A stretch of 64,000 nt of DNA, taken from sequence record SRR31156797_1198; one strand, 5' to 3'. Position numbers and translations under genes: made by a program. The notes below the pieces were generated by a model. The model saw only the letters and a program-made list of their open reading frames with translations, did no database searches and was not told the DNA's origin. This document shows positions 1 through 64,000 of the stretch, in pieces; position 1 is the stretch's first letter; each line of letters opens with the position of its first letter.

Positions 1-14
1 TCTGTCGAGCTGTG

Positions 15-102
15 CGTCAACCACTTTTTTAAATTCTTTTTACGAATTCGTTTAGTCATTTGGCACATGTAATAATATACCAAGACTTGCGCTATTCGTC
101 AA
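15..102 (-). promoter_or_regulatory. Tandem sigma-A promoters firing out of the left window edge
   Basis: Minus strand TTGACG (102-97)-17 nt-TATATT (79-74) with extended TG; second TTGACG at 20-15 whose -10 lies outside the window. Confidence 0.6.
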
Positions 103-347
103 CCATAAAATGATTGATAGACCAACGTTTCTAGTTACTCCGTTTCCAAAGATGATTCGTGATTTTTAGTCCGTGATTTCCGCCTTTTTTAAGGACTTTT
201 TCCGTTATTATTTGCCTATCGTTCGTCTTTTTCCTTTTTGTGTTTTCTTAATTCCTATCATTCTTATAAATTTAAGTATGATTTTATCTATTTTGTGGAA
301 TATTTGCTAAAATGGAGAAAAGAATATTGTTCCTAGGAGGACCCAGT

Positions 348-1037
348 ATGAAAATACTTGTAGCAGATGATGACAAAGAGATCGTAGAACTATTAAGCAT
401 TTATTTACACAATGAAGGTTATGAATCGGTCAAAGCATATGATGGAAAAGAAGCACTGACCAAGATCCGCACCACTTCTGATATCGAACTATTGATCTTA
501 GATATCATGATGCCAGAAATGGATGGCATGCAAGTCGTGAAAGAATTGAGAAAAGAATCCCAAATCCCTATTATTATGCTGACCGCTAAAACAACCGATA
601 TGGATAAGATTCGTGGATTGGTCGCCGGTGCGGATGATTATGTCACAAAACCTTTCAACCCATTAGAAGTTATGGCCCGGGTAAAATCGCTATTGAGAAG
701 AACCAAGATGCAGGCTGCTTCAAATCAACCAGAGATTCTAGAAGTAAGCTCCCTTATTATCAATCGCGATTCCCATGAAGTAAAAACCGTCGATGGCAAC
801 GAAATTCAATTGACTGCATTAGAATTCGGTATCCTCTACTTGCTGGCATCGCATCCGAACCGTGTCTTTAGCGCCGATGAGATTTTTGAACGAGTTTGGA
901 AACAAGAAAGTGTCGTTTCTGCCAAAACAGTTATGGTCCATGTCAGTCACTTACGAGATAAGATCGAAGAAGCCACGGATGGTGAAAAAGTCATCCAAAC
1001 AGTATGGGGGGTCGGCTACAAAATAGATGCGAAGTAA
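348..1037 (+). CDS. croR: OmpR-family response regulator CroR
   Basis: REC (ILVADDD, LDIMMP, KPF) plus winged helix (TVWGVGY); AGGAGG before ATG 348; upstream of kinase and serS as in enterococcal croRS. Confidence 0.88.
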   Translation: MKILVADDDKEIVELLSIYLHNEGYESVKAYDGKEALTKIRTTSDIELLILDIMMPEMDGMQVVKELRKESQIPIIMLTAKTTDMDKIRGLVAGADDYVTKPFNPLEVMARVKSLLRRTKMQAASNQPEILEVSSLIINRDSHEVKTVDGNEIQLTALEFGILYLLASHPNRVFSADEIFERVWKQESVVSAKTVMVHVSHLRDKIEEATDGEKVIQTVWGVGYKIDAK

Positions 1038-2235
1038 ACCAACTGAAAAAAAGCGCAACACACCCATCGAAAAAAAGAAACGGATCACGCTGACCTCAAA
1101 GGAAATCAGTGAGTTATTTGCCGAAGGAATTGTAACGATTGTTCTTTTACTTCTATTAAATATCGCTATTTTGGTCATCTTGACCTCAATCGTTGAAAAT
1201 TCACCAGATTTAGTTGATGCCATCTACGCATCGAAGAATGCTTTCACATCTGCCTTTAATACAGATATCTTCCGCAGTGGACGCAACTTCATTCTACCGA
1301 TGTTCTTCCTATTAGATGTGATCGTCTTATATTGGCGTTTGATTCGTCGCTACCATCAAATGCAGCTACGTCACATCATCAGCGAGCTTCATTTTATTGC
1401 GGAAGGCAATTACGATCATCGCATCCCCTTCGAGTTACGGGGCGATTTAAGTCGGATCGTTTCTAATATCAATGGCTTAGTCGACAGTACGGTGGCGGCG
1501 ATTGAAGATGAACGGCGGATCGAGCAATCCAAAGATGAGCTGATTACCAATGTCAGTCATGACATTCGAACACCGTTGACTTCGATCATCGGCTATTTAG
1601 GTCTAATTGAAGATCGACAATACCATTCAGAAGAAGAATTGCTGAAATATACCCATACGGCGTATGTCAAAGCCAAGCAAATGAAATCCCTTGTCGATGA
1701 TTTGTTTGAATACACAAAAGTGCGCCAGCCTAGCGTCCCAATCAATGTGATGGAATTTGACATGGCCCAGCTAGTGGAACAATTGGCGGCGGACTTTGAA
1801 TTAGAAGCTAGTCGGAAAGGCATCAAGATTGAAACATATACCCGTCCGGAACACATCGAGATGGATGGCGATACCGAAAAACTGGTGCGGGTCTTCAATA
1901 ACTTGCTTTCGAATGCCTTGAAATACGGCAAAGGCGCCGATAAGATCCGCATGGAAGTCGAGAAAGTCGGGACCGAAGCGATCTTAACAGTCAAAAACAA
2001 TGGGCAAATGATCCCTAAGCAAGCCCTTGATTCTCTATTCGACCGTTTCTACCGAGTGGAAGAATCCCGCTCTCAAGAAACAGGAGGAACTGGCTTAGGT
2101 CTAGCGATCGCTCAAAGCATCGTCGCCTTACATGGCGGCTATATCTATGCCAAGTCAACGCCGGAATGGACGTCCTTTATTATCCATCTCCCGTTGAAAC
2201 GCAACAACTTATCCAACACACAAACCTATGGTTGA
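1027..2235 (+). CDS. croS: Sensor histidine kinase CroS
   Basis: Two TM segments, HAMP, H-box SHDIRTPLT, N/G boxes NLLSNALKY and GGTGLGL. Confidence 0.88.
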   Translation: MRSKPTEKKRNTPIEKKKRITLTSKEISELFAEGIVTIVLLLLLNIAILVILTSIVENSPDLVDAIYASKNAFTSAFNTDIFRSGRNFILPMFFLLDVIVLYWRLIRRYHQMQLRHIISELHFIAEGNYDHRIPFELRGDLSRIVSNINGLVDSTVAAIEDERRIEQSKDELITNVSHDIRTPLTSIIGYLGLIEDRQYHSEEELLKYTHTAYVKAKQMKSLVDDLFEYTKVRQPSVPINVMEFDMAQLVEQLAADFELEASRKGIKIETYTRPEHIEMDGDTEKLVRVFNNLLSNALKYGKGADKIRMEVEKVGTEAILTVKNNGQMIPKQALDSLFDRFYRVEESRSQETGGTGLGLAIAQSIVALHGGYIYAKSTPEWTSFIIHLPLKRNNLSNTQTYG

Positions 2236-2274
2236 CGACCCAACATTTTTTGGGTATGCTAGAGAAAATAATCA

Positions 2275-2494
2275 AGGCACAGAACCTAGTATATTTTTTT
2301 CATCTGTATAGAGAGCTGATGGTTGGTGAAAATCAGTGTTGGAAAAAATAGAATCCAGTTCTTTAACGTGTATTTTTCGAAAGAAAAATCGTTGGCTCAC
2401 GATACGAGCAGCAAGGGCAGCGCAAGCTGAACTTGGGTGGCACCGCGAATGGTCATTTCGTCCCAAGCAATACGGGATTGGAATGGCCTTTTTT
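2275..2494 (+). promoter_or_regulatory. T-box riboswitch (Ser) leader of serS
   Basis: Stem I AGAGAGCTGATGGTTGGTGAAAATCAG; specifier TCC (2354-2356); T-box AACTTGGGTGGCACCGCG (2430-2447); terminator hairpin plus T-run. Confidence 0.92.
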
Positions 2495-2525
2495 CTATGG
2501 AAAAATCAAAGGAGGATGTATCACT

Positions 2526-3803
2526 ATGTTAGATGTAAAAATGATTCGCCAAAATTTTGCTGAAGTACAAAGCAAACTCGCAACACGAGGTGTCCAAAAA
2601 GAAGTGTTGGACCGCTTTTTAACACTTGATGAGCGTCGCCGAGAACTCTTAGTCCAAACGGAAGAGCGCAAGAAATTGCGTAATGAGGTTTCTGGTGAGA
2701 TCGCCGCCTTGAAACGGGCGAAAGAAGATGCGGCAGATAAAATTGCCCAAATGAAAGAAGTCGGCAGCCAAATCAAGCAATTGGATGAAGAGATCGCTCA
2801 AATTGATGAAGACATCAAAGAGATCGCCACGACGTTGCCGAACTTGCCCAATGATTCTGTTCCGGTGGGCAAAGATGAAGACGACAATGTAGAAGTCCGC
2901 CGCTGGGCAGACCCAAAAACCTTTGCCTTTGAACCAAAACCCCATTGGGAGATCGCAGAAGACTTGGGGATCCTCGACTTTGAGCGGGGTGCCAAAGTTT
3001 CTGGTAGCCGTTTTGTTTACTACAAAGGCTTAGGTGCTCGTTTGGAACGTGCCTTATACAACTTCATGTTGGATCAGCATGTTTATGAGCATGGGTATAC
3101 GGAGATGATCACCCCGTATATCGTCAATAGCCAAGCAATGTTCGGTACTGGGCAATTTCCGAAGTTCAAAGAAGATGTTTTCCAATTGGCAGACACTGAT
3201 TTGACTTTGATCCCGACTGCGGAAGTACCTTTGACCAACTACTATCAAGGGGAGATCTTAGAACAAGAACAGCTCCCTGCCTACTTCACTGCCTTGAGCC
3301 CATCATTTCGTTCAGAAGCCGGCAGCGCTGGCCGTGACACTCGCGGTTTGATTCGCTTGCACCAATTCAATAAAGTCGAAATGGTGAAATTCAGTGATGC
3401 AGAACATTCTTATGAAGAATTAGAGAAAATGACGGCTAATGCCGAAGATATTTTGCAAAAACTCAATTTGCCTTACCGTGTGCTTAGCTTGTGTACAGGA
3501 GATATGGGCTTTTCTGCAGCGAAGACCTATGATTTAGAAGTATGGATCCCTGCCCAAGAGATGTATCGTGAGATCAGCTCTTGCTCAAACTGTGAAGACT
3601 TCCAAGCACGTCGTGCCATGATCCGTTACCGTGATCAAGAGGGCAAGATTCACTACATGCATACACTAAACGGCTCTGGTTTGGCTGTCGGTCGGACGGT
3701 AGCCGCAGTGCTTGAAAATTATCAAAACGAAGACGGCAGTGTAACGGTACCAGAAGTTCTGGTTCCTTATATGGGCGGACTGACAAAAATTGAAAAAGCC
3801 TAA
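2526..3803 (+). CDS. serS: Serine--tRNA ligase
   Basis: MLDVKMIR start after [45 protein letters not shown]. Confidence 0.97.
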
Positions 3804-3825
3804 GCCTTAGTAACCTCAGTAGCAC

Positions 3826-3872
3826 CCCCCTAGAGAACAGTCACACCGCGTGAGCTGTTGCCTAGGGGTTTT
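3826..3872 (+). terminator. Intrinsic terminator after serS
   Basis: CCCCTAG..AACAG/CTGTT..CTAGGGG stem followed by T-run. Confidence 0.65.
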
Positions 3873-4091
3873 CTTGTTTACGTAGCCTAGAGTGGTTTCC
3901 ATCCCCCTAACCACTTTGATCACTTCTTGCAAGAGAAACAACGCAACAAGGCTGTAATTTTTAAGCGAATAATTAGAAAAATCCCTTTGTCTTTTTAATC
4001 CTCTATCAGAAACCGGGCATGATCGTTGAAAGTGCCTGTGACTTATGGTAACGTGGGCATAATTTAGGATGGAATGAAGGGAGCTTCACCA

Positions 4092-5612
4092 ATGCCCGAA
4101 CGAAAGACCTATGCCCGTCGGAGTGACTTGCACAAGAAACCAAACAATAATCAAAAACGAACAGCATCAGCTGAAGAAAGACCGAAAGGACCACCCTCGA
4201 GAAAGAAGCCGTATCGGAAAGCAATTTTTTCCTTATTTGCCTTATTATTGATCGTTTTGATCGCAACGGCTGGCTCGGTTCTTTACACCTTGCACCAACA
4301 AGAAGTTGCGGCCAAAGCAAAATATGAGGCAGCTGCAGAGAAATTACTGGCATCAATCCAAGCAGAACAAAGCCAAAATGGGTTAAAAACAACGCCTGAA
4401 GTGCTCTCAGAAGGAGCAAACAAAGAACTGATCTACCGCCCGCAAGACCTCGATGCGTTTCCCATCAAAGATATCAAAGACCGGTTGACAAAAGCCGCTG
4501 AGTCATTGCGCAAAAAACAAACGGAAAAAGAAGTCGTCACCGTTGCCCGTATCCAAGCACAAACGGTAGCTACAAAAGTCTCTACCTATTCATTAAAAGC
4601 CGACAGCTATGTATGGAATCGAGAAACCGGTCGTTTTGAAGATGCTGATCGTTTAACAGATGCACCGATCTTCGTATCAGAGAAGACGCAAACCGAATTG
4701 TCTTTGAAAGAACTTGTTCCTGATGAAGGCAGCTTATTAGGTATTCAACAAGTCATTCAACAGAAACTGCTGGATCAAGCCAAGGAACCCGCAAAAATCA
4801 TCGACGCCGTCTTGGCCATGGAGCGGATCACCTTCGATTCGAAATTTACTTATGATCCGGAAAAGCTGACCATCGAATTGCCAAAAAATCAGACGGAAGC
4901 GACAGAAATCACCCTGTCTTACAGCGAGATCGCCCCATTCATTGATCCTGATCTCGTGGCTGCTGACCAACTCAACAATGCCTTGCCAAGTCTTGACCCC
5001 AATAAAAAATACGTGGCATTGACCTTTGATGATGGACCCAACAGTACCTCCACTATGGATCTTTTGAACATCTTACAAGAAAATGACGTCAAAGCGACCT
5101 TCTTTATGCTGGGACAAATGGTTGAGCAATATCCACAAGCTGCCAAAAAAGTCCAAGAAGCCGGGCACGAGATCGCCAGTCATTCATACTCTCATCCGCA
5201 GCTGAATACTCTTTCAGCGGAAGATTTGCAGGCAGAAGTTACGAAAACCAATAAAGCCATTTACCATGCGACGGGTTTACTACCTAGGAATTTACGGCCC
5301 CCTTATGGCGCTATCGACAAACAAAGCGCAGAAACCATCGGCATGCCGATCATTCAATGGGACATCGATTCTCAAGACTGGAAATTGAAGGATCCGAAGA
5401 AAATCAATGCCTTGGTTCAACAAAATGTCTTTAATGGTGCCATGATCTTGATCCATGATATTCACCCGAAATCTGTGAAAGCCGTACCGGGAGTCATTAA
5501 AACACTCAAAAACGAAGGCTACGAATTCGTGACCGTCGATCAATTATTAGAAGCACGGCAAAAACCGTTGCATCAATACTTTGGGATGAACGATGAACGC
5601 CTCGTTGATTAA
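4092..5612 (+). CDS. Membrane-anchored polysaccharide/peptidoglycan deacetylase (PgdA-like, CE4)
   Basis: Basic N-terminus and one TM; C-terminal NodB motifs TFDDGP, HSYSHP, RPPYG, DSQDW, LIHD; start may be 4074. Confidence 0.88.
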   Translation: MPERKTYARRSDLHKKPNNNQKRTASAEERPKGPPSRKKPYRKAIFSLFALLLIVLIATAGSVLYTLHQQEVAAKAKYEAAAEKLLASIQAEQSQNGLKTTPEVLSEGANKELIYRPQDLDAFPIKDIKDRLTKAAESLRKKQTEKEVVTVARIQAQTVATKVSTYSLKADSYVWNRETGRFEDADRLTDAPIFVSEKTQTELSLKELVPDEGSLLGIQQVIQQKLLDQAKEPAKIIDAVLAMERITFDSKFTYDPEKLTIELPKNQTEATEITLSYSEIAPFIDPDLVAADQLNNALPSLDPNKKYVALTFDDGPNSTSTMDLLNILQENDVKATFFMLGQMVEQYPQAAKKVQEAGHEIASHSYSHPQLNTLSAEDLQAEVTKTNKAIYHATGLLPRNLRPPYGAIDKQSAETIGMPIIQWDIDSQDWKLKDPKKINALVQQNVFNGAMILIHDIHPKSVKAVPGVIKTLKNEGYEFVTVDQLLEARQKPLHQYFGMNDERLVD

Positions 5613-5615
5613 GAG

Positions 5616-5658
5616 AAAAAGGAACGCAGCAAATTGTCTCTTGCTGCGTTCCTTTTTA
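5616..5658. terminator. Bidirectional terminator
   Basis: AAAAAGGAACGCAGCAA/TTGCTGCGTTCCTTTTT between convergent genes. Confidence 0.8.
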
Positions 5659-5681
5659 GTTATTGGATCATTCCCTCTTTT

Positions 5682-6242
5682 TTAGCCCTTCTTTTCTTCA
5701 TACACATTAGTCACAAAAATTTGAATCAATAGATCAGCGACAGCTTTTGGCGGCATCGTTGAAAAATCTTTGAGCCAGCGTTCGATCAAACCGATAGACC
5801 CGCAGACAAAAAAGCTAAGGCACAGTTCCAATTCTTCCTCGGAAGCATCTTGAAAGTATTGGGCAAATCGTTTCAAGGTCTCCGGTTTGATTTCTGACAA
5901 CAAAAGATTCAGCAAATGGCTGTTGTTCAACAAAATCAAATGGGTGGTACTAGGATTCTCATACAAAATCGTCAATAGTTTTTCCAGCCAAAGATCCAAT
6001 GACAAATTTTCCTGCTGCAAGTTCGATGCGATCTGCTCAACGAGCTCCCCTTCGATCTCCTCCAACAAAGCGGCTGTGTCCTTATAATATTTATAAAATG
6101 TTCCCCGATTGATATCTGCTCGTTCCGCAATCTCTTTGATCGTGATTTTGCGATACTCTTTTTCCAACAATAACTCCTGAAAGGCGCGCCGGATCACTTT
6201 TTTCGAGTAGATCGTTCGACGGTTCCCGACAGTCCCTACCAT
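5682..6242 (-). CDS. TetR/AcrR family regulator
   Basis: N-terminal HTH ITIKEIAERADINRGTFYKYY; divergent from the ABC exporter. Confidence 0.88.
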   Translation of the reverse strand: MVGTVGNRRTIYSKKVIRRAFQELLLEKEYRKITIKEIAERADINRGTFYKYYKDTAALLEEIEGELVEQIASNLQQENLSLDLWLEKLLTILYENPSTTHLILLNNSHLLNLLLSEIKPETLKRFAQYFQDASEEELELCLSFFVCGSIGLIERWLKDFSTMPPKAVADLLIQIFVTNVYEEKKG

Positions 6243-6314
6243 ATCGTTTCCCCTTTTCTCTGTACATTTAATCAATATTTGTCTATTTAATGACAAATAA
6301 GCAAGCATTGAGGA

Positions 6315-6343
6315 TTGCTCTTACTTTTCTTTCTTAGTATACT
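6315..6343 (+). promoter_or_regulatory. Sigma-A promoter of ABC operon
   Basis: TTGCTC-17 nt-TATACT. Confidence 0.55.
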
Positions 6344-6393
6344 AACACCATGTGATTAAATCAACACGTGTTTAAAAAATGGAGGCTTTATTA

Positions 6394-7095
6394 ATGAGTT
6401 ATGTTGAAGTAAAGAATGAATATAAACGCTATCAGATGGGCGAAACCACTATCACTGCCAACAATGATCTTTCCTTTGCCATTGAAGAAGGCGAATTAGT
6501 GGTGATTCTTGGACCTAGTGGTGCCGGAAAATCGACCGTTTTGAATATCTTAGGCGGGATGGACTCGCCAGATGAAGGAGAAATCATTATCGACAATGTC
6601 GATATCGCGAAGTTTAACGACAAACAATTAACAGAATACCGCCGTACAGACGTTGGGTTTGTCTTCCAGTTTTATAATTTGGTCCCAAATCTGACAGCAA
6701 AAGAAAACATTGAATTGGCTACTGAAGTCTCCCCGAATGCACTCGATCCTGATGAAGTCTTGGCCCAAGTCGGGTTAGAAAACCGCAAAAACAACTTTCC
6801 TTCTCAGCTTTCTGGTGGGGAACAGCAGCGGGTATCGATCGCTCGGGCGTTAGCCAAAAACCCGAAACTGCTGCTATGCGATGAACCGACTGGTGCTTTG
6901 GACTTTGAAACAGGAAAACAAGTGTTGAAGCTTTTGCAAAACGCTAGCCGGAAAAATGGCAATACGGTGTTGATCATCACCCATAATAGCGCCATTGCCC
7001 CGATCGCCGATCGGGTGATCCATATCAACGATGCCACTGTCCGTTCCATTGAAGAGAATCCTCATCCCATCTCGATCGATGAAATCGTTTGGTAG
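6394..7095 (+). CDS. ABC transporter ATP-binding protein (LolD/MacB type)
   Basis: [30 protein letters not shown] before ATG 6394. Confidence 0.93.
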
Positions 7096-7104
7096 GAGGA
7101 TCTG

Positions 7105-9810
7105 ATGAAAAATAAGACCTATCTTAAAGCAAGTTTGCGAGAGATTCGCCAATCAAAAGGCCGCTTTATCGCAATCACCTTGATCATTTTTTTAGGAACG
7201 TTTCTCTTTGTCGGTGTCAAAGCAACCGGCCCGATCCTGAACCATTCCGCGAGTGAATATGTCAACGGCCAGCAATTAGCAGATCTGCAAGTCACTTCAA
7301 CACTGGGATTGACAGAGGAAGACATTGATGCCGCGGAAAAAAGCGGTGCTCACACAGAAGCCGCCTATCAATTTTATTACGCTGCCAATTCAGATGAAGT
7401 CGTGCAAGTGACCTCCTATGACCCCTCACAGGAACTCAACCAGTTACTGGTGAAGGACGGCCGACTGCCAGAAAAAGCCGATGAAATCGTGCTGGACACC
7501 GAAGCAAAAAATTATGGCTGGCAAATAGGTGATACTTTTACGATCGATGATGCCGATAATCTGTCGGACAAAGAGTATACGATCGTTGGGTTTGCCACTT
7601 CTCCCATTTATATCAGTGCTGCCGAACGGGGCTATGCAAATGTCGGCAGCGGTGTCGTGACGTACTTTGCTTATGTACCGGAAGAACAGTTCACGATGGA
7701 GGTCAAATCGATCCTCTATCTCGCCTTTGATGATGTCGCCGGGCTTGAAACATACTCCGATACGTACACCGACAAGATGGCAGCCCATCAAGAAACGATT
7801 GAGGAACTGTTTGCGGACCGTCCTAAGGAACGCTTAGCAGAAATTCAACAAGACGCTTTTGATGAATTAGCCCCTGCAGAAAAAGAAGTCCGCGATGGAC
7901 AAAAACAGTTAGCTGATGGACAAGCCCAACTGGATCAGGCCAAAGCGGAACTAGAACAACAGCAAGCCGCCTTGGCACAGCTGCCGCCCGTACAACAAGC
8001 AGCCCTCGAAGGCCAATTGGCGGCTGGAGAAGCAGAATTGACACAGCAGCAAGACCAATTAGATGAACAGCAACAAGAACTAACCGATGCCCAACAAACA
8101 CTGGCAGAAAAACGGGCAGAGATCGAAGACTTGGCAGAGCCGACGTATCTTTACAACCAACGCAAAGACAATCCCGGTTTCCAAGAATATGGTGGGCTGT
8201 CTGATCGTATCGCAGCGATCGCCAATGTGTTTCCTGTCTTCTTCTTCTTTATCGCTGCGTTGATCACCTTTACGACACTGACGCGGATGGTAGAAGAAAA
8301 CCGCAAAGAGATCGGTACCTTAAAAGCGATGGGCTATGGCAAAGTCGAGATCTCCCTTAAATATTTGATTTATGCCCTCCTTTCTTCGGCCATTGGCATT
8401 ATTAGTGGTGCCGTATTAGGAACCGAACTGTTGCCGCGTTTGATCTATTTCCTATCCAGCGAACGGTATCTTTTAGACGGGATTCGCGTCTATTATGTCT
8501 GGTCGCCAATTATTTTGGCCGCAATCGCCTTTTTACTGGCGACGCTTGGTGCCTGTCTGTTTGTTCTGATCAAAGAATTGCGGGAAAAACCTGCCCAGCT
8601 GCTGCAAGTTCGCGCACCAAAGCCCGGGAAACGGATTTTATTAGAAGCAATTACCCCCTTATGGTCCCGTTTAAGCTTCAATCAAAAAGTCAGCTTCCGT
8701 AACATCTTCCGCTACAAATCGCGAATGATCATGGCAATCATTGGCATCGCCGGTTGTACGGGACTGATGGTGGCAGGCGTTGGGTTGAAAGATTCTCTAA
8801 GTGCCGTGACTGCAAAACAATTTGGGCCCATTACGGATTATCAAGCCGTCGTGACCTTAAATGATGCGAAGGAAGAAACCGTTGCTGCCGCTGAAACGGT
8901 TTTAACAGACGAGCCTCTTGTGACCCATTCGATGCTAGTCTACAATGAAACGATCGAGATTCGACCGACTAACCAAGGAAAACAAAGTCTGACCTTGATG
9001 GTTCCGGCAGATCAGGATGCTTTTGCAGACTATGTCCATTTGAAAACGACGGCAGGACAGAAGCTGTCATTAACAGAGGGTGCCGTGCTGACTATGAAGT
9101 ACGCAGAATTATATGATTTGCACGTTGGCGATACATTGACCTTCTATACCAGCGATCAAGAAGCCTATGAAGTACCTATTAGTGGCATCGCAGAAAATTA
9201 TTTAGGCAATTCTCTTTATCTGTCGCCGACCGTTTATGAAGAAATCACCAATAGTACCTTTGAACCAAATGCGTTCTTAGTCAAAAGCAAGACGATGACG
9301 AAAAAACAAGAGGAAGCTTTATCAACAGCCTTGTTAGATACCGACAAAGTCAAAAACACGACGTTCCTTTCCACTCAGATCAAAATGCAGGATGATTCGA
9401 TGGGTAACTTGAACGCCATTGTCTTGATCTTAGTTGTATTATCAGGGGCATTAGCCTTTGTCGTCTTGTATAACTTGACCAACATCAATGTTTCCGAGCG
9501 GATTCGCGAGCTTTCTACTATCAAAGTATTAGGGTTTTACAATAAGGAAGTGACTATGTACATCGTACGAGAAAATATCGTCTTTACGTTATTTGGGATT
9601 CTCGCAGGTTACGTGGTAGGTTACTTCTTGACTGACTTTATTTTGATCCAAGCTTCGATGGAGAACATGGTCTTTCCATTAGTGATCAATTGGCCGGCTT
9701 ATGCTTTGGCCGGTGGCATGACGATTCTCTTTACGATCATCGTGATGTACGTCACCCATGTGAAACTGACTCATGTCAATATGATCGATGCGTTGAAATC
9801 AAACGAATAA
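7105..9810 (+). CDS. FtsX-like ABC permease with internal coiled coil
   Basis: Two FtsX-type TM blocks (RKEIGTLKAMG, RELSTIKVLG) and a Q/A-rich coiled coil. Confidence 0.88.
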   Translation: MKNKTYLKASLREIRQSKGRFIAITLIIFLGTFLFVGVKATGPILNHSASEYVNGQQLADLQVTSTLGLTEEDIDAAEKSGAHTEAAYQFYYAANSDEVVQVTSYDPSQELNQLLVKDGRLPEKADEIVLDTEAKNYGWQIGDTFTIDDADNLSDKEYTIVGFATSPIYISAAERGYANVGSGVVTYFAYVPEEQFTMEVKSILYLAFDDVAGLETYSDTYTDKMAAHQETIEELFADRPKERLAEIQQDAFDELAPAEKEVRDGQKQLADGQAQLDQAKAELEQQQAALAQLPPVQQAALEGQLAAGEAELTQQQDQLDEQQQELTDAQQTLAEKRAEIEDLAEPTYLYNQRKDNPGFQEYGGLSDRIAAIANVFPVFFFFIAALITFTTLTRMVEENRKEIGTLKAMGYGKVEISLKYLIYALLSSAIGIISGAVLGTELLPRLIYFLSSERYLLDGIRVYYVWSPIILAAIAFLLATLGACLFVLIKELREKPAQLLQVRAPKPGKRILLEAITPLWSRLSFNQKVSFRNIFRYKSRMIMAIIGIAGCTGLMVAGVGLKDSLSAVTAKQFGPITDYQAVVTLNDAKEETVAAAETVLTDEPLVTHSMLVYNETIEIRPTNQGKQSLTLMVPADQDAFADYVHLKTTAGQKLSLTEGAVLTMKYAELYDLHVGDTLTFYTSDQEAYEVPISGIAENYLGNSLYLSPTVYEEITNSTFEPNAFLVKSKTMTKKQEEALSTALLDTDKVKNTTFLSTQIKMQDDSMGNLNAIVLILVVLSGALAFVVLYNLTNINVSERIRELSTIKVLGFYNKEVTMYIVRENIVFTLFGILAGYVVGYFLTDFILIQASMENMVFPLVINWPAYALAGGMTILFTIIVMYVTHVKLTHVNMIDALKSNE

Positions 9811-9856
9811 GTTACTGCTAAAGCGATTTGCTGATCATCCAGCAGCGATTTTAGAG

Positions 9857-9955
9857 AAAAGGGTGCCGATCTCAGCCATTTTGGCAAGATCGGCACCCTT
9901 TTTTAGAACCAAACGCCCCCTCTGTCCGCTTTTGAACAGAGGGGGCGTTGGTTTT
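9857..9955. terminator. Two adjacent terminators (ABC operon, guaB)
   Basis: AAAAGGGTGCCGATC/GATCGGCACCCTTTT and AACGCCCCCTCTGT/ACAGAGGGGGCGTT. Confidence 0.75.
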
Positions 9956-9966
9956 CACGTGAAACA
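9951..9966. promoter_or_regulatory. parS-like site
   Basis: GTTTTCACGTGAAACA, 14/16 to TGTTTCACGTGAAACA. Confidence 0.65.
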
Positions 9967-9968
9967 TT

Positions 9969-11468
<1,500 letters not shown>

Positions 11469-11655
11469 TTAAAGTTTTTAGGTATTTTAAAAAAAATAGC
11501 AAAGATTTTTTCATAAGTCAACCATTCGGAAAGCTTTCTTAATAATCCTCTTCAAACCTTTGGTCAAATCTCATAATTCGCCATTTTTTCTAAAAAAACA
11601 CGCTGATCGTGCGGTCTTTTTTAACAAAAGAAGGCGCACGATCAACGTGTAGCCA

Positions 11656-12348
11656 TCAGCCTCTAGGAACAGACAGACTGCTGATGATATTGTATTTGCG
11701 TTTCAAGTAGTACTTCGCTGCTAATGCCACTGCCCCGATCAAGGCTTCGATCACAGGGTCCACTTGTGGATTCAATGGTGGTTGGATCATCGCAGAAAGC
11801 GAGATCACAACGATCCATAGCATGAAGGCTGCGACTAAAATCAAAATGATCTTCCACATCTTCGGCCGTTTGCTCTTATCAGCACCCGGGCGTTCATATT
11901 GATACATGTATTTGTACATCAAGTAGAAGACCCAACCAGCAAGCATCGCCATCAAGAAGAGGGTCAATAAGCCATAAGGTTGTGCTTGTCCTCTAGTAAA
12001 GATTCCCATAACCCCTAGCATCAACCCAAAAATCCCTAAAATCAGCAAGGTGTTATCCAACCACATCAAGAAGGGGCCGGATTCTTTTTGCTCAACGGGT
12101 TTGTTGATGATGGCTTCGGTACGTTCAGACACTGTACCAAATAATTGGCGGGCCGTTTTGCCGCCTTTTTGTTCTTTGACTAAGACCGGCAGCATCTCAT
12201 GCAAGGCAATCGTTTTTTCTTCTTCAGAAAGGTTGGCTGCCTCTAGCGATTTTTTTAAATCAAATATATATTGTTGGTTTCGTTTTGTTAATTGTTGTTC
12301 TAATTCACGATTTTCGGAAACATAATTTCGCAGAGTTTCTGGTTCCAT
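11656..12348 (-). CDS. DUF1129-like membrane protein
   Basis: QLTKRNQQY and TARQLFGT motifs, four TM; conserved position after ychF. Confidence 0.75.
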   Translation of the reverse strand: MEPETLRNYVSENRELEQQLTKRNQQYIFDLKKSLEAANLSEEEKTIALHEMLPVLVKEQKGGKTARQLFGTVSERTEAIINKPVEQKESGPFLMWLDNTLLILGIFGLMLGVMGIFTRGQAQPYGLLTLFLMAMLAGWVFYLMYKYMYQYERPGADKSKRPKMWKIILILVAAFMLWIVVISLSAMIQPPLNPQVDPVIEALIGAVALAAKYYLKRKYNIISSLSVPRG

Positions 12349-12419
12349 GAATTGATTCTCCCTTCTGCGTTTTCTTCACAATGGACATTTTACCACAAAT
12401 TCACTGGGAAGAAAGCCCT

Positions 12420-13520
12420 TTATACGTTAAAACGGAACAACATCACGTCGCCATCTTGCACGACATAATCTTTTCCTTCCAAACGTACCCGACCGGCTTC
12501 TTTGGCCGCTTGCATCGTGCCGTATTGGTTCAGATCTTCAAAGGAAACAGTTTCCGCACGAATAAAGCCGCGCTCAAAGTCCGTATGGATGATCCCCGCT
12601 GCTTGCGGTGCTTTGATGCCTTTACGGAACGTCCACGCACGCACTTCTTGTTCACCAGCGGTAAAGTACGTTGCTAGACCCAGCAAATCATAGGCGGCAC
12701 GAATCAATTGATCCAACCCTGATTCTTCAATTCCTAATGCTTCTAAAAACTCTGCTTTGTCTTCTTCTTCCAGCTCAGCGATCTCTTCTTCAGCACGAGC
12801 ACTGATGACGATCACTTCCGCATTTTCGCTTGCTGCAAATTCTTTCACTTTGTTGACATAGTCATTGGTTTCATAGTCTGCCACGTCTTCTTCTGCTACG
12901 TTGGCAACGTATAAGACTGGTTTGGTCGTTAGTAAAAACAAACTTTTGACGATGCGCTGTTCTTCATCTGTAAATTCGATCGAACGAGCAGAGATCCCTT
13001 CTTCTAAGACCGGTTTGATCTTATCAAGAACGGCCAGTTCCGCAACTGCATCTTTGTCTTTGGTTTTGGCAATTTTTGCGACCCGAGTATAGCGCTTGTT
13101 GACGGATTCTAAATCCGCTAAAACCAACTCCAAATTGATGGTTTCGATATCAGCTAATGGGTCCACGCGGCCTTCCACGTGGGTGATGTTGTCATCGTCG
13201 AAACAACGAACGACATGACAGATCGCATCCACTTGGCGGATATGGCTCAAAAATTGGTTCCCTAATCCTTCCCCTTTGCTGGCACCGCGGACGATTCCGG
13301 CAATATCCGTAAATTCAAAGGTGGTTGGGACCGTCTTTTTCGGATGGACTAATTCTGTTAAACGCTGTAAGCGCCAATCTGGCACTTCCACCATTCCTAC
13401 ATTCGGATCGATCGTCGCAAACGGGTAGTTTGCGGCTTCTGCTCCTGCTTTGGTTATTGCATTAAATAAAGTAGATTTGCCCACATTTGGCAATCCAACG
13501 ATTCCGGCAGTTAACGCCAT
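12420..13520 (-). CDS. ychF: Redox-regulated ATPase YchF
   Basis: [30 protein letters not shown] domain. Confidence 0.97.
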
Positions 13521-13528
13521 GCTTCACT

Positions 13529-13717
13529 TCACTCTTTCTCTTTTTTTTCTAGGATTTTCTTCATCTTTTTATCAAATTCTCGGCGCGTCATCATGACGAT
13601 GTGGCCGCAATTCGTACACTTTATTTTGATGTCTGCCCCCATGCGGATGATTTCCCAACGATTGGCTTTGCAGGCATGCGGTTTTTTCATTTCGACAATA
13701 TCCCCAAGATCATACAT
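13529..13717 (-). CDS. DUF951 (YyzM-like) protein
   Basis: MKKPHAC..WEIIRMGADIKIKCTNC; GAGG before MYDLG start. Confidence 0.85.
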   Translation of the reverse strand: MYDLGDIVEMKKPHACKANRWEIIRMGADIKIKCTNCGHIVMMTRREFDKKMKKILEKKEKE

Positions 13718-13727
13718 CTTTATCACC

Positions 13728-14618
13728 TCAAGCTTCATCAAATTGAATGTTCAATAAATCTAAAATACGGGTTAAATCTTTTTGTGACAGGTATTCGATC
13801 TCGATTTTTCCTTTGCCTTCTTTTTCGCGGATCTCGACATTCGTGCCGAATTTATCCATCAACCGTTCTTCGCTTTCTCGTAAATAGTACGGTTTTTCCC
13901 GAATCAGACGCGGCACTTTTTTCTTTTCGTTTTTCGTGTCGTTCATCTCAGCGACCATTTGTTCTAATTGGCGGACTGTCAGATTTTCTTTGACACAACG
14001 ATTGGCTAATTTTAAGATCTGTTCTTTGTTTTTCAAGCCTAATAATGTCCGGGCTTGCCCCATAGACAAACGGTCATCTTGAACCATTTCTTTGACGAGT
14101 TTCGGCAAGGACAGTAACCGCAAATAATTGGCGATATACGGGCGGCTTTTCCCTAAACGTTCAGCGACTTGTGCTTGGGTCAATTTCAAGTTCTTCATCA
14201 GCATGTCATAGGCTTCTGCTTCTTCTAAAGGATTCAAATCTTCCCGCTGCAAGTTTTCTAAAACGGCGACTTGCATCATCGCTTCTTCATCAAAATTGCG
14301 GATGATGGCTGGGATCGTTTCCTTGCCAGCTAATTTGGACGCTCGAAACCGGCGTTCACCAGCAATGATCTCATAGCCTTTGACGGATGATTGCCGCACG
14401 ATGATCGGTTGAAAGACCCCCGAATGCTGGATCGAATTGGCCAGTTCTTGTAATGAAAGCTCATCAAAGGTTTTTCGCGGTTGATAAGGGTTGGGTCTTA
14501 ATTCGTTTAAAGGCAGTTCAACGACTTTTTCTGTCTTGATATCGACTTCTTCTAACCCTTGCAGGTCTTGAAACAACGCATCGATCCCACGCCCTAATCC
14601 TTTCCCTTTATTCTTCAC
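13728..14618 (-). CDS. parB: Chromosome partition protein ParB/Spo0J
   Basis: GLGRGIDAL, NPYQPRK, IIAGERRFRA, ENLQREDL, HTH. Confidence 0.96.
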   Translation of the reverse strand: MKNKGKGLGRGIDALFQDLQGLEEVDIKTEKVVELPLNELRPNPYQPRKTFDELSLQELANSIQHSGVFQPIIVRQSSVKGYEIIAGERRFRASKLAGKETIPAIIRNFDEEAMMQVAVLENLQREDLNPLEEAEAYDMLMKNLKLTQAQVAERLGKSRPYIANYLRLLSLPKLVKEMVQDDRLSMGQARTLLGLKNKEQILKLANRCVKENLTVRQLEQMVAEMNDTKNEKKKVPRLIREKPYYLRESEERLMDKFGTNVEIREKEGKGKIEIEYLSQKDLTRILDLLNIQFDEA

Positions 14619-15372
14619 GGGCTAACACTTCCTTTGCTAACGTCTGATAGACTTCGGCTCCTTTTGAGCGTGGATCATAATCAATGATCGACAATCCATG
14701 ACTAGGTGCTTCAGACAACCGGATATTCCGCGGAATAATGGTTTCATATACTTTTTCTTGGAAATAGCGGCGGACTTCTTCCACGACTTCCGCGCCTAAG
14801 TTCGTGCGGGCATCATACATCGTCAGTAAGACCCCTTCGATCTCTAACTCAGGGTTAAAATGTTTTTGTACTAAACGCACGGTATTCAATAGTTGGCTCA
14901 GCCCTTCTAATGCATAGTACTCACATTGGACTGGGATCAAAATCGAATCACTGGCGGTAAAGGCATTGATCGTCAAATGACCTAAAGATGGCGGGCAATC
15001 GATAAAGATATAATCGTATTGTTCTTTGATTTCATTCAAAGCCGATTTCAATCGAGATTCCCGTGCCATCATGGAGGTCAATTCAATTTCCGCACCAGCT
15101 AATTGGATCGTCGCTGGAACGATATCCAAGTTTTCTCGGCTGCTAGGTAAAATCGCTTCAACGATCGGTGTTTCATTGACTAATACATCATAGATGTCTT
15201 GTTCCACATCTGGTTTGCGAATGCCGACACCGCTTGTGGCGTTGCCTTGGGCATCAATATCTACGAGTAACACTTTTTTGCCGACAAATGCTAAGGACGC
15301 ACCTAGGTTCACCGTTGTGGTGGTTTTGCCTACGCCGCCTTTTTGGTTTGCAACAGAAATAATACGGGCCAT
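14608..15372 (-). CDS. parA: ParA/Soj ATPase
   Basis: NQKGGVGKTTT, IDCPPSLG, PVQCEYYALEG. Confidence 0.96.
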   Translation of the reverse strand: MARIISVANQKGGVGKTTTTVNLGASLAFVGKKVLLVDIDAQGNATSGVGIRKPDVEQDIYDVLVNETPIVEAILPSSRENLDIVPATIQLAGAEIELTSMMARESRLKSALNEIKEQYDYIFIDCPPSLGHLTINAFTASDSILIPVQCEYYALEGLSQLLNTVRLVQKHFNPELEIEGVLLTMYDARTNLGAEVVEEVRRYFQEKVYETIIPRNIRLSEAPSHGLSIIDYDPRSKGAEVYQTLAKEVLAREE

Positions 15373-15383
15373 TGATTTTCCTC

Positions 15384-16100
15384 CTATTTAATTGGTTGTT
15401 TCGCTGGCATTCCCGGTTTGCGGGGGTATTTCTTTGGCGTTTCTTTTTTCTTTTGAATGATCAAAAGATGGCGTTCATCGCCGCTGACCGGTAAGGTAAA
15501 GCTTTTTTCTTCAATAAATTTGCCGCCTAAGAGTGAGATCGCTGGTTTGGCTTCAACCAGTTCTTCCTCGCTTTTGGCAGCTTTGAGCGCATAAAAATAG
15601 CCTGCTTTTTTCACCAATGGCACACAGAGTTCCGTTAACACATTCAAACGGGCAACCGCTCGAGCGGTCACATAATCGAATTGCCCACGAAATTGCGGGT
15701 TTTGACCAAATGTTTCTGCACGGTCATGGTACAAGTGGACATTTTCCAATTGTAGATCCGTCACAAGAGTTTGTAAAAAGGTGATGCGCTTATTTAAAGA
15801 GTCGACGATCGTCACTTCTAGTTCAGGAAACACGATTTTTAGTGGAATACTTGGAAAGCCAGCACCTGAACCGACATCGCACAAATGACTTTGCGGGTCA
15901 AAGGCGGTTTCAAAAGCTAAGGAAACAGAATCGTAGAAATGCTTTAAATACACTTCTGATTTTTCCGTGATTGCGGTTAGATTCATCTTCTGATTCCATT
16001 CGACTAAACGCTCGAAATAGACAGCGAATTTTTCCATTTGTTCTTCAGTTAAAACGATCCCGTTTTTGCGTAATTCTTCATGAAATTCTTCAGGTAGCAT
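15384..16100 (-). CDS. rsmG: 16S rRNA m7G527 methyltransferase
   Basis: [30 protein letters not shown]. Confidence 0.96.
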
Positions 16101-16153
16101 AACGAATCCTTTCTATTTTGTGAAACAGAAAAATGTTTCACAGACTAGTTCCT

Positions 16154-16182
16154 ACTTTAACGCAAAAAGCAGTGTGATGCAA
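16154..16182 (-). promoter_or_regulatory. Sigma-A promoter of rsmG-parA-parB
   Basis: TTGCAT-17 nt-TAAAGT on minus strand. Confidence 0.55.
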
Positions 16183-16230
16183 TAGCCAGAGATTGCTTTC
16201 TAGGAGAATTTACCATTTTTTAACTGGGGC

Positions 16231-16263
16231 TTTAAGGTTGGTTTAAGGCATAGAAATTATACT
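16231..16263 (+). promoter_or_regulatory. OmpR-family direct-repeat (CiaR-box-like) activated promoter
   Basis: TTTAAG-GTTGG-TTTAAG (16231-16247), 10 nt, then TATACT (16258-16263). Confidence 0.65.
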
Positions 16264-16269
16264 CATTTC

Positions 16270-16336
16270 AATCCAAAAAACTTTTTTCATTTTTCCTTGA
16301 CCAGCAAGGCTGCCAACCCTGCTGGTCAGCTTTTTT
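16270..16336 (+). ncRNA. Candidate csRNA-like small RNA (~67 nt)
   Basis: Follows that promoter; AATCCAAAAAACTTTTTTCATTTTTCCTT then terminator TGACCAGCA/TGCTGGTCA plus T6; no ORF on this strand. Confidence 0.6.
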
Positions 16337-16343
16337 CTCAAAG

Positions 16344-16378
16344 AAACAAGCATTGATCTCAGGATCAATGCTTGTTTT
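16344..16378 (-). terminator. Terminator of Asp23/Gls24 operon
   Basis: AAACAAGCATTGATC/GATCAATGCTTGTTT. Confidence 0.75.
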
Positions 16379-16394
16379 TGTTTCATATGAAACT
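16379..16394. promoter_or_regulatory. parS-like site
   Basis: TGTTTCATATGAAACT, 13/16, palindromic core. Confidence 0.55.
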
Positions 16395-16397
16395 TTT

Positions 16398-17168
16398 TTA
16401 TTTCACGCGAGGTTCGTTGTATTCTTCGATACGATCAGACGCGCGGGAAGCCGCATGTTTGGCTTTGTTGGTTTGACGTGAAGCAAAGTTGCCGGTTTTA
16501 GATGCAGCTGACGATACTTTGTCTTGAACCGTTTCTTGTTCCTCTTCGTATTCAGCGATTGTTTTCACATCCACAACGTTGATGTTGACTTCGATCACTT
16601 CTAATTGGGTCATTGTCGTTACTTCTTTTTGAATGACTTCTTTGACTTGTTCAGCGATTTCTGGGATGTTGCGGTCGTATTCAACCACGATATCTAAATC
16701 AACGGCTACTTGTTTTTTCCCAACTTCAGTATTGATACCGGCAGTCACATTATCTGTATTAACTAATTTTTCAGCAATATTAGAGAAGAAACCACCATCG
16801 ACCGTCAACAAGCCATCTACATTTTCTAATGCAATTCCGATAATTTTTTGGATCACTTTGTCATCATAGGTCAATGAACCATGAACGGGTGCTTCCCCGG
16901 TTGGTCCTTCAAAATCGTTGTGGCCAGGTTTTGGCGGTGCTGGATGATGTCCGGCTGGATCTGGATTTCCTGGTGCTGGATGATCCCCTGGTTTTGGTCC
17001 ATTTTGTTGTCCTGCTACTGCTTTTTCAGCATTTGGTACCACTGGATCAGGTGATTCAGTCATTGGAATCGCATTTTCATTGGCTTGATGATTGGTGTTG
17101 GGAACCACTGGATCTGGATGTGCACTGACATTTTTTTCATTGTTTAATTCGTTTTTATCGTTATTCAT
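16398..17168 (-). CDS. Asp23/Gls24 family stress protein with Pro-rich N-terminal extension (Gls33-like)
   Basis: LTYDDKVIQKIIG, EVGKKQVAVDLDIVVEY, EVNINVVDV. Confidence 0.9.
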   Translation of the reverse strand: MNNDKNELNNEKNVSAHPDPVVPNTNHQANENAIPMTESPDPVVPNAEKAVAGQQNGPKPGDHPAPGNPDPAGHHPAPPKPGHNDFEGPTGEAPVHGSLTYDDKVIQKIIGIALENVDGLLTVDGGFFSNIAEKLVNTDNVTAGINTEVGKKQVAVDLDIVVEYDRNIPEIAEQVKEVIQKEVTTMTQLEVIEVNINVVDVKTIAEYEEEQETVQDKVSSAASKTGNFASRQTNKAKHAASRASDRIEEYNEPRVK

Positions 17169-17192
17169 TAAAAATTCCTCCTATAAAATACG

Positions 17193-17384
17193 TTATTGTT
17201 GGTTAAAAAATTCGTCGATGATACCAGTACGTTGGAGATACAATCCTAGCGCAAAACCCAAACCTGTTAGGAGTAGAATCAGCAATGTTTTGAAAAAACC
17301 GATCGTTACAAACAACACAGCCAGAACAAGGCCGATTGCTCCAAAAATCAATGGGATTTTGTATTGTTGTAGTTCGTTCATCAT
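17193..17384 (-). CDS. Small membrane protein, DUF2273-like
   Basis: 63 aa, two TM, TIGFFKT motif; between amaP-like and asp23-like genes. Confidence 0.8.
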   Translation of the reverse strand: MMNELQQYKIPLIFGAIGLVLAVLFVTIGFFKTLLILLLTGLGFALGLYLQRTGIIDEFFNQQ

Positions 17385-17391
17385 AGCCCTC

Positions 17392-17961
17392 CTATTCTAC
17401 TCGCGGGTTTTCCGGAGTCTCATTTTGTTCAAAATTCGCGTAAGTGACTTCAACTTTGACTTTTTCACTTGAGCCAAGCACTCGTTGGACATCTTGTTGG
17501 ATTTCCGCCATTAAGTTTTCGGTTTTGCCAACTAAGGCAGACGTCCGTTTCAAGCGGCCTTTGATTTTGATTAAAATTCGATTTTTGGTCGCCTTGACAT
17601 GAACTTTTGGTCCTTCAACAAATTCTTTTTCATTTACTTTCGTACGTACAAGTCCTTCGATCGCTTTCTTATCGATCGTCAATGCGCCCTTATCCTCTTT
17701 CAAAACAAAGGTTGTTTTAGTTTTTGGATAAAACAGCACGACTAAGATCACGATCAAGAATACGGCGATCAAAACAACGGCTACCCAAAACATATATTGA
17801 CGCATAAACAAGTTGTCAAAGAAATACGTGACGACATTGCCTCTGCTGTCCAAACCAAATGGCAGCTGCATGTAAGGATTACTCATTAAAACGATTGGTA
17901 ATAAGACAGTGATAAAGATCAACGAAACGATGATTGATACGATTTTCCACCCTTTACTCAT
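17392..17961 (-). CDS. amaP: Alkaline shock response membrane anchor AmaP-like
   Basis: Two N-terminal TM, GALTIDKKAIEG, C-terminal PRVE; operon context. Confidence 0.75.
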   Translation of the reverse strand: MSKGWKIVSIIVSLIFITVLLPIVLMSNPYMQLPFGLDSRGNVVTYFFDNLFMRQYMFWVAVVLIAVFLIVILVVLFYPKTKTTFVLKEDKGALTIDKKAIEGLVRTKVNEKEFVEGPKVHVKATKNRILIKIKGRLKRTSALVGKTENLMAEIQQDVQRVLGSSEKVKVEVTYANFEQNETPENPRVE

Positions 17962-17999
17962 AGGACACCTCCTCCTTTTTCTCCGATTTTTTGATAAGC

Positions 18000-18893
18000 T
18001 TACAAGTTGATGGCTTCTCCGCCGGTAACACCATAAATCTGTGCTGTCACATAGCTAGCTTTATTGGAAGCTAAAAAGACATAGACGGGTGCGAGCTCAG
18101 CTGGTTGTCCTGCCCGCTCCAGTAATGCTTGCTGACCAAATTCAGGCAGCTTGTCTTGCGGTTGGCCATGATCTAACTGTAATGGTGTCCAGATTGGTCC
18201 TGGGGCTACCCCATTGACCCGAATCCCTTTTTCAGCAAATTGTTTCGCCAAGCTGACTGTAAAACTGGCGATCGCCGATTTGGTTGCCGCATAATCCATT
18301 AAATGGGCGCTTGGACTAAAGGCTTGGACAGAAGTCGTTGTCACGATCGCTCCCCCAGCCGGTAAGTGTGGCTCAGCTGCTTTCACTAATGCAAACATTG
18401 AGATAATGTTTACCATAAAGGTGTCTTTCACTTGTTCAATCGGTAATTCTGCAATCGATGGCCGCGTGATTTGCTGTGCTGCGTTCAATACTAATGTATC
18501 TAACCCACCTAATGCTGCTACCGCTTTGTCAACGATCTCTTGTGGTGCCGCTTCGTCTCGCAGGTCATAGGGTAGCAAAATCACTTTGCGTCCGGCTTCT
18601 TTGATGTACCCTGCAACTTCTTCGGCATCTTCTTCTTCTCCTGGGAAAAAGTGCAGGGCAATGTCTGCTCCTTCACGAGCGAAGGCAATCGCTGCTGCTC
18701 GTCCGATCCCAGAATCCCCACCGGTAATCAGTACCCGCCGGTTTTCTAACTGCTGACTTCCCTCATAAGAGTCTTCACCACAATCAGGTTTTGGTCGCAT
18801 TTCTTCTTGTAAAGCAGGCGTATCTTGTTCCTGTTTGCTGTATTTACCCGTGTGATAAAGTTCCCGTGGATCAGTCAAAATAGGTTCACTCAT
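18000..18893 (-). CDS. SDR oxidoreductase (YghA/YdaD general stress type)
   Basis: PDCGEDSYEGS, TGGDSGIG, YAATK, PGPIWTPL; AGGAGG before ATG 18893. Confidence 0.9.
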   Translation of the reverse strand: MSEPILTDPRELYHTGKYSKQEQDTPALQEEMRPKPDCGEDSYEGSQQLENRRVLITGGDSGIGRAAAIAFAREGADIALHFFPGEEEDAEEVAGYIKEAGRKVILLPYDLRDEAAPQEIVDKAVAALGGLDTLVLNAAQQITRPSIAELPIEQVKDTFMVNIISMFALVKAAEPHLPAGGAIVTTTSVQAFSPSAHLMDYAATKSAIASFTVSLAKQFAEKGIRVNGVAPGPIWTPLQLDHGQPQDKLPEFGQQALLERAGQPAELAPVYVFLASNKASYVTAQIYGVTGGEAINL

Positions 18894-19149
18894 TCTTACG
18901 TCCTCCTTTTCTCTATAATAAAATTCTAAACCATTCATTTTTTTTTGGGAAATATAACGCTTTGTTAACAAAAATAAATCCTCGTTTATTAGAAAATGAA
19001 AAAAGAAAGTGCCCTCATTTTTGACCAGAAAGCAAATGATTTCACTTTTTTATAGAAGGGGGTAAACTAATAAGTAATATCTGGTGGTGCCTGTAAAAAG
19101 GAACCCCTAGGAAAATGACTTTGGATCAAGAAAAAGGAGGAACCAAACA

Positions 19150-19602
19150 ATGCCTTGGAATGTCCGTGATTATCCTGCGTCAATGAAGAATCTAGACCCC
19201 TTAGTTCGTAAAAAAGCGATCGATATCGCCAATGCCCTGCTAGCCGATGGCTATTCCGATGATCGGGCGATCCCGATCGCCACGAGTCAAGCAGAAAAAT
19301 GGTATGACAATGCAGATGAAGAGGAGAAGAAAGCTTTTCAGAAAGAGAAAAATCCGCAAAAAGACGATTCCCATCAAACCAATAAAAATGCGAAAAAATT
19401 AATGAATGCGGATGTTGAAGTTGTGTATGAAGAGGACCAATGGCAAGTCCGTTCCAAAGGAGCAAAACGTGCCAGTGATCATTTCGACAATAAAGCAGAG
19501 GCCATCGCCCGTGCCAAAGAAATTGCCGAAAACAAAGAATCCGTGGTGAACGTTTATAAAAAAGATGGTGACCATCAAAAGGATATTGATTTAGGAGAAT
19601 AA
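19150..19602 (+). CDS. DUF2188 (YdaT-like) protein
   Basis: MPWNVRDYPASMKNL..KKAIDIANALL; C-terminal WQVRSKGAKRAS..KAEAIARA. Confidence 0.82.
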   Translation: MPWNVRDYPASMKNLDPLVRKKAIDIANALLADGYSDDRAIPIATSQAEKWYDNADEEEKKAFQKEKNPQKDDSHQTNKNAKKLMNADVEVVYEEDQWQVRSKGAKRASDHFDNKAEAIARAKEIAENKESVVNVYKKDGDHQKDIDLGE

Positions 19603-19612
19603 AATTGGCCGC

Positions 19613-19683
19613 AAAAAAGCGGAAGGAGGTCTTACGTTTGTCGTTTTAACGGCGCGAAACGTTACCTTCTCTTTCGCTTTTTT
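19613..19683 (+). terminator. Long terminator hairpin after DUF2188 gene
   Basis: AAAAAAGCG..GGAGGT/ACCTTC..CGCTTTTTT. Confidence 0.6.
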
Positions 19684-19960
19684 GTTTCCTTTTACAGCTA
19701 GGTTTGGTTAAAACTAAAGCAACCGCTTCTTTAACGTTTCTTTTAAAAAGCAACGTTTCATTGTCAGAAACCTAAAAAACGAAGACCTTTTGAATGAACC
19801 ATTACGTTTAAAATTTCTCGACACCCTAAAAAAAAGCCTATGAAATGCTGCTCTAGCAACAACTGTAAACCATCCGTTGCCGTTGCAAATTAGCTTGTGC
19901 TTTCTTTAACTAGCCAAACCTTGTATACTTAAACTATCAAAAGTACAAGGAGTGGTATTT

Positions 19961-20419
19961 GTGAAAAAATTATTTTTTGTGCCGTTTATTTTTCTTTGTT
20001 TCTTCTTTGCTCTCCCAGCTGCCGCCCAAACAGTGGAAGAACCTGAACTCGTTTACGACTTAGCATCAGATAGTCCCTATGAGCAGCTGATCACCGTAGA
20101 TGAAGAAGGCAACGAGTTGATTTTGACCATTGAAAAATTGCCGTCATTCCGGGCAAATCTGGCAGCAGGAACGTATCGCGTGTCAAAAACATCCACCGGT
20201 AATTGGACCGCTAGTTACAATGTCACGGTCAATAGCCGCAATCAATTTACAGGCACTTCGAATTTAAGTTTAGTTGCTCACAGAGGAAGTATCACTTCTA
20301 GTTCATTAACTCACACGTCCACTAAAGCCACCTGTACGTTTAAGCAAAAAGCAGGTATAATCACTACCAATGGGAGTGTCGTAACCACGATCTCAAATGG
20401 GAAGCTAGTTGTTAAATAG
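19961..20419 (+). CDS. Secreted Ser/Thr-rich hypothetical protein (possibly DUF5626-like)
   Basis: AAGGAG plus GTG start; signal peptide MKKLFF..PAAA-Q; beta-rich-looking C-terminal half. Confidence 0.7.
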   Translation: MKKLFFVPFIFLCFFFALPAAAQTVEEPELVYDLASDSPYEQLITVDEEGNELILTIEKLPSFRANLAAGTYRVSKTSTGNWTASYNVTVNSRNQFTGTSNLSLVAHRGSITSSSLTHTSTKATCTFKQKAGIITTNGSVVTTISNGKLVVK

Positions 20420-20435
20420 CAGATAGGAGCATACA

Positions 20436-20954
20436 TTGGCTTTAGCAGAACAATTAAAAAGCTGTCGCGAGTCTTCCGGATTGTCGCAAACAGCAGTCGC
20501 AGAAAAATTACAGATTTCACGCCAGTCGATTTCAAAATGGGAAAACGGGCGCGGCTATCCAGATATTGAGAATTTGATTTTGTTGAGCGATCTCTATCAA
20601 GTCTCGATTGATGAGCTCTTGCGGGAAAACGAAGCGTTAAAAGAGCGGATCGAAACCAATAATCAAGAGATTAACGACAAAAAAGAAAAATTGTCGTTAC
20701 TCCAAAGAACGATGGCAACGGAAAAAGATGAAAGTCTGCTCTTGCTACTGTTAGCTGGAATCGGCTCATTTCTCTTTCCATTAGGTTTGATTTTAGATGG
20801 CTTTGTCTTATGGCGTAACAAAAAGGCCAATAATTTTTATGTATTGATCTATATCGTCTGTGCCTTCTCAATTTTCTTGAATTTGTACGATGGCTATGTC
20901 CATCTCAGCAACATCATGAACTGGGGAACCACTACGATTGAAAAAGTTGAATAA
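20436..20954 (+). CDS. XRE-family HTH regulator with C-terminal TM segments
   Basis: LSQTAVAEKLQISRQSISKWENGRGYPD, coiled coil, hydrophobic C-terminus; TTG start after AGGAG. Confidence 0.85.
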   Translation: MALAEQLKSCRESSGLSQTAVAEKLQISRQSISKWENGRGYPDIENLILLSDLYQVSIDELLRENEALKERIETNNQEINDKKEKLSLLQRTMATEKDESLLLLLLAGIGSFLFPLGLILDGFVLWRNKKANNFYVLIYIVCAFSIFLNLYDGYVHLSNIMNWGTTTIEKVE

Positions 20955-20969
20955 TTCAATTGCTAACAC

Positions 20970-21007
20970 AAAAAGCCCGCTGCGAGTTACTCTCGTAGCG
21001 GGCTTTT
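20970..21007. terminator. Bidirectional terminator
   Basis: AAAAGCCCGCTGCGAG/CTCGTAGCGGGCTTTT. Confidence 0.75.
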
Positions 21008-21059
21008 GACACTGTATTTACCATTTATAAATTGGTTTTTCAAAGAATATTAACCGTCT

Positions 21060-22952
21060 TTAGTTAACCTTTGCAATCTTCCCTTGTTCGATATACACCA
21101 TCAAAATACTAATATCAGCTGGGTTTACTCCGCTGATACGGCTCGCTTGGGCGATGGTTTCGGGTTGGATTTTTTGCAGTTTTTGTTTGGCTTCTGTTGC
21201 CAAGCCATTGATAGCGGCATAGTCGATGTTTTCAGGAATGCGTTTGGCTTCCATCCGTTTGAGTTTCTCCACTTTTTCGAGGGCTTTTTTAATATAACCT
21301 TCGTATTTGATTTGGATCTCGACTTGTTCGATCTCTTTTGGCTTCAATGCTTCATTGGCTTCGATAAATTGCAGCATTTCCGCATACGTCACTTCAGGCC
21401 GGCGCAAGAATTCATTTGCTAAAACGCCATCTTTTAAGGTGGCCGTCCCTTTGGCAGTCAAATATGCTTGTACTTCTGGCGTTGGTTTGATGCGGATTTT
21501 AGACAAGCGTTTGATTTCTGCTTCAACAGCTTCTTTTTTCGCTACATATGCTTCGTATTGCGCTTCTGGGACGAGCCCAATTTGATGTCCCACTTCGGTC
21601 AAACGCAGATCGGCATTATCATGACGCAGCAATAAGCGGTATTCGGCACGAGAGGTCAATAAACGGTATGGTTCATTGGTTCCTTTGGTCACCAAATCAT
21701 CGATCATCACACCGATATAACCGTCGCTGCGTTTCATAATGAAAGGTTCTTTGCCTTGAATTTTCAAAGCGGCATTGATGCCGGCAATCAAGCCTTGACC
21801 GGCCGCTTCTTCATAGCCGCTGGTTCCGTTGGTTTGTCCTGCCGTAAAGAGGTTTTCGATGACTTTGGTTTCTAATGTTGGACGCAATTGATGAGGTACC
21901 ACGACATCATATTCAATGGCGTAGCCCGTCCGCATCATTTCCGCTTTTTCTAAACCTGCGATGGAATGCAGCATTTGGACTTGGACGTCTTCTGGCATAG
22001 AAGTAGAAAGCCCTTGAACATACACTTCTTCGGTGTTCAATCCTTCTGGCTCCAAGAATAGTTGGTGACGAGATTTGTCTGCAAAACGCACGATTTTGTC
22101 TTCGATGGATGGACAATAACGGGCACCTACCCCTTCGACGATCCCTGTAAACATCGGCGCCCGATGTAAATTCTGGTTGATGATTTGGTGCGTCCCTTCG
22201 TTCGTATAGGTCAACCAGCAAGGTTCTTGGTTTTGATTGTAGGCTTCATCGGGTGTGCTGTAACTAAAGTGATTCGGTTGTTCATCGCCAGGCTGGATCT
22301 CCGTTACCTCATAGTTGATGGTGCTGGATTTGACCCGCGGTGGTGTACCGGTTTTAAAACGAGCGATCTCTAGACCAAGCTCTTTCAAATGATCGGCTAA
22401 TCCAATCGATGGCTGGGAGTTGTTTGGACCAGAAGAATACTTCAACTCTCCAATGATGATCTCCCCTCGCAACGCTGTTCCTGCAGTGATCACTACAGCT
22501 TGGGCTTGGTAACGAGCGCCTGTAGAGGTCACGACGCCACGGCATTCGCCTTCTTCAACGATCAGCTTTTCAACGATCCCTTGGCGCAGTGTTAGATTGG
22601 CTTCTTTTTCGATCGTTCGTTTCATTTCAGCCGCATAGGCATGTTTATCGGCTTGCGCCCGCAAAGCCCGCACTGCGGGACCTTTTCCTGTATTGAGCAT
22701 CCGCATTTGGATGTAGGTTTTATCGATATTTTTGCCCATTTCTCCGCCTAAAGCATCGATTTCGCGCACCACGACGCCTTTTGCTGGTCCGCCGACGGAG
22801 GGATTACAAGGCATGAATGCGACCATGTCTAAGTTGATGGTCAGTAAAAGGGTTTTTGCCCCCATTCGGCTGGCTGCTAAGGCAGCTTCTGATCCGGCAT
22901 GGCCGGCACCAACAACGATCACGTCATAACTTTCTGCTTGATATTCTTGCAT
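21060..22952 (-). CDS. mnmG: tRNA U34 carboxymethylaminomethyl modification enzyme MnmG (GidA)
   Basis: [38 protein letters not shown]. Confidence 0.97.
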
Positions 22953-22985
22953 GGTGTTCTCCTTTTTACGCCAGTGGCGCATTCT

Positions 22986-24383
22986 TTATTTTCCTAAACA
23001 AAACTGACTAAATAATTGGGTGATCAACTCATCTTGGACACTGTCGCCGACAACTTCTCCTAGATAGTCCCAGCAGCGTGTCATATCGATTTGAACCAAG
23101 TCGACAGGCATTCCTGCTTCGATCCCTTGGATGACCTCAGACAACGACTGAACGGCATTTTCTAATAAGGCAATGTGGCGGGTGTTAGAAAGATAGGAAG
23201 CATCCTTGTCGGTGGTTTTCCCCCCAAAGAATAGATCGGCAATGGCTTGTTCCAGTTGATCCAAGCCTTCGTTGGTCAATACAGAGACAGAAAAAATCGG
23301 TTCATCTGCTGCGTACTGCGCTAATTCAGCGGGCGCTAGTTTTGGCTCAAGGTCGGTCTTATTCAATAAGATGATCCGACGGCTGCCAGCAGTCAGCTCC
23401 AGCAATTGTTTGTCTTCCTGGGTCAATCCTTCGCTTTGGTTGAGAACCAGCAAAATCAACTCCGCTTCTGCCAGTGCTTTGCGGCTGCGTTCGACCCCGA
23501 TTTTCTCAACGACATCTTCCGTTTCGCGGATACCAGCCGTATCGATCAGTTTCAACGGTACCCCGCGAACATTGACATACTCTTCAATGACATCTCGAGT
23601 CGTACCAGCAATGTCTGTTACGATAGCTTTTTCTTCCCTTAATAAATGGTTCAATAAGCTGGATTTACCGACATTCGGCCGACCGATGATCGCAGTACTC
23701 AGACCTTCTCGCAAAATTTTTCCTTGTTGGGCAGTTGCTAATAAGGCTTGGATCTGCCCTTTGACCATCGTGGCCTTTTCTAACAATAAGCGGGTCGTCA
23801 ATTCTTCCACATCATCGTATTCAGGGTAATCGATATTCACTTCAACTTGCGCCAACGTCTCTAAGATCTCTTGGCGTAAGGTCCGAATCAAGTGGGAAAG
23901 ATTGCCATCCAGCTGATTGACAGCGAGATTCATCGCCTTATCGGTCTTAGCACGAATCAGGTCCATCACCGCCTCGGCTTGAGAAAGATCAACCCGTCCA
24001 TTTAAAAAGGCCCGCTTCGTGAATTCCCCCGGCTCAGCCAAACGTGCGCCTTGTCGTAAAACCAGTTGCAAGAGTTGATTGACGACAACGATCCCGCCGT
24101 GACAGTTGATCTCAACGACATCTTCTCGGGTAAAGGTCCGCGGCTTTTTCATCACTGAAAGCATCACTTCATCCATCAAACGGTTTTCTTCTGGGTCCAC
24201 GATATGACCATAATGAATCGTATGACTAGGGACTTGGGCGAGGGTTTTAGTGCCTGCTTGAAAAATCCGATCCGCAATTGCGATTGCTTCTTCCCCGCTT
24301 AATCGCACAATACTGATGGCCCCTTCGCCTGGCGGGGTGGAAATTGCGGCAATCGTATCAAATTCTTGCGTAATATTCGCCAT
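22986..24383 (-). CDS. mnmE: tRNA modification GTPase MnmE
   Basis: [26 protein letters not shown]-terminal FCLGK. Confidence 0.97.
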
Positions 24384-24411
24384 GTTGCATGCTCCTCCTA
24401 TTTTTTCACAT

Positions 24412-24536
24412 AAAAAAAGTGCCCACTCCACCCGTCAAATTGATTGAAAATCAATAAAAACGAGTAGACTTAGCACTTTGACTGCTTGTCAATTAAATTC
24501 TGGAAATAGATTAGCACATTTTTGCGCGAGTCGCAA
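24412..24536 (-). promoter_or_regulatory. mnmE promoter and structured leader ending in a U-run
   Basis: TTGCGA-17 nt-TAATCT (extended TG); long imperfect hairpin AAAGTGC../..GCACTTTTTTT upstream of the RBS. Confidence 0.5.
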
Positions 24537-24621
24537 GCTTCCTTCAAAAACTTTTAAATTTTGCATCTGTCCGCAAAAACCTTTAAAATAAAAGCAAAGA
24601 ATAAGAAAAGAGGGATCTATT

Positions 24622-24951
24622 ATGGAAACCATCAAATCATCAAACAGTGCTGCCCGCATTAAAGAAATCATTTTATCGACAGGAAACGTGAATCGGCCTT
24701 ATGTCGTGCGGGATATCGTCTTTGCGGCAGACAAAATCGAAGTAGATCTATTTGATACATCTGTGAATTTGAACGATCTTTTGGCAGATGTGACCTATCG
24801 CTTAAAAGAAACAGCTCACAGCTACGGTGCGAATGCAGTGATCAACTGTCATTTCGAACACGACCGCATCGTCGAAGGCGACAAAACCTACCTTGAGATC
24901 TTTGCCTATGGTACGGTGGTTCAATTTACTCAATCAACCATTGGCGGCTAA
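24622..24951 (+). CDS. YbjQ-like putative heavy-metal-binding domain protein
   Basis: ILSTG..V, AHSYGANAVIN, FAYGTVV motifs. Confidence 0.7.
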   Translation: METIKSSNSAARIKEIILSTGNVNRPYVVRDIVFAADKIEVDLFDTSVNLNDLLADVTYRLKETAHSYGANAVINCHFEHDRIVEGDKTYLEIFAYGTVVQFTQSTIGG

Positions 24952-24975
24952 TTGCCCCTTTGAACAACGAAATAC

Positions 24976-25008
24976 AAAAAAGAGTCCGCGGCATACGGAC
25001 TCTTTTTT
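24976..25008. terminator. Bidirectional terminator
   Basis: AAAAAAGAGTCCG/CGGACTCTTTTTT. Confidence 0.8.
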
Positions 25009-25062
25009 GATACCAAAGGCTGACCTACGTAACGTATGTTGACTTTGATAAGAATGATTTCT
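24976..25062 (-). ncRNA. Candidate ~85-nt small RNA
   Basis: TTGACA (25096-25091)-17 nt-TATCCT (25073-25068) pointing into the terminator; no RBS-led ORF. Confidence 0.35.
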
Positions 25063-25153
25063 AGTCAAGGATACTTGGTTTTAAATTTGTTGTCAATCGC
25101 TTTTTCCCATCAAAAAAGGGAAAGGCTTGTCAGACCGCCTTTCCCTTTTTTCA

Positions 25154-25912
25154 TTAAATTCGTTTGTCCGCAGGTTCCACTACTAAGTAGCGATACGGTT
25201 CATCCCCTTCAGAATGAGTTTGAACATACGCATCTTTACTCAATACGGAATGGATCTGCTTTCTTTCAAACGCCGGCATCGGCTCTAAAAAGACCGGGCG
25301 GCCTGTTCGTTTGACTTTTTCAGCAGTACGGCTGGCCAAACGTTCTAAGATCGCTTGACGTTTTTCACGGTAATCCCCGACATTCACAACGATCGACAAT
25401 TTGTTTTTCGCGATGCGATGAATATAAACTTGCGCCAAATATTGCAGTGCATTCAAGGTTTTGCCGTGCTTCCCAATCAAAATGCCTTGTTTTTGCGTTT
25501 CTAAATGAAAGACGATCACGCCGTCTTGACGAGCGGTTTTTACTAAGGCAGGTGCATTCAATGCTTTTGAAATATTTGTCAGATAGAGTCCCAACTGAGC
25601 CAGTGCTTCCTCATCTGAAAGATCCGTCAGCAAAACAGGTTCGCTCGCGGCCGCCTCCATCACACTGCTTGCATCCTCTGTCGTCACAGGATCTGGTTCT
25701 ACCAGCGGTTTTGCTGGTACTTCTTCAACGGGTGCCGGTTCTTCAACGATTCTTTTTTCAATGGAGACCCGTGCTTGTTTTTTTCCTAGCCCCAAGAAGC
25801 CTTTTTTTCCTTCATCCAGGACTTCGATTACTGCTTGATCTTTGGTGATACCAAGGACTTGCAATCCCTCTTGAATTGCTTCAGCTACTGTCAGATTTTC
25901 ATAAATCGGCAT
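25154..25912 (-). CDS. jag: RNA-binding cell elongation regulator Jag/EloR (KhpB)
   Basis: Jag_N (GKKGFLGLGKK), KH (LIGKHG), R3H (ERKQIH). Confidence 0.93.
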   Translation of the reverse strand: MPIYENLTVAEAIQEGLQVLGITKDQAVIEVLDEGKKGFLGLGKKQARVSIEKRIVEEPAPVEEVPAKPLVEPDPVTTEDASSVMEAAASEPVLLTDLSDEEALAQLGLYLTNISKALNAPALVKTARQDGVIVFHLETQKQGILIGKHGKTLNALQYLAQVYIHRIAKNKLSIVVNVGDYREKRQAILERLASRTAEKVKRTGRPVFLEPMPAFERKQIHSVLSKDAYVQTHSEGDEPYRYLVVEPADKRI

Positions 25913-25929
25913 TGCAGTGCAACCTCCTC

Positions 25930-26754
25930 TTATTTTTTCCGTTTCTTTTTAGGACTCATTGCTTTTTTCAGGGCTCGTTCACGCTCGCGTTCTTTGCGGG
26001 CGGCTTCTTCTCTTTCTTGGCGAATCTTGAATGGGTTATTTAAGATCATTGTTTGCAAGACTTGGAATGCATTAGAAACAACCCAGTACAAGGAAAGACC
26101 GCTGGCAATGTTGATCCCCATCAGTAAGATCATCATCGGCATAGCGAAATTCATGATTTTCAAACTCGCATTTGATTCCACTTGGCTCATACTTGATAAG
26201 TAGGTACTTGCAAAAGTAAAGAGCGCCGCTAAAATCGGCAAGATGAAGTATGGGTCACGATCACCCAGCTGCAGCCATAAGAATTTTCCTTCTTGCAGAG
26301 CAGGAACCCGTGAGATCGATTGCCACAAGGCCATCAAAATCGGCATTTGTACCAATAATGGTAGACAGCCGGCATAGGGATTGACATTGTTTTCCGCATA
26401 CAAACGTTGTGTTTCTTCTTTTAACTTGCTTTGTGTTTCTGTATCTTTTGACGCATATTGCTGCTGCAGCGCTTTTAGCTTCGGTTGTAATTCTTGCGTT
26501 TTGCGCATGCTTTTGGTTTGAAAGTGCATCAACGGCATCAAAATGACCCGGATGATCAATGTAAAGAGGATGATCCCGATCCCGGCATTGCCGAAGGAGA
26601 GGGCTTTGATCGCCTCTGCAAAATAATAAACGATGTAACGATCCCATAGACCGGTACTTTGTGCATTTACTTCACCTGTTGCACCGCAGGCAGATAAGAC
26701 AACTACTAATGAGAGAACTCCCAAAAATAGTAAGACGCGTTTCCCTTTTTTCAC
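25930..26754 (-). CDS. yidC: Membrane protein insertase YidC/SpoIIIJ
   Basis: Lipobox LSAC, GCLPLLVQMP, LSLYWVVSN. Confidence 0.95.
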   Translation of the reverse strand: MKKGKRVLLFLGVLSLVVVLSACGATGEVNAQSTGLWDRYIVYYFAEAIKALSFGNAGIGIILFTLIIRVILMPLMHFQTKSMRKTQELQPKLKALQQQYASKDTETQSKLKEETQRLYAENNVNPYAGCLPLLVQMPILMALWQSISRVPALQEGKFLWLQLGDRDPYFILPILAALFTFASTYLSSMSQVESNASLKIMNFAMPMMILLMGINIASGLSLYWVVSNAFQVLQTMILNNPFKIRQEREEAARKERERERALKKAMSPKKKRKK

Positions 26755-26772
26755 GTAACTAATTCCTTTCCA

Positions 26773-27108
26773 TTAATGAATAATTTTGGCAAGCTTTAAG
26801 ACATGCTCTAAATTCGAGTAGATTTCCTTTGAGGAACAAGTGGCGATACTTGGACGGGCGATCACAATAAAATCGATCGCTGGTTCGATTCGCGGCTTCA
26901 TTTCCGTTAAGCTCGCACGAATCTTACGTTTGACCTCATTTCGCTTCACTGCATTACCGACTTTTTTTCCTACAGATAAACCAACTCGAAAATGTGATTG
27001 CTCTTTAGGTAAGACATACACCACGAACTTCCGATTTGCAAAAGAATTTCCTGCCTGAAAAACTTTTTGAAAATCTTGCTCTGTTTTTACTCGATAGGAT
27101 TTTCTCAT
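26773..27108 (-). CDS. rnpA: RNase P protein component
   Basis: RVGLSVGKKVGNAVKRNEVKR. Confidence 0.95.
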   Translation of the reverse strand: MRKSYRVKTEQDFQKVFQAGNSFANRKFVVYVLPKEQSHFRVGLSVGKKVGNAVKRNEVKRKIRASLTEMKPRIEPAIDFIVIARPSIATCSSKEIYSNLEHVLKLAKIIH

Positions 27109-27255
27109 CTTCGGTTCCTTCACTTCTTTCAATTAAGCTTCGCGAAACGGATTGAATCCGTAACCACTCACCTGTCAATAATACCATATTTGCCAAAAGT
27201 CAGACACTATATTCCGCAAAAACGGCATAAAAAAAAACCACTGGCATTCAGTGGC

Positions 27256-27390
27256 TTACGCAGAAATAACCTTTCTGCCTTTACGACGACGGCTAGCTAA
27301 AACACGACGTCCATTTTTTGTACTCATACGTTTACGGAATCCGTGAACTTTTTGACGTTTACGTTTATTTGGTTGATACGTTCTTTTCAT
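27256..27390 (-). CDS. rpmH: 50S ribosomal protein L34 (absent from ORF track)
   Basis: Hand translation [52 protein letters not shown]. Confidence 0.97.
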
Positions 27391-27499
27391 TTATTTCCAC
27401 CTCCATCAGGATAATGCTTATGCGCACAGACATACTTTGATAGTATAACGAGTCAAGTACTAGTTTGTCAATAAGAAGTTTGCTCAAAATCGACCATTC

Positions 27500-27850
27500 T
27501 TTATCCACAATTCCCTTGATTTGTGTGGGTTTGCTGTTTACAGCTAATTTTTGTGGATAACTTTTTCCCCAGAGTTATTTTGACTTTTTCCACAAACAAA
27601 CAGCCTGTAGAAAAGTTTTCCACAATCGCTTTTCCAGCTGTTGATAACTGCCCTAAAACCTAGTATTATCAAGGCGTAATCTTCACATAGATCTGTGGAT
27701 AAGAGAGATTTTTTTCTAGTTATGCACATTCTTTTTCTACCTGTGGATAGTGCATTTTCGAACATGTGCATTTCCTTTTTTCTTTTATCCCGTTTTGTGG
27801 AAAAGTATTTTTTTCTAACCTTTTTTATCGTAATCTGTGGAAAACTTTTT
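27500..27850. other. oriC DnaA-box cluster upstream of dnaA
   Basis: Perfect boxes at 27501-27509, 27552-27560 and 27694-27702 plus several one-mismatch boxes (TTTTCCACA, TGTGGAAAA, TGTGGATAG, TTATGCACA). Confidence 0.92.
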
Positions 27851-27901
27851 CAATCCGTGCTATTTTAGTTATATCTATTCTTAGTTATAGGAGGACAATT
27901 T

Positions 27902-29239
27902 ATGCCATCTGCTGATTCTATTTGGCAAGATCTTCAACGTTCCTTTAAAGAAGAGCTGAATCCGGCCAGTTATAGTGCTTGGATCGAGACTGCCAATGTC
28001 TTGTCGTTTGAAAAAAATCAGCTGCTGATCGAAGTACCCAGCGATCTTCATAAATCTTATTGGGAAAAAAATCTAGCTGCCAAAATTGTTGAAATGGGAT
28101 TTATGAAAACTGGTGAAGAATTGATTCCTAGTTTTGTGACTGTCGAAGAAGCAGAAGCTTTAAAAACAGCCCCTTCTACTATTCAAACAGCTGCAAAAGA
28201 AAACGAGCGGCCGCCGAAATCGATCTTAAATGAAAAATACACATTTGATACCTTTGTCATCGGGAAAGGCAATCAGATGGCCCACGCTGCTGCTTTAGTT
28301 GTTGCAGAAGATCCTGGGTCTATTTATAATCCGCTGTTCTTCTATGGTGGCGTTGGTTTAGGGAAAACCCACTTGATGCATGCGATCGGTCATCAAATGT
28401 TGCTGAAACGTCCCAATGCCAAAATCAAGTATGTTAGTAGTGAAAATTTCACCAATGATTTCATTACTTCTATTCAAAAGAACAAAATGGAAGATTTTCG
28501 AAACGAATACCGCAATGTTGATCTTTTGCTGGTGGATGATATTCAATTCTTAGTCAATAAAGAAGGAACCCAAGAAGAATTCTTTAATACCTTCGAAGAA
28601 CTGTATCGCAATAATAAACAGATCGTCCTGACAAGTGATCGTTTGCCAAATGAGATCCCGACTTTGCCGGAACGTTTGGTTTCCCGTTTTGCTTGGGGCT
28701 TATCCGTTGATATCACCCCGCCGGATCTAGAGACGCGGACTGCGATTTTGCGGAAAAAAGCCGAAGCCGAACGCTTGGAGATCCCCGACGATACCTTAAG
28801 TTATATCGCTGGGCAGATCGATTCGAATATCCGAGAACTTGAAGGAGCACTCGTGCGGGTGCAAGCTTTTGCTACGATGCAAAACTCAGACATTACAACG
28901 AGCTTGGCAGCTGAAGCCATCAAAGCCTTGAAATCAAGCCATGGCTCGACCCAAGTTTCGATTTTGCAAATCCAAGAAGAAGTCGCAAAATACTATCACA
29001 TTCATGTCAATGATTTAAAAGGGAAAAAACGGGTCAAAGGCATCGTGGTCCCACGGCAGATCGCGATGTATCTCTCTCGAGAACTGACCGATAGTTCTTT
29101 ACCAAAAATCGGCGGCGAATTTGGCGGCAAAGACCATACAACGGTCATTCATGCCCATGAAAAAATTCAGCATTTAGTCGAAACAGATCCCACGATCAAA
29201 AATGAGATCGCTGAAATCAAACAAATCCTCTTCAGCTGA
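27902..29239 (+). CDS. dnaA: Chromosomal replication initiator DnaA
   Basis: [36 protein letters not shown]. Confidence 0.98.
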
Positions 29240-29385
29240 TCTGTGGATAAGAAAAGAAGAACCAAAAAAGTTGTCCACAAGTTATTCACAGGCATTTTCG
29301 TTAGTCTAATCACTCTTTTCTCGAGTTATCCACATTACTAACAAGCCTATTACTACTATTACTTTTATTTAATAACTATAAATTA
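29240..29385. other. oriC unwinding region between dnaA and dnaN
   Basis: Boxes TGTGGATAA 29242, TTGTCCACA 29271, TTATTCACA 29282, TTATCCACA 29326; trios CTA-TTA-CTA-CTA-TTA (29347-29361); AT-rich tract. Confidence 0.9.
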
Positions 29386-29398
29386 AAGGAGTATCGCT

Positions 29399-30529
29399 AT
29401 GAAGCTAACTTTAAACCGAACAGAGTTCATGCAAGAATTACAAACTGTCCAACGGGCGATTTCAACCAAAACCACCATCCCGATCTTAACTGGAGTAAAA
29501 TTATCCCTTTCAGAAAAAGGATTGACCATGACTGGGAGCAACGCCGATATTTCAATTGAAACCTTTTTAAGTGTGGAAAACGAAAAAGCGCAAATGCAAA
29601 TCGAAAAAACAGGAGCGATCGTTTTACAAGCACGTTTCTTCAGCGAAATTGTTCGTCGTTTGCCTGAAAGTACCTTAACGTTAGAAGTTTTAGACAATAA
29701 TCAAGTAGCGATCACTTCTGGAAAAGCCAACTTTACCGTCAACGGTTTGGATGCCGATAGTTATCCACATTTACCAGTTGTCGAAAGTCAAGATTCGATC
29801 GAGATTCCAGCGCATGTATTAAATAAGGTCGTTAGTGAAACAGTCTTTGCGGTTTCGCAACACGAAAGCCGTCCGATCTTGACTGGGGTCCACTTTGTCT
29901 TAGAAAATCAAAAATTATTAGCTGTTGCGACGGACTCACACCGTTTGAGCCAACGGGTGATTCCATTGGAAAGCGGAGAAACAGCCTTCAATATCGTGAT
30001 TCCCGGCAAAAGCCTAACGGAACTTTCTCGTTCTTTAACAGATGAAGAAGAAGCGATCCAAATCAGCATTATGGATAACCAAGTATTGTTCCAAACGAAA
30101 ACTATGAAATTCTATTCTCGTTTATTGGAAGGAACTTACCCAGATACCAACCGTCTGATCCCTTCAAGCTTCAATACTGAAATTGAATTTTCTGTGCCAG
30201 AATTGTTACAGGCTATCGAACGGGCGTCATTGCTTTCCCATGAAGGCCGTAACAACATCGTTCGTTTGGCGATCTCCGAGGAAGCTGTTGTCTTATATGG
30301 AAACTCACCAGAAATCGGGAAAGTGGAAGAAGACCTTTCTTTTGAAAAAGTGACCGGCGACCCATTAGAGATCTCTTTCAATCCTGATTATATGAAAGCT
30401 GCACTACGAGCATTTGGTGACACCAGCATCGTGATCCGCTTTATCTCAGCGATCCGTCCCTTTACGTTGGAGCCAACAGAGAGCAAAGGCAGCTTTATCC
30501 AGCTGATCACACCGGTGCGCACCAACTAG
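29399..30529 (+). CDS. dnaN: DNA polymerase III beta clamp
   Basis: TTIPILTG, VATDSHRLS, SRLLEGTYP, LITPVR. Confidence 0.97.
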   Translation: MKLTLNRTEFMQELQTVQRAISTKTTIPILTGVKLSLSEKGLTMTGSNADISIETFLSVENEKAQMQIEKTGAIVLQARFFSEIVRRLPESTLTLEVLDNNQVAITSGKANFTVNGLDADSYPHLPVVESQDSIEIPAHVLNKVVSETVFAVSQHESRPILTGVHFVLENQKLLAVATDSHRLSQRVIPLESGETAFNIVIPGKSLTELSRSLTDEEEAIQISIMDNQVLFQTKTMKFYSRLLEGTYPDTNRLIPSSFNTEIEFSVPELLQAIERASLLSHEGRNNIVRLAISEEAVVLYGNSPEIGKVEEDLSFEKVTGDPLEISFNPDYMKAALRAFGDTSIVIRFISAIRPFTLEPTESKGSFIQLITPVRTN

Positions 30530-30751
30530 TTTTTCATGTCTTTTGAAAAAAGTTGAAACAATCATCTGAAAATGAATAAATGAGTTAAAAGGGCTTAAAA
30601 TCGTTTTTAAGCCCTTTTTTCTATTTTGGCTTCTTTTTTGTCTAAAAGCAGTAAGTCTTCTGAGAATGAAAAATATGCCGATGAATTTGTTTTCTTGGCA
30701 AAAAAAGAGTATAATAGAGCTAAACGCTCTTTGATAGAATTGAGGGGAATT

Positions 30752-30991
30752 ATGAAAATGCAAATACCGTTAGAAACGGAATATATGACACTTGGACAAA
30801 TGCTCAAAGAAGTCAGTGTGATCAGCAGCGGCGGCCAAGCGAAATGGTACCTTGCAGAGCACACCGTTTTTGTCGACGGCGAGCCGGAAAATCGACGAGG
30901 GCGCAAATTGTATGCGGGAATGCGTGTTGAGCTACCTGATGAAGGTACTTTTTTTATGGTGAAGAAGGAAGACGCAGATGCGGCTGAATGA
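30752..30991 (+). CDS. yaaA: S4 domain protein YaaA
   Basis: YMTLGQMLK..SGGQAKWYL..ENRRGRKL; between dnaN and recF; start may be 30758. Confidence 0.9.
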   Translation: MKMQIPLETEYMTLGQMLKEVSVISSGGQAKWYLAEHTVFVDGEPENRRGRKLYAGMRVELPDEGTFFMVKKEDADAAE

Positions 30992-32090
30992 GTTGCATTT
31001 AAGCAATTATCGGAACTATGATTCGCTGACACTGACTTTTGAGAAAGGTCTGGTCATTTTTTTAGGCGAAAATGCGCAAGGAAAAACCAATATTTTAGAA
31101 AGTATCTATGTATTGGCGATGACCAAAAGCCACCGCACCTCCAGCGAGCAAGAACTTATCCGTTGGGACACGGAAGGTGCGCGGATCTCTGGCAGTGTCA
31201 GTCGGGGACGCTCAACGATCCCGTTAGAACTGTTTTTGTCAAAAAAAGGACGAAAAACGAAAGTAAACCACATTGAGCAAAAAAAGCTCAGTAGTTACAT
31301 AGGGCAGCTGAATGTCATTTTATTTGCTCCAGAAGACCTCTCCCTTGTAAAAGGAAGTCCCCAAGTCCGCCGCAAATTTCTCGATATGGAAATTGGGCAG
31401 ATCGATCCAATTTATCTCTATGATCTCGTTCAATACCAATCCGTTTTGAAACAGCGCAATCAATACTTAAAACAGCTGAATGAAAAAAAACAGACCGATG
31501 AGATCTATTTAGATGTTTTGACGGAACAGCTGGTGGCTTTCGGCAGTAAAATCATTTTAGCCAGACAACGGTTTGTTCAGCGCTTGGCGTATTGGGCAAA
31601 TCAGCTGCACCAAAAGATCAGCCAAGGAAAAGAAACCTTGCAGATCGACTATTTATCAAATGTGCCCGGTGAGGCGACCTCGCTGGAGGAGATCCAACAG
31701 CAATTTGTCAAAGCCTTGGCACAAGTCAAAGACCGTGAACGATTTCGGCAAGTCACGTTGGCAGGCCCCCATCGAGACGATCTGGATTTTTTGATCAATG
31801 AGAAAAATGTTCAGACCTTTGGTTCGCAAGGACAGCAGCGAACAACGGCCCTAAGTGTCAAATTGGCAGAAATCGATTTGATGAAAGAAGAAACAGGGGA
31901 ATATCCCGTCCTTTTATTAGATGATGTCATGAGTGAGCTGGATGATTCCCGACAACTGCATTTATTGGAAACCATTGAAGGAAAAGTTCAGACCTTTCTG
32001 ACAACAACGACATTAGAACATGTAAAAGACAAAATGTCTGTGGAAGCAGAGATTTTTTATGTAGAGCAAGGACATATTAAAGGAGAATAG
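30978..32090 (+). CDS. recF: DNA replication/repair protein RecF
   Basis: GENAQGKTN, GPHRDD, GSQGQQR, LLLDDVMSELD. Confidence 0.97.
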   Translation: MRLNELHLSNYRNYDSLTLTFEKGLVIFLGENAQGKTNILESIYVLAMTKSHRTSSEQELIRWDTEGARISGSVSRGRSTIPLELFLSKKGRKTKVNHIEQKKLSSYIGQLNVILFAPEDLSLVKGSPQVRRKFLDMEIGQIDPIYLYDLVQYQSVLKQRNQYLKQLNEKKQTDEIYLDVLTEQLVAFGSKIILARQRFVQRLAYWANQLHQKISQGKETLQIDYLSNVPGEATSLEEIQQQFVKALAQVKDRERFRQVTLAGPHRDDLDFLINEKNVQTFGSQGQQRTTALSVKLAEIDLMKEETGEYPVLLLDDVMSELDDSRQLHLLETIEGKVQTFLTTTTLEHVKDKMSVEAEIFYVEQGHIKGE

Positions 32091-32095
32091 ACTGA

Positions 32096-34045
<1,950 letters not shown>

Positions 34046-34068
34046 CCAATCGTAGAGGAGGAAACAGC

Positions 34069-36594
34069 TTGAGTGAAGAAGCAAAACAAAATATTCATGA
34101 CGTCAATCTGACCAGTGAAATGCGCGAGTCCTTTATCGATTATGCAATGAGTGTAATTGTTGCTAGGGCTTTACCAGATGTGCGGGATGGCTTAAAGCCG
34201 GTTCACCGCCGAATTTTATATGGAATGAATGAATTAGGGGTCACACCAGACAAGCCCCATAAAAAATCAGCCCGGATCGTCGGCGATGTCATGGGGAAAT
34301 ACCATCCCCATGGTGATAGTGCGATCTATGAATCAATGGTGCGGATGGCACAGCCCTTCAGCTATCGCTACATGTTAGTCGATGGCCACGGAAACTTTGG
34401 CTCAGTCGATGGTGACGGTGCCGCTGCGATGCGGTATACCGAAGCCCGCATGAGCAAACTGGCGATGGAGATGCTGCGGGACATCAACAAAGATACTGTT
34501 GATTTCCAAAGCAATTATGATGATACAGAACGAGAACCAGCGGTATTACCAGCACGCTTCCCGAACCTTTTGGTCAACGGGACGACGGGGATCGCTGTTG
34601 GGATGGCGACCAATATCCCGCCTCATAACTTGAATGAAGTTATTGCAGCCATCGATCTATTGATGGAAAATCCAGAAGTCACGACAAGTGAATTGATGGA
34701 AGTCCTGCCGGGACCAGATTTCCCAACCGGCGGGATAGTCATGGGAAAATCCGGTATTCGCCGTGCCTATGAAACAGGGAAAGGTTCGATCACTGTTCGC
34801 GGAAAAGTCGAAGTGACTGAAATGCCCAACGGTAAAGAACGGATCTTAGTGACTGAATTGCCGTATATGGTCAATAAAGCGAAGTTGATCGAGCGGATCT
34901 CTGAGCTGCACCGTGACAAACGGATCGAAGGAATCACCGATCTGCGGGATGAATCGTCTCGTGAAGGCATGCGGATCGTTATCGACGTTCGTCGCGACGT
35001 CAGTGCGTCGGTGATCTTAAACAATCTCTACAAAATGACTGCACTGCAATCTTCTTTTGGCTTTAATATGTTAGCCATTGAAAAAGGCGTGCCGAAGATT
35101 TTGAGTTTGAAACGAATTTTAGAAAACTACATCGAGCATCAACAAGAAGTGGTGACTCGTCGGACACAGTTTGATAAAAACAAAGCAGAAGCCCGTGCCC
35201 ACATCTTAGAAGGGTTACGGATCGCATTGGATCATATCGATGAGATCATTGCTTTGATCCGGGCATCAAATTCTGATGATGAAGCAAAAAATAGCATGAT
35301 GGAGCGCTTCAAATTGTCCGATCGGCAAGCGCAAGCAATTTTAGATATGCGTTTGCGTCGCTTGACTGGTTTGGAACGCGACAAGATCGAAAACGAGTAC
35401 CAAGGTTTGTTAGAATTTATCGCTGATTTGACAGACATTTTAGCAAATCCACAACGAGTCCTAGAGATCATCCAAACGGAGTTGCAAGAATTAGGCCAAC
35501 GCTTTGGCGATGATCGCCGGACTGAATTATTGGTTGGGGAAGTCTTAAGTCTTGAAGATGAAGACTTGATCGAAGAAGAAGAAATCGTCATTACTTTGAC
35601 GAACAATGGATACATCAAACGAGTAGCTAAGTCTGAATTCCGTGCACAACGTCGCGGCGGACGTGGCGTTCAAGGAATGGGGATCCACGATGAAGACTTC
35701 GTGAAGACGTTGATTTCTTGTTCGACTCACGACACATTACTGTTCTTCACCAATAAAGGGAAAGTTTACAAAGCCAAAGGCTATGAAATTCCTGAGTATG
35801 GTCGGGCAGCCAAAGGGATCCCTGTGATCAATCTGCTAGGGATCGATTCTAGCGAACGGATCGAAGCGATCATTTCGGCTTCTGGTGGGCCTCAAGAAGG
35901 ACGCTACTTGTTCTTCACGACGCGTCTAGGTGTGGTCAAACGGACCTCAGTGACGGCCTTTTCAAATATCCGTGCCAATGGTCTGATTGCGATCGGTCTT
36001 CGGGAAAATGATGAGTTGGTTAACGTGATCGAAACCCATGGCGAAGATGTCGTGATCATCGGCACCCACGATGGCTACTCTGTGACTTTCAAAGAAGCCC
36101 TTGTGCGGGATATGGGCCGAACAGCTGCTGGTGTGAGAGGCATTCGTCTAAGAGATGGAGACTACGTCGTAGGTGCCGCTGTGATCACAGAAGACAGTGA
36201 AGTCTTGGTCATCACTGAGAACGGCTATGGCAAACGCACCAAAGGCTCTGAATACCCAATCAAAGGTCGTGGCGGAAAAGGGATCAAAACAGCCAACATT
36301 ACGGCGAAAAACGGTCCATTAGCCGGCTTGACGACGCTCAGCGGTGAGGAAGACATCATGGTGATCACCAATAAAGGCGTCTTGATTCGTTTCAATGTAG
36401 CGACTGTTTCCCAAACTGGTCGGGCAACCTTAGGGGTTCGTTTGATGAAGATGGAAAACAATGCCAAAGTAGTGACGATGGCAACGGTTGAACCGGAAGT
36501 CGAAGAAGAACTAACGACTGCCGAAGAAACAGCGGGACAAGACGTGCCAGTTGTGGAAGAAACAACGGAAGACACCACGGATACACAAGAATAA
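34069..36594 (+). CDS. gyrA: DNA gyrase subunit A
   Basis: [11 protein letters not shown] (usual Ser/Glu at QRDR positions), AAMRYTE, GyrA box QRRGGRG. Confidence 0.98.
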
Positions 36595-36744
36595 GCAATA
36601 CATTTTCTAGGAAGACAGCAACCTGCGAACCTGCAGCTTGCTGTCTTTTTACTCTTTTTCAAAAAATCGGCAGCAGCTGACGTATTTATCAGTGTAAGCG
36701 ATTGTTTGCGGTGATGGGTAGATGCAGGGACGCAAAAAAATAGC

Positions 36745-36857
36745 TTGCAGTAGGGACGAAAAAAGTGTATAATAATTATTTGTGAGTAGTCTAATTAGAC
36801 CACTCTCTCTGCTCCTAGAAAACTAGGGGCCAAAGTCCACAGGGAGGTGAAAAATCA
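36745..36857 (+). promoter_or_regulatory. rpsF promoter and S6:S18-binding leader
   Basis: TTGCAG-17 nt-TATAAT; leader hairpin GCTCCTAG/CTAGGGGC followed by CC motif, flanked by CTCTCTG/CAGGGAG pairing over the RBS. Confidence 0.7.
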
Positions 36858-37157
36858 ATGGAAAACACGAAATATGAGATCTTATATATCATTCGTCCAA
36901 ACATTGATGAAGAAGCAAAAGCCGCATTGATCGCTCGTTTTGACTCAATCTTAACTGATAACGGCGCTGAAGTTATCGAATCAAAAGATTGGCAAAAACG
37001 CCGTCTAGCGTATGAAATGGATGGATTCCGTGAGGGTATCTATCACATCGTTAAAGTTTCTTCTTCAACAACTGCAAGTGCAATCAACGAGTTTGACCGT
37101 CTTGCGAAAATCAATGATGACATTATCCGTCACATGATTGTCAAAGAAGAAGCATAA
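36858..37157 (+). CDS. rpsF: 30S ribosomal protein S6
   Basis: [17 protein letters not shown]. Confidence 0.97.
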
Positions 37158-37160
37158 TAT

Positions 37161-37176
37161 TGTTTCACATGAAACA
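37161..37176. promoter_or_regulatory. parS site
   Basis: TGTTTCACATGAAACA, 15/16. Confidence 0.8.
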
Positions 37177-37200
37177 AAAGCGATGAGGAGATGATGAACT

Positions 37201-37725
37201 TTGATTAATAATGTTGTACTAGTAGGAAGACTAACCAAAGATCCTGATTTACGTTACACTTCTAATGGCACTGGTGTCGCAACCTTTACCTTGGCGGTAA
37301 ATCGCAATTTTACCAACCAAAGTGGAGAGCGCGAAGCTGATTTCATCAACTGTGTTATTTGGAGAAAACCAGCGGAAACATTAGCAAACTATGCACGCAA
37401 AGGAACTTTATTAGGGGTTACTGGACGTATTCAAACCCGTTCATACGACAACCAACAAGGCCAACGTGTTTATGTAACAGAAGTCGTTGCTGACAACTTC
37501 CAATTATTAGAATCGCGAAATGCTTCCGAGCAAAGACGCACAACTGATAGCGGATCTGGCAGCAGCAATACGTATAACTCAAATAGTTCTTCTGGATTTG
37601 GTAACAATAACTCAAATCAAACTCAATCCTCTCAACCATCAGGAATGCCTAATTTTGATCGAGACAACTCCGATCCATTCGGAAACTCATCAATCGACAT
37701 TTCAGACGATGATTTACCATTCTAA
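37201..37725 (+). CDS. ssb: Single-stranded DNA-binding protein
   Basis: [14 protein letters not shown]-terminal DDDLPF. Confidence 0.98.
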
Positions 37726-37748
37726 GAAATTGATAGGAGGGAAATAGG

Positions 37749-37985
37749 ATGGCACAACAAAGAAGAGGCGGACGCAAACGTCGTAAAGTAGACTACATTG
37801 CTGCAAACCATATTGAACATATCGATTATAAAGATATTGAATTACTAAAACGTTTCATTTCAGAACGCGGTAAAATTTTACCACGTCGTGTAACTGGTAC
37901 TGGTGCGAAAAACCAACGCAAACTTACCATTGCAATCAAACGTGCGCGTATTATGGGATTACTTCCATTCGTAGGCGAAGAATAA
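37749..37985 (+). CDS. rpsR: 30S ribosomal protein S18
   Basis: [17 protein letters not shown]. Confidence 0.98.
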
Positions 37986-37999
37986 ATCGAATGATTTTC

Positions 38000-38036
38000 A
38001 TTGACAAGTTTCTTTTGAAGCTTGTCAATTTTTTTA
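38000..38036 (+). terminator. Terminator after rpsR
   Basis: ATTGACAAG/CTTGTCAAT plus T-run. Confidence 0.7.
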
Positions 38037-38118
38037 TCTACTGAAGAAATACTTGTTATTTTATATACAGATAAAATGACGAGTGACAGAAATTTTCCCA
38101 TGATTATCTCACCAAAAA

Positions 38119-38134
38119 AGTTTCACGTGGAACT
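38119..38134. promoter_or_regulatory. parS-like site
   Basis: AGTTTCACGTGGAACT within the longer palindrome AAAAAG..CTTTTT. Confidence 0.65.
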
Positions 38135-38224
38135 TTTTGCATCAATCGCCTATTTGATTGTTTTGTGGTAAAATAAGGAACAAAGCTTCAAAAAAATGGG
38201 ATGATACATTGAGGGGTAAAAAAG

Positions 38225-39673
38225 ATGGCAGCAATTGGGTTGATTTCAATTGATAATTACGATGATTTGATTGAGAAAAAAGACGACAAACAAGTTTCTT
38301 ATTTGAACTCGCTGATCACGACACTGATTTCTGATTGGGCAAGTGAGAATCATGTTTTTTACAAACGAATCAATTCCGAGCGGTTTCTTTTCGTCGCGAA
38401 GTATTCAGATATTGAGCGGATGAAGGAAGAAAAATTCCAATTTTTGACTAGAGTACGGCAAGTTGCGGAAAAAAATGATCTGGCATTAACGATCAGTATG
38501 GGAATCTCCTATGGGGAAGAGTCTTTTGAAGAGATTGGTGAAGTGGCACAAAACAATCTCGACATTGCGTTAGTTCGTGGCGGCGATCAAGTCGTTTTAA
38601 AAGAAGCCAAAGAAGAAGCAAAACCGCAATTCTTTGGCGGTAATACGGATGGTACGCCGAAGAGAACGCGTGTTCGTTCTCGTGCCATGAGTACGGCGTT
38701 GAGAAAGATTTTTGCTGAAAACCAGCGGATCTTTATCATGGGTCATCGTTACCCGGACATGGATGCTTTAGGTTCGGCTTTTGGGGTGGCTTACATGGCG
38801 ATGATGAGCGACAAAGAATGCTACATCATTTTAAATCCGAAAGAGATCACCGCCGACATTCAGCGGGCATTGGAAGAATTGAAAAAATACCCCGAGCTGG
38901 AACGATTTGTGATCACTGGGGAAGAAGCAGTCAATTTATCAAATGAAGAAAGTGTCTTAGTGATGGTAGATTACCATAAGCCGTCGATGTCGATCTCGCA
39001 AGCGGTCTATGATGAATTTGACAAAATCGCAGTGATCGATCACCATCGTCGCGGGGATGAGTTTCCCGATAAGCCATTATTGACGTATATTGAATCTTCC
39101 GCGTCTTCAGCATCGGAACTGGTAGCAGAATTGATCCAGTATCGCGCTTCTCGCAGATCGCAAGTCCCTAAATTTATTACGACTTCTTTATTAGCGGGAA
39201 TCTACGTGGATACGAAGAACTTCACGGTGCGAACCACTGGTCGGACCTTTGATATTGCTGGCTATTTGAAAAATCAAGGCGCAGATACGTCATTGGTTCA
39301 ATACATGTTGAGTACGGATTTAGATTCCTATTTGATGATCAGTGAACTGGTTTCTCGCAGCCAGCATTTCCGAGAAGATATCGTGATTGCTGCAGCGGAT
39401 GAAGATCGGGTGTACGATAGTGTCACCGTTGCAAAAGCGGCCGATACTCTGCTATCGATCAATGGGATCCATGCCGCGTTTGTCATTACGAAACAGCCAG
39501 GAGATTTGATCGGTATCAGTGCTAGAAGTACCGGAAAAGTCAATGTACAAACCTTGATGGAGGCATTAGGCGGCGGCGGACATTTTACCAACGCAGCCAC
39601 GCAAATAAAAAACAGCAGCATTGGCGATGTAGAAAACCAGTTGCGAGCGGAATTAACGAAAAATGAACAATAA
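38225..39673 (+). CDS. gdpP: c-di-AMP phosphodiesterase GdpP-like, lacking N-terminal TM and PAS domains
   Basis: Degenerate GGDEF (IDNYDD..RGGDQ), MGHRYPDMD, IDHHRR, GGGGH; between rpsR and rplI; 482 aa. Confidence 0.85.
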   Translation: MAAIGLISIDNYDDLIEKKDDKQVSYLNSLITTLISDWASENHVFYKRINSERFLFVAKYSDIERMKEEKFQFLTRVRQVAEKNDLALTISMGISYGEESFEEIGEVAQNNLDIALVRGGDQVVLKEAKEEAKPQFFGGNTDGTPKRTRVRSRAMSTALRKIFAENQRIFIMGHRYPDMDALGSAFGVAYMAMMSDKECYIILNPKEITADIQRALEELKKYPELERFVITGEEAVNLSNEESVLVMVDYHKPSMSISQAVYDEFDKIAVIDHHRRGDEFPDKPLLTYIESSASSASELVAELIQYRASRRSQVPKFITTSLLAGIYVDTKNFTVRTTGRTFDIAGYLKNQGADTSLVQYMLSTDLDSYLMISELVSRSQHFREDIVIAAADEDRVYDSVTVAKAADTLLSINGIHAAFVITKQPGDLIGISARSTGKVNVQTLMEALGGGGHFTNAATQIKNSSIGDVENQLRAELTKNEQ

Positions 39674-39688
39674 CAAGGAGTGACCAAG

Positions 39689-40141
39689 ATGAAAGTTATT
39701 TTCTTACAAGATGTCAAAGGCAAAGGCAAAAAAGGCGATATCAAGGAAGTCCCTAATGGCTACGCACAAAACTTCCTGATCAAAAACAACTTAGCCAAAC
39801 CTGCCAACAATGAAAGCATGGCAGAATTAAAAGGCAAACAAAAAGCCAAAGAAAAACAAGATGCGGAAGTCTTAGCAGAAGCGAAAGAGTTAAAAGCACT
39901 TCTTGAAAAAGAAGAAACCGTCGTGAAGATCAATGCCAAAGCAGGGGAAGATGGCCGCTTGTTCGGTTCGATCCCATCAAAACAAATTGCCGATGCTTTG
40001 AACAAGCAATACAAAATCAAAATCGATAAACGCAAAATCGAATTGGATCAGCCGATTCGTGCATTAGGGTTTACGCAAGTACCTGTAAAATTGCACCCAC
40101 AAGTAACAGCAACGATCAATGTTCATACCATTCAAGAATAA
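39689..40141 (+). CDS. rplI: 50S ribosomal protein L9
   Basis: [22 protein letters not shown]. Confidence 0.97.
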
Positions 40142-40249
40142 GCATTACTCCCAACAGTCACATGTTGGGGTTTTTTTCGGCAAACGTCCAAGCAATCTTG
40201 TACTTTGGATGGGAATCTTGTAGAATGAATGGACGAAGGAGCGAATGGC

Positions 40250-41620
40250 ATGAATGAAGTTTGGCAAAATCAAGTTCCCCCACAAGATATTGAAGCGGAA
40301 CAAGCGGTCCTAGGGGCAGTCTTTTTAGATGCCGATGCGATCATCGATGCAATGGAAGTAATCGCCCCAGAAGATTTTTATCGCCGCAGCCATCAAATAA
40401 TTTTTCAAGCAATGATCCAGTTGAACGACCGTAGTGAATCGATCGACTTGATCACGTTGAAAGCAGAAATTGAAAAAAGCAATAGTCTTGAAGATGTTGG
40501 CGGTCTGACGTATCTGACTGAATTGAGTCAAGCTTCACCATCAGCAGCAAGTATTGCTTATTATGCGAAGATCGTTGACGACAAAGCCACGCTGCGCAAT
40601 CTAATCCAAACAGCGAGCCGTATCGTAACCAAAGGCTTTGAACAAGATGAAGATGTGCAGTCGATCATTGATCAAGCAGAAAAAAGTATTTTAGAAGTAT
40701 CCGAAAAGCGCAACAGTAATGGCTTCCAATCGATAGCGGAAGTCTTGAATCGGACGATCGAAACGATCGATCAATTGGCGCAAAACAATGAAGAAATCAC
40801 CGGATTACCTACGGGTTATGCGGCTTTAGACAAAATGACGGCGGGGCTGCAAAAAGAAGAGCTGATTATTCTGGCTGCCCGTCCCGCGGTAGGGAAAACC
40901 GCATTTGCCTTGAATATCGCGCAAAATGTCGGAACGAAAACCGATCGTTCCGTGGCGATCTTTAGTCTGGAAATGGGGGCTGAATCATTGGTCAACCGGA
41001 TGCTTTGTGCGGAAGGCTCGATTGAGGCCAGTCACTTGCGGACGGGGCAGCTCTCAGAAGAAGAGTGGCGGAATTTGATCGTTGCCATGGGCAGTCTTTC
41101 TAACGCCAATATCTATATCGATGATACCCCCGGGATCAAGATCTCTGAGATCCGGGCACGTTGTCGGAAACTCGCGCAAGAAAAAGGCAATCTCGGCTTG
41201 ATTTTGATCGACTATTTGCAGTTGATTGAAGGAACGGGTCGCGAAAACCGCCAACAAGAAGTCTCTGAGATCTCTCGCCAATTAAAGAAACTGGCGAAGG
41301 AATTGAAAGTGCCGGTGATTGCACTGTCTCAGCTTTCTCGGGGTGTGGAACAGCGACAAGACAAACGTCCTGTTTTAAGTGATATCCGGGAATCAGGGTC
41401 GATCGAGCAGGATGCCGATATCGTTGCTTTCTTGTACCGAGATGACTACTACCGCAGTGAAGGCGACGATGACGATGAACCAGAAGAACAACAAAACAAC
41501 AATGTGATCGAAGTCATTATTGAGAAAAACCGGAGTGGTGCCCGAGGGACCGTCGAACTTCTATTCATCAAAGAATACAATAAGTTCTCCTCGGTCTCGC
41601 CACGAGAAGAGTTCGGGTAA
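40250..41620 (+). CDS. dnaB: Replicative DNA helicase
   Basis: EAEQAVLG, AARPAVGKT, IDYLQL, RESGSIEQDAD. Confidence 0.97.
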   Translation: MNEVWQNQVPPQDIEAEQAVLGAVFLDADAIIDAMEVIAPEDFYRRSHQIIFQAMIQLNDRSESIDLITLKAEIEKSNSLEDVGGLTYLTELSQASPSAASIAYYAKIVDDKATLRNLIQTASRIVTKGFEQDEDVQSIIDQAEKSILEVSEKRNSNGFQSIAEVLNRTIETIDQLAQNNEEITGLPTGYAALDKMTAGLQKEELIILAARPAVGKTAFALNIAQNVGTKTDRSVAIFSLEMGAESLVNRMLCAEGSIEASHLRTGQLSEEEWRNLIVAMGSLSNANIYIDDTPGIKISEIRARCRKLAQEKGNLGLILIDYLQLIEGTGRENRQQEVSEISRQLKKLAKELKVPVIALSQLSRGVEQRQDKRPVLSDIRESGSIEQDADIVAFLYRDDYYRSEGDDDDEPEEQQNNNVIEVIIEKNRSGARGTVELLFIKEYNKFSSVSPREEFG

Positions 41621-41703
41621 GGCACCAATGATTTGAGAAACAAAGGCTCCTGCTGCCGTCTGCATCGCGCTGATGGTAGTAGGGCTTTTTTTATGTGCCG
41701 ACT

Positions 41704-41797
41704 TTATTCGTTTTTACGTGTATAAATAATTATTCCAAAGAAAATAGTTCGTTTTTTACCCCTGAAAAATGAGAATTTAAAACGATTATTCGATTTT
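41704..41797. promoter_or_regulatory. Putative PurR boxes upstream of purA
   Basis: Repeated TTCG-core motifs TTATTCGTTTTT, TAGTTCGTTTTT, TTATTCGATTTT. Confidence 0.55.
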
Positions 41798-41867
41798 AGA
41801 TTGAAAGAGCTTGCGAATCTTGTTACAATACTTAAGGAATGCACTAATTAAAGAAAGAGGTCATTAT

Positions 41868-43160
41868 ATGTCATCTGTAGTAGTAGTAGGTACACAATGG
41901 GGCGATGAAGGTAAAGGAAAGATTACGGACTTTTTGAGTGAAAACGCGGAAGTCATTGCACGTTATCAAGGTGGAGACAATGCCGGCCATACGATTAAAT
42001 TTGACGGTGTGACCTATAAACTGCATTTGATTCCTTCAGGGATCTTTTATGCAGATAAAATCAGTGTCATTGGAAACGGGGTCGTTGTGAACCCGAAATC
42101 ATTAGTTAAAGAATTAGCATACTTGAAAGAAAACAATATAATAACAGAAAACTTAAAGATCTCTGATCGTGCACATGTTATTTTACCTTACCATATCCAT
42201 TTGGATCAGCTGCAAGAAGATGCCAAAGGTGACAACAAGATCGGTACGACAATCAAAGGGATCGGACCAGCCTATATGGATAAAGCGGCCAGAGTCGGCA
42301 TTCGGATCGCTGATCTTTTAGACAAAGAAATTTTTGAAGAACGTCTGCGTATCAACTTAGAAGAAAAAAATCGTCAATTCGTGAAAATGTTTGATGCAGA
42401 GCCAATCGCCTTTGAAGATATTTTTGAAGAGTATTACGAATATGGCCAACAAATCAAAAAATATGTGACGGATACTTCGGTGATCCTTAACGATGCCTTA
42501 GATGAAGGCAAACGAGTTTTATTTGAAGGGGCACAAGGCGTGATGCTGGATATCGACCAAGGAACCTATCCTTTCGTAACGTCATCCAACCCCGTTGCTG
42601 GAGGTGTCACCATCGGTAGTGGTGTGGGCCCTTCAAAAATCAACAAAGTCGTTGGTGTCTGCAAAGCCTACACCTCTCGGGTAGGAGATGGTCCATTCCC
42701 AACGGAACTGTTTGATGAAACAGGTGAACAAATTCGTAAGATCGGTCGTGAATACGGGACAACGACAGGACGACCTCGTCGTGTGGGCTGGTTTGATACC
42801 GTCGTGATGCGCCATTCAAAACGGGTCTCAGGGATCACGAACCTATCCCTTAACTCGATCGATGTCTTGAGCGGTTTAGAAACCGTGAAAATCTGTACCG
42901 CTTATGAACTAGACGGCGAATTGATCTATCATTATCCAGCAAGCTTGAAAGAGTTGAACCGCTGCAAACCAGTCTACGAAGAACTTCCTGGCTGGTCTGA
43001 AGACATTACTGGCTGCAAAACATTGGCAGATCTGCCAGAAAATGCACGCAATTACGTTCACCGCATCTCTGAATTAGTCGGTGTCCGCATTTCGACCTTC
43101 TCGGTAGGGCCAGACCGCAGCCAAACCAACATCTTAGAAAGTGTTTGGGCGCAAATTTAA
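41868..43160 (+). CDS. purA: Adenylosuccinate synthetase
   Basis: [28 protein letters not shown]. Confidence 0.98.
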
Positions 43161-43300
43161 CCTGACGCGAAAGCATCAGAACAAGACAAAGAACTTCTGT
43201 GTCAGAAGCGGTCAACGATAAGTTTGGCTGCTTTTGATGAGAATTTCTTCTGTCTTGTTCTTTTTTTGCTATAATAGGGGGTAACGAGAGGGGTGAAACC

Positions 43301-44176
43301 ATGTTTCAAATCATGACAGATTCCTGCTGTGATTTACCAGCAGCAAGATTAGCGGAGCTAGATGTCGCCTATATTCCAATGCTGATTGAATTAGATGGCA
43401 AAGAATATATCGATGATATGGGCAAAGAATTTGATACGGAATGGTTTTTAGGAAAACTAAAAGAGCATGCGCAACCGACGACTTCTCAAATCAATGTCGG
43501 ACGTTATATGGAATATTTTCGGCCATATGTCGAAGCGGGCACACCGATCCTTTATTTAGGTTTTTCTTCAGGAATGAGCGGCTCATTCCAAAGTGCCGTC
43601 CAAGCCGTAGCCTTACTAAAAGAAGAATACAAAGAAGTCGCGATCACCTTGATCGATACGCGCTCTGCTAGTTTAGGCGAAGGCTTCTTAGTGGCTGAAG
43701 CAGCTCAACAAAAAGCCCAAGGGCGTTCGTTGCTGGAAGTCAGCCAATGGGTAGAAGAAAATAAACTGCGTTTAGATTCATGGGTCACCGTCGATGATTT
43801 AAAACAATTGGAACGCGGCGGCAGAATCTCTAAAACAGCCGCAGCGATCGGTGGATTGTTGAATGTGAAACCAATCATTACCGTAGATACCGCGGGAAAA
43901 TTACGCAGTGTTGATCGAGTGCGGGGACGCAACAAAGCGATCCAAAAAATCGTGGATCAAACCATCGCCAATCTTCACGAATCAAAAACCAATACGGTTT
44001 ATTTTGCCAATGCTGGCGATGCCGAAGCAGCGGAGAAAGTCATCAAGCGTTTGACCGAAAAAGTTCCTGACATTATTATTCATCATTATCCATTAGGTCC
44101 AACGATCTCCAGTCATACCGGCTACGGCTGCTTGGCGCTGTTTTCATTCGGCAAAGCCCGTTTAGAACAAGCGTAA
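43301..44176 (+). CDS. DegV family fatty-acid-binding protein
   Basis: IMTDSCCD, PTTSQ, SSGMSGS, GGRIS, SHTG. Confidence 0.92.
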   Translation: MFQIMTDSCCDLPAARLAELDVAYIPMLIELDGKEYIDDMGKEFDTEWFLGKLKEHAQPTTSQINVGRYMEYFRPYVEAGTPILYLGFSSGMSGSFQSAVQAVALLKEEYKEVAITLIDTRSASLGEGFLVAEAAQQKAQGRSLLEVSQWVEENKLRLDSWVTVDDLKQLERGGRISKTAAAIGGLLNVKPIITVDTAGKLRSVDRVRGRNKAIQKIVDQTIANLHESKTNTVYFANAGDAEAAEKVIKRLTEKVPDIIIHHYPLGPTISSHTGYGCLALFSFGKARLEQA

Positions 44177-44209
44177 CCTGCCCAACATGCCCGAAGTATT
44201 AGACAAAAT

Positions 44210-44265
44210 AAAAAGAACGCTCCAGTTGCCTGCCTTGGTGGCAGGCAACTGGAGCGTTCTTTTTT
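44210..44265. terminator. Bidirectional terminator
   Basis: AAAAAGAACGCTCCAGTTGCCTGCC/GGCAGGCAACTGGAGCGTTCTTTTT. Confidence 0.85.
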
Positions 44266-44276
44266 GTAGAAGCAGA

Positions 44277-45899
44277 TTATTGATTCATTTCTGCTACGCG
44301 TTTTTGGACATCTTTGTTTTCTAAGAATTCATCGTAGGTCGTTTCGGCACGATCCACCACGCCTTTGCTAGAGACCGCAATGATACGGTTCGCAAGGGTT
44401 TGAATAAATTGGTGGTCATGAGAAGCAAACAACAATGAGCCGGTGAAGGCCATCAAACCATCGTTAAATGCGGTGATCGATTCTAAGTCCAAGTGATTGG
44501 TTGGATCATCCAACACCAATACGTTGGCTTTTGAAAGCATCATTTTCGACAACATACAGCGAACTTTTTCGCCCCCGGAAAGAACGTTGACGGGTTTTAA
44601 TACTTCATCACCAGAGAATAACATGCGACCTAGGAAGCTGCGCAAGAAGGTATTGTCGTCTTCTTCTTTGCTTGCGTATTGACGCAGCCAATCAACGATC
44701 GGGGTATCCGTATCGAATTCGCTGGTCGTATCTTTTGGCAAGTAGGCATGCTGCGTGGTGACGCCCCAACGAACACTACCTGTATCAGGAGTGATTTCCC
44801 CCATGATGACTTTGAATAGCGTCGTGGTGGTGATATCGCTATTGGCAACAAAAGCGACTTTGTCGTCTTTATTCAAGGTGAAAGAGATATTGTCTAAAAT
44901 CTTTTTGCCGTCGATCGTCACACTGACATTGTCGACTTGCAGCAAGTCATTCCCGATTTCACGTTCTGGTTTAAAACCAACAAACGGATAACGGCGGGAC
45001 GAAGGTTGAATATCATCAAGGGTGATTTTATCCAACATTTTTTTCCGAGACGTTGCTTGTTTGGATTTTGATGCATTGGCACTAAAGCGTGCGATAAAGT
45101 CTTGCAGTTCTTTGATCTGTTCTTCTTTTTTGGCATTTGATTGTGATTGTAATTTCGCCGCTAATTGGCTTGATTCCAACCAGAAATCATAGTTGCCGAC
45201 AAACAATTTGATTTTGCCGAAGTCTAGATCGGCCATATGGGTACAAACTTTATTTAAGAAGTGGCGGTCATGGGAAACAACGATGACAGTGTTGTCAAAG
45301 TTGATTAGAAACTCTTCTAACCAGTTGATAGATTGGATATCCAATCCGTTGGTAGGCTCATCTAGGAGCAAGACGTCTGGCTTACCGAAAAGGGCTTGTG
45401 CGAGCAAGACTTTTACCCGTTGACCAGCAGTTAGATCTTTCATCAAGACATGATGCAATTCATCGGGAATGTTCAGGCCTTGCAAAAGAACGGCTGCTTC
45501 TGGCTCTGCTTCCCAACCATCAAGTTCCGCAAATTCGCCTTCTAGTTCGGCGGCACGAATCCCATCTTCATCAGAAAAGTCTTCCTTCATGTAGATCGCG
45601 TCTTTTTCTTTCATCACTTCGTAGAGACGTTTATGGCCCATGATGACCGTTTCGATCACTGGAAACTCTTCGTAATCATAGTGGTTCTGTTTCAAGACAG
45701 CCATCCGTTCATCAGGACCCAAAGAAACGTTCCCGGTCGAAGGTTGGATCTCACCAGATAAAATTTTTAAAAAAGTTGATTTACCAGCACCATTTGCACC
45801 AATCAAACCATAACAATTACCAGGCGTAAACTTAATATTAACATCATCAAACAGTTTGCGGTCTGAAAAATGCAAACTTACATCACTTACTGTAATCAA
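44277..45899 (-). CDS. ABC-F ATPase (YkpA/YbiT-like)
   Basis: Two ABC domains, no TM; GANGAGKST, LDEPTN, QATSRKK linker; second Walker A degenerate. Confidence 0.88.
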   Translation of the reverse strand: MITVSDVSLHFSDRKLFDDVNIKFTPGNCYGLIGANGAGKSTFLKILSGEIQPSTGNVSLGPDERMAVLKQNHYDYEEFPVIETVIMGHKRLYEVMKEKDAIYMKEDFSDEDGIRAAELEGEFAELDGWEAEPEAAVLLQGLNIPDELHHVLMKDLTAGQRVKVLLAQALFGKPDVLLLDEPTNGLDIQSINWLEEFLINFDNTVIVVSHDRHFLNKVCTHMADLDFGKIKLFVGNYDFWLESSQLAAKLQSQSNAKKEEQIKELQDFIARFSANASKSKQATSRKKMLDKITLDDIQPSSRRYPFVGFKPEREIGNDLLQVDNVSVTIDGKKILDNISFTLNKDDKVAFVANSDITTTTLFKVIMGEITPDTGSVRWGVTTQHAYLPKDTTSEFDTDTPIVDWLRQYASKEEDDNTFLRSFLGRMLFSGDEVLKPVNVLSGGEKVRCMLSKMMLSKANVLVLDDPTNHLDLESITAFNDGLMAFTGSLLFASHDHQFIQTLANRIIAVSSKGVVDRAETTYDEFLENKDVQKRVAEMNQ

Positions 45900-46107
45900 T
45901 TCTTTTCCTCACTTTATATAAATTGACATGGAGTCTCCTAGCATTATAGCGATGAATGTTGAAACTTTCAAGTAAAGCCGAGGATTTCATCGGGAAAGGC
46001 TTAGGGCTGGTGAAAGAAAAATTTTGGCTGCTGCTGCCTTCCTAGTAGAACCTGACGGCTTCCTATGCTAGAGTATTGGTAGAATAGTCAGACAAAGGAG
46101 CAGACGA

Positions 46108-46926
46108 ATGGTGGATTGGTTGGTTGGATTGTCGCCATGGCAGCAAGCGCTGGCGGGGACGATCTTTACGTATGGTATGACGGCGCTTGGGGCAGCGCTA
46201 GTCTTTTTCTTCAAAGAAATCAATAAAAATGTCCTGAATACAATGCTGGGGTTTGCCTCTGGAGTGATGATCGCCGCTAGTTTCTGGTCGTTATTAGATC
46301 CTGCGATCGCACGAGCCGAAGAAAATGGCGACATTCCGTGGCTGGTGGTCAGTATCGGGTTTGGTTTGGGCGGTTTGTTTCTTTATGCAGCAGATAAGAC
46401 ACTCCCACATATGCATTTTGGTCCGAATCATGAAACAGAAGGATTGCCTAGTCATTTGAAGCGAACGATCTTGCTGGTTTTTTCCATCACACTACATAAT
46501 ATCCCGGAAGGCTTGGCGGTAGGGGTAGCGTTTGGGGCGGCGGCTAGTGCTGATGATCCGCGAGCTGCGATCTTAGCAGCACTTTCGGTAGCGATCGGGA
46601 TCGGGATCCAGAATTTTCCAGAAGGCGCAGCCGTTTCGATCCCCTTGCGCCAAGAAGGGTTAAGCCGAACCAAAGCCTTTATGTATGGGCAAGCATCTGG
46701 GATCGTTGAACCGATCGCGGGTGTGATCGGGGCTTTGTTGGTAACGAGTATGTCCGCTGTCTTGCCGTATGCGTTGGCTTTTGCAGCGGGTGCTATGATT
46801 TATGTGGTGGTGGAAGAATTGATTCCAGAAGCGCAGCAAACCTTGACGAGTCGCCGCCATTTTGCGGTCTTTGGCGTCATGTTAGGCTTTATCTTAATGA
46901 TGGTTCTAGATGTCGCATTAGGCTGA
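46108..46926 (+). CDS. ZIP family metal transporter (ZupT/GufA-like)
   Basis: GFASGVMIAAS, LHNIPEGLAVG, IQNFPEG. Confidence 0.92.
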   Translation: MVDWLVGLSPWQQALAGTIFTYGMTALGAALVFFFKEINKNVLNTMLGFASGVMIAASFWSLLDPAIARAEENGDIPWLVVSIGFGLGGLFLYAADKTLPHMHFGPNHETEGLPSHLKRTILLVFSITLHNIPEGLAVGVAFGAAASADDPRAAILAALSVAIGIGIQNFPEGAAVSIPLRQEGLSRTKAFMYGQASGIVEPIAGVIGALLVTSMSAVLPYALAFAAGAMIYVVVEELIPEAQQTLTSRRHFAVFGVMLGFILMMVLDVALG

Positions 46927-46983
46927 TGGATAGAAAAAACCACCTGACTGTTGGAAAGTCAGTTGGTTTTGGTTTTCCTGCAA

Positions 46984-47187
46984 TTAACGATAATATTTTC
47001 TTGGTTTTTGGCGAATCGAGGTTAACCAGCGAACGATCAAAACGGCCAGCAGTAAAGGAATCCCGAAACGGAAGATCAATCCGATCAACCCACCAACAAT
47101 GCCTAATACGACAGATAAAACAAGAGATGCTGCGATTAAAACTGCCACGACAGTAACGATTCTTCCTAATAAACTTTCTGTATTCAT
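46984..47187 (-). CDS. Small (67 aa) membrane protein
   Basis: AGGAGGAG RBS before ATG 47187; hydrophobic hairpin and basic tail. Confidence 0.75.
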   Translation of the reverse strand: MNTESLLGRIVTVVAVLIAASLVLSVVLGIVGGLIGLIFRFGIPLLLAVLIVRWLTSIRQKPRKYYR

Positions 47188-47220
47188 AGCGACTCCTCCT
47201 AGACTTTTTTTCTTATCCTT

Positions 47221-47288
47221 AGCATAGCAAGAAAGAAAAAGAAACACATCCAACTTAAGGCGGAATAATTGCTCCGCCGTGGGCCATA
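47221..47288 (-). promoter_or_regulatory. Extended -10 promoter with two LiaR-type boxes
   Basis: TGcTATGCT; 16-mers TCCAACTTAAGGCGGA (47249-47264) and TCCGCCGTGGGCCATA (47273-47288) fit T-N4-C-N4-G-N4-A. Confidence 0.5.
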
Positions 47289-47338
47289 GGTTTTGTGATA
47301 AACTAAACATGAAGTATTCATGAAAGGAGGCGAAACGA

Positions 47339-47740
47339 ATGAACGTAGAAATCCTCACGAGCCAAGTCATCACAGAAGGAGGGTGCAATGCCTGTTTGCC
47401 TTATGAACTCAATACCTTCACGCTGCAGCTGCCAGATGGTCGTAGTTTTTCGTTAGAAAACTTGGATGTTGCATCCTTGGTGATGCCCATCGCTCAAATC
47501 AATCAGTGGCAAACTCGCTTATTATTGGAAGAAGACGAAGGGCTGATCTATCGCAAAGGAACACAAGAAGTGATTTTTGTAGAAGGCAGCCGCCAGGATA
47601 CGTTTTCCAGCAAAGGACAGACGATTGCTTGTCCGAAAAAGAGTTGTGAAGCAGACGTTTTTGCCACAACCAATCGGGTGCTGACAGAATTGTTTGGCAT
47701 CGACCCGCTTTCCTTCGTTTTGCGGGCTGCACAAGCATAA
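47339..47740 (+). CDS. Hypothetical protein (DUF4809-like)
   Basis: AAAGGAGG RBS; TEGGCNAC motif. Confidence 0.65.
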   Translation: MNVEILTSQVITEGGCNACLPYELNTFTLQLPDGRSFSLENLDVASLVMPIAQINQWQTRLLLEEDEGLIYRKGTQEVIFVEGSRQDTFSSKGQTIACPKKSCEADVFATTNRVLTELFGIDPLSFVLRAAQA

Positions 47741-47769
47741 GAAGACGCAAAAACAACCCCTTGCACGGG

Positions 47770-47822
47770 TGTACCGACCTCCAAAAGTTCGCTTTTGATC
47801 GAACTTTTTGGGGGACACTACA
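47770..47822. mobile_element. 53-bp remnant made of two IS3-family-like terminal inverted repeats
   Basis: TG..CA ends; TGTACCGACCTCCAAAAGTTCG versus reverse complement TGTAGTGTCCCCCAAAAAGTTCG; sits in the loop of terminator 47749-47838. Confidence 0.5.
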
Positions 47823-47846
47823 GCAGGGGGCTGTTTTTGCATATCG

Positions 47847-49091
47847 TTACTTACGGATCTGTCCTTCGCCATAAATAATGTATTTGGTGGAAGTCAGTGC
47901 TTCTAACCCCATTGGCCCACGGGCATGTAGTTTTTGCGTCGAGATGCCGATCTCGGCACCAAAGCCAAACATAAAGCCATCCGTGAAACGGGTCGAGGCA
48001 TTGACGTAAACCGCCGCCGCATCAACTTCTTTCAAGAAGCGTTGGGAAGCGAAATAATCATCAGTGATGATCGCTTCGGAGTGCTTCGTATTGTAGCGAT
48101 TGATGTGGGCAATGGCTTCTTCTAGCGAAGCCACCACTTTGATCGCTAAGATATAGTCTAAAAACTCGGTTGCCCAGTCCTCTTCAGTGGCAAGCTGTGC
48201 ATTGTTTAAAAACGCCAATGCTTTTTCATCTCCTCGCAATTCGACTTGATTGGCAAATTGCTGTTCTACCATTGGCAAAAATTCCGCTGCCACTGCTTCA
48301 TGGACGAGGATCGTTTCGATGGCATTGCAGACAGAAGGGCGTTGCGTTTTTGCATTCGTAACGATCGCCAGTGCCATCGGCAGCTGGGCGGCTTGATCGA
48401 TGTAGATATGATTGTTGCCGGTGCCGGTTTCGATCACTGGTACTGTGGCGGTCTCTTTGACGCGACGAATCAAGCCGGCGCCCCCACGGGGGATCAAAAC
48501 ATCCAAGTAATCCGTCAGACGCATTAGTTCAGCCGCTGTTTCGTGGCTCGTGTCTTCGATAAACTGGATCGCATGGCGGGAGTGTCCATTGGCAGCTAAT
48601 GCCTCTTGTAAAATAGTCACGAGGACTTGATTGGAGTGGAAGGCTTCTTTTCCACCACGCAAAATCACGGCATTTCCTGATTTGAAACACAGACTAGCGG
48701 CGTCAGTGGTGACATTAGGACGAGCTTCGTAGATGATGCCGATGACCCCTAAGGGCACCCGCTGTTGACCAATCAAAAGATCGTCAGCATTGCGCCACAT
48801 TTTATCCACGGCACCGATTGGATCGGGCAATTGGGCGACTTCTCGGATGCCGTTAGCCATCTCTGTGATCCGTTGTTCTGTCAGCAACAGTCGATCCAGC
48901 ATCGTTTGGCTGGTTCCTTTGGCTTTTGCGGCAGCTAGGTCTTGTTGATTAGCAGCTAAAATCGTCTCAGTAGCTTTTTCTAAAGCATCGGCCATCGCTA
49001 CCAGTAGGTGATTTTTTTCACTGGCACTCAGTAAGCTTAATGTCTGGGCGCTTGCTTGAGCTTGTTGACCGATCGTTTGCAAGTTGCTCAT
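47847..49091 (-). CDS. proA: Glutamate-5-semialdehyde dehydrogenase
   Basis: [35 protein letters not shown]. Confidence 0.96.
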
Positions 49092-49903
49092 TGCTCATCC
49101 TCCGTTCGTTGATAAAAGTGGGTGCCGACAGGTTCCCCTGCGAGCAAGTCAAAAATAATTTTCGGCTGCTTGCCGTTAGCGAGCAGCATGTGACTGTTCA
49201 CGTCTAAGATGCGTTGGGCGGCTTTTAGTTTACTGGTCATACCGCCGGTTCCATAAGGACTGCCTTTTCCCGTAGCTTGTTCTAAAAGTTCCGGGGTGAT
49301 TTCATTGATCTCGGAATACAAAACGGCATCAGGATCATTCAGCGGATTGGCGGAATAAAAGCCATCGATATCAGAAAGCATGATCAAAAGCTCGGCTTTC
49401 GTCAACTGAGCGACGATCGCTGACAACTGGTCATTGTCGCCAAATTTGGTGAGATGGTCCAATTCATCTACTGCCACCGTGTCGTTTTCATTAATGATCG
49501 GGATGATCCCCATCGTAAGTAGTTGCTCTAAGGTGTTGCTAACGTTTTGACGGCTTTGGGGAAATTCGATGATGTCTCTGGTCAGCAGAATTTGTGCAGT
49601 CTGCTGGCTATAGCTTTGAAAACGCTGGTTGTAGATCGTCATCAGTTCCGATTGGCCAACGGCGGCCACGGCTTGCTGCTGTGGAATTTCCACGGGTCGT
49701 TCTTTCAAATTTAACTTGTTCATGCCAACACCGATCGCCCCGGAAGAAACTAAGATGATTTCTTTGCCTTGGTTTTGCAAAGCTGCTAAGACAAAGGCTA
49801 ATTCATCGATGCCAGCTAGATTGATGGCACCATTGGGATAAATCAACGAGCTGGTGCCGATTTTTACAACGATTCGGTTTTTGTTTGAAAGATCTGCGCG
49901 CAT
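49088..49903 (-). CDS. proB: Glutamate 5-kinase (no PUA domain)
   Basis: [32 protein letters not shown]. Confidence 0.96.
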
Positions 49904-50091
49904 ATGCCACCGCCTATTTTTTGATATTTTTTCTATTGTACTCGCAAACGGGCGTTTCGTCATGCTCTTTTTTCTTTTTGAGCTATTTTAAACGAAGAAA
50001 TTGTAAAGACTTTTCGATAATTGTGTTTTCCATGAAGAAAATAGTTCTTCCTATGCTAAAATAGCTATATGTTTTATTATTGGAGGAACCC

Positions 50092-50601
50092 ATGAAATTA
50101 CGAGGATTTGAAATTATTACATCATATAAAGAAAAAAGCATCACCTTGCCTCAACGTGCCACCCATCATGCGGCTGGTTATGACTTTGAAGCCGCGGAAG
50201 AAATCGTGGTGCCAAGCATTTGGAAAGCGGGCGTGATCGATGGGGTCAAAGCGCTTTTTGCGAAAGAGACCGCAAAACAGTTGAAGCCAACCTTGATTCC
50301 CACTGGGATCAAAGCCTATATGGGGGAAGACGAGTATTTGCAGCTGACAAATCGTTCCAGCAATCCTTTGAAACGTTTCTTAGTCTTGACGAATGGTGTC
50401 GGCGTCATCGACAGCGATTACTATGACAATCCAGATAATGAAGGGCATATTATGTTCCAGTTTACTAATTTCGGCCCCACAGATGTCGTCATTAAAAAAG
50501 GCGAGCGGATCGGCCAAGGAATTTTCTTGCCGTTCTTAAAAGCTGATCAAGATACAACCACTGCCAGCCGAACCGGCGGCTTTGGCTCCTCGAATCAGTA
50601 A
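50092..50601 (+). CDS. dut: dUTPase
   Basis: AGYDF, RSS, GVIDSDY, RIGQ, RTGGFGSS. Confidence 0.95.
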   Translation: MKLRGFEIITSYKEKSITLPQRATHHAAGYDFEAAEEIVVPSIWKAGVIDGVKALFAKETAKQLKPTLIPTGIKAYMGEDEYLQLTNRSSNPLKRFLVLTNGVGVIDSDYYDNPDNEGHIMFQFTNFGPTDVVIKKGERIGQGIFLPFLKADQDTTTASRTGGFGSSNQ

Positions 50602-50645
50602 ATCCTGCCTGGGGGTCTGTTTGATAGAAGTAGTGGAGGAGATCA

Positions 50646-52016
50646 ATGGCAAAAAAAGCAAAAAGTCAATTTGTCTGTCAAAATTGCGGGTATAGTTCCC
50701 CTAAATATTTAGGAAAATGCCCCAATTGCGGCAGCTGGAATTCAATGGTAGAAGAAGTGATCCAAGAAACCGCTGATCGTCGTGTACGTACGACATTGTC
50801 GGGGCAAAAGATGCAGCCGACGAAAATTGCCGATGTCGTACCGAAAAAAGAACCGCGGGTCCAAACGAAACTCGCTGAGTTGAATCGCGTCTTAGGCGGC
50901 GGCGTGGTCCCAGGTTCCTTAATTTTGATCGGTGGGGATCCCGGGATCGGAAAATCGACGCTGCTCTTGCAAGTTTCCCAGCAATTAGCAGCGATCGGCG
51001 GAACGGTCTTGTATGTGTCAGGAGAAGAAAGTGCCGAGCAGATCAAAATGCGGGCGCAGCGCTTAGGCGCCATCGACACGGAATTTTATCTCTATGGGGA
51101 AACGGACATGTCAGAGATCAGTAAAGCGATCGAAAACATCCGTCCAGATTATGTGATCATCGATTCGATCCAAACCATGACCCAACCGGATATCACCAGT
51201 GTGGCAGGCAGTGTCAGCCAAGTGCGAGAAACGACCGCAGAATTGCTGAAAATCGCTAAAACCAATGGCATCGCCATCTTTATCGTTGGCCACGTGACGA
51301 AGGAAGGCTCGATCGCAGGACCGCGGATGCTGGAGCACATGGTGGATACCGTCTTGTATTTCGAAGGTGAAAAGCACCACAGCTTTCGGATTTTGCGGGC
51401 CGTCAAAAACCGCTTTGGGTCCACCAATGAGATCGGGATTTTTGAAATGGAAGAAGGCGGGTTGAAAGAAGTCGCCAATCCGTCACAAGTCTTTTTGGAA
51501 GAACGCTTAGAAGGCGCAACCGGATCGGCGATCGTAGTGGCAATGGAAGGCAGTCGGCCAATCTTGGTGGAGATCCAAGCACTGGTCACGCCAACGATGT
51601 TCGGCAATGCCAAACGCACGACGACGGGGCTAGACTTCAACCGGGTCTCGCTGATCATGGCGGTTTTAGAAAAACGGGCAGGCTTGCTGCTGCAAAATCA
51701 AGATGCCTACTTAAAAGCAGCCGGCGGGGTCAAATTAAATGAACCCGCGATCGATCTAGCAATCGCTGTTAGTATCGCCTCCAGCTATAAAGAAAAAGGC
51801 ACCAGCCCGACGGAGTGTTTTATCGGTGAAATTGGCTTGACGGGTGAGATTCGCCGAGTCAATGCGATCGAACAACGGGTCAAAGAGGTGCAGAAACTGG
51901 GCTTTACAAAAGTTTATTTGCCTAAAAACAATCTGACTGGTTGGCAGCCGCCAAAAGGCATCGAAGTCGAAGGCGTGTCTACCTTAGCCGAAACCTTACG
52001 GAAAGTCTTCCGTTAA
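50646..52016 (+). CDS. radA: DNA repair protein RadA/Sms
   Basis: C4 zinc finger, [15 protein letters not shown]. Confidence 0.97.
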
Positions 52017-52179
52017 AGTGGAGTCACTGCAAGAGAAAGGGGCAATCTCCCTTCCTCTTGCCCTGACGCTGCTGGTTCATTCATTGAACCAACCGACAGC
52101 CGCTGACTGGTGGAAGGAGTCAGTTTGGCAGCACGGATTTTTGAACAAAAGAAACCTACTGGAGTATGGAGGAACATGT

Positions 52180-53319
52180 ATGCAGAAACGAGTCATTACC
52201 GCACTAATGGTACTTGCCGGAGCAAGTCTAGGGATCTCACTGATGCCCATCGCATGGCAAGCCATTGGGCAAACCCAAAATGAATGGCTGAATAATAACA
52301 TCACTAATAGTTTGCTTGGAGCCCTTATTTTCTTTTTATTATCTTTACTATTAGCGAAATATATTGCAGCCGGTATTCGCAAAATTGAAGAAAAACTAAG
52401 TGAATTGAGCTTAACCTATCTCTTGTTTGGCGCAATTGGTTCGATCATCGGTCTGATGATTGGTGTGATCGTGTCGATTCCTTTTTACAATTGGGATATT
52501 CCTTTTATCAACGGGATCGCCCCAATTTTAGTGATGGTCCTGTTAGGGTATCTCGGTTTTCAGATCGGGACGACACGGATCGATGAATGGAAAAAAGTCT
52601 TTGCCCCGAAAAACAAAAAGGCAGAGCCTCAAGAGCAAGATGAACAGCAGATGCTAGAAAGAAAAATTGCGGACCATTTCCACAAATACAAAATTTTGGA
52701 TACCAGCGTGATCATTGATGGCCGGATCTATGATATTGCCAAAACCGGCTTTTTGGAAGGCGTCCTGCTGATCCCGAATTTCGTTTTGTATGAATTGCAA
52801 TACATCGCAGATTCTGGCGATAGTTTGAAACGGGTCCGGGGCCGTCGCGGCTTGGATATTTTGAATGCTTTGCAAAAAGAAGAAGGCATCGCAGTTGAGA
52901 TGTACGAAGGCGATTTTGAAGACATTTCCGAAGTCGACAGCAAGCTGATCAAGTTAGCGAAATTGCTGGATGGTGTCGTTGTGACTAATGACTACAACTT
53001 AAACAAAGTTTCTGAATTTCAAAATGTACCGGTCTTGAATATCAATGCGTTGGCCAATGCGGTCAAACCAGTGGTGATTCCAGGAGAAAGCATGCACGTC
53101 TTAGTAGTGAAAGCTGGCACGGAGCGGCAGCAAGGGGTCGCTTATCTAGATGACGGGACGATGGTCGTGGTGGAAGATGGCCAGCATTACATGAATGAAC
53201 ACATCGAAGTGATCGTCACCAGCGCCTTGCAAACGGCAGCTGGGCGGATGATTTTTGCCAAACCAGCCCATTCTGGTCGCGGCATCGACAATAAAGAAGG
53301 ATCAAAATCAGAGAAATAA
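52180..53319 (+). CDS. PIN/TRAM domain membrane protein (YacL-like)
   Basis: Four TM, LDTSVIIDGRI, RGRRGLDIL, YLDDGTMVVVE. Confidence 0.92.
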   Translation: MQKRVITALMVLAGASLGISLMPIAWQAIGQTQNEWLNNNITNSLLGALIFFLLSLLLAKYIAAGIRKIEEKLSELSLTYLLFGAIGSIIGLMIGVIVSIPFYNWDIPFINGIAPILVMVLLGYLGFQIGTTRIDEWKKVFAPKNKKAEPQEQDEQQMLERKIADHFHKYKILDTSVIIDGRIYDIAKTGFLEGVLLIPNFVLYELQYIADSGDSLKRVRGRRGLDILNALQKEEGIAVEMYEGDFEDISEVDSKLIKLAKLLDGVVVTNDYNLNKVSEFQNVPVLNINALANAVKPVVIPGESMHVLVVKAGTERQQGVAYLDDGTMVVVEDGQHYMNEHIEVIVTSALQTAAGRMIFAKPAHSGRGIDNKEGSKSEK

Positions 53320-53488
53320 TCCTCGGCAGCTGGCGTAAAATATGCCAGCTGCCTTTACTAATTGGGTTATTGATTGTACAATTCAACTTGAGGGTTCTGT
53401 TTTTTACGCGGGTCTTTCCCACTAAACTGAACAATAAGCCCCAAGCAGCTTGGCTGGCTTGGAAATCAGATGAAGGAAGAGGAAAACA

Positions 53489-54946
53489 ATGACAAAAGTA
53501 CGTGTACGTTACGCGCCAAGTCCAACAGGACATTTACACATCGGGAATGCTCGGACGGCTTTATTCAATTATTTGTTTGCTCGTCACAATGACGGTGAAT
53601 TTATTATCCGAATCGAAGACACCGATCAAAAAAGAAACATTGAAGATGGTGAAAAAAGCCAGCTTGAAAACTTGCAATGGTTAGGGATGGATTGGGACGA
53701 ATCACCTGAAAATCCAGGGGAATATGGGCCGTATCGTCAATCAGAACGCGGCGATATCTACCAACCACTGATCGATCAATTGCTCGCAAGCAATCGTGCG
53801 TATAAGTGTTATTGTACGGAAGAAGAGTTGGAAGCCGAACGCGAAGGCCAAAGAACGCGTGGCGAAATGCCTCATTATGCAGGGAAATGTGCCAACTTAA
53901 CACCGGAAGAGCAAGCCGAAAAAGAAGCACAAGGCTTGAAACCAGTGATTCGTTTCCGTGTCTCTCGCAATACTGAATACAAATTCCATGACATGGTCAA
54001 AGGCGAGATCGTTTTTGAATCAGATAATGTCGGTGGCGATTTTGTCATCCAAAAACGTGATGGCATGCCGACCTACAACTTTGCAGTAGCAGTGGATGAC
54101 CATCATATGAAAATCACCCATGTGTTGCGTGGAGATGACCACATCGCCAACACACCAAAACAGTTGATGATCTATGAAGCATTTGGCTGGCAAGCACCGG
54201 AATTCGGTCACATGACATTGATCATCAATAGCGAAACTGGGAAAAAATTAAGCAAACGGGACGAATCGATTCTGCAATTCATCGAGCAATACCGTGAATT
54301 GGGCTATTTGCCAGATGCTATGTTCAATTTTATTGCACTTTTAGGCTGGTCACCAGTTGGGGAGGAAGAAATTTTCTCTCAAGAAGAATTGATCAAAATC
54401 TTTGATCCTGAACGGTTGAGCAAATCACCAGCTGCCTTCGATGCCAAGAAATTGGAATGGGTCAATAACCAGTACATGAAACAAATGGATTTGGATGAAT
54501 TGACGGCAATGTGCGTTCCTTACTTGGTAAAAGCTGGCCGCATCGAAGAAACATTGACCGAAGAAAAAGCTGCTTGGTTGAAAAAAATCGTTTCCTTGTA
54601 TCAACCACAAATGAGTTTTGCGGCTCAAATCGTCGATCTTTCGGAATTGTTCTTCGAAGAACATCCTGAATTAGATGATGCAGCCAAAGAAGTCTTGGCA
54701 GGGGAAACCGTACCGACGGTTTTAACAGCCTTTAAAGAAAAATTGCTGGCGATGCCAGTTGTTGAAGCTGCAGCAGTCAAAGCAGCTATCAAGGAGATCC
54801 AAAAAGAAACAGGCATCAAAGGCAAGAATTTATTCATGCCGATCCGCGTGGCGGTCTCAGGCCAAACCCATGGACCAGAACTACCGGATACCGTTGAATT
54901 ATTAGGGAAAGAAAAAGCCCTTGATCATTTGAATAACGTGTTATAA
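53489..54946 (+). CDS. gltX: Glutamate--tRNA ligase
   Basis: [17 protein letters not shown]. Confidence 0.98.
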
Positions 54947-54949
54947 ACA

Positions 54950-55172
54950 CAGCGAATAGACGAAGTACTAGCCGATTTTTTTCAGAGAGGCCACGGAAGG
55001 TGAGAGTGGTCAAAAAAGGCTAGGAAATGCACCTAGGAGTGGCTTTGGCGCAAGTCAAAGACGAAGCAGCGGACGTTACCCGCTTGAAGGCAGTGCCGAA
55101 CTGCGAACAAAAGTGGGACCACGCAAAAAAGCGTCTTTTGAATAAGGAAACTTATTTGAAAGACGCTTTTTT
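54950..55172 (+). promoter_or_regulatory. T-box riboswitch (Cys) leader of cysE-cysS
   Basis: AGAGAGGCCACGGAAGGTGAGAGTGG; specifier TGC 55028-55030; AAAAGTGGGACCACG; terminator AAAAAAGCGTCTTT/AAAGACGCTTTTTT. Confidence 0.9.
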
Positions 55173-55206
55173 CGTATCAAGAAGTTTGGATAAAGCAGGT
55201 GAGAAG

Positions 55207-55743
55207 ATGACTTGGTTCAAAAAAGCAATTGCGGCAACAAAAAAACACGATCCGTCGGTGCGATCAACGTTGGAGATCATCATCACGTATCCGGGATTCC
55301 ATGCCTTATTTTGGCATCGTTGGGCGCACTTTTTGTTTCAGCATCGCTGGTATTTTTTGGCAAAACTGACGGCCCAGTTTTGGCGTTTCTTGACCGGGAT
55401 CGAGATTCATCCTGGTGCCCAGATCGGCCAAGGGGTCTTTATCGATCATGGGATGGGGGTCGTGATTGGGGAAACGGCGATCATTGAAGATGATGTCGTC
55501 TTGTTTCACGGAGTCACCCTGGGGGGAACCGGCAAAGAGCGGGGCAAGCGTCATCCCACGGTTAAAACCGGTGCGTTTCTCTCAGCCCATGCGCAGATCT
55601 TAGGTCCTGTCACGATCGGTGAATATGCAAAGATCGGCGCCAATGCAGTGGTTTTGAAGGATATCCCCGCAGAAGCAACTGCTGTCGGCATCCCGGCAAA
55701 GATCGTTCGAATCAAAGGAAAGAAGGTTACCCACGATGATTAA
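55207..55743 (+). CDS. cysE: Serine O-acetyltransferase
   Basis: [24 protein letters not shown]. Confidence 0.95.
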
Positions 55744-57148
55744 AATCTATAATACGCTGACACGAGAAAAAGAAGTGTTTCAGCCATTGGAAGAAAAGAA
55801 AGTAAAAATGTATGTTTGCGGACCCACCGTCTATAACTATATCCATATCGGGAATGGCCGCAGTACTGTTTCATTTGATACCGTACGTCGTTATTTCGAA
55901 TACCGCGGCTATACAGTGGACTATTTGATGAATTTTACCGATGTCGATGATAAAATCATTCGTGCAGCAAAAGAATTAGGTACGACGGCCCCAGAAGTGG
56001 CAGAGCGTTTTATCAACGCCTTCAATGAAGATACTGCAGCGCTGAATGTCAAACCTGCTACGATGAATCCTCGTGTGATGGATCATATTGAAGACATCAT
56101 TGCCTTTATTGCTGCTCTTGTAGAAAAAGGCTATGCCTATCCAGTCAATGGCGATGTTTATTACCGTACCCGTAAATTTGCTCACTATGGGCAATTAAGC
56201 GACCAATCCATCGACGAGCTGGAAGTCGGCGCAAGCCAGCGAACCGGTGAAGAACAAAAAATCAAGGAAGATCCGTTGGATTTTGCTTTGTGGAAAGCGG
56301 CAAAAGGCGATGAGATCGCTTGGGAATCTCCTTGGGGAGCCGGCCGTCCCGGCTGGCATATCGAATGCTCGGTGATGGCGACCAAACACCTAGGCGAGAC
56401 CATCGATATTCATGGAGGCGGACAAGACTTGACCTTCCCTCATCATGAAAATGAGATCGCCCAAAGCGAGGCAAAAACCGGCAAGACCTTTGCCAACTAT
56501 TGGATGCATAATGGCTATGTGACGATCGGTGAAGACGAAGAAAAAATGAGTAAGTCGCTGGGCAACTTCGTCACGGTGCATGAGATGGTCAAAAAAGTTG
56601 ATCCACAGGTGCTGCGTTTCTTTTTGGCAACGACTCAGTACCGCCGACCAATCAAATACAGCGAGACTACCTTGCATGAAGCACAAACCAATCTGCAAAA
56701 ATTGCGTACGACCTATGAAAATGCCAAATTCCGCTTGAATAGCAGTCACTATCAAGCCAGCGATGAGGAAGTCAATGCACCGGTTCTGGAAGAATTTGAA
56801 GAACGTTTCATCAAAGAAATGGACGATGATTTCAACGCGGCTAATGGGATCACAGTGGTCTATGAATTGGCGAAGTGGCTGAACTTAGCTAGCGAAGACC
56901 CAGAAACAGACTTGGCTTTATTAACCGCTGGATTAGCCAAGTTCAGCGAATGGCTGACGATTTTCGGGATTTATTTTGTATCAGAAGAATTGCTAGATGA
57001 AGAAATCGAACAGCTGATCAATGAACGAATCGCCGCCCGCAAAGCCAAAGATTTTGCCCGCAGCGACCAAATCCGTGATGAGTTGAAAGAACAAGGGATC
57101 ATCTTAGAAGATACCCCGCAAGGAACCCGATGGAGACGAGAAGTATGA
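55736..57148 (+). CDS. cysS: Cysteine--tRNA ligase
   Basis: [24 protein letters not shown]. Confidence 0.98.
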
Positions 57149-57567
57149 GAGATTATAAACAATTGAATGGTTTGGCATTGGCCTATGTGGGGGATGCGGT
57201 CTATGAAGTCTATATTCGCGATTATTTAGTCGCCCAAGGCCAAACCCGACCAAACCAACTGCACCATATGGCGACCCACTATGTATCTGCCAAAGCCCAA
57301 GCGGCGTTGATCCAAAAGATGTTGGATGAAGAGATCCTGACCGAAGAAGAACATGATTTTTATCGCCGCGGCCGTAATAGTAAAAGTCATACGGGTGCCA
57401 AAAATGCCGATGTCACGACGTATCGCATCGCTACTGGCTTTGAATCGCTGATCGGGTATTTGCACCTCACGCAGCAAAAAGAACGCTTAGACGAGCTGGT
57501 AGACTGGTGTATAAAGAAAGTAGGAGAAGAAGATGCGAGAAAAACCGCAAAGAAAGCGTCCAAATAA
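57145..57567 (+). CDS. mrnC: Mini-ribonuclease III
   Basis: [31 protein letters not shown]. Confidence 0.93.
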
Positions 57568-58372
57568 AAAAACAGCTGGCCAATCAGAAGCCAGAAAAGA
57601 AAATAGACCGGATCGCCGCAAAGAAGCCGAGGGAGAAGCCATCGAAGATAATTTTGTCTTTGGCTATCATGCGGTTGCTGAAGCCTTGAAAGAAGGGCGA
57701 GGCAACAAGCTGTTTCTTTCTGAAGAGGCAAGGGGAGAAAAGATCGATCGTCTGAAAGAAATGGCACGGGAACAGGCAGTTCCTGTCAAATGGGTGCCAA
57801 AACAAAAGCTGGATACGATGAGTGACCAAGGGGTCCATCAAGGCATGATCTTGGCAATCACCCCTTACCAGTATTTGACCTTGGATGAATTGTTGGCCCA
57901 AACGAAAGAACAGCCGCTGTATCTGATTTTAGATAATCTAGAAGATCCCCATAATTTCGGCTCCATCATGCGAACCGCTGATGCCAGCGGCGTAGACGGG
58001 ATCATCATTCCGAAACACCGTGCGGTGGGGATCACGCCGATCGTGGTGAAAACATCGACTGGCGCAGTGGAACATATTCCTGTGGCCCGCGTGACTAATT
58101 TGACCCAAGCAGTCCAGCGGCTGAAAAAAGCTGGTTTTTGGATCTTTGGTACTGATATGAGCGGCAGTGATTACCGCACATGGAATGCTCAAGGGGCGGT
58201 CGGTTTGATCATCGGTAACGAAGGTCGCGGCATGGGAGAAGGCTTGAAAAAAGAAGTGGACCAAATGCTGACGATCCCAATGACCGGGCACGTGCAGAGC
58301 TTGAATGCCAGTGTGGCGGCGGGCTTGTTAATGTATCAGGCCTTTACTAGCCGAAATGGGGCGTCCCAATGA
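57533..58372 (+). CDS. rlmB: 23S rRNA Gm2251 methyltransferase
   Basis: [25 protein letters not shown]. Confidence 0.92.
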
Positions 58373-58887
58373 AAACCCCTTTGCTGATCGTGGATGGCTA
58401 CAATATGATTGGCGCTTGGCCGGAGCTGGTTCTTTTGAAAAATCAGGACCGTTTAGAAGATGCCCGAGAAGCCTTACTGAACCGGCTGTCAAATTATGCA
58501 AAATATGAAGGGTTGAAAATCATCGTTGTTTTTGATGCCCAACTGGTGCCTGGTGTGACACAAAGTTACACCAAATATCAGCTGGAAGTTATTTTTACCG
58601 AAGAAGGAGAGACCGCCGACAGCTACATCGAACGAATCGCAGGTGAATTAAACAATCGGTTGACGCAAGTCACCGTCGCTACCAGCGATTTAGCCGAACA
58701 GTGGGTGATCTTCTCTCAAGGTGCCTTGCGGACTTCGGCACGGGAATTGTACAAAAGCGTGGAAAAAACGGAAAAAGACATCCACGAGCATCAAACCGAT
58801 TTGCGGTTTGAAAATTTCCGGCGCAATTCCCCTTGGTCACCGGAACAATTAGCTGAACTTGAAAAGAAATTGCGCGACCTTAGTTAG
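58369..58887 (+). CDS. NYN-domain ribonuclease (YacP/Rae1-like)
   Basis: LIVDGYN, VVFDA, TADSYIE, VATSD. Confidence 0.9.
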   Translation: MKTPLLIVDGYNMIGAWPELVLLKNQDRLEDAREALLNRLSNYAKYEGLKIIVVFDAQLVPGVTQSYTKYQLEVIFTEEGETADSYIERIAGELNNRLTQVTVATSDLAEQWVIFSQGALRTSARELYKSVEKTEKDIHEHQTDLRFENFRRNSPWSPEQLAELEKKLRDLS

Positions 58888-58982
58888 GGACAAAGTTGGT
58901 CTGGTAAATTAGAAGATGTCCCAGCCATTTATGATACGCTCCTTTTGTAGCAAATGAAGCAAAAAAAAAAGGAGTGATATCG

Positions 58983-59546
58983 ATGCGCAGGGAAGAAGGA
59001 CAAGTATCACACCCTTCTGATAGATTTGAAGAGTTGTTCAGAAAATATCGACCGATCGTTGAGATTTTGCATAAAAAATATTATCTGCGGGATTATGACT
59101 TAGATGATTGGCTGCAAGAAGGCCGGATCGTTTTTAATAAGTGTCTAAAGACTTACGATCAGGACAAAGGAACGACGCTCGGTATCTTGTTTAAGCGATC
59201 CTTTGAAAACCGTATCTGCAGCTTGTTGCGGGCGCAGCATGCCCAAAAACGCAAAGCCCAAGTCGATGCCTGCTCGCTGGAAGAAAAGCTTTCACAGGAA
59301 GGCAATCGGTTTTTGACCGATCATAATCGCTGTGCGGAAACTGCAGAGACCTATTTGTTTGTTAATGAATCGTTGGTAGAGTATCCGAAAAGTTTATCGT
59401 CTTTAGAAAGAATGGTTATAATGAATTATTTAAAAGGATTAGAACTTGATCAGATTGCGGCTCAAGAAAAGCTGTCTTACGAAAAAATAAAAAGCGCTTT
59501 CAGTCGCGGTAGGACAAAATTGATAGCGCTTATCAAAGACGTTTAA
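58983..59546 (+). CDS. sigH: SigH/ComX-family alternative sigma factor
   Basis: YYLRDYDLDDWLQEG, AQKRK, C-terminal HTH; canonical locus after the NYN gene. Confidence 0.75.
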   Translation: MRREEGQVSHPSDRFEELFRKYRPIVEILHKKYYLRDYDLDDWLQEGRIVFNKCLKTYDQDKGTTLGILFKRSFENRICSLLRAQHAQKRKAQVDACSLEEKLSQEGNRFLTDHNRCAETAETYLFVNESLVEYPKSLSSLERMVIMNYLKGLELDQIAAQEKLSYEKIKSAFSRGRTKLIALIKDV

Positions 59547-59557
59547 CAAAAATCTTA

Positions 59558-59614
59558 TTGAAAGTAGAATTATTTTATGGTAAACTTGAAATTTTCTGCA
59601 TTTCGTGGTATAAT
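59558..59614 (+). promoter_or_regulatory. Tandem sigma-A promoters of veg
   Basis: TTGAAA-17-TAAACT and TTGAAA-17-TATAAT, both with extended TG. Confidence 0.7.
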
Positions 59615-59633
59615 GATGCTCGAGGTGAATGCG

Positions 59634-59879
59634 ATGCCAACAACTTTAGCTACAATCAAGAAAGATTTAGAAGGCCGTATCGGTAGTGAGATTATGCTAG
59701 TTGCTCAGACTGGACGTAAGCGTCAAACTGAACGTCGCGGCGTTTTGACAGAAACTTATCCTTCAGTTTTTGTTGTAGATTTGGATCCAAACGAGAATTC
59801 ATTCGAGCGGGTTTCTTATAGTTATTCAGATATTTTAACCAGAACTGTTGAGATTGAATTTTTATCGGAAGCTGTTTGA
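59634..59879 (+). CDS. veg: Veg family protein
   Basis: GRKR, ETYPSVFVV, VSYSYSDILT. Confidence 0.93.
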   Translation: MPTTLATIKKDLEGRIGSEIMLVAQTGRKRQTERRGVLTETYPSVFVVDLDPNENSFERVSYSYSDILTRTVEIEFLSEAV

Positions 59880-59940
59880 AACAAGAAGAGTTGACACTTT
59901 GTTGACTCTTTTTTGGTTCAACAAGATAAGGAGTGATGGG

Positions 59941-60393
59941 ATGGCGTTTTTTCTAAAAGAGTTAGGGGAAATGACTGGGGTGGAGTTTTATCAACTTGCC
60001 CGTTTGCGCACAGCAGTTTTTGTGGTGGAACAAGCGTGTGCGTATCAGGAGATCGATGCGATCGATGCACAGGCCAAACATTTATGGGCCCTTGATGAGG
60101 ACGGGCAGGTCGTTTCGTATGCCCGTATTTTCCAGCAGGAACAAACGGTGCATTTTGGTCGGATCATTGTGGCACCGGCATACCGGGGGCAAAAAGAAGG
60201 CCATCGTCTGATCAAAGAAGTTTTGCATCGCATTGAGCAGTGTTATCCGGCTTTGCCTATTGAGATCGAAGCACAAGCCCACTTAGAAAAATTCTACGGC
60301 CAGTATGGCTTTAAAACCATTACACCGCCTTTTTATGAAGACGGGATCCTGCATGTCGGGATGAAAAAAGAAGCAAGCACAGCGACTCTCTAG
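59941..60393 (+). CDS. GNAT acetyltransferase (ElaA-like)
   Basis: LRTAVFVVEQ, AQAHLEKFY, EDGILH. Confidence 0.88.
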   Translation: MAFFLKELGEMTGVEFYQLARLRTAVFVVEQACAYQEIDAIDAQAKHLWALDEDGQVVSYARIFQQEQTVHFGRIIVAPAYRGQKEGHRLIKEVLHRIEQCYPALPIEIEAQAHLEKFYGQYGFKTITPPFYEDGILHVGMKKEASTATL

Positions 60394-60489
60394 AGAGGTT
60401 CGCCGTGCTTGCTTCTTTTAGCGCTATGATTAATGGATCGGATGAATCCGAATTGCTTCTTTTGTCCTTAATGACAAAGAGCCGGTTTC

Positions 60490-60936
60490 TTATCTGATCG
60501 TATCGTCCAATGATGTTGGACGTGGATCAACGGTGTTGGCAGTAGGCGTTTGCGCTTTTAAAAGATCACGAATCTCTTCTAAATAATCCTCTGCAGTGAT
60601 TTCTGGTACTTCGTCTTCCTCAGGTTGTTGTTTCAGATTGCGTAATTTGTTGACTGCTTTGACAATCAAGAACAAGACAAATGCGGTAATCAAGAACGTA
60701 ATAATGGCAGTGATGACGCGGCCAAAATCAAAGACTACATTTTTGGCGGGTTCAAAGACCAAGCCAGAAAAGGCATCGGCGTTACCGAAGAGTGATAAGA
60801 TCCATGAAACCAATGGTGTCAGCAATCCTTCAACTAAACTAGTGACGATTGCGGTGAAGGCACTCCCGATTACGACCCCGATCGCCAAGTCAATGACGTT
60901 TCCTCGTAAAATAAATTCTTTAAATTCTTTAATCAT
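60490..60936 (-). CDS. mscL: Large-conductance mechanosensitive channel
   Basis: EFKEFILRGNVIDLAIGVVIGSAF, LEEIRDLL. Confidence 0.96.
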   Translation of the reverse strand: MIKEFKEFILRGNVIDLAIGVVIGSAFTAIVTSLVEGLLTPLVSWILSLFGNADAFSGLVFEPAKNVVFDFGRVITAIITFLITAFVLFLIVKAVNKLRNLKQQPEEDEVPEITAEDYLEEIRDLLKAQTPTANTVDPRPTSLDDTIR

Positions 60937-61097
60937 CCTGTATCCTCCCTTCTAAATCTTACTGACAGTATAGCGAAAAATGCAAGATTTATAAAAAAAA
61001 ACGCTCGCTGCAGCAGGTTTGATCAATGAGCCAAGGAGAAAGTTTGTCAGCTATGCTATAATTGAAGAGATAATTTTGCTTCTAGAAGGGGTGTCAC

Positions 61098-62366
61098 ATG
61101 TCTATTGAATTAAAAAAAGGTGTTCGGTTAACGGTGCTGCCGACCAAAAAGTATAAAACGATCCGTTTTTTCGTTCGGTTCACTGCACCATTGCAGGCCG
61201 AAATGACCGCCAAACGGACTTTATTGACTAGTTTATTAGAAACGACTAGTTTGGCTTATCCGACGCAGACCGCATTTAGCAGTCAACTGGCGGAGCTTTA
61301 CGGTGCCAGCTTCGGAATGAATGTCAACAAACGGGGCAATCTGCATCAAATCAATGCAGCGATGTCCTTTGTCAACGGGAAGTATGTGTCAGATGAAGCA
61401 GTCTTGCCGCAAGCAGCCGCTTTTTTAGCAGAAGTTTTGTTCCATCCGAATGCCCACGAGGAGCAATTTGAGGAAAAGAACTTTACCATCGAAAAGCACA
61501 ACTTGATCGCCTATATGAACAGCGTGGCAGAAGATAAGCAAGCATTGGCTTCTTTAGGGCTGCAAGAGTTGTATTTCGAAAACGATCAGAATCAGAAGTA
61601 TCCGAGCTTTGGCCGTCCCCAAGACTTAGAAGCTGTGACCGCAAAAGAGCTTTACCAAACCTATCGCTCAATGATGGACAATGACCAAATCGATCTTTTT
61701 GTGATCGGCGATGTGGTTGAAGCAGAAGTCGCGGAGATTTTCCAGAACATGGCCTTTACCGATCGGCCAGACCAAGCAATACCGGTCTTTTATCAGCAAG
61801 CGGCGGAAAATATCATTCGCGAGAAAATCTTGCGGGAACCAATCATTCAAGCCAAATTGAACTTAGGCTATCATACTGGCGTGTATTATGACCAAGCCGA
61901 GCGGATCGCCTTTATGGTCTTCAACGGGTTGTTTGGCGGATTCCCTCATTCAAAACTGTTTATGAATGTCCGAGAGAAAGAAAGTTTGGCTTATTATGCT
62001 TCCAGCAGTATCGATACGTTTCGCGGGTACTTGTCGGTCCAAACAGGAATCGACGGCAAAAACCGCGACAAGGTCTTCAAATTGATCGAACAACAGCTGC
62101 AAAGCTTGCAGCGTGGCGAAGTCACAGCGGAAGAACTGGCACAAACAAAAGCGATGTTGAAAAACCAGTACTTGCTTTCGTTGGATAACCCACAAGCACT
62201 GATCGAAACAGCCTATCTGAATCAGTGGGTACCGAATACGAAAATGACGGAAGATGAATTTATGCAGAAATTGGCTCAAGTGACCGTAGCAGATGTCCAA
62301 GCATTGGCCAAAAACGTGTCCTTGCAAGCTGTATTCTTCCTGGATAAGGAGACGACCCATGAATAA
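61098..62366 (+). CDS. yfmF: M16 peptidase-like inactive subunit (YfmF/YmfF)
   Basis: GGFPHSKLFMNVREKESLAYY; no HxxEH. Confidence 0.85.
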   Translation: MSIELKKGVRLTVLPTKKYKTIRFFVRFTAPLQAEMTAKRTLLTSLLETTSLAYPTQTAFSSQLAELYGASFGMNVNKRGNLHQINAAMSFVNGKYVSDEAVLPQAAAFLAEVLFHPNAHEEQFEEKNFTIEKHNLIAYMNSVAEDKQALASLGLQELYFENDQNQKYPSFGRPQDLEAVTAKELYQTYRSMMDNDQIDLFVIGDVVEAEVAEIFQNMAFTDRPDQAIPVFYQQAAENIIREKILREPIIQAKLNLGYHTGVYYDQAERIAFMVFNGLFGGFPHSKLFMNVREKESLAYYASSSIDTFRGYLSVQTGIDGKNRDKVFKLIEQQLQSLQRGEVTAEELAQTKAMLKNQYLLSLDNPQALIETAYLNQWVPNTKMTEDEFMQKLAQVTVADVQALAKNVSLQAVFFLDKETTHE

Positions 62367-63657
62367 AAAAGTCTATCAGCAAATCAATGAGACCCTTTAT
62401 GAAGAAGTATTGCCAAACGGCTTGAAAGTTTATTTGCTGCCAAAAGCCGATTTCCATAAAACTTACGGACTTTTCAGTACGAACTATGGCTCTGTCGACA
62501 ATCATTTCGGGTTTTCACCCGAAGCATTGCATCAAGTTCCAGATGGCATTGCCCATTTTCTAGAGCACAAACTGTTTGAAAAAGAAGACGGCGATGTCTT
62601 TCAAACCTTTGGTCAGCAGGGGGCTTCTGCCAATGCCTTTACCAGTTTCACGAAAACCAGCTACCTTTTTTCGGCAACCGATCAAATCAAGCTGAACCTT
62701 GAAACGTTGATCGATTTCGTTCAAGCCCCGTATTTCACAGAAGAAACCGTCGAAAAAGAAAAAGGGATCATTGGCCAAGAAATCCAAATGTATGATGACG
62801 ATCCGAACTGGCAGCAGTTTTTCGGCATCATCAAAAATTTGTATCCGAAGCACCCCCTGCATATCGATATCGCTGGTACGGTGGAAAGCATTGCGCAGAT
62901 CACCGCAGAAGACTTGTATCTTTGCTACAATACCTTCTATCACCCAAGCAACATGACACTTTTTGTGGTAGGCAACATCGATCCGGAAGAAACGATGGCG
63001 TGGATTCGGACCAATCAAGCGGCCAAGACCTTTCCAGAAACGCAAGCGATCATTCGCCAGTTTCCTGAAGAAACCTTTGCCGATATTCAAGCAGAATCAA
63101 GCCTTACCATGCCAGTGACACGTGCTAAAGGCGTGTTAGGGATCAAAGGGGACTTGAACAAACTGCCGGAATCAGGAAGAGAGCTCTTACGCTTCAAAAA
63201 TGCGTTGAACCTTTTCTGCCAATTGGTTTTGGGCAATACTTCCGCCAATTATTTGCGTCTGTATGATCAAGGCATCATCGATGACACGTTTGGATTTGAA
63301 GTGAACTTGGATCGCGGCTTTTACTTTGCCGATTTCTCGGGGGATTCTGAAGAGCCAAAAGAAATGTTGGCAGAGATCGAAGCGATCTTAATGAATTTCC
63401 AGCACGACCCAGAGATTAATGAAGAAAACTTGACGTTATTGAAGAAGAAAATGCTAGGGAAATATTTCCAATCACTGAACTCATTGGAGTTTATTGCAAA
63501 CCAGTTTACCCAAAGCTTATTCGGTGAAACGACGCTCTTTGATCTACCGGAGGTGATCCAATCGATCACTTTAGAAGATGTTCAGCAAGCGGCTCGTTCC
63601 TTTATCGATCCTAAAGCGTTTAGCCGTTTTTACATGTATCCAACGGAAAAAGCCTAA
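62359..63657 (+). CDS. yfmH: M16 peptidase-like protein (YfmH/YmfH)
   Basis: PDGIAHFLEHKLFE, NAFTS, KEKGIIGQEI. Confidence 0.88.
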   Translation: MNKKVYQQINETLYEEVLPNGLKVYLLPKADFHKTYGLFSTNYGSVDNHFGFSPEALHQVPDGIAHFLEHKLFEKEDGDVFQTFGQQGASANAFTSFTKTSYLFSATDQIKLNLETLIDFVQAPYFTEETVEKEKGIIGQEIQMYDDDPNWQQFFGIIKNLYPKHPLHIDIAGTVESIAQITAEDLYLCYNTFYHPSNMTLFVVGNIDPEETMAWIRTNQAAKTFPETQAIIRQFPEETFADIQAESSLTMPVTRAKGVLGIKGDLNKLPESGRELLRFKNALNLFCQLVLGNTSANYLRLYDQGIIDDTFGFEVNLDRGFYFADFSGDSEEPKEMLAEIEAILMNFQHDPEINEENLTLLKKKMLGKYFQSLNSLEFIANQFTQSLFGETTLFDLPEVIQSITLEDVQQAARSFIDPKAFSRFYMYPTEKA

Positions 63658-63695
63658 GCGAAGGCTGGTTTTGTCAAACAGCTGTCATTTAAGCG

Positions 63696-63772
63696 ACACT
63701 GAATGATTCAAGGAGGAAGGCCCAACAGCTCAAGGGCTGCCCACCTCCTAGATCATTCAGTGTTTTCTTTTT
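63696..63772 (+). terminator. Long terminator-like hairpin after yfmH
   Basis: ACACTGAATGAT..AGGAGG/CCTCCT..ATCATTCAGTGT plus T-rich tail. Confidence 0.6.
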
Positions 63773-64000
63773 GCGTCAAAGGGTGGTTTTTTCTTGCATT
63801 TTGATGCCAATTTGGCGAAAAGTATTAAAATTTGTTTGCGAGTTGTGGTTAGGCTATCCTCAGACTTTTTCTTTTATGGTATTCTTTAATTATTGAAGCA
63901 AAATCTTTTTTTGTTTTTTTGCAAAAAATCACGGAAAAAATGTTATATTTAGTAGACGGCGCGCCCAGATGGAAATCGGCGTGACGGAGTTTTTTTTATT

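Follow-up and report, generated by a model that had tools for sequence, protein, structure and literature searches.

A putative csRNA-type small RNA gene behind a CiaR-type promoter box in Enterococcus, with relatives across the Enterococcaceae

The locus at 16231–16336 of the window (the whole 64,000-nt stretch of DNA analysed, sequence record SRR31156797_1198) is judged, with good confidence, to encode a small regulatory RNA (sRNA) of the csRNA type, about 67 nt long, which would be driven by a CiaRH-like system and would block translation initiation by pairing. Under the operational definition developed for streptococci, its sequence would place it as a csRNA-type sRNA gene outside Streptococcus. 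The evidence consists of the sequence anatomy of the unit, its selective conservation, a CiaR orthologue with adjoining box promoters, and many relatives in the Enterococcaceae; from these we infer the transcript itself, its dependence on the regulator, its targets and a pairing mechanism like that proposed for streptococcal csRNAs.

Results

Anatomy of the sRNA unit

The features of the unit were as follows.

16231..16236, plus strand: first TTTAAG repeat of the CiaR-type box, read from the sequence; invariant in 7/7 same-genus copies and also kept in the 31-row family alignment
Between the repeats, plus strand: box linker GTTGG, 5 nt
16242..16247, plus strand: second TTTAAG repeat, in place of a −35 element (sequence, genus and family alignments)
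16248..16257, plus strand: box-to-(−10) spacer GCATAGAAAT, 10 nt
16258..16263, plus strand: −10 hexamer TATACT, exactly 10 nt past the second repeat, one mismatch to TATAAT
16270..16336, plus strand: predicted sRNA of about 67 nt, its start placed 7 nt past the −10 hexamer and its 3' end on the final terminator U
16271..16279, plus strand: AUCCAAAAA, 5' end of the sRNA, 8/9 match to the streptococcal csRNA nonamer
16282..16298, plus strand: U6-CAU-U4-CCUU tract, unpaired in the fold and invariant in the genus
16288..16290, plus strand: putative anti-start-codon CAU
16293..16298, plus strand: putative anti-Shine-Dalgarno (anti-SD) UUCCUU, within or bordering the unpaired 5' part
16297..16329 and 16331..16336, plus strand: intrinsic terminator, hairpin and six-U run, respectively (fold, covariation)

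The transcript predicted from about 16270 reads AAUCCAAAAAACUUUUUUCAUUUUUCCUU. TATACT is followed downstream by CATTTC and then by the tract AATCCAAAAAACTTTTTTCATTTTTCCTT, and the terminator ends 73 nt after the −10 hexamer. In the fold of the 67-nt RNA, the first 27 nt were unpaired and a single hairpin was formed (−17.7 kcal/mol, z = −3.33), a fold as good being obtained in 1 of 200 shuffles. In the unpaired tract, the sequence AAGGA-AAAA-AUG-AAA-AAA-G is mirrored. The unit is intergenic, lying between rsmG (15384–16100, Pfam GidB) and an Asp23-family gene (16398–17168), both on the minus strand, and no plus-strand ORF of at least 30 aa overlaps it. The arrangement that the first-pass annotation had noted, TTTAAG-N5-TTTAAG followed after exactly 10 nt by TATACT, was confirmed at 16231–16263, as were, from the fold and the ORF list, a unit of about 67 nt with an unstructured tract and a terminator and the lack of an ORF on that strand.

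A simple scan for promoters and terminators reported a neighbouring hairpin at 16342–16379 and neither the promoter nor the hairpin of the sRNA. The promoter has no −35 element, and, since the stem of the sRNA hairpin is interrupted, the terminator call rests on the fold and on covariation rather than on the scan. The second hairpin (16342–16379) terminates the Asp23-family gene and lies outside the sRNA unit. The stretch was contained in 22 public RNA runs, of which four were examined; all four consist of assembled contigs, from which transcript ends, strand and level are not readable. Two contigs cover the whole 801 nt, and in one run a contig ends at 16346 and the next begins at 16355.

Chance and selection within the genus

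The box alone, with at most one mismatch, gave one match in the window versus 0.52 expected, and at least one match was found in 42 of 100 shuffles; TTAAG-N5-TTTAAG occurred 6, 4 and 5 times in three related genomes versus 8, 2 and 3 times for the reversed control. The box by itself is at chance frequency, and it is the composite unit and its conservation that exceed chance. TAnnnT was found exactly 10 nt downstream at 12 of the 15 box sites of the three related genomes, and these sites group by orthology.

The sRNA unit was detected by BLAST in six of eight same-genus genomes and in none of 33 others, and by covariance model in seven of the eight; the remaining same-genus genome (G004) yielded no copy with BLAST or with either of the covariance models R1 and R2 described below. 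All seven same-genus copies are flanked by rsmG and the Asp23-family gene. In the alignment of the seven sequences, the repeats were invariant at 12/12 positions, the −10 hexamer at 5/6 and the single-stranded tract TCAATCC...CCT at 30/30, its sole change being one extra A, whereas the box linker was invariant at 2/5 positions and the box-to-(−10) spacer at 0/10. The 10-nt length of this spacer was kept in all seven copies. Stem positions showed exchanges from U-A to C-G and from C-G to U-A, and RsmG protein identity was down to 78–84% in genomes with an invariant sRNA tract. The 15-codon frame on the minus strand reads MKKVFLD in three of the seven genomes through the change in length of the A-run; since this change breaks the frame, selection is taken to act on the nucleotides and on the plus-strand promoter geometry. 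As judged from these alignments, the composite unit is under selection.

Relatives across the Enterococcaceae

Covariance model R1, extending from the box to the U-run, was built on the seven genus copies and, at a cut-off of E ≤ 0.01, found matches in 35 of the 134 Enterococcaceae genomes searched, spread over 6 of the 17 genera. Model R2, built on 31 aligned matches and used at E ≤ 0.001 with strict filters, matched 58 of the 134 genomes in 9 of the 17 genera, with up to five copies in some genomes, some of them in tandem. Since both models include the promoter box, the features common to the matches are so partly by construction; genera without matches may carry more divergent copies. One R1 match without a box (L125) looked false and was excluded from the 30 sources used for building R2. 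A seed-only pattern search (19-mer, at most two mismatches, 134 family genomes) gave counts barely above the reversed control and was dropped as evidence; it is uninformative because the seed mirrors a common gene start.

The units of other genera have the common layout TTTAAG-N5-(T/A)TTAAG, 10 nt, TATnnT, about 6 nt, CA..CCAA(A/U)AA and CUUUUU(U)CAUUU, usually followed by an anti-SD stretch and then by a hairpin and a U-run. CCAAnAA was among the best-conserved parts across genera in the 31-row alignment, and CUUUUUUCAUUU, standing after CA..CCAAnAA, was likewise conserved across genera. The first-pass annotation had made its reading depend on conservation of the box spacing and of the UUUUCAU core in related species, and both held, in the genus alignment and, for the core, as CUUUUUUCAUUU in other genera. 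In the 31-row alignment, which was fitted to the model, 11 of the 12 pairs of the family hairpin changed on both sides, and 94% of cells were paired versus at most 47.5% with the partners slid.

Other-genera units sit at other loci, none of 23 lying beside rsmG or the Asp23-family gene. A unit adjoined rsmG in three of 36 named Enterococcaceae rsmG loci, namely, those of Enterococcus innesii, Enterococcus sp. DIV0876 and Enterococcus sp. RIT-PI-f. The RsmG of the window is 100% identical to that of Enterococcus innesii, which bears out the earlier assignment of the host to Enterococcus. Two further units were observed in related genomes: a box-driven mini-unit, 5'-GACAUAAUAAUU plus terminator, is conserved in all three genomes and has no conserved ORF after it, and a third csRNA-like unit is present in G002.

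The likely regulator of the box

The regulator was studied in genome G001, the nearest to the window (83% of sampled words in common), which served as a proxy. Of the six boxes in G001, two are on contig C131 with 3.4 kb between them. Box 1 drives a VTC-DUF4956-Cthe_2159 operon divergent from the genes for a 224-aa OmpR-type regulator and a 438-aa histidine kinase, and box 2 drives a pair encoding an FtsX permease and an ABC ATPase. Comparison of this regulator with 101 genomes of the order gave a bimodal distribution, with orthologue-grade matches at 49–78% identity and paralogues at about 35–43%. All 12 genomes of one genus (g19) had a match of 59–60% identity; nine g19 loci, among 30 inspected, all carried the recognition helix VVEVYVSK[VI]RKKL, given for streptococcal CiaR in Table 1 of Marx et al. 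(PMC3091779), and the Rfam csRNA model RF02379 gave 94.5 and 93.2 bits for a pair of box-driven loci from a single g19 genome. Because of the published helix and the Rfam scores, g19 was identified as Streptococcus and its regulators as CiaR.

The reverse search with one of the g19 regulators returned the same enterococcal regulator in three of three genomes (G001, G002 and G005), with 60% identity and E = 5 × 10−85, the next best paralogue having 41% and E = 2 × 10−47. The G001 kinase and the streptococcal kinase at the CiaH position could be aligned over 433 residues (36% identity, E = 6 × 10−80), the N-terminal sensor half being poorly conserved. The enterococcal recognition helix, VVEVYMSNLRKHL, matches the CiaR helix at 9/13 positions, as does that of one other G001 regulator. 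A divergent box beside the orthologous regulator was present at 8 of the 30 loci examined, seven of them outside the genus of the window. The likely regulator of the box, as far as sequence comparison can indicate, is this CiaR orthologue and not CroR. The first-pass annotation had left the regulator unnamed, with CroR as one candidate; a reciprocal-best CiaR orthologue with a CiaH-like kinase near two box promoters is a far better one.

In the part of their paper concerned with distribution, Marx et al. describe CiaRH as apparently absent outside streptococci, with no CiaH homologues found there (PMC3091779). A gene annotated ciaR appears in a list in the accessible part of an E. faecium transcriptome paper. 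An attempt to match the CiaR orthologue to the named enterococcal systems ChtRS or CroRS through the literature gave nothing usable.

Comparison with streptococcal csRNAs

As defined in the portion of Marx et al. (2010; PMC3091779) that sets out their search, a csRNA gene has two repeats, 10 nt to the −10 element, an intergenic position and a terminator within 250 nt; the TTTAAG repeats are 5 nt apart with at most one mismatch each and the G positions kept, the −10 element is TATAAT with at most two mismatches, and the 10-nt distance from repeat to −10 defines CiaR promoters. The same portion gives csRNA sizes of 51–202 nt, a terminator hairpin only in 16 of the 61 predicted RNAs, CAU in 53 of the 61 published csRNAs, anti-SD stretches in addition, and a nonamer, [A/C]UCCUAAA[A/C], at the 5' end or past the first stem-loop. 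Every element of that search was found in the window unit, namely, the repeats, the 10-nt spacing, the intergenic site and the terminator, and its unpaired region contains the anti-start-codon and anti-SD stretches that the definition, as given there, asks for. A CiaR regulator was present as the reciprocal best match in G001, G002 and G005, G001 being the proxy for the window's genome. Against the nonamer, AUCCAAAAA scored 8/9, and the other enterococcal genera have CCAAnAA; the streptococcal copies of the motif read AUCCUAAAC and AUCCUAAC.

Box-driven streptococcal csRNAs read AUCCUAAAC-UUUUCUUUUUCAU-AAUAAUCUCC and AUCCUAAC-UUUUUCAU-AAUAAUCUCCU, and the core of the window sRNA reads, in parallel, AUCCAAAAAAC-UUUUUUCAU-UUUUCCUU. 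Like the streptococcal csRNAs as described in that portion of the source, the window unit has a box 10 nt before the −10 element, an intergenic location, an intrinsic terminator, a size in the range of 51–202 nt, an unpaired CAU with an anti-SD stretch and a 5' UCC-A-rich motif, and single-hairpin forms exist among them; several genes per genome are likewise found in some of the Enterococcaceae relatives. In contrast to them, the window unit belongs to the Enterococcaceae, is without a 5' stem-loop of the csRNA1 type and has the anti-SD UUCCUU near the CAU, not CUCC six nt off.

The Rfam csRNA family RF02379 (gathering threshold 57 bits) had no match in the window and none at E ≤ 10 in 16100–16420 (321 nt); none of 17 enterococcal loci matched it, against scores of 94.5 and 93.2 bits for two streptococcal controls, and the enterococcal model R2 matched only one of five Streptococcus genomes. 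Consequently, the likeness to csRNAs rests on short motifs and a common layout, which a common function could also produce, and the unit is classed as a csRNA in the operational sense rather than as a member of RF02379. The enterococcal and streptococcal RNAs probably share a common ancestor. Conservation, synteny, the relatives and the csRNA comparison support the first-pass reading of a csRNA-like sRNA with an anti-AUG/anti-SD tract, placed behind a CiaR-type box and driven by an OmpR-family regulator. Searches of openly available main texts on csRNAs and CiaR in enterococci, and on ChtRS and CroR, found no description of csRNAs in enterococci.

Comparison with other regulatory systems

The enterococcal regulator–kinase pair resembles pneumococcal CiaRH in the reciprocal best match of the regulator (60%, 224 aa), in gene order, in kinase length (438 versus 444 aa, with an end-to-end alignment at 36%) and in having boxes that adjoin the system; it differs in the recognition helix VVEVYMSNLRKHL, with 4 of 13 positions changed, and in the weak conservation of the kinase sensor part. 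Among the exact boxes of the three related genomes, none was recognised as an htrA site, and the VTC operon, the FtsX/ABC pair and Amidase_3 are not known as members of the pneumococcal CiaR regulon. OmrA and OmrB of Escherichia coli are OmpR-dependent sRNAs that repress the translation of envelope proteins, their regulator being an envelope-sensing member of the OmpR family; they are unrelated to the window sRNA in sequence, are Hfq-dependent and belong to a Gram-negative bacterium, so that the likeness is one of analogy only. The BAS0540-BAS0541 system of Bacillus anthracis is described, in the accessible part of PMC4938410, as the closest CiaRH homologue outside streptococci, and its regulator binds promoter regions with NTTAAG-N5-TTTAAG in gel shifts. 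This precedent shows that box specificity can be kept outside Streptococcus. The system differs in that it belongs to another order and in that the accessible part of the paper reports no sRNA genes in the predicted regulon (PMC4938410).

Candidate targets

Duplexes at the two in-window starts proposed as targets in the first-pass annotation, at 19961 (a secreted protein) and at 26754 (yidC-like), were predicted at −13.6 and −13.3 kcal/mol, respectively, and fell within the background, in which 611 of 25,582 windows reached −12 kcal/mol or better. A further proposal of that annotation, that the RNA would repress exported proteins with an MKK start, counts as conjecture. In the RNAduplex scan of the window for targets, the best non-self duplex had −19.0 kcal/mol versus −15.7 to −20.6 kcal/mol for ten shuffled seeds, and none stood out. 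A search of three genomes for the 22-mer complement with at most three mismatches gave counts like those of the control and no long trans complement; one recurrent match was rejected as a target, since it falls within conserved coding sequence; judging by the translation, we take this for a glycogen-branching-enzyme gene.

Each of G002 and G005 contains GAAAAATGAARAAAG at just two places, one antisense to the sRNA and the other where a box-driven gene for a membrane-anchored Amidase_3 protein (N-acetylmuramoyl-L-alanine amidase) begins. The sRNA–amidase duplex predicted for these two genomes has −18.1 kcal/mol, with 15 contiguous pairs plus five on the SD, and was found post hoc. In G001, the nearest to the window, the pairing predicted at the amidase start is weak (−13.8 kcal/mol), so the amidase target is a hypothesis for the sister clade and a weaker one for the clade of the window. 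The box-driven amidase is accordingly named here as a candidate target, from sequence complementarity, in two sister species. A second exact 15-mer site in G001 was rejected, lying inside a small helix-turn-helix-like ORF and not at a gene start, and the VTC and ABC-permease start regions were set aside as targets with pairing of just −9.2 to −14.0 kcal/mol.

Discussion

In the mechanism proposed, the phosphorylated response regulator of the enterococcal CiaRH-like system probably activates transcription; it would do so by binding TTTAAG-N5-TTTAAG, which would substitute for a −35 element 10 nt before the −10 hexamer, and transcription would stop at the hairpin and U-run. The RNA would then present a single-stranded 5' part with the UCC-A-rich motif, the U-run with CAU, and UUCCUU. 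By analogy with the streptococcal csRNAs, pairing of this part with mRNA ribosome-binding sites and start codons of the AAGGA...AUG-AAA-AAA type is the most likely mode of action and would block initiation.

Two rival explanations accept a real RNA, and each is considered improbable. In one, the RNA would answer to another OmpR-family regulator, such as CroR or the second regulator of CiaR-like type, encoded on contig C18 of G001. This genome does have 16 OmpR-type regulators, and the C18 helix RVEIYVSLLRKKL ties at 9/13 with the CiaR helix; however, the C131 regulator alone is the reciprocal best match of streptococcal CiaR (60% versus 41%) and has two boxes less than 4 kb away, whereas none of the six G001 boxes is on C18, and divergent boxes adjoin the orthologous regulator at 8/30 loci, seven of them outside the genus. 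A literature search for a published CroR binding motif found none. In the other, a CiaR-dependent RNA would mainly bind or titrate a protein by way of its 5' UCC-A-rich motif, a role that Marx et al. raise for the streptococcal nonamer in the relevant part of their paper (PMC3091779). The strong conservation of CCAAnAA across genera and the lack of a convincing mRNA target within the window agree with such a role; nevertheless, the U-run-CAU and, in most genera, the anti-SD stretch are equally conserved and unpaired, and the 15+5-pair match to the amidase start region in two species also speaks for pairing with mRNA.

The remaining rivals concern the neighbourhood, the opposite strand or chance. 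A cis-acting antisense or interference element for rsmG, whose start lies 170 nt away on the opposite strand, is highly unlikely: the position beside rsmG is fixed in 7/7 genus genomes and a weak minus-strand promoter-like site at 16316–16289 would send a transcript across part of the sRNA, but the unit adjoins rsmG in just 3/36 named Enterococcaceae rsmG loci, 0/23 other-genera loci have rsmG or the Asp23-family gene adjoining, and the minus-strand site, a 9/12 consensus match inside the hairpin, is one of two found versus 1.4 expected in shuffles. We give hardly any weight to the explanation that the locus encodes the minus-strand small peptide MKKVFWIEMSIISMP and that the plus-strand RNA gene is incidental; a minus-strand ATG with AAGGA four nt upstream does open the 15-codon frame, yet the SD-to-ATG spacing is short, the one-base change in the A-run shifts the frame (MKKVFLD in 3/7) while the nucleotides are otherwise invariant, and conservation extends to the plus-strand box, the spacing and the −10 hexamer. 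That a box-like repeat, a −10-like hexamer and a hairpin stand together by chance and have no function is already disfavoured and is regarded as extremely improbable. The chance frequency of the box alone is compatible with it, and the sRNA transcript is so far a predicted one; against it stand the selective conservation (tract 30/30 versus spacer 0/10, with RsmG identity at 78–84%), the covarying helix and the similar units in 58/134 family genomes.

With the csRNA-type sRNA gene as the preferred reading, both the sRNA and the amidase gene are box-driven, and repression of the candidate amidase would therefore give an incoherent feed-forward loop. We put forward, as a tentative proposal with a smaller chance of being right than of being wrong, that CiaRH and a csRNA-type set form an old module of the Enterococcaceae and Streptococcaceae, in which the casseliflavus-type RNA would damp translation of a peptidoglycan amidase activated by the same regulator, an incoherent loop for cell-wall hydrolysis under envelope stress. 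As the post-transcriptional arm of CiaRH, the stress-regulated csRNAs, described so far in streptococci only, belong to a system that shapes competence, autolysis and beta-lactam tolerance in those bacteria, and enterococci include relatives of major hospital pathogens with intrinsic tolerance to cell-wall antibiotics. If the sRNA unit is expressed, enterococci own the same arm of CiaRH. Aligning the csRNA core across the two families (UCC-A-rich motif, U-run-CAU) could help to settle the role of the 5' motif, and the sequences compared here suggest that a csRNA-type translational brake may be more widespread among lactic acid bacteria.

Box-Driven Units in Other Loci and Genera

A second box-driven mini-unit, distinct from the sRNA of the window, was kept in three genomes, namely, the genome nearest the window (G001, contig C99, locus L016) and two others of the same genus (G002, locus L011, and G005, locus L015). 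This mini-unit consisted of 5'-GACAUAAUAAUU with a terminator hairpin immediately 3' of it, spanned approximately 22–75 nt past the box, and was not followed by a conserved downstream ORF when the three genomes were compared. Its tract CAUAAUAAU also constitutes the anti-start tract in the examined streptococcal csRNAs. G002 contained, in addition, a third csRNA-like unit, in which the second repeat of the box was degenerate (TTTAGC):

G002:C1:614206-614299, minus strand: third csRNA-like unit (L147) with CAUACCAAAAAU, the anti-SD CUUCCUC and a terminator

The box was also found beside the gene of the CiaR-like regulator, the OmpR-type reciprocal best hit of streptococcal CiaR:

L022 8591-11915 (G001:C131), divergent from the CiaR-like regulator: box-driven VTC-DUF4956-Cthe_2159 operon

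A box occupied the same divergent position in 7 of the 29 other inspected loci (L045, L046 and L049-L053), which belonged to other genera of Enterococcaceae and to one other family. Among the covariance-model hits for csRNA-like units, groups of three to four lay within a few kb of one another in genus g6 (G178:C1:3004-4733 and G050:C3:173006-195544), an arrangement that resembles the pneumococcal tandem csRNA genes. In genus g14 (L106 and L107), a small SRP RNA gene was located approximately 640 nt downstream of the csRNA-like unit.

Surroundings of the sRNA in the Window and Related Public Runs

The following features were identified in the window:

2271-2468, plus strand: T-box leader (Rfam, 96.2 bits, over the gathering score)
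16342-16379, T-runs on both strands: 17-pair hairpin immediately beyond the sRNA terminator
16398-17961, minus strand: operon-like row of an Asp23-family gene, a DUF2273 small membrane protein gene and a gene for a 189-aa membrane protein
54943-55141, plus strand: T-box leader (Rfam, 105.9 bits, over the gathering score)

Given that the Asp23-family gene, on the minus strand, has its stop codon just ahead of this hairpin and that T-runs occur on both strands, the hairpin is probably a two-way terminator. A Pfam search gave no match for the 189-aa membrane protein.

Of the 22 public runs listed as containing half or more of the words sampled from window positions 15900-16700, 17 were RNA libraries, and most carried the label "ant metagenome", a hint that close relatives may live in insect guts.
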